A stretch of DNA of 35,716 bases from Bipalium vagum (Eukaryota): contig JBBMKC010201716.1 of the NCBI GenBank assembly GCA_037834085.1, forward strand, positions 1 to 35,716, in the 5' to 3' direction. The notes below the pieces were generated by a model that was not told the origin of the DNA, searched no databases, and saw only the letters and a list, made by a program, of their open reading frames with translations. Of the stretch, positions 1-35,716 are shown piece by piece. Both the position numbers and the translations under genes were made by a program. Position 1 is the stretch's first letter. Every line of letters starts with the position of its first letter.

Positions 1-82
1 ATTCAAATAAATGGATTAATTATGATTATAGATTATGAAAGAGCATAGATTAATTTATAAGAAAATATTATTATTAATAATA

Positions 83-388
83 TTTTGTCTTAATGCATCT
101 CTGTAAGACACCACATTTACTTCTTCTGGCACCAATCTTCCTTTATCAAATCTCTTCATTTCATTATTAATTTCTTCTGAATCCTTCTTTTTCTTCCTTT
201 GCAAATCCAATGACAGCTAATTCTCTAACGTTTTTGGGTAATCCCAACATGTCGAAATAATCTTTACGCTTGTGTAGAAACTTATTGACATCATTTGATC
301 TTCGAAATAAGTCAGGCCTGTGTGATTCGGCTTAGAATTCTCTGGTGTTGGTCGTCATTTTAGCTGCGATATCAAGAAAATGTGCCAT
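83..388 (-). mobile_element. Probable LTR-retrotransposon (Gypsy-like) gag N-terminal relic, internally deleted
   Basis: MAHFLDIAAKMTTNTREF*AESHRPDLFRRSNDVNKFLHKRKDYFDMLGLPKNVRELAVIGF, then a shifted frame ...EEVNVVSYRDALRQN. The P..F....D...FL.....YF pattern resembles Gypsy gag N-termini (pattern recognition only). Confidence 0.5.
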
Positions 389-745
389 AGTTTGAACAAT
401 ATATTTTTGAATGATTTTTAGAACAATAATACTAAAAAAATTTCACATTCATAATAAATTAATATATTGTGCCATTAAAAATAAAAATGATTTTAAAATA
501 AATATTTTAATTAAATATTTAAAAATTAGAAATCAGTTTTAATACTCAAATTATACAATTTATAAAAAGGGTTTAAATTCTCACTGTAGTGTCCATATAT
601 CGAATAATATTTATGACATTTAAATAAGTTATAATTTTCATAAATATTAATATTTTTGTGCAGGTAATTAAAGTAGTATAATATTTCATCAGATGATCAA
701 ATTTCTACTTGATTTTGATAACCTAAATGTTAAGGGTTTGATATA

Positions 746-2143
746 TCAGGTAACGAACTAAGTTTTTTTCGTTTTTTAATTAAAAACTAAGACTAAAGTT
801 AAGTTTTATGTATTACTTAAAATATATAACCTGTTTAAACAGAACAAAAATGGGACTACAAAAGTTTATTCTGTTTAAGCGAAAAATTCTGTTTAAACAA
901 TATAATCATTAAAATAAAACACTAATAAAATACGATGTTGTTATAATTAAATTTTATTTCAAGCTAAAATATTCCGTAATTTTTCTCTGGATCAATTTTT
1001 CTTGAAAAGTCTATCTCTGAGATAGACGTATCCCATTTCAATAATTCCTTTTTGAAAATTTCGGATATCATCCAAGCATTTTTATTTATATGATAATGTA
1101 GATGTTCCAAGCTTTTATTTTTGAAACATCTCAGTTTTAAATATTTTCCAATAATGATAGAAGGCCTCTTTTCTTCAGTAATACTAGAAAAAAGAAAAAC
1201 TGTTAATCTTTCTTTTGATATTTTACCATCACTGCATTTGTCTCCTTTAAGTCTCATAGTTTTATTAGATAACATTTTAAAGAAAAGGTCAGTCTCGTCC
1301 CCATTAAAGATATTTCGATTTTCTTATCCCAATCTTAGTTGAGGTCATTGATCAATTAACCAATTTTGAAAAATCAACTGATCCACTACTTTAGATTCAC
1401 CAGAGACAATACCATATGTAATTGAATGGCGTTTTCTAAAACGTTTAATCCAACTTACGTTACAATTGAAATTTTTAATTTCCAATCTTTCAGCCAATTG
1501 AGCTGCTCTTTCAAGAAGTATTTGTGAAGAAATTGGAACATTTTTCATTCTTTGAAGTTTAAACTAGTTCAGTAATTCTGAATCAATGCTTTCCAAATGG
1601 GGTTTTTTTAACTTTCTTGGTGTCTAATGGCCGAGTTGAAATAGCATCACAAATTCTTTGTTATTTTTATCGATGAAACTATAGAAAGAAAAACCTTATG
1701 CTTTCCTGCATAATAAAAAGTATAGAGAAAAGAAGGTTCATAATTTGATAATCCTCCAACTCTTTTGGCCTTCCAGACCTCTCTTTGTCTTCCAATTAAA
1801 AATCGTAATAATTGAATTTTTTGAGCCAACTTTGCACGGTTCGCAGTTGCATTGTTTCTTCACCAAGCACCTCCTTAAGTTTTGAAACAGTTTTATTTGT
1901 GCTTGTGTTACTATTTCATTTGTAATAAATAATTGCTCGAATTTTTGATTTGTCCAGCGAACTTTTGGAGCACCTAATCCAGAGGATAATGATTAATAAC
2001 ATTAATTATACACTAAATTTGAAACTCACGTGTTTAAGTAGTAAACTTAAACAAAGAAAATTGAAATCGGTAGATAAATGAGAATCCCATGAGCTAACAA
2101 ATTTAAACAACTGAAAAACGAAAAAAATTAGTTCGTTACCTGA
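746..2143 (-). mobile_element. Mariner-TIR-bounded composite element (mariner ends plus pogo/Tigger interior), non-autonomous
   Basis: TIR TCAGGTAACGAACTAA(G)TTTTTTTCGTTTTT at 746-776 and its inverted copy at 2114-2143 differ only by one indel. TA flanks both ends (744-745, 2144-2145). A mariner N-terminal HTH runs from 1960 to about 1735: LDKSKIRAIIYYK*...RTVQSWLKKF...LEDKERSGRP. Confidence 0.85.
830..1735 (-). mobile_element. Decayed pogo/Tigger (CENP-B HTH plus DDE_1) transposase fragment with subterminal repeats
   Basis: ESIDSELLN*FKLQRMKNVPISSQILLERAAQLA...SWIKRFRKRHSI (CENP-B HTH), IFNGDETDLFF (first catalytic D), KISKERLTV...IIGK...RCFKN...NKNAWMISEIF. Three CTGTTTAA repeats at about 831-897 resemble pogo subterminal binding sites. 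Confidence 0.88.
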
Positions 2144-2324
2144 TAAATAGTGGAACCCAAAAAACCTCGTTTTTAATAAAATATTTATAATTTGAGTAAA
2201 ATATTTCTATCCTATGAAATATATTTTATTTATAATCACTGAGTAATGATAAAGCATTATATAACCATATTTTTGTCATATCTCGTTTAAATTAGCTAAT
2301 CTGAAGTACAACATAAAAATCTTC

Positions 2325-2611
2325 CTATTATGCAGGTCAACGATCGCTATCATGAAGTCAATTTTATCAATAATGTCTTGGACCAGAATGCAATCTAAAG
2401 TTTCTCATTACCATCTTACTTTCCTGATATGAACTTTATTGATTGCTTTGTACTCTGGATTCAAGTCAAAGCAGAGATTGACACGATCAAATTGGTGTGC
2501 CAAATAAATGTTTCTAGAACACTAATTGAGAGAACAAACAACGTACAAGCTGGCAGGCGACTTGAATCCATTGAGAACATAATTTTGTGTCATAGTGAAT
2601 ATTTCAAGTGA
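2325..2611 (+). mobile_element. Decayed Tc1-like transposase C-terminal fragment
   Basis: IMQVNDRYHEVNFINNVLDQNAI*SFSLPSYFPDMNFIDCFVLW aligns by eye with Tc1 FMQDNARPH...WP..SPDLNPIE..W. Confidence 0.6.
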
Positions 2612-4339
2612 ATATTGGTCATAACTAAAAGTATTTGTTAAGCAATATCATCTTTCTAAATATTATTACCATAAATTATAGTTATTTATATCTCATGTTA
2701 TGTTATAATAGAAAATATAAAATATATTATCAAACAAATAATTAATGAATGTCATGTTTAAAAGTCTTTCATATTCATTATTCTGACCATTTAGGCATAT
2801 ATAAATTAACATACCTAAGCAGTTTTAAAGAAATATTATTATTTATATAAAAATAATGAAAGAAATACCATAGAAAATATATGGTCTATAATTAATGAGT
2901 TTTTAAATGAAAAATTTGTGGTAGAGCTGCTCTATCAGTTTCCATGATTGAAAGAAAAAATATACTTAAGAAAATAAAATGTAGATGAGAAATAATTTTA
3001 GAAAATATATCGAATACATTTAAAAAGAGAAACTTTATAATATTCTTCATAAAATCTCCCGGAATTAAACCAATGAATATATATGTGAAGCATGTGAGCT
3101 ATGTATTATAATATATAATACATATTTCATAATAATAATATGAAGAGTAAAATATTAATATGATCCTAAAATTGTTTTTTCAGGAGGAAACAATGATTAA
3201 GGCTACTCACATAATAAGTAAGTAATAATAAAAAGTTTGCTCTAAATTAGATAGGCCGAAGTTATAATGAGTATAATGAATGTATCTATATGACCATGAC
3301 CCATCAGTCTAATTCAATAAATTCCGATTCTAATGATAATCCGATTTTATATGCTTGATCCTTAAAATAAATGAGTTTAAGTTAAAGTTTCTTCAATTTT
3401 ATCAAAATTGAAAGATCCAATGCTTCCCTTAGGAAATAATATAGATTTACTCAATTCACTCTCAACTTTTTTTTCGTTTTTTGCTCTATTAATCCTGACC
3501 TAATATGAATATTTTAAATTGAAACCGTTGAATTATAATGTGTGGGATAATAGCTTGAATATAGTTTAGAATCCAATAAGGTACCCTAATCATAGTTAAA
3601 TTCCAAGATCTGTGTGAGTGAATATATAGTAATCAAAATGGATATAAAGAAGGTAAGTAACATTGACTCAAAGTGTTACTGAATGTTTAAAGAATTTTAT
3701 TTAGAAATTTTTGAAAAAATACTTCCTTAATTGTTATTGAAACATTTTCCTGAAGAGAAATAGCAAGTGAATATTCCTTGATAAAGTAACGATAAAATGT
3801 TTGTGCTATGGTCAGGCTTAAAATACCATTTTATTAATTTACATTTGTTTTAATCATGCAGAAATCAAAGTATTTCAAATTATCACAAATGTTTCGGCCC
3901 ACAATTTCACATAGGGAATAATATTTATTTAGGAAAGAATTTCGACGTTAAAAAGCCTTGCCAACGGAAATTAATTAACCGTGAAAGAATCAGGAAATAT
4001 GAAATTGTTCTGGTGGATGATAAGAACAAACAAATGACTTTGATTAATGAACAAATTTTTTAGTCATTTTAGATTGGGAAAGGGAATGGGTCAGTAGTAA
4101 ATGTTTAAATACATTTTTTTTATTATATAACATTTGGCATATGTAAAATTGGAAATAAATTTAAGATGAGACAAAATTTTGTAATAATATAATTATAATA
4201 TAAAATAATAAATATTTTTATTATAAAATATTATTATTATTTGTGTGAAAAATCTGTAAAATCTCTGAAAGAAATGTTATTAAAGTACTGAGAAAATACT
4301 TTATGATATAGTTCAAAAGAATTTCTTGTTAGAATTAAT

Positions 4340-4341
<2 letters not shown>

Positions 4342-4396
<55 letters not shown>
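4342..4396 (+). repeat. (AAT)n microsatellite, about 18 units
   Basis: Uninterrupted AAT run next to the assembly gap. Confidence 0.97.
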
Positions 4397-4400
<4 letters not shown>

Positions 4401-4422
4401 ATGATATAGTTCAAAAGAATTT

Positions 4423-4553
4423 NNNNNNNNNNNNNNNNNNNNNNNNNNNNNNNNNNNNNNNNNNNNNNNNNNNNNNNNNNNNNNNNNNNNNNNNNNNNNN
4501 NNNNNNNNNNNNNNNNNNNNNNNNNNNNNNNNNNNNNNNNNNNNNNNNNNNNN
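4423..4553. other. Assembly gap (131 N)
   Basis: Run of N. Confidence 0.99.
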
Positions 4554-4898
4554 AAATAACTCTTTCTGGATCTAATACGTTTTCAATATAAAGAACTATC
4601 ATTTTCATATAAACATCAAAACCTCTGCATATGTTATATTAGGTTATGAAAATATCTTATCCGTTTTTTTAAGAGAAGAATAAACATGAATATTTCAATT
4701 TTCGAAAATCTTGCACTTCCGCTTCGCTTAAAAATTTATACACTTCCTCTACATTTTATTTTCATTTATTAATGTTTATGATCAATATGAAGCGAATAGA
4801 ATACAATGAAAAGGTTTAGTTTTTGTGATTATTACATAAAATTTTTTATAATATAAAAATTTCTTGATATAGAAATATGATTATTATAAAATTCAGTA

Positions 4899-5045
4899 CG
4901 AGGATGGTGTGAAAATTTTTCGAGCTTACAAAGATAGAACAAGCTTTTTTGATAAACATTATATTTATTTGTCAACAAAGTCTCCTTGCAACACAATAAA
5001 TTTATTCCTTTGCTATTCAGAGAATTTTTAATCCCGTTTATTCAA
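4899..5045 (-). mobile_element. Mariner 3' end remnant with TIR
   Basis: TA|CGAGGATGGTGTGAAAATTTTTCG TIR-like end. Minus strand reads WNKFIVLQGDFVDK* (mariner C-terminus W.KCI...GDYVEK*). Confidence 0.75.
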
Positions 5046-5093
5046 TATGTATTTTACATCTGTTTAATTTTATATTAATCCCTTATTTCATAT

Positions 5094-5462
5094 ATTAAGT
5101 TGAAGCATAAGTTTGTTCGTTTTTTATTTATTTATAAGTCAATAATATTTAAGCAAAAATAAAAAAACTATTTCATGATAAAGAAAAGAATATATCAATT
5201 AGGTATTGCCCACTATTATTTACAACTTTTTACATCGTCATACCAATTTCTTGATCCCGTTTTGTTGGTCTGAAATCAAAGTAATTCTCAAGCCAATTCT
5301 TCAGATCCTCAACATTGTTGAATGTTAAGTCGCGCATTAAATAATAACGTGACATTGTTGAACATAATGGTGATTACGTTTATGATTAATATATGAATTC
5401 AAAGTTAATTTTTAATCATCAAACCTTTTGTGAAAAACGACATTACTTTCGAGATGACCTAA
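5094..5462 (-). mobile_element. Internally deleted mariner remnant(s): C-terminus plus TIR-like ends
   Basis: MRDLTFNNVEDLKNWLENYFDFRP...GIKKLV*RC..KVVNNSGQYLID. TIR-like TA|TTAAGTTGAAGCATAAGTTTGTTCGTTTTT on the left and TA|TTAGGTCATCTCGAAAGTAATGTCGTTTTT (reverse) on the right are only partly similar to each other. Confidence 0.75.
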
Positions 5463-6180
5463 TAGCATATCTAGCAAGAATGAATAAAAGATGAAGATAG
5501 GCATCTTATCAATGCTTATCAATCATTACGTATTAATGCATTAAAACAAAATATTATTTAAAATCTGTTATTAACAGATAAAACCTAGAAGACAAAAATA
5601 CGAATAATATTTTAGAAACAATCTCGGTAATTATTTTTAAACAAAAATCAACAAATCAAACTCATTTTTAAAAATATTTGATGGTTTTTCTATATTGAAA
5701 TATCACAAACAAAAACAAAATAATGACATCGATGCCGGAATATAATGAGATAGAATAATTGTAGTTAATCAAAACCGAAATTTCATGTGATTTTTGATCA
5801 ATAATTAATTATTAATTTTGTGAAAGACAGAAAATTGTGAATAAAATTTATTTGAGAGGTATTTGAAATTCTTTCTGCAATCAAGTTGTGATTGAAATGT
5901 TAACTTCAATAACCCCACAAAAACCAAGAGGTTTCACAGAGCCTTACTAAGCGCGATTGTTTCCCAATTGACGATAATCTTGAAGGTTTGTAGTACTTAC
6001 ATTGATTTCATAAATTTTAAAAAATCTCGACCAAGATTTTAATTAAATGGTTAAATGTACTCTTAATATAATTTATTCAAAATATCATAATTCATTTTCT
6101 TAGAAAACAATGAAATTTGCGTTTCGAAAGATTTTTAAATACTAATCAATAGAGTCGTTTAATAAAAATATTAAACATTA

Positions 6181-6830
6181 TTAAGGTGTTCCATAAGTAA
6201 TCTACCATTTTAATTTAATTTTATAATTATACATTATTAATTAATATTATTATATTAAAGTCAATTATAAAGTTTATTTTAAGTTGCTATCATTTTTAAA
6301 AAACCTTCGTTCCAGATAATCCGCTATAGAACGAAAGAGGTGGTAATCAGATGGTGCTAGATTTGGACTATATGCTTGATGAGGAATCATTTCAAATCCA
6401 GCAAGTTCATCCATCTTTGTCATTGTTCTTTTTATCTATGTGTGGTCTTGCATTATTTTGTTGTAAGAGGATATGTTCTCTGTTGATCAATTGTGTGTAA
6501 CATTGAACACTGTTTTGTGAACACGATCTAATTGTTAACAATAAACTCCAGACCTTATCGGATAACCGTCTGGAATTAATTCAATATGTATGATGACCTC
6601 ATAATATAAATTAGAATTTTCTTTTTCAACCATGACTGCTTAACGACAGGTACCAATGGCTCACCAAGTAGATGCCATTGTTTCTTGTTATCAACGAACA
6701 CATAATAAATCCTCTTTTCGTCACATGTAACTATTTTTCGCCAAAACCCAGTGTTCCTTGAATAGTTCAGTAAGACTTGACAAATACGTACACGTTTTTT
6801 TGTTTTTCAGGTATTAAATCATGAAGTATT
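6181..6830 (-). mobile_element. Decayed mariner (DD34D) catalytic-domain fragment
   Basis: FWRKIVTCDEKRIYY, LLQQNNARPH and PHQAYSPNLAPSDYHLFRSI. TIR-like TA|TTAAGGTGTTCCATAAGTAAT at 6181. Confidence 0.9.
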
Positions 6831-7189
6831 TGTAAGAGATTCTGATATGTTTTCTCAAAATACGTTCAATGAGTGTGGAAAAGAGAAAGATAAAATGAAT
6901 ATATATATTTTCAATATTTCCATTTTATTTTATTAAAAGCCAATTAAATATTTTTTATATTAATATTTCAATGTTAAAATTTAATTTTAAAACGGGGATG
7001 TTTATAAACACTAATTAATTTGATAGGTTAATTTAATCCTATACAAATTTAATTAAAACTATTTCTAATTCAACTTAAACTTTATCCAATTTAATTTAAA
7101 CTTTGTTTAAAAATTTCATTACAAGTCCTAGATTTCAAATTTCAAAATGACACACAAAAAACAACTAAAAGATAATAATGGAAAAGGTT

Positions 7190-8100
7190 CAATGATGATA
7201 GCAGAAGAATTAGATGTAAACAGCAGTACTGTGAAATCTGTTCTTTCTCTATATAAAATAGTAAGACTAGCTAAGTAAATTTATTCAATTTATAAGTCTT
7301 TATAGGTGGAAGAATTCATGCTATTAAAAATAGAGTACCGAGAGAAAAGAAGATAACAGTTGGTATATCAGTATATGGCTAATCGCATAGCTGAAGATTG
7401 CAGTGTAGCATTGAAGACTTTACAATCCTAAATTAAAGAAAGATATTGTATAAATGTCTCATGCACCACCATAAGCACGAGCTTGGGACAAATGCACTAT
7501 TCAATCAAGAAAGTAGTATTGGTTCCTGTCGTCAGAAATACACCAAAGAATTTGATTATCCGAGAATGCTATTGCTCTTCTGCAAAATGAATCAAGTATG
7601 GTATTTGTCGATGCATTTGGGATTAGTTGTTTCACAAGAGTCTATAACGGAAGAAGCCTAGTGGGAACATCAGCAAGAAAAAGTGTTCGTGCAATAAGAT
7701 CGAAAAATATATTGATTTGTCCGAAAAAAACAAAATCCGGATTGATCTCTTTTATCATACTTGATAAAGCGTACAATTCTGAAGGCTTTAAAGCTATTTA
7801 GAGGACATGTTCACTAAATTAAAAAATTGTTAATTTATATCTTGAACAAAAATTATGAATAATTCAAGTATCCACAAAAAAGCTGAAAATAGAAAAAAAT
7901 TGAAGATCATCATTTCCAGCTGAATTTTCTACCGCCTTACTTACCATAACTGAATCCTATTGAAGAGGTTTTCGCAAAATGGAAATTTATCAAAACAGGA
8001 AATGCAAATACTATTGAAGAGTTAAATCAATGTATCAACCTTGCTAGTAAATTTATTTCCACCAATAATTGTGAAGGATTTCCAGCACTTGTACGATGAT
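7190..8100 (+). mobile_element. Decayed IS630/Tc1-type (DDE_3, about DD34E) transposase
   Basis: IAEELDVNSSTVKSVL (HTH), MVFVDAFGISCFTRVYNGRSLVGTSARKSV, IMNNSSIHK and FLPPYLP*LNPIEEVFAKWK, with multiple stops and frameshifts. Confidence 0.85.
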
Positions 8101-8334
8101 TTGTGCTAAAAGGAATAGAAGAAGCTTTTTTACGTTTTTGATTTAGACAATAAAGCCTTTTCTATTTTACATATAGTAATAGCAGTTTTTATAGCTTATT
8201 TAATAGTGTTTTAGATATAAAAATAGTTTTACATATAATAATTATATATTAATAATTAAAAGTCAAAATGTTACTGTAAAAGTCCAAAATTAAAAATTTA
8301 AATAAATTTAGAAATTGAAAAAAATGATTTTAGC

Positions 8335-8720
8335 AAGATTAATAACAATTCAAGACTAGATATATCTCCACAGGATTATGTTTTATTGAAGAAATGCCAG
8401 TGCAGTACATCAGATGTTGAAAGAAGCTTTTCCATGTTGAGAAATATGCTGTCTAATAAAAGAAATTTTAAACCTGAAAATGTTAAAATTATTTTGTGAT
8501 TGCAAACAATGCATCAATCAATTGTATTGATGTTGATAATTAATAAAATTTACTTACGATTACACGTTAAATTATTTTCACAACTTATTATGTAATATGA
8601 CTTGTATTTAAAAGTCAATTTCAATAGTTTTTATAGGTCAATTTCCGTCATTTTATGTCAAAATATTAGGTTAATTTTTATAATCTTTAGGTTAAATTTT
8701 TGGTAAGGATTGTCAATCGG
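8335..8720 (+). mobile_element. hAT-like transposase C-terminal (dimerisation) fragment and 3' subterminal repeats
   Basis: LLKKCQCSTSDVERSFSMLRNMLSNKRNFKPENVK (hAT S..VERxFS motif), followed by GTCAATTT/GGTTAA-type repeats. Confidence 0.75.
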
Positions 8721-8770
8721 TAAAGATTGCTCGATAGTAGATAATATATTTTAATAATAAAATAAACTGA

Positions 8771-9254
8771 TGTTACGAAAATTCGTAAGGTTTAAAAATG
8801 TAACTATAAATTCCTTACTAAGTGTAAAATTGTTGATTGTCCACAGTTCTAGGGTTCTTTTGTTCTTTATCTCTTTGATGGAAATCGTCCTCTACTGAAT
8901 GCCCGTGAATGTTTCTCTGTGAGTGTTCACTTGTGTTATAATTGAGCCCTTGGTGCGAATTATTGTGTGTCTTTTTACTATTTTTGTTGGTTTATGTACA
9001 AAAACTTTTCTGTAATTTTTATTTTTAGAAACATGATTTCTATTTTTACAAATTTATTTTATTTGCCTTAATTCTGTTTTTAGAAACATTATTTTATTTA
9101 CATTAATTTCTATTTTTAGTAATTTCTAGTTTTTATATTTGTTTTCTACATAAATCCTTTGTTTATTTATTTTATGGTAATGTTGATAATTTATAATAAA
9201 TAAAATAATAATAATAATAAAAATAATAATTATTTTTGTCTTTCCCTTATTACA
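8771..9254. mobile_element. Candidate solo LTR
   Basis: Bounded by TGTTACG...TTATTACA (TG...CA with short imperfect inverted ends), 484 bp, non-coding with a GC-richer core. The flanks CTGA/AAGA match only 2 of 4, so a TSD is not confirmed. Confidence 0.35.
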
Positions 9255-9647
9255 AAGATAAGAATAAAAAGTCATAAAAAGAATTGTTTATCAAAAATGT
9301 CGTTATTTGGGATGCTCCACAAATACATGAAAATCAAAAATCATTTGATTTCATAAAATCACTATGATTTCAAATAAAAGAGTAGCCTATAAAAATGATG
9401 ATTTTTGCAGTTTTGGTGTTTTTAATATATTTACTTTCAACCTTTCAAAATAATTATTTCATACATTTACAACAATGTATTTAGATTAAACGAATGTCTC
9501 ACACTTGAATTTAATTAAAATTAATATTTTACTAAAATTTAGTAAAACATTCATAAAAAACAGATTTTTTTTCGTTTGATAGTGAGTTACATAGTTCCAT
9601 AAACAGTGTTTTTAGAATGATAATTAATTAATTAACCTCTTATCTTT

Positions 9648-9664
9648 TATTATTATTATTATTA

Positions 9665-9705
<41 letters not shown>

Positions 9706-9710
9706 TTATA
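9648..9710 (+). repeat. Interrupted (TTA)n / poly-T low-complexity tract
   Basis: TTA runs separated by T stretches. Confidence 0.85.
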
Positions 9711-10203
9711 TAATTTTTTTAATTATTTAATGTTTTCAAAAAACATATGTTACATCAAATAAATGAACAATTTAATTTTATTTTTAATCTGGTTTAGTAT
9801 GATTAATTTATTACTTACTGAAAATTTCTTTAAATAATAAATTACTGTCAGATAACAACTACTGCATTATAAATTTATTAAGTCATCTGGGATAAATATT
9901 ATATTTTTGTAGGAATAACTATTATATTTAAAATTGTCTTTTATTTAAAATTAAATGTGTTTATTTAAAAGAAATAAAAATAATGAAGTTTTAAACTTAA
10001 TAGAAATCTGCAAATGATCATTTGTGGATTTCTTTCAGAACTTGTAAATTTTAAATGGCATTTAAATGAAGTAGAATGAAAGCAGACGTCACCATTTATA
10101 ACTGTTGTCATCTTTTTAATGATATTTCAGTAAAATGTTTTCCTTAATGAGTTTTTCCAATACAGAAACTGTGTACTAAATTAACTGAGGAATATAATCA
10201 TTA

Positions 10204-10565
10204 TTAGGTTGTATCAAAAGTTTTCGTGATTTGATAGTTTTATTTTCTTTTATAAAAATAAATATTTTTATAACAATTCTTAAAATCATGATATCATTGA
10301 TATTTTACTGTAAAACGATATTTGTAAGTTTTTTTAAAAATAAACATCAATGCATTTATTTGAATTTATAATTATAGTAAAATGAAAACAGGAATAATTG
10401 CAATTCGAGTTTTGATCCGTCATTATTAGAATAGAGGATTTACTATTGCTGCCACCATAAGGAATATTTATGATATTGAAAAAGGTATAGTCCCCTATAA
10501 TTCAGTCTCAGACTGATTAAAAATATTCAAAACGGAGATTTAATTTTTAAAAAATAAATTACGTT
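10204..10565 (+). mobile_element. Mariner 5' remnant (TIR plus N-terminal HTH)
   Basis: TA|TTAGGTTGTATCAAAAGTTTTCGTGATTTG TIR. ATG at 10382 gives MKTGIIAIRVLIRHY*NRGFTIAATIRNIYDIEKG, matching IRVLLRHYWK.G...A..R.I..EG. Confidence 0.82.
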
Positions 10566-11299
10566 TTTAAAAACGTTTATAGATTTTTGTAAAAATTTGA
10601 TACTTTCCTCAGAATAGATATTTATACACAATTTCGGAATATTGTAAGTATAAAAATGAAATATTAACAATAAAATTATGCTAAATATTTTCAGAATTCA
10701 ATTTTCTCAATTATATTTATAAATATTTTAATTATATTAATTATACTTAAATTAAATTAATTATATTTAGATTAAATTAATTATATTTATAGATATTTTT
10801 TATTAAAATATTCATAAATAAAAATAAAAATTCATCCCCATAAGTAATTATGACAACTTCATATTGAATGTTCATTTATGCCTAAATACAATGTTTACAG
10901 TAAATGTAAATGACTTTTCTTTTATAGATCAATTTTATGTTAAAATAAAATTACTTCAAATGACCATATGTAACAAGAACAAGTGTATTTTTTCAGACCA
11001 AGAATGATGCGTTCACAATTATTATGAAATTCCAAATTCTTTTATTCCCTTTTTCATTTCATATATTTGTGAAAAAAGAGGAGAAAGAAATTGTAGTAAA
11101 GTGAGAGATTTCTTGGATGACTCGAAATAAACATTAAAATATTTAATTTTTATTGAAAAACAAAAATATTTTTGGAACATTATATTAAAAATTTACGCTT
11201 TCTTTTTATACAGTGTTTTCAGGTTAATTTAATACAATACAAATTTAATTTAAACTTTATTATAACTTGATATTTACTATTATTTTTTTAACTATTATA

Positions 11300-11416
11300 A
11301 TTTTTTTGACTTTATTTTTTAATTATTTTGACTTTATAAATTATTATTATAGTTCTCTTTTGACTTTTAATTGACCGTCAATTTTCTTTTGACTTTATTG
11401 ACTTTTGGGTGTCCTA
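11300..11416. mobile_element. Subterminal repeat array and terminus of a probable hAT-like DNA transposon
   Basis: Five TTGACTTT motifs ending in GGGTGTCCTA (reverse TAGGACACCC). No partner end identified. Confidence 0.45.
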
Positions 11417-12177
11417 ATTATTATTAACTAAACTCTTCTGAATAAGCGCTCGAAGCTTTTCGAGAATCAAATAGTTTTATTTTTTTATTTTTAAAATTTA
11501 CACAGCCGCTAGCTGGTAAATTGCTGAGGACTTTTGAGCATTAAACTAAGTTTGTGCCAAAAAATTCTGTACTTGATAATTCCATAACGAGTTTAATTGT
11601 AAAATCAGATTTGCAAATAAATATTTTGAAACAATTTGTGTTATCTCAGTTCATTAAAATTCTTATTTGATCGTTTATTGTGACAGTGATTTTTATTTTT
11701 GTGCCTGAACGTTCATCCGTAAATTCTTCTGATATTAAATACTTTGTTAAGTAACCTAAAGGCCCAATTTCGATATTTTTAACTAAGAATCAGTCACTTT
11801 TTAAGAACGTAACATATTTATTCAATTAAATTTCAATATCTGGTCCAGAGTTATACCCATAATTATTATTCAATGACACTTAGGTTAAATAAGCTGAAAC
11901 ACGAAATAAACAGGTTCAAATCATGAACGTCAAAATTTGGACGATATGGAACTCATTACGTCTTTAAATGTTGTAGTAGAAAGGTATTTTGTTATTGTCC
12001 AAAATTGTCAATAATTTCTTTGTGAAAATTTTTACTATAGTGAACGTAATCAGAACAAGGAGATTTGAATTTTTAGCTAATTTTTGAATTATAATGTGAT
12101 ATTTTTATTAATATTAAACATTTTAATTATAATTTAAATAAATTATATACAGTTATATACATATATATCAGTATATA

Positions 12178-12335
12178 CTATGCTTTTCCGTTCTAAGCTG
12201 CGGCTTATTAGAAAATATTTTTTTAATTATAAGCTTATAAAAGAAGTGCGAGTTATTAAAGACCTTTTATGAAACATAATAAGTTTATAAAAATGCACCT
12301 AATTAGAAGAAGCGCCTTATAACGGAAACCTATGG
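12178..12335. mobile_element. pogo-type MITE (about 158 bp)
   Basis: TA|CTATGCTTTTCCGTTCTAAG versus reverse end TA|CCATAGGTTTCCGTTATAAG. TA on both sides, with internal GCGGCTTAT/GCGCCTTAT motifs typical of pogo-derived MITEs. Confidence 0.65.
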
Positions 12336-12409
12336 TACTTTATTTTAAATGCTATAATAAAAGATAAATATTAATAAAATATTAAATTATAAGTAATTGA
12401 ATTTAATAA

Positions 12410-12520
12410 TAGTACTATTACTAATAATAATAGTAATAATTATTATTATTATTTAATAATTATTAATATAATAATTATAATAGTAATAATAATAATAATT
12501 ATAATTATTATTATTATAAA
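12410..12520 (+). repeat. Degenerate (AAT)/(ATT) low-complexity tract
   Basis: Mixed AAT/ATT triplet runs. Confidence 0.8.
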
Positions 12521-12649
12521 TTTAACTTAAATTTTATTTTTATCATTTTTTTGGACTTTTAAAGTCTTTTCATATTTAACTTTATCTTTAGATTTAATTT
12601 TAATATTTTCAACTTCAATACTGACAAATTTTCTTTTACAACCTCCAAT

Positions 12650-13814
12650 GTTGAGATAGCCATTACTGTACTATCAACCGTTTTCAGTCTTATTGTTGCT
12701 ATAATGGATCTTGTTCCTGATTATCATAAGAGAAACTTGTTGTCAACTATTTTGTGATCTCTTTACTAATTAGATTTGAACGTACAGAGTAATCTATCAT
12801 GTACTTCTCCTTGAATGTCTATCTGACTTCAGTTAAAAATTTTGATCAATGCTGATAATTGATATTCATCTTTTTGATGTCCTGTATTTTCTTCTTATAA
12901 TTTTTTTCCCTGCTTCATTAGCCTATAATCAGTAGAATTACACCACTGTTTACAATTGTACAATAGATGGTAAAGGAATGCATATGGATCTTTAATATGT
13001 TTAGCAATTTTTTTCTGTTAACAAGTTTTTATTGAAATATATATTTTTTAATTAAATTATTCTTTTATTTAGAATGTATTTAATAAATATATTTAGTTCC
13101 GCATTCCATTGATAAAACAAACTTTCAGAAATGTCAGAAGTCATACATGTATTACCATTATTATGGTAAGAAATAGGAAATTCCTTAATACCACGAAAAC
13201 AGAGCGGGTTTTTTGATTTACCAATCACCAAAAGAGGACCTCTTTCACTACTCATACTAGCACAGATCAACACTGTTATGCGATCCTTAGACATTTTTCC
13301 ACCAGACATTTGACTTTCTTTAAAAGTATGAGACCCATTCGGTTGGGCACGCCAGTAAATTCCTGTATTATCTGCTTTATATATATCATCTGGATTATAT
13401 CTCAGTAATAATTGACTGACAACAGAATAATTTGCATAAAATTTTTCACCATGATATCTTTTATACACTATACCGTTGAGTTTCGTCCATCTTTCAAGCC
13501 AACCATTAGTAGCAGAAAAATCATTAATATTTAAATCATAAATATTAAATAAATTAACAAAAGATAATAAACTTGTATGATTTCATTAACTAAAAATTAT
13601 CCAAAATATGTATTATTAAAACAATAAGAAAAAAATGTGATATAATCAGGTTTTAGTACATAAACTGTAGCACATTTTCGTGATATTATCCCGTATTTTG
13701 ATATTAACCGAAGTGATATAAAACAGTTTAAAACATTAAATTTACATGCCGATTGGCAGTTGGTTTTCAGTGCACCATGATATTATCCGATGTGATATTA
13801 AGTGGGTTTGACTG
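12650..13814 (-). mobile_element. Decayed pogo/Tigger element with 5' TIR
   Basis: 5' end TA|CAGTCAAACCCACTTAATATCA at 13814 with repeated GATATTA(T/A) subterminal motifs. Translation: DFSATNGWLERW...YHGE; DDIYKADNTGIYWRAQP; GGKMSKDRITVLICASMS; LLVIGKSKNPLCFRG. The 3' boundary is approximate. Confidence 0.9.
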
Positions 13815-16071
13815 TAATTTAAATGTATTTTTCTTTTAAGATAATTATTAAAATTAATAGTTTGATGATGTTTATTGTTTGTATTTTTATTTACTATTGA
13901 AAAGATGAATAATTTAAAATATTTCAAGGTCATTATTTGGTTGAATGATTTAAAATTCATAATTCACAATTTGTAATAATCCACTTAACATATGGAATAA
14001 TAAAAAGTGATAAATATGAAATTATTATTATGAAAGAAATGCCATAAATTAAATTTTATTAATAATAATAAATGTACATACTCAACCTATTCGAATAGGC
14101 AAGAAGAAATGAACTGGTTAATGAAATTTTAAAATATTTGATTATATCAGATTCTGGAAATTATAATAATTTATTTTGCAATTATTCTATACACATTTAT
14201 CTTAAATAATAATAAAAATAATAATCATAATTAATATCAATTAATTATTCCAAATCATTATTGCTATCAATTATATTAATTATTTGATTTATGGGTTTTA
14301 TTATTTTCATTTCATTATTGATTTTTATTTTATTATTCCACTTTAATTACACGAAAAAATCTCATTATTCTTAAAAAATAAGAAATATCTTGTTTAATTA
14401 AAAATAAAATCAATCTTAAGGGTTTCTTCTATTTAAACAATTTAAATGAGTGATTTTTTAATATTGACTTATTAAACCATAAATGAAATCTTAATTAGAT
14501 TTTTAATATTATATGAAAATTTTGAAAATCAAAACTCCCAGCTTACAATTATTTTAATCAAATTTCTCCCAATTGTTTTAATTGATTAACTGAGGAAAAT
14601 ATAATTTATCCAATTTTTCTATTATTTAAAATACTTTATTATTTTCCTTTTATAATAATTTAGATGCGTCTTAAAATTTGTATATTGCTATATATTAATT
14701 AAAATTATTCAAATATATATATATATAATTAAATAAATTTCTCAATGTAAGAGATATAACAAATTTTAATGACAGAAAACGTTCATAATGAAAATCAAAG
14801 ATAAAATGCATGCCAAATGGTAAAAGGTAACTTTGACACAACAGTCTTTAACCCACTTATTTTTTGTGAGTAAAGATCAGAAAAATTAATGATTTTCTTC
14901 TAATTCCAACACCGTTGAAAATAGACAAAAGATTTTTAATAAAAATTAACAAAATTTTATTTTTGGAGAGTTTGTTTCCTTCAGTTATTTGATTTCTCTT
15001 GAAACAGTGTCATTTTGTCTTCAACTGAATTCTGTCTATTTTGAAATTTATTGAATGTTTAACTAGGAAAACCTCTTTATTTTTCTACCTCTACATGTTT
15101 GAAAACCCTTTGATGCTTCCCTTCGATTTATATATCATCGATTTCATATCATCTGTAATGGGAGAATATTTCGTAACAATTATTTTCTGTTTTTTTCAAT
15201 GAATTATGTTACATTTTTGTTTTATTCTGTAGCAATATATAAATGTTTCTATTATAATACTTTTGATAGACTTGTAAATAATGAATTAATGTTGTAGAAG
15301 TTTAAAGAGGTTTACAGAGATGATATTCTACCAATTTTATTCTTAAATCGCTACGTACCTTAAAACAATTTAATAAAAATTATTTTAAAATAATTTTAAA
15401 AATATATTAAAATAATCAAATAATTATTATCAATATTATATTTTTGTTTGAATTAAGAGCCTTACTTTTTAATACGAACAAACAATGAAAAAAACATTAT
15501 ATTTTCAATAAATTATCTTCGATATAAACAAGGAATTAATTTATTAAAAAAATTAAAATAATTTTAATTTCTTAATCTGTTTTTAATTTCTGAGATCAAC
15601 TATTAAAATATCTGGGATGAAACAATAATAATGGATTTTGTCGGATCATTATTATATCCATAAAGAAATCTATTTCAACATTGAAAAATGAGTTTTGTTT
15701 TATTTCATTGTTTAATTAATTCTTCATTAAAAAATACCAAATATTCGACAATTAATCTGTCAAACTCACAATTTCTGTTGCTGTTGTTTTAATTAGAATT
15801 CCATTTATTTAATAAATTAATTAATATTGTTATGGTAATTTTCATCCGAAATTAAATAGTTGGCCTTGTGCAGCCTCAATTTAAAATGAATTAGAATATT
15901 AAATAGGAAAATGTCAATAAATCAATTTTTAATAACCACACAAATTCGAGCGATAAATATTTTTTAGATTAATTTTCTGACAAAACCGTTTATAAAAAAT
16001 AATAAATTGACATTGGAAAAAAGATTTCCATGAGAAACGTAGAAAAAATAAAAAAAAGAATTATTATTTAC

Positions 16072-16602
16072 CTGACAGTGAATGATTAGGTCTTCTAATT
16101 TATGGCCGAGCGCTACATAAGACCTATTCGGTACGCTCTCTAAATAAGCACCCATATTCATAAAGCTTGATGACCGTTCATAGTTTTCAGTGAGATTTTG
16201 ACGAAAATAATGCTCAACAGCGTACCTATTAATGCTATGGGCGAACTCGCGAGGGGTTTTTATTTTAAATTTATCCAGAATTTTCAAGATATTTCTCGTC
16301 ATCGGTCTAAAATTACATACCGTCAATGACGGAAACGGAGCTTTGCTTTCGCTTAGAATTCGCGGAGGATGAATTACATTATATTCTAGAAACTGCAAGC
16401 ATAGAAATATTATACAAACAATAAAGCCGATGAATAAAAATATAAAAAATGTTAGCCATAAATAACGAATATGAGTTTTACGTGATTTTACAATTCTTGG
16501 AACCCCTCTGATTGTTGTATTTTCACAGAACCGTAAAAATTCTTCTTTATAAATGGTTTTAAAATTTATTATTAAACCTTCTTCAACGTTTGTATTATTC
16601 AT
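16072..16602 (-). CDS. First coding exon (177 aa) of a DEG/ENaC-family amiloride-sensitive sodium channel (FaNaC/ASIC-like)
   Basis: Translation has pre-TM1 FCENTTIRGVPRI (family F..TT.HG..RI), hydrophobic TM1 YLWLTFFIFLFIGFIVCIIFLCLQFLEY, post-TM1 FPSLTVCNFRP (family FPAVTxCN) and GHKLEDLIIHC. An in-frame TAA lies 3 codons upstream of the ATG. A phase-0 donor CAG|GTAAAT sits at 16072/16071, after which the ORF turns into AT-rich intron-like sequence. Confidence 0.92.
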
Positions 16603-17257
16603 GGGAAATTACGTTTGGTAGATTAAATCAGGAGAAAATTATTGAAAATATAAATTCTCCTGAACAATATTTTCGTCCAATCAAATTTAGAGAAATAAAA
16701 CCAATGATAGTTTTATAATTTTCCCATCTTTTTTAGTTATTTTTGAATAAGAAAAAATTACTTGTTTATTATTGAAATTTTTATTGACTATGTTGTCTTT
16801 TGAAGTTTATAAGGATCTTCAGGTGACAAAAGGGTTAAATTATAATTAAATAATATCTATTTAAAAAAAGTTGAATGTTTTTATTGAATTATTAATAATT
16901 AATTATTAATTAATCTTACAAATAATATATGATATCAAATTAATTTATTCATTGAGCCACAAATTTTAGCTCATTTTTGTAAAAGCCGGTATCATACTAA
17001 TACACTAATATATTTTATACACGTCTTTCCTTGCCATCGAAAAATAACAGATTTTCCATTTAATTTCTTTGTCTAAGAAATCAAAACAATCTAAAGATAA
17101 AAAATCAATTTCAGATTATAATATGTTTTGAAAATACAAAGGTTCAATATTGTAACAACCAAATTGTTTTATCAAAATGCCAAATAATTTTAGAGTGTAC
17201 GTATACAGATTATAAAAGAAAAAACCTTTAAAAATTTGATATAATCAAATCTTAATA

Positions 17258-17680
17258 CGAGGATGGATTGATAAGTTAACTACCTGACAAACTGTTGTCG
17301 ACAGAAAAATAAAATAAACGGTGTTCTTGAGAAGCACAATCAACCAATTGAATAAGATAAGATTGTTATATTAATTCATTTGTTAAGTTTTTGTTTAAAT
17401 CATTTGAAATAATCAATTTTTTAATTCTATTTAAAATGAAGGAAAATGAATTTTGTATAGCAATTAAACAGTACTTTTAAACAATTAAAACGGCCAAAAA
17501 AACACCAATATAGCTCAAGAAATATTACGGTGAATCTGGTTATTAACAATTCACTAAAACCTTGAATGTATGTGTATTTTTGAGCCATATTTGATAATGT
17601 TCAAATAATAAATAATAAATAATATTTATCCTATTCAATAAGAATTGGTTACACCACTAAATCCCTGAGACAAGGAATGA
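17258..17680 (+). mobile_element. Mariner 5' remnant with internal deletion
   Basis: TA|CGAGGATGGATTGATAAGT TIR; MKENEFCIAIKQYF*TIKTAKKTPI*LKKYYGESG; later WLHH*IPET (cf. WIHHYTPET). Confidence 0.8.
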
Positions 17681-18602
17681 AATGTTTTCATTTTTCTATT
17701 CATTACATATAGCATAAAAGGAGATTTATTGATAAAATCTCGAAAGAATATTTTTTCCTTAATATTTTTGAAATTATTGGTTTTTCATTCCAACATTTAC
17801 TTATTTCTTTCATGGTAATTCAGTGATTCTGGTTTATTATATAGTTTGAGTTACATTAACTAATTCATAATTTATAATAGAAATTATCTTTAATACCTCC
17901 TTCTGAACTTTTCTTTATTACCCTGACACCTCTTATGAGCTGTATTTTCTCTTTATTCATTAAATAAGGAGATCAATATAATTTTAAATTATGTAAACGT
18001 CAGCAGGCACATATTGATGAAAGTAAGTGCTTATTTTTATTTTTTTATCTAAATGCGAAAAAATAATTATTTTTTGAAATATTGACAGTACCAAGTTTCT
18101 CAAAGAACTTGAGTTATGAAGTTTAGTCATTTGGCTGGGTTTTCTTGGTTTTCTTGTTTGTTATTACCATCTGAAATTTCTGATTTACATGGTTCTTAGA
18201 GCCATTAATCCAGTGCCCCCTGGGCTATGTTCTGTCAATGAAGCAATATTGGGCATGTGTCCAATTGTCTTTAAATTTCGATTCAATGCTTATTCGTTGA
18301 GATAATCCGCTTGATTCCCGGCATTATTTTTTTCAGCTCAATCTCATGAAATATCATTTTTGACTGCCTGACAATCATTTAGGCAGCCAATTTATGAAAT
18401 ACTTAATTATGTCATGTCTTACATATAATGATAATAATAATAAAAAAAATAAAAATGATGGTAATAGTTCATTTCATTTTTATGTGAACGTTTTGTAAAT
18501 CTTTTGCTTGCTTTCCTCTCATTAAAAAATTTAATTCTTGATTCAAATTTATCATATTTAATGATTCTAAGATCATATAACTGAAATTACACAATATCGG
18601 TA

Positions 18603-19450
18603 CATGTTGTGTAAAAAGTCAGTTCACCCCATATAATATATATATATTTTTATATATATTTCGATTTAGTTAAAATTATTTGTTTAAATATTTAGTGATA
18701 GTGTAAGTCATTATAATATATTTTGAAATGATACATAATTACATGGTTTTAGACCAATATAATGTCTAGAAATTTAACAGTATTTGTTGCATAATATGGT
18801 ATATATGTATTAAGGAATAATGGAAAATCTTGGACAGAAATACTTAGTTAGCTCATGAATTGTATGAAAACTACAGCCAAATGCGACATGCAATATGTAT
18901 TGAAGAAACATCTAAAAACAGAATCCAAGCGAGATAAGATGAGAAATGGCAGAGCAACTATTGTTTCACCCCAATCTTCACGGGCTATAAGACTAATTTA
19001 CAAAGCCAATCGCTTATAAGCTGTCCATAATATTACCCTTATGTACAATACAAGTTCTGTCCAAAATCTATCTATCAGTACAGTCCAGAAAATTATGAAA
19101 TAGTACGTTTTTTGAAGTTATGCAGCAATTAAGAAGCCATACTTGAAAATGCATCAACGTCTAGGAAGACTTTCGTGGGTCAAGACACACGGTTCTTGGG
19201 ATGCAGATAAATGGAGAAATTTGGTATTCAGCGACGATTGTTTCTTTCAGTAATATTTGTCAGCAAATAAATTATTGATTCAAAAACCGCATTGGAAAAG
19301 TACAACTCTGCCTTAAACCAACCAGTTATTGGACATGGTGCATTCATACATGTCTAGTGCTGCTTCAACAGTAATGAAGTTGGATTTCTGAAAAGAACCA
19401 ATGGGAATATGAATGCCGAGAGATATCAAAAACAGATACTTCATGACATG
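18603..19450 (+). mobile_element. Decayed Tc1-family transposon (5' two-thirds)
   Basis: TA|CATGTTGTGTAAAAAGTCAGTTCACCCC TIR-like start; GKSWTEI...RNGRATIVS; KKPYLKMHQRLGRLSWVKTHGSWDADKWRNLVFSDD; VGFLKRTNGNMNAERYQKQIL. Confidence 0.88.
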
Positions 19451-20149
19451 TAGTACTGATATATGATTTGCAAAGTCCCTTCTGTCTTATAATAACTTCA
19501 AAACTAATAAAACCAAATTAAAGTAAGTTTCATTTTCAGAGTTCATGAAAATGTTCAGGCAATACTGACAAAGCTTCAAATCAATTTAGAGAAAGGTATC
19601 CAGCTGAATTTTTGTTTTCTTCATATTTTTGGATGCCTGATTACACGAATTTGTGAAAGTACAAACCCTGATCAGGTGCCATATGACTTTATATTTTACT
19701 GATGGCATTGTTATTTTGCTCGACGAAGGACCATATAATCTGATACTTTCGTGTAATACAATAACAGATCTTTGCTCTAATTTTCTTTTCTATTTTATCC
19801 AGATTCATCATTTAATAAATTAAATTAAATAAATCATCTTTAAAATTTGGAATAAAAAGAAAGTATAGGCTTTTATATAATAAAGATGGATAAGTAACTG
19901 GATCCACAAACGAAGGGTTATAAACCGAGTAACAGAAATGAATCATTTTTCGTCCTCATTAATGCGTTTCCAGGGGGTACCATTCAGCTTCTATAACCGA
20001 AGTGCCTAATTTAGTTAATTATTTTAATTAACTGATCTGGAACCGATTAACATTAAATGCTTTTATAGAATTTTTTGAAATTGAATATATTTTACAGACT
20101 TATCAAAGTTCGTAATAAATTAATATTGTCCAGCTTTTATTTTCGAATT

Positions 20150-20450
20150 TTGTATTCACTAATTCTTGAAACGACATAATCTTCCATCCTTTGTACTTGA
20201 ACACTTCCTTCAAATCTTCTATCAGAATAGTTTTTAGTGAAATGCTTTCATTAGACAATCTTCAAAATCTTGTGATTCGTCTTCGGAAGCACAAATATCC
20301 TTTACCTTTAAGCGATCAATCCACTAACAAATATACTTTTCTCTTTCCTTTTCACATCAAGAGAAATAGATTTTTGGTGCAGCCTTTTATAAACTTCTTT
20401 ATACCTTAAAATTCCAATGTATTATTCTTCTAGAGTTAGGTCCATTGATT
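20150..20450 (-). mobile_element. Probable Gypsy-like gag N-terminal relic
   Basis: Frameshifted pieces KKFIKGCTK / EKSIFVSGLI / QDFEDCLMKAF / ILIEDLKEVFKY, similar in style to the relic at 83-388. Confidence 0.4.
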
Positions 20451-20592
20451 CTATAATTCTTAAGTTATAACTGGTTTCGGTCAATCGGATTCATATACAG
20501 TAGAGCAGACAATAATGTTTACTTCACAATAAATTATTTTATTATATCTTATTAATATATAACATTTATAAGTTCACTTCATTAACTTAATA

Positions 20593-21344
20593 TTGGGTTG
20601 TCCAATAATAAATGAGATTTTTAAGAAAACTTTATTTTACAAAAATAACAACCCATCAATCATCAAAGTACAGTCCGTATTAGATAACACCTTTGTCTTT
20701 CAATCAGATATTTTTCGAATTTGGTCAAAGTATCAACTTTGGCTTAGAAGTATAAAAGTCACTACATGCCACTTCCACTTGCTCAACATTGTTAAAACGC
20801 TTCCACCTCTTAGAAAGTGTTGCATTACCGGAACAAGCCATAATCTCTTGGGGAACAAGATGGATCTGTAAGATGGATATGACAAAACTTTCAATTCATA
20901 CAGGTCTTTGTATTTTTTACGTTAATTTCTTATGGTGAGCGATCGGGTGTTATCCTATCGATACACATTGTTCATTGAGATAACGACTGAGTAATTTCTC
21001 ATGAACACAGTTGAGTTGCTCGCAGAAGAAGAATGAGCTCAAAACGAATAACTCTCTCAAAATTCCAACCGATAGAAAGCATCAGTTTTTTGGTTGACAG
21101 ATCAGGTTTTTCATCTAGTAAACTTTGTATTTTTTACAAAATTTACAAAACAATTAATTTTTCATGATCTTTGAAGATTTGTTTAAAGTTTACTTTCGAT
21201 TTTTTGATTTTTAATTAATATACAATTAGATAGAGTATGAAATACTTTTTCAAATGAAAAATGCTATACGTTATTGTCCATATTTAATGCTTATAGGCAG
21301 AAATTATTAGTAAAAAATACGTCACTTATTATGAGACAACCTAA
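20593..21344 (-). mobile_element. Internally deleted mariner with both TIRs (752 bp)
   Basis: TA|TTGGGTTGTCCAATAATAAATGAG and reverse TA|TTAGGTTGTCTCATAATAAGTGAC. C-terminal pieces PYPSY...PRDYGLFR, FNNVEQVEVACSDF-like and GLYFDD*. Confidence 0.88.
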
Positions 21345-21439
21345 TACTTAAATAAATTATACTTCTTAAAAAATCTTTGATTATAATATTTTATAAAATT
21401 ATTTTTATTTATAAATTATATATTTATTTTTAAAATAAA

Positions 21440-22060
21440 CGCATTTCAATAAATGAAAACAAATTTTTTCTAAAACATTTATCATCATGAGACATGTTTC
21501 GAACTACTATTAGTTCATCATCAGTCATTCATATTTGAAACTACACACTTTAATTACCAAAACGACGATTTAATTTTTTCATAATTCTGAATCGTGGAAA
21601 TTATTAATATTTTCTTATTTTAAAAATAATTTTTAAAAAATTAATCCGAGAATACATTGACAATCCATTGGTTTCTACTTTTTCCTGTTTGATCTCTGGG
21701 TGCCGCTCTTTATTTAATAACGATTCGCATATCTTCCGCTCATCGTTATTATCAAAATTATTCATAATTACTCGAAATTCTTCAGCGCTAACTTTACCTT
21801 TTCGAACAGCACAATTCAATAAATGATCTAAAACTTTCCTGCTTAATTGCGAATGTTCACTAATACGTGTTCTGAAGTGACGCTGTCTCCCATGTGTATA
21901 GACTATTACACCCATGATATTTAAATTCATATACTATATATTCGCTTGTAATATTGCAGGTGTTGGCGTTTTAATTTTTAAATAACTTTTTGGTTTGGCT
22001 ACATTGAAAATACTTTTAAATCTTCAAGCTCAACACCTTTTTCTATTATGTTCTTAAATG
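21440..22060 (-). mobile_element. 5'-truncated Penelope-like retroelement: GIY-YIG endonuclease C-terminus plus 3' region with hammerhead
   Basis: Across two frameshifts: KSYLKIKTPTPAILQANI / VYEFKYHGCNSLYTWET / RHFRTRISEH...DHLLNC...ERKICESLLNKERHPEI. This matches the PLE GIY-YIG pattern NVVY.F.C..C...YIGET.RHL.TRI.EH...ESL.I....P.LN. Confidence 0.85.
21487..21528 (-). ncRNA. Minimal type I hammerhead ribozyme (Penelope-associated)
   Basis: Minus strand reads AUGA-CUGAUGA-U-GAACUA-AUAG-UAGUUC-GAAA-CAUG-UC-UCAU. It has a full catalytic core, a perfect 6-bp stem II, a palindromic mini stem III (ACAUGU), a GUC cleavage triplet and a 4-bp stem I (AUGA/UCAU). It lies directly 3' of a GIY-YIG remnant. 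Confidence 0.88.
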
Positions 22061-23639
22061 TTCTAAATCCATTTGAAAAAAAAACTATTTAATTAACTAT
22101 TTAAAAAATTTTTTAAAAATTTTCTTTTCAATACATTAATTTTTTAATATTTTTAATTAATTAATTATTATATTCTACAGATATTAAAATATTATATATC
22201 AAAATTATAATAATAATATAATATTAATATAAATAAATATACAATATAAGTTTCATATAAATGATTAGAAAAATAAACAAACTTATCATTAATATTAACA
22301 ATACAAAAATTTTACTGAGAATTATTACGATTATCTAAGTGCGTAATAAAAGTAACATTGCACATTATTGTTTTTTATACTTAATTACCATTATCCTATT
22401 AATTATCATTTTATTGTTATTTTTATAATAGACTATCTACTTAATTATGTTCTGAATGAATATAATTCTTCAATTTAACATGCTGTAATCACGTATTGAA
22501 AGGGAAACTGCAACGAAACAATCAATGATTTCCATCAGAGTTTTAATTGGGATTGCTTATCAAAAATATTTAATTAGTGTTATATTAAGTAAATAAAATT
22601 ATAAATGTCAAGAAATACCTACAATTGTATGTCAGACTTTTTGATCATATTTTTAAACCTAAAGTGTTTACATAATCATCAATTAACTCATTATACAACA
22701 TTCTTTTTTAACCATTACTTATTTACATCTTTTTAATTTAATCTAGCTGGGTTAAAAATATAAACCAACTTTAAATTATCTTCAATTCTTAGCACAAAAT
22801 TACTAGAACGATTACACGTAAACGTTCGAAAGAAAAATGAAAAGCTTTAAAAATAATAAATAAAATTGCATAATTCATTTTTAAAGTATAGGCTGATGGA
22901 TATGTGAAATCTTCGTATTAATACCAAACTCGGATTAGAAGACTTTACTTACATCTATAACTATAAGACGCTAATAAATTTGTTCATCAATCTGTATCAT
23001 TGTACTTTTATAGGACCTGTAATAGTTAGAAGTACCAATGTCTTTTGCTACCAAGTACGTCTATTAGTACGCGATTAAATCGGATACTCCATTGGAACTT
23101 CTTCCCAATGGTTCATTGAAACTTTGTCATTAAAGCAAAGATTAGTAATCTAGCACTCCGATTTCGTCCCTTTAATTTAGTAAGACATCAAAGCGTGTTT
23201 TGTAGATGAGCCAATCAGGCGAAATATCAAGACTAATTGCTGAGTTGAGACTTCGGATCTGATCAACCATATTCTTTTGGACGTTTAATCTCACCATGAA
23301 CCGACTGAAGATTGATCAGGGAACTAGATAGAGAAGAAGAGTCACAACCTTGTAGAAGATCCCATATGGTTGATCTCCATCGGTTCTGTGGCCTGATGCT
23401 CTCACTGGTGATATCCCGATGTTAGCTTAGATCTTATAAATATGATAATGAGAAAAATTCAAAATCAAAAGCAGAAGACAAATAACTACGGATGAGAATA
23501 TCAGAAATCAATCAAAACGAAGAAAAACTACTTTTATGCTGTGATATAATGTGATAAAATTAATAAATCGTAATAAATTATTTCCTGAAATATTTGAGAA
23601 ATAATTAAAATAAACAATATTTTTACAAAAGAAATATGT

Positions 23640-23725
23640 ACATATTTATTTCCCACCGCTTCGCAGTGTTTGCTCCCATCTTTTGGGAAACATATGGATT
23701 TCAATTTGAAAGAAATCCTTCTAGC
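23640..23725 (-). mobile_element. Mariner C-terminal fragment
   Basis: KDFFQIEIHMFPKRWEQTLRSGGK (cf. FF..GI..LP.RWE.V..S.G.Y). Confidence 0.65.
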
Positions 23726-23729
23726 TTCA

Positions 23730-23865
23730 TACCTATAATCACCGTGTAATCACAAATCTAAAGTTTCAATGGAAAAATTTTAAAAGTTGCACTTGAATTA
23801 GTTCCACATCCGCCCTATTCTCCAGATCTTGCTCCACCAATTTTTTCTGTTTTTCTGTTCCAAAC
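23730..23865 (+). mobile_element. Mariner catalytic fragment
   Basis: HKSKVSMEKF...ELVPHPPYSPDLAP, containing the exact mariner YSPDLAP motif. Confidence 0.85.
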
Positions 23866-24459
23866 AATAAATTTATATGAATCCTGCGCTTGTCCCCGTG
23901 GCTAATCCGAATGTTTTTATGGTGTGGTAAGATGTAGCTTTCAGGTGTTTCTTGGTCTTTTTTATCGTTTGATTTGAAACGTATTTAAATTTTTATATAT
24001 ACATAACAATGAAAATAGATTTTATATATTACTATATATTATTTTTTTTATATATTATTATATAGTTTATATATAGTTATACTTATAAAATTTTTAAAAA
24101 TGATAAAATTTGTTTGTAAAAATCATATTTTGATAAAAAAGATGATCGTACATTTGTTGTAACACTTTCTATTGATAATCTACGTATATATTAAATTATT
24201 TTACATATATTTCTATATTTAGTAACATTGATACTTCCATACTTATTTTGATATTTAGTTTTCTTTGCAGTATTTTTCAATAAAAAATAATTAATTAATT
24301 AATTTTAATTAAAGAGAACGAATGAAAATGTTTTTAATGTATATTTAAATTTACATCATAAAAATCTGTTTTAATAAAAATAAAATGTTTTATTCACAAC
24401 ACAAGAATAAAACAAATATTCGATACACACAGAAAAGAATGTTGTTTCATGAAAAATTT

Positions 24460-24770
24460 TAGACCAGATTTCTGGTTTTATAGAGAATTAAGATTATGAC
24501 GATGGGAGTCTCCTCAAACTCATAAATAATAGATTTATTCCAGATACAATTCAGTGATACTTGAATAAAGTTGTGTCATGTTCAATGATCTGAAAACTAA
24601 TAACAGTATCAATGTTTTCTTCAGCATCAGATATCGACAGACGTCTTCATTCCTCGCATAAAGAGTTACACCAACATTGGAATTTTTAAAATCGCCGATA
24701 AAATGTGGTTTTGGATTGCGCCTCACTCGAAAATTTCAATTTTAAACCACCCAGACATTATGAATCTTTT
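24460..24770 (-). mobile_element. Mariner N-terminal fragment, heavily decayed
   Basis: LKLKFSSEAQSKTTFYRRF*KFQCWCNSLCEE...EENIDTV (cf. FGDEAPSKTTVYRWF.EF.RGR.SL.DE...ENIDAV). Confidence 0.7.
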
Positions 24771-25791
24771 ATTCCACAATTAACATAAGAGAGAAAAATA
24801 AGTCTTGAATTTCTTTTCTTTTTCATAATTTTTTTTCTAAAAACAAACTTCAGTGATTATTCCAACAAAAATATATTTTAATTTGCAATTGTTTTTCTTT
24901 AACATTAATGCTTTGCAATTATATAAATTTTTAAGGCATTTTTTAATGCCCATTCCGGAAAATTTCCGACTGACCAGATTAATAAAATGAAAAAGAGCCA
25001 GACATCCCATGGCAAAAATCAAGTTTCATTTCCCCCCTTTCAAAAAACAGTTGGAAAAAGTAACATCATTATCTTCAGAATTATTGGGAAAAACATTTAA
25101 GGAAGAGATTGAAATTATGGAATGATAAAGGGAATTAATATTAAAAGTTCATTAATTTACGTTATTAATTTAATTATTAAAATATATTATTTTCTTTTTT
25201 AGAATGACGAGATCTTGAAATACGATCCTAAATTCACTGATTTAAAGGTGGGATCATAAAAAAAGAATTATTTTAGGTTTGTTTTTAAATTTATTTTAAT
25301 CATTAATTTTATTTTGACGAACTTCACTTAAACAGTTTACACATTGTAAATTGATTTACGAAATAATTGATATAAATATCAATATTATTTTTCATTTTTG
25401 TCGTCTTAAAATGAGTTCACCACACTATTTTAAAATATCAAATTTTTTACTTATACAATTAAAAAATGTATTTATTTTCCTCTTAAAGTATCGAAATATA
25501 ATATGAATTTCATCCAGTTAAGTTGAAACACTTCAGTCAAAACACTTGCATTGTGTTTCTATATTTATTTTTTCATATGTAAGAAAATATTAACCTTGTT
25601 TTTTATTGAATATAATAATATTATTCTTTTCTTATAATAACTGTAAAATTTAATTGAACTTTAACAAGTTTTAAAATTGTAGGAGAAATACTCTGAGACA
25701 GACTAAGCATTACTATTAGAAATTAAGACGAAAATATTGAACCGATAATATTATGTATAATTTTAATGTTTTTAATATAAATGTAGTAAAA

Positions 25792-27940
25792 CTCGGAGAG
25801 AAGAGAAGGCAAAGAGTTTAAGAATTTGTTTCTGACACCCATGTTTCTCTTGTATCCGGAACTTAAGCAATAAGTCGAATCAAAGAGAAACTAATACAAC
25901 AATACAATAATTTTATTGTAAACCAAAATAATTTGTGATCTTTGACTGTAATGTGCAAGAGTAGATATTTTCCATCATTCTATTTTCTGCAGTATTAAAT
26001 TCCTATTATTCAGGTCCGAGTTCCACATTGTAATATAATCGTAGCTTTTCAAGTACTTTAATAACTTGTTTGGAGGTTCAATTTTGACTGCAGTTGACAA
26101 CACATTTCTTGTCTTGTTTGAAGGTATCTTGTCAATATAGGAATCTATATTATTTTTCTATATATCTAATAGTCACTCAAAAAGTATCGTTATATAATAA
26201 TAATCTTTCACAAAAGGAGTTTAATTGTAATTTGTGAAATTTTATTGTCCAATACATTCGAGTCTTTTATGTATCTAATGCTTCTCTCTTATAAGTAATG
26301 CTTTCCAATTTCAAAGCTTCAAATGGGTGATTTGAGTATTTCTTAAAACGCATAACATATTGCTTTGATCACTTTCAAGAAATAGAATTAAAATTGATAA
26401 TCCGGTTATGTCGAACTGGAATCAATGTTTGCAAAATATTAAGGATAGGAGTAACCTCACATTTTAAATTCTGATGAAACTTGCTTATTCTGATTTTGAC
26501 AATCTCTATAAAGTCTGTTTATAAAAGCAGATAAAACAAAAATGATTAGCATAAAGTTTGTGTTCTTTTTTCTGCAGTCAGGTAATAATTTAGACATTTA
26601 ATAATTTCCAAAGCATTTATGTCTAGAAATTCTAATATAGTTCTTCCAAATGATATTTTTTGGTGTTTGATATAGTTAGGGTAGTTTGATAACTCTTTTC
26701 TAACTCAACAGTAAACTCCAATAAAATTAATTAAGAGAACGAGGCTGTGTGTAAAAGATATTTATATTTATATTATCATATATTTTTATAGGATAATAAT
26801 TAATTAAAATCTTTACAAATTGATATGGTTCTTGACCTTTTAAAAGTTGTTTAGTTTTTATTTAAAGTTCATATGATTATCAATTATAGATTAGCCTGGA
26901 TGATCTCAGAAAAGATTATAGATTATCTCCTAATTGTGTTACGGTCTGATTTTTGGACAAAAGCGTGTTAATACTTTATTTGACTCTTGAGTGAGGGTTT
27001 AATTTAAAGTGGATTTTATATTCCTGCTGGTAAATGTGTATTTTTTAAAGAAACGGTATTAGATTTTCATATATAATTTAATTTGAGTACAGTCAAAAAA
27101 CTAACAATTTTCTAACGAATTTGCTATGTAATTGATTATAACTAAAAAATAAAAAAACTTATATTTACTTGATTTTTTGTGAAATGAATACCTTTTTGCT
27201 TTGGGTCTTATACTAGCGAGTACAGTACTTGTTTGCTTCTCTGGTGCATTAACAAATATTGCTTCAAATAGATAATTATTCTTGAGAATCCTTCGTACTG
27301 CTGAATTGGTTGACTTTGTTAAAGTCATTTGCCAGTGAAATGGCTTAGTATGCAATAAAAAAGTGTATTCATTTATTTCTTAGGTCTTGGTTCTATATCC
27401 AAAATTTTTAGCAACTTGTTGGTTACTGAATATAATTTAAAAGTTAGGGTACTTCTGCTAATTGTCATCATGTCAACCAAAATAATTGAACTAAATAAGG
27501 TTGTGAGATTTGTAAAATGTATTCGATATTACAATTGACGACTTTATTGAAAAACTTTCAACCTCTATGGTTTTAGATTTTCGGATAAGTTATCTGAACG
27601 ATTAGTGGTAATCTAGTTAAGTACTGAGGAAAGCTGAGTCTTCGCCTAATAGTGTTGAGACTCTGAGCTGGTATCAAGGAGGAGATCTATTTGATCCTCA
27701 ATCTGGCAAACACAGTACCTCTTGAGTATTTATTTTTTTAATTAATAGATAATTCAACTTTCCTGCTAAATAAAACTTAAGGAGACTTGAAATAATAATT
27801 AATTAATTAATTAATTAATTATTATCAGAATAATCAGATTGCCATCTTGTGTTAAATCAGTTATTATTGATTCTTGTCTTTTTTACTTTTTTCGCTTTTT
27901 CTCCGGTCTTGAGTGTTTTTGTTGTTATTATTCCTCAACA
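25792..27940 (-). mobile_element. Possible highly eroded LTR-retrotransposon remnants (pol traces plus LTR-like ends)
   Basis: Short traces KISFGRTILEFL (RT-like), KTRMYW and TSKQVIKVLEKL...EF (integrase-like) occur in Gypsy order. LTR-like starts are TGTAGTAAAAC (25792, +) and TGTTGAGG (27940, -). There is no long ORF, and the region may be several unrelated pieces. Confidence 0.35.
27796..27821. repeat. (TAAT)n microsatellite
   Basis: About six tandem TAAT units. Confidence 0.9.
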
Positions 27941-28679
27941 ATATTATTTTCGCATATAAATAGAAAACCGTAGATTGCAGCTAAATTATATATGGGTTAC
28001 TTTGAATATATTATGACAAAAACCGGAAAGTTTTATTAATCGTAGTCAATGCTCCATGATATTCAGATATTGATTTATCTTATATTTATTATTTATTGAT
28101 TAATAAAACCTTAAAAGATTAATTCTAGTAAATCTACAACAATTTTTTATTACAAAAATTGTCAAAAATACTTTCTGTATTTATTGATTTAATATATTAT
28201 GTCTACAAGTTCAAAAGATGCCTATTTACTAATTGACTACAAAATTTCTTTTCTTAAATGAGTAAATTTAAAACTAATTATAATCGCTAATTAATATATA
28301 TTAATATATAATCTCTTTGTTTTAATATTACAAACAAATAGCAAAAATTCAAATGACATCACAAAAAATTTATCTCAGGCATATTATATTTGCCTTTCAA
28401 TTGAAAAGAGCGGTATATGATGTTATAGATATGGTATAAAACCAACGTTAAGAATTTTTTAAAGGTAAATAAAATTATTTACTTAGATTTTAAATCAATG
28501 CAGTTAAAATATTTTTAAAATGTAATTTATTTATTTAGATTTATAGGATTAAGATCAGATTTTAATATTACTAAATTAAATTATTTGACATTATAAGGTT
28601 ATTACGAATTGTTATAATATTTTTTGTGTTTTAAGTTTAACAGTAAGTATTTGTGCTTAAATTTCTGTTTTACATAAAT

Positions 28680-28930
28680 ATACAATGAGAAATAAAACAT
28701 CAACAAAATGGTTTAGTCGATTCCTAAGCGGAAATTTGAATCTTTCAGATGCTAAATGCTCTGTCAATAAATAAAGTTGAAGATAAGGATCTATAGAATT
28801 TTTTAATGAAAATCCATGGGAAACCTATCCTTTTTGGGTTTGAACGTTCTTCCTTATGCGGCTCACCAATCTGAAACGGAGGCATTAGATTATTTATTCA
28901 AGTATTTCAACATTACCTTGACTGATTCGC
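28680..28930 (+). mobile_element. Internally deleted mariner fragment
   Basis: KTSTKWFSRFLSGNLNLSDAKCS joined to LGLNVLPYAAHQSETEALDY (cf. WF.RF.SG...L.D..RSG and LGWEVLPHPAYSPDLAPSDY). Confidence 0.65.
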
Positions 28931-30479
28931 AGTTAAATTTAAAACTTCAATATATATAGTGAAATAACCAAAAAATATTTAAGAAATTTTCTAAGAAATA
29001 GATTGAAACGAAACTAGAAGTTGTACATTAAAAATTATTATATTATTAAATTTATATAATAATATATTAAAAGGTTTTTAATTCTGAAAATATAAACTTA
29101 AAAAACTGAAATATTACAAATGTAAAAAATATATTTTTAATGAAAAATAAAAATTGAATTAATTTTTTTAAATGGATTAATTAAAGTCATTTTTTGAGTA
29201 ATTTGAGCTTAATAAAATAATTTTTGTAATATTATTAAGTAGAAAACCCAGAAAAGTTGCAATTATAAAAATGATAACTTACTATTAAATAAAACAATAC
29301 TTGTAAAGAGAAAAGTTTCTTATTAAAAGTAATACCGTAATAATCCATAAAATTAAATTAATATTTAATAGAATTTGGATTAATTTTTCACAGCACATGG
29401 TCGAAAGTCGCTTCAAGAGTAATATGAGTAAAATAAAATATTATTTTATATTATTCATTAATACTTTTATTAATGAAAATAAAATTTATTTTTAATATTA
29501 GATATAATCTTTAGAAAATAAACGCTCCTTATCAACTATTACTATACACTTATTTCTTTCCTCAATTTTTAGGAAATTATTAATTCGATCAGCAACGACG
29601 ATTAAATATTGATATTTAAAAAAATAAAAATATTGCAATATATAAAGGAAAAATTTTGGCATTGTTCAACGATTTTCTGTTTCCCATTGCAAAGTAAATT
29701 TATATATTTGTATTTTTTCATAAAATTTATTTTTATTGAAAAATTATAATTTATATTGTTCCTCAATGCCGACTACGCTGAGATACATTATGAGAAGAAT
29801 AAAAAATTCAAATAAATCGAGATAATAAATGAACCCCTAGGTAAATAAGAAAATATTAATATTTCTTAGAGATGAAAATAATTAGGAGAAATTAATTTAT
29901 TTTTGAAAGAACGATTTCTATAATATACGATTTCCAATTTGTTAATATTAATTATAATTATTAAAATAATTTCCGAAATCTGATAAATTTAAATAAATGA
30001 GGTGGATGAAAAATTTGCATTTTTCACTTAAATAAATACAGCGAATTTTGCAAATATATTATTTATTTTTATTATTAATTATAATCAGTAAGATATTAAT
30101 GTCTCAGGTGAGCAGAGTATCAGGTTAATAAAGTCTTAAAAACGAATTTGAATCCATACTTCGTTCATAAGGTAAATCAATATGTTTGTTGAGAATAAAT
30201 TAAGAGAAATCAAAAGAATAAAGAATGGATTTACAGAGATATCGATTAATTCTTAACTGACACTTATCAATATATTTTCAGATCAGTTTTCGATTTGTTT
30301 TACTACGAGTACCTAAAATCACATTCGTGACTATTGCAGCCTGCTTTAAAATTTCTTTTTCATTTAAACTAATTAATTATAAAATATTTTTCATTTATTT
30401 CTTTTATGAATTTCTTTTAAATACGAAAATCGTAAAACATAATTACAATTATTGTTTAAGATATTTACAATTTTTGTTT

Positions 30480-30700
30480 ATTCAAGATGACGCACATGTT
30501 GTCAGCCGGCATAAAAGATTTTCTGATATTTAGTATGACACACACTTTCCAAGCTTCTGAAGTTTTCACTTTTCGTGTAACCGTCTGCTAACAGTTTGTT
30601 GGTCTACTTTCAGTTATTTGGCGAGTTTTACTTGTAATTGGGCAGTAATCTCACTCAGTGGTTTTCAGATTCCAGTTGTTGGTGATGTCTCATCATCAAG
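30480..30700 (-). mobile_element. Mariner second HTH/linker fragment
   Basis: AQLQVKLAK*LKVDQQTVSRRLHEK*KLQKLGKCVSY*ISEN..RLTTCASS (cf. ELA..L.V.QQTIS.RLH.MGKIQK.GKWVPHELSE). Confidence 0.8.
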
Positions 30701-30719
30701 AACTCTTAACTTTGATATT

Positions 30720-31150
30720 AAAAATATTTTGATTCATCACTAAAGATTATATAATTCCAATCGACAGTGAAATGCTAATTCTTGTGGTGTTATTGGATAA
30801 TGTCTTTCTTAAACATTGCTTTGGACGGTATGAGTGCTGACCAATACTATTCAATCGTCGATATGTAGTGATAATGGACACCTCTTTCTGAAGATCATTT
30901 TTCAATTTTATGGTGAGTATAAATCGGTCTCTTGCAGCTAGAATATGAAGTTGTCTATCTTCATAATCCTTGGGACTACGATCTTTTCTGCTACAACTGG
31001 AACGGTGCATATCTTGCATATGTCCATAAATAGTGAAATTTTTTCCAAGTGTTTGGTGATATCTTGGATACGTATTTCACTTTCATGAAGTTTTAGTATT
31101 AAACATCCTTTAAGATTCGTTTGTCTTATTCCACTCTACTCGTATTGCTA
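30720..31150 (-). mobile_element. Tc1-family N-terminal half
   Basis: LILKLHESEIRIQDITKHL; EDRQLHILAARDRF...VSIITTYRRLNSIGQHSYRP; DWNYIIFSDESKI (first catalytic D). Confidence 0.82.
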
Positions 31151-32510
31151 AATGTCATATGGGAGCTTGAAATGTTGCTCAAACAAAAATATGGATATCT
31201 GATTAAATTAGATTGATTTAAATTAAATAATTCGGATTCAATTCATTGAGACAAGAAATGGCGCGTTTTTAATATTATATTATATTTTTTAGTGCGAAAT
31301 TTTCTTTTTTTTCATTTTTATATTAAACATTCAAAATAGAAAAATTTATTTTTAATATAAAAGATAGAATTATTTGCAGAATTTTCAGTGTAAAATTTCA
31401 CTTGGATGTCGTGGTCATAGTATGATTAAGTGCCTAATAAAGGAAGGAGACCGAGAAATTTATTATTTCAACTATAGAAATTAATATTTATTTAATTTCA
31501 AAAATGATTTATGTCACGAAATTCTAATATTATTAATATTTTTTGTGGTATATTTGAACGAAAATTTTAATAAGAATCAAAGTTAAATTAAATTTAAGTT
31601 TATTAATAAAATTGACTATTGGTCACAATATAGAAAGTAAAATAATAACAATTCATCTTTTCTTTATCAATTCTATATACTGTATATTAGAAATAAAAAA
31701 TCTCACATCATATCTAAGATTAATTATAATATAAATAATAATTCTATTGTATAAATTTTATTATTATAATAATGAATTTATTACATTTATTAATAATTTT
31801 TTTTTTAAATTTTATTTTAAAATAAAGAAAAAATGAATACACAAAATAATTTGACTGTTTTATTTTTTATTTTAAAATTTCATAAAAGAAATCAGACTCG
31901 TGAAATATGTATTTTATTTAAGATGTATTTATTTATTATATTTATTTATTATATGTATTTTTTATTTATTTATGCTATTTTTTGTATTTATTTATTTGCT
32001 TAATCATATCATAAAATATCAACTTAATTTTTTAGCTAACAAGAAACATAAATGAGTTAACCATAAAATTTATCTTAAAGCTCACTATATTTGTAGACGA
32101 TTTTAAAAGAATCAATTCAATTAAAAAGTCGCCGATCGGTATGGAAAAAATCACGAAAGAAATTTAAAATATTAAGCAAAAACAGTTTAAAAATCCAGTT
32201 CATTTCCAAATAAAAATCAATACAATTAAGAAAAACATCGATTATTTACCTTCACAATATTTATATGATTGAGACTGGAATATAATTTTATAATATTTCT
32301 TTATTTCCTGGGTAAAAATCAATCTCTCTACCAAGAAACAATGAATATGAAAGTGAAAAATACTTGGGAAGATAGGTTACACATCTCAGACTCAAATAAC
32401 TTTGATATAACCTAAAATATTAGATTGTTAGAGATAAAAGTTGGCTATATTTGTTATTTATTTTTAAATCCTTTGTTAAAAATTGATTGGTTGATGACTA
32501 ATTTAATAAA

Positions 32511-33585
32511 CACGATATGTCTAAAAAGCCTTGTAAGTGACTCAGTAAATAGACTATTTTTAGAAAATTGGAATCAATTTTATAATCACTAAAATCAACG
32601 TTGTGATGTTCGACTTTTTTTCTTAATGAGAAAAATTGTGTGGGAAACACATCAAATGTTAATCAAAGCTTATGAAGATAATACAATGACGGAAAGAAAT
32701 GTATACAGATGGTTTACGTCTTTTAAAAAATGTATTACTAACAGTGGTTGCCAAAGAACGATATTGACTCCCAAATGAGGAAAATAACGAATAAAATGTG
32801 AAAAAGGTTCATCTAGTTGGGCTTGAAGACCGTCGTAAAGTTTTCAGACTACTGGCAAATGAGATTGAAATATGTAAAAGCAGTGTGCACACAATATTGA
32901 CAGAAAAATATGGAGAAAAAAGCTTGCAGCCCGCGAAGTCCCCTCTGTTGATCAGTAAAAGACTAGACAAAAAAATTGTGAGGAATTTCTAGAAGCTGGT
33001 GAACTTTCATTGTCACTGTTGATGAAACTTGGGTCCTTGCTTACGAGCCAGAAACCAAATAGCAAAGCATGGAATAGTGATGGAAATTTTAACCACCAAA
33101 AAATTGCACGAATGTCAAAGTCCTAAATGAAAAAAATGCTTATCACCTTTTTTAATATTGAAGGTTTAATTCACTACTAATTTGTTCCTGTAGGTTAAAC
33201 TGTCTACCAATATGTTTACAACGATGTTCTCATGAAATTATTTGAAGAATTAAGAAAAGACCAGATTTGTAGCAATCAAGGGAGTTCCATATTCTATACG
33301 AAAATGCCAGAATTCATGCGTGGTTATTTATCAATGATTTCTTGTCAAAATGGCACGTTACAATTATGCCATATGCACCATAATCTCCATATCAACATGC
33401 GATTTTTTTCTTTTAGGGAAATGAAAAGGAGTATTCCCACCACTGTTGATGAGATTAAAGAAGAAATAGCTTGAAATCTAAAATCTGTCAAACCTGATGA
33501 GTTAGAAGGATGTTTTCGATCCCTAGTAAAAATGTGGAGACAGTGTTTTGGTTGTAATGGTGATTATTTGAAGGTGATAAATAAT
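32511..33585 (+). mobile_element. Near-full-length decayed mariner transposase
   Basis: ETHQMLIKAYEDNTMTERNVYRWF; LEDRRKVFRLLANEIEICKSSVHTILTE; IVTVDETWVLAYEPETK; MLITFFNIEGLIHY*FVPVG*TV; CFRSLVKMWRQCFGCNGDY/EGDK*. Many stops and frameshifts. Confidence 0.92.
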
Positions 33586-33639
33586 GTTTTAACTATAAAA
33601 GTTTTAATTGTTAATTTTTGATTTAAAACCTTTTGAATG

Positions 33640-33940
33640 AATTTTGCGTCATTATCTTTTACAAGTTTAAGCATCGTCATAATGCATATGAAATAACATT
33701 AGTTATCATCAAAACCTGGGGAAAATATTTTTTTGTGGAATGCATATGTCAGATGATATCAGCTTGAACATCAAAATCAAGTATACCAAAGTCTAAAATG
33801 GATGATGATCAATATAAGTAGTTAGTGGAATCAACTACGCAAATAACAGTGAGAAACTGCAGAAAAGGAAAACGTAAGCATATTAACTGATTTACATTTC
33901 ATTGAAAAATTAAAACAACAAATCAAAGTTGCTCTGTGAC
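33640..33940 (+). mobile_element. Mariner N-terminal fragment (different family from its neighbour)
   Basis: KFKHRHNAYEITLVIIKTWG and MDDDQYK*LVESTTQITVR (cf. EFKLGH.A.E....I...WG and DDD.L...VE.....TVRELA). Confidence 0.65.
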
Positions 33941-34369
33941 AAATAGATTTAAAATTTTATTTTATTCTTGTCTTTATTTATGAAACCTAGAGTTACACAT
34001 TTGATGTATAGCTGTATTTTGGTTTATTTATACAACATTATCTTATCAGTATTATTATTCTTTTTATTATTATTACACTTACTATTAATATTATTTTTTT
34101 TACAATTATCACATATTATATTTATAATATCTATAATTCTGAATACATTAATTTTTCTTATATTCTTTTTTCTTTATTCTATCTTTCTCTTATTTAATAA
34201 CCATTTAGAGTCTACAAGATTAGCGTGAACAGGAAGGCCAACTCAAATACAAAATACATATCAGCAATATCTAAACCAAACGAAGAATATATTAACTCAC
34301 ATTTTCCTCAAAAGAGGAGATTTAAGTAGTTATTTTGTATACACACTAAAATTATAAGATGATTGGGTC

Positions 34370-34990
34370 TTATATATTAGGTGTTCAAATAAATATTCAA
34401 AATTTTTGGAATTGTGTATAACACGAGGCATTCTGCATTGACCTAAATAAATGATAATCAGTTGGAGTAATGTCTGGTGAACATGCTGGATGCTCCAAGT
34501 TTTATCAACCAAGCTTCAATATGTCTTTGAAGCTATATGTGACCTAGCCTAGTCAGCAACAATGTCACAGGTCGTTTTCCATTCTTATTAAACTGGTGTC
34601 TTAACTATAAATGTTGACTCAACCGGATAAATTGGTTTTTGTAGCGATTGACTGTAATTGTTTCACCGACTTCCAACCACTCCTAGTATATCATGCCATT
34701 AATATTCTATCAAATGGAGACAATTATTTTTTCCGAAACGATTTTCACTGGCGACCGATATTGATGGTTCTCCAGGATACACCAATGAATTTTTACTTTT
34801 CGGTTTTCATATTGAATCCATTTCTCATATCCCGTTATGACATTTGATGCTGTCTATTAAGGAAAGAAAGACATTGCCATTCTTGATTTTTATTGGATTG
34901 AGTAACCGTAACCCGTGTTAGACACTGCTGGACCGAAATTTTTTAACATTTCTGATTGATCTTCTAGAAAACCTGATGTCATATTAATGA
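34370..34990 (-). mobile_element. Decayed mariner (DD34D) catalytic domain
   Basis: VITGYEKWIQYEN; GMIY*EWLEVGETITVNRYKNQFIRL; LEHPACSPDITPTDYHLFRSMQNA. Confidence 0.88.
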
Positions 34991-35639
34991 AAAGTAACAC
35001 AATATATCATTATCCTCAAAATGGTAATTTTTAGATAATTTTTTCCGAAAATATAATTGATTGATAATTTTTCAGGATAATATTTTATTTATTTATATTT
35101 ATTCATTAAATAATAAAATAACTTTGAATACAGAAAATCTTTTTAAAAAATAACCAATAATTAAAAATCTGATATATTCTTTGAAAAAATTAAACAATTT
35201 CTCAACTGTCACCAACAATAAAAATTCCAAATAAAAAGAGGAGAAAATGTCATTTGAAATTAAATCAGTGAACATCAAGCAATAAGTTCCCCAGAAAATG
35301 ATGGCGAATCTGTGGAATACAATTTCAGAAATCAATATATAATAATTAATACCAATACTGTTGCACCAAATTCAGTATGAATGTCGCAGTGTTACGAATG
35401 GCAAGGGGAAATATTTTGCCTCAAAAAATAAACATTTAAATTTATGCACTATTATATTAAGTGTATTGTATATTATTATTATTATTTAAGTTTTACATTT
35501 TCTGAAAATATTTTGCCCATGAAAACACGTACATTTGTTTACGACCTCAATCAAGGATTTGTAGAAACTAAATATGATTAAATATAATTGCAATTCTAAA
35601 TTAGAGCAAATGTGAAAAAACAAATCTCAATGAAATAAC

Positions 35640-35716
35640 AATAATTTTAATAATTTTAATAATTTTAATAATTTTAATAATTTTAATAATTTTAATAATT
35701 TTAATAATTTTAATAA
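35640..35716 (+). repeat. 9-bp tandem repeat (AATAATTTT)n, about 8.5 copies, running off the window end
   Basis: Perfect tandem units through the last base. Confidence 0.97.

Follow-up and report, generated by a model that had tools for sequence, protein, structure and literature searches.

The DNA analysed here, a contig of 35,716 nt from Bipalium vagum (JBBMKC010201716.1 of GCA_037834085.1, referred to below as the window), carries on its minus strand at 21487..21528 a minimal type I hammerhead ribozyme motif which is almost certainly the hammerhead of a Penelope-like element (PLE). What is shown directly is the motif with its place and strand, the endonuclease remnant behind which it lies, and a matching layout in related elements. 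We propose that this hammerhead is idle and has stayed intact by chance within a 5'-truncated and broken PLE copy, a reading to which we assign a probability of about 75%.

The hammerhead motif

The motif is read directly from minus-strand positions 21528..21487 (42 nt). Stem I consists of four pairs, all Watson-Crick, between AUGA (21528-21525) and UCAU (21490-21487). It is followed on the minus strand by the core C3-A9 (CUGAUGA, 21524-21518), by one extra U (21517) and by the 6-bp stem II, also entirely Watson-Crick, which begins with the pair G10.1-C11.1 and in which GAACUA (21516-21511) pairs with UAGUUC (21506-21501) across AUAG. The GAAA at 21500-21497 corresponds to G12-A13-A14-A15.1, and its last nucleotide opens the palindromic ACAUGU of stem III (21497-21492), which is made up of this A, the CAUG insert and U16.1. 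C17 lies at 21491, placing the predicted cut at 21491/21490, as had been claimed in an earlier reading made from the sequence only. The complete core, the single extra U, the perfect stem II and the self-complementary ACAUGU described in that reading were all present on re-reading and in a descriptor scan. The motif contains every position of the consensus core (C3-U4-G5-A6-N7-G8-A9, G12-A13-A14, A15.1-U16.1 and H17) together with the palindrome at 15.2-16.2 plus loop 3 (ACAUGU), a stem I within the range of 3-5 bp (4 bp) and a stem II within that of 4-8 bp (6 bp), and it is located on the sense strand behind the PLE ORF, following the decayed YIG motif at a distance of 374 nt.

A covariance model (R2), trained on 10 other loci with the window left out, ranks this site first at 33.2 bits (E 0.00019, a rough value) while the next site reaches 13.2 bits. 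The assignment as a type I hammerhead stands with both R2 and the descriptor scan. A second, degenerate motif at 22686-22657 was dismissed, its R2 score (13.2 bits, E 1.4) being no better than chance. The motif had been thought to be the sole copy here and this is borne out, as the descriptor scan of both strands gives one core position and a separate core-box search concurs, with no second hammerhead copy found by either method in the window.

Both minimal hammerheads and those with a small palindromic helix III have been described from the PLEs of metazoans (Cervera and De la Pena 2014, PMC4209133), and according to that account the extra nucleotide, the G10.1-C11.1 pair and the palindromic stem III are the standard for PLE hammerheads. 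The same source reports hundreds to thousands of such motifs per animal genome, with about 2,000 minimal hammerheads, mostly single, in Schistosoma mansoni, and its Table S1 includes 5'-truncated PLEs with a 3' hammerhead only, among them an example from the planarian Schmidtea mediterranea. On the basis of this literature, every feature pointed out in the sequence-only reading is a family standard. The window motif is like the hammerheads of PMC4209133 in being of type I, with CUGANGA plus one extra nucleotide, G10.1-C11.1, a palindromic stem III, a long stem II, a short stem I and an occurrence as one 3' copy within a PLE that is 5'-truncated. It differs in that the insert of its stem III, the 4-nt CAUG, is that of the small-palindrome variant, whereas the flatworm examples listed there have the strict loop-less form, and in that its stem sequences are particular to its own family. 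The earlier identification, that of a minimal type I hammerhead of PLE type whose stem III is palindromic and of the dimer type, situated behind a dead Penelope fragment, matches both this published consensus and the layout of the relatives described below.

The non-LTR retrozymes are also similar, as they carry type I hammerheads that are dimer-dependent in some species (PMC7229834) and they have been proposed to be non-autonomous PLE derivatives (bioRxiv 10.64898/2026.07.22.740005). However, the window contains no tandem repeat of 170-400 nt and the motif is still joined to endonuclease-coding sequence. The short tandem repeats, each with a hammerhead and without coding sequence, that characterize a non-LTR retrozyme were not found in the window, and this assignment was rejected.

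The Penelope-like remnant

The sequence preceding the motif on the minus strand (21652..22100) is the decayed 3' end of a Penelope-like ORF, containing the remnant of the RT-EN linker and, at the C-terminus, a GIY-YIG endonuclease, as indicated by phmmer, tblastn and DNA alignment. Between the end of the ORF and the hammerhead lies an AU-rich stretch of about 120 nt (21529..21651, minus strand) that we assign by its position to the 3' UTR or pLTR, and the matching stretch in a related locus, L011, measures 144 nt. The minus-strand sequence past the hammerhead (21440..21486) is probably the tail of the element, judging from the PLE architecture outlined in PMC8557442 and from DNA alignment. No target-site duplication or inverted partner was resolvable in the AT-rich flanks, and no pLTR pair, tandem or inverted arrangement was found within the window.

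The 77-residue in-frame piece at 21882-21652 matches 24 proteins at E <= 0.001 (phmmer). When 14 relatives were scanned with Pfam, RVT_1 was recognised in five and a GIY-YIG match was obtained in six, three of these six being above the curated cut-off. One protein with an RT and a C-terminal endonuclease (P0009) aligns with 22020-21673 at 43% over 118 aa (tblastn, E 2.6e-20 within the window). Since similarity to relatives stops near 22080-22100 and tblastn shows no reverse transcriptase upstream in the ORF within the window, the PLE copy is a 5'-truncated 3' end. The remnant itself is not recognised directly by Pfam, and a word-index protein search with the endonuclease frame passed none of 38 candidates; Atlas gives GIY-YIG as a lead (0.89, 15% of members).

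DNA alignment to L011 and L012 reveals two extra bases near 21936, two missing bases near 21884 and a 6-nt in-frame gap near 21841, and the tblastn frames imply at least one further frameshift near 22000-22030. The C-terminal GIY-YIG endonuclease with CxxC...H...H is present as a decayed remnant, in which YTW stands in place of YIG and Tyr has replaced the first Cys of CxxC. The sequence-only reading was correct about a GIY-YIG frame with a degraded YIG, although the two frameshifts it counted become at least three, plus the 6-nt gap. Neither the remnant nor P0009 shows a Cys-rich linker. The remnant appears to fit the Penelope/Poseidon group as that group is defined in PMC8557442, a placement made from sequence features rather than from a tree or an RT. 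Penelope/Poseidon-type EN+ PLEs such as PAc similarly have an RT followed by a C-terminal GIY-YIG endonuclease, with the hammerhead behind the ORF (PMC11167929, PMC8557442), and further likenesses are the AT-rich insertion site and the lack of a Cys-rich Zn-finger linker in the remnant and P0009. In contrast to PAc-type PLEs, the copy in the window, whose clade is a presumed one, is truncated and broken and has neither a pLTR pair nor a tandem.

Related loci

A scan with seven related endonucleases yielded 65 loci, of which 15 have a hammerhead on the same strand 323-537 nt after the YIG motif, compared with three that have one on the other strand. Among the 45 loci that extend at least 590 nt past YIG, only 13 contain a hammerhead and hence most related loci lack one by the strict scan. 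The extra nucleotide is found in 14 of the 15 same-strand hammerheads and CAUG in five, and a palindromic stem III could be read in all 15 with a scan that favoured palindromes. Applied to the 65 loci, R2 gives 25 matches at E <= 0.1, 10 of which are its own training sequences, and 22 of the 25 are on the sense strand. Across 10 related loci, which belong to other organisms and had been selected for their pairing, stem II is paired to 96% and shows 18 double changes. The motif is carried, 323-411 nt downstream, by each of the three loci that resemble the remnant at the DNA level (L011, L012 and L013), and L011 and the window motif have CUGAUGA-U-GA...UC-GAAA-CAUG-UC in common.

Two other observations were made with these loci. 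Hammerheads with the U3-A8 core variant of PMC4209133 are located behind PLE endonucleases at L015:2161, L017:1289 and L048:487, and a single contig (L050 and L051) contains two tandem PLE endonuclease copies with an identical hammerhead 518 nt after each YIG.

Survival of the motif

That the hammerhead is flawless beside a broken endonuclease had been taken as a sign that it may be selectively preserved. To measure decay we took the alignment columns with a conservation of at least 85% among 16 related endonucleases. Ten of the 39 columns compared differ in the remnant, and one further column is gapped, while the relatives themselves differ at 5.5%. This corresponds to a nucleotide decay of about 10.6%, falling to 6.5% (6/35) once four C-terminal columns of doubtful alignment value are set aside. 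Both values come from comparing 35-39 conserved codons with those of distant relatives and not with the consensus of the remnant's own family. The neutral survival of all 35 constrained sites of the hammerhead, allowing for indels, is then 3-10% (5-95% range 0.1-34%), and that of the 13 core sites alone is 17-29%. A survival of 3-10% is low for one test, yet it is unremarkable for a motif that was noticed because it is intact, an ascertainment argument that needs the genome-wide copy number.

As an outside control we used one multi-copy PLE family in which eight copies among 12 loci checked have a recognisable motif. The core, stem II and stem III are kept in five of these eight copies, and in three stem I is kept too, making them wholly intact. 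Stop codons occur in or just before the endonuclease region of two of these three (L025 and L031), in a family that was found via intact peptide patterns and in which young copies are therefore favoured. Whole hammerheads beside broken endonucleases recur, that is, in another PLE family. Given the neutral survival of 3-10% and the two of eight control copies that are intact beside a broken endonuclease, selective preservation is not supported and survival by chance is the likelier reading.

Retention could nevertheless operate at the level of the element, if the copy descends from a non-autonomous PLE subfamily that already had a broken ORF but retained its hammerhead and tail so as to be mobilised in trans. 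This would account for a flawless motif beside an ORF decayed by 6-11%, the insertion being younger than the damage to the ORF suggests, and it would be in line with the proposal of non-autonomous PLE derivatives with hammerheads in bioRxiv 10.64898/2026.07.22.740005. Against it are the lack of a second copy and of a tandem array in the window and the insertion of PAc in vitro, for which hammerhead cleavage is reported to be dispensable (PMC11167929). We consider element-level retention unlikely, at odds of perhaps one in five.

Predicted activity of a lone copy

By nearest-neighbour energies, which ignore tertiary contacts, Mg2+ and protein, the active monomer is at +1.5 kcal/mol versus -8.0 for the best fold, and the strand-swapped active dimer is at -13.6 kcal/mol, which is 2.4 worse than two free monomers. 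With the native flanks the dimer is still less favourable, and in the predicted folds G12-A14 is for the most part engaged with sequence lying downstream. From these energies a solitary copy would not be expected to form stem III or the active fold, and the cutting by dimerisation in trans that had been suggested is disfavoured, as the trans-dimer is predicted to be unfavourable. In published work, a single minimal hammerhead did not cleave in vitro while dimers and trimers showed low cleavage (PMC4209133), and the hammerhead of PAc (Anolis) cleaved only with the protein of the element, with no RNA-seq ends reported at its cut site (PMC11167929). We conclude that the hammerhead in the window is probably idle.

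On the minus strand of the window at 21500-21460, a pairing of the core GAAACAU with an AUGUUUU further downstream is predicted, which would block the active fold. Such a downstream blocker was rejected as a family feature, since the native tail is at <= 5% of shuffles in the window but in only one of nine related loci.

The neighbouring channel gene

A gene for a DEG/ENaC (amiloride-sensitive) channel has its first coding exon on the minus strand at 16073..16602 (PF00858, E 3.6e-19), with 42-48% identity to eight schistosome and monogenean proteins, which makes a flatworm the likely host, and the aligned part is followed by a GT donor. At the N-terminus it falls 50-100 residues short of the eight relatives. 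As no further DEG/ENaC exons are detectable in the 16 kb downstream of 16602-16073, the gene is a fragment unless its next intron exceeds 16 kb. A candidate upstream channel exon near 32376-32245 (minus strand), with which the motif would lie in an intron, was dismissed as a chance match (E 0.085, without the conserved Cys or an in-frame Met), and a non-coding 5' exon of the channel gene may lie upstream. The channel ATG at 16602 is on the same strand as the motif and 4889 nt from the cut site, in agreement with the earlier estimate of about 4.9 kb. The intervening sequence contains 14 AATAAA hexamers, a mariner-like transposase remnant (20728..21133, minus strand; Pfam Transposase_1, E 0.0062, below the cut-off; Atlas first match SETMAR-like, score 0.90, a lead only) and a Tc1-like transposase remnant (19116..19250, plus strand; Pfam HTH_Tnp_Tc3_2, E 0.012, below the cut-off).

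It had been suggested from this arrangement that the hammerhead could cut read-through or 5'-extended transcripts of the channel gene, and the motif might have been kept by the host for this purpose, acting via trans-dimers or a PLE protein. The shared strand, the location 4889 nt upstream of the ATG and a flawless motif whose single-test survival is only 3-10% speak in favour of such co-option. However, agreement in strand is a one-in-two chance, the 14 AATAAA hexamers and the mariner- and Tc1-like remnants lie in between, no upstream channel exon was found (the best N-terminal profile match being at E 0.085), the active monomer and trans-dimer are predicted to be unfavourable, more so with flanks, and the lone minimal hammerhead of PMC4209133 was inactive. 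We consider host co-option very improbable, and the suggested cutting of channel transcripts is not supported, a lone copy being predicted inactive and its published counterpart having shown no cleavage. Marginally less probable again is that the solitary hammerhead is a conditional cutter of transcripts running toward the DEG/ENaC gene, active only with a partner RNA of its family or a Penelope protein.

Chance level of the motif

The window has a GC content of about 25%. In 300 simulated windows (order-3 Markov of the window, both strands) there were no matches with a stem II of >= 6 bp, a palindromic stem III and a stem I of >= 4 bp, and a looser setting gave two matches in 300. In the viral_contigs set there were 10 core-box matches and none of the 10 had a stem II or stem I above 2 bp. 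The curated hammerhead covariance models of Rfam gave no match at E <= 1, and we infer that they overlook such minimal forms; the free 42-mer is not unusually stable on folding (z -1.31). A chance match in AT-rich DNA, to which the Rfam result and this modest z-score would lend themselves, is effectively refuted by the absence of matches in the simulated windows, the score of 33.2 bits versus 13.2 for the next site, a strand and spacing relative to the PLE endonuclease that are those expected, and the identical core in L011.

The window contains additional transposon remnants, which are Tigger/pogo-like transposases at 964-1563 and 13052-13582 (both minus strand; Pfam DDE_1 and HTH_Tnp_Tc5), a Tc1/mariner-like remnant at 30747-31076 (minus strand; weak Pfam match, E 0.0008) and two more judged by eye from their translations to be Tc1/mariner-like (23600-23905, plus strand, and 6576-6806, minus strand). 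An assembly gap of N at 4423-4553 adjoins an (AAT)n microsatellite.

Proposed mechanism and significance

The reading we favour, that of an idle hammerhead intact by chance, can be set out as a hypothetical sequence of events. In the active parent element, hammerheads present as tandem or pLTR copies within a single transcript would exchange strands, two ACAUGU palindromes thereby pairing into a stem III of 6 bp, probably helped by the protein of the element, and cutting would take place after C17. The parent would have used such paired copies to cut its own transcript. We propose that the copy in the window was inserted as a 3' fragment, with no partner copy in the window, and that it then decayed by roughly 6-11%, during which its 42 nt would have escaped mutation, and that it was noticed for that reason.

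If the motif were retained by the host and did cut channel transcripts in trans, it would represent a PLE hammerhead co-opted for gene control, no case of which was found in a thin survey of the literature covering titles and the openings of abstracts. A conditional cutter, if true, would couple transposon activity to ion-channel expression. As found, the window motif matters little, being one more example of an abundant and known motif, and its value is that of a clean example, paired throughout, with which to ask what the role of PLE hammerheads is.
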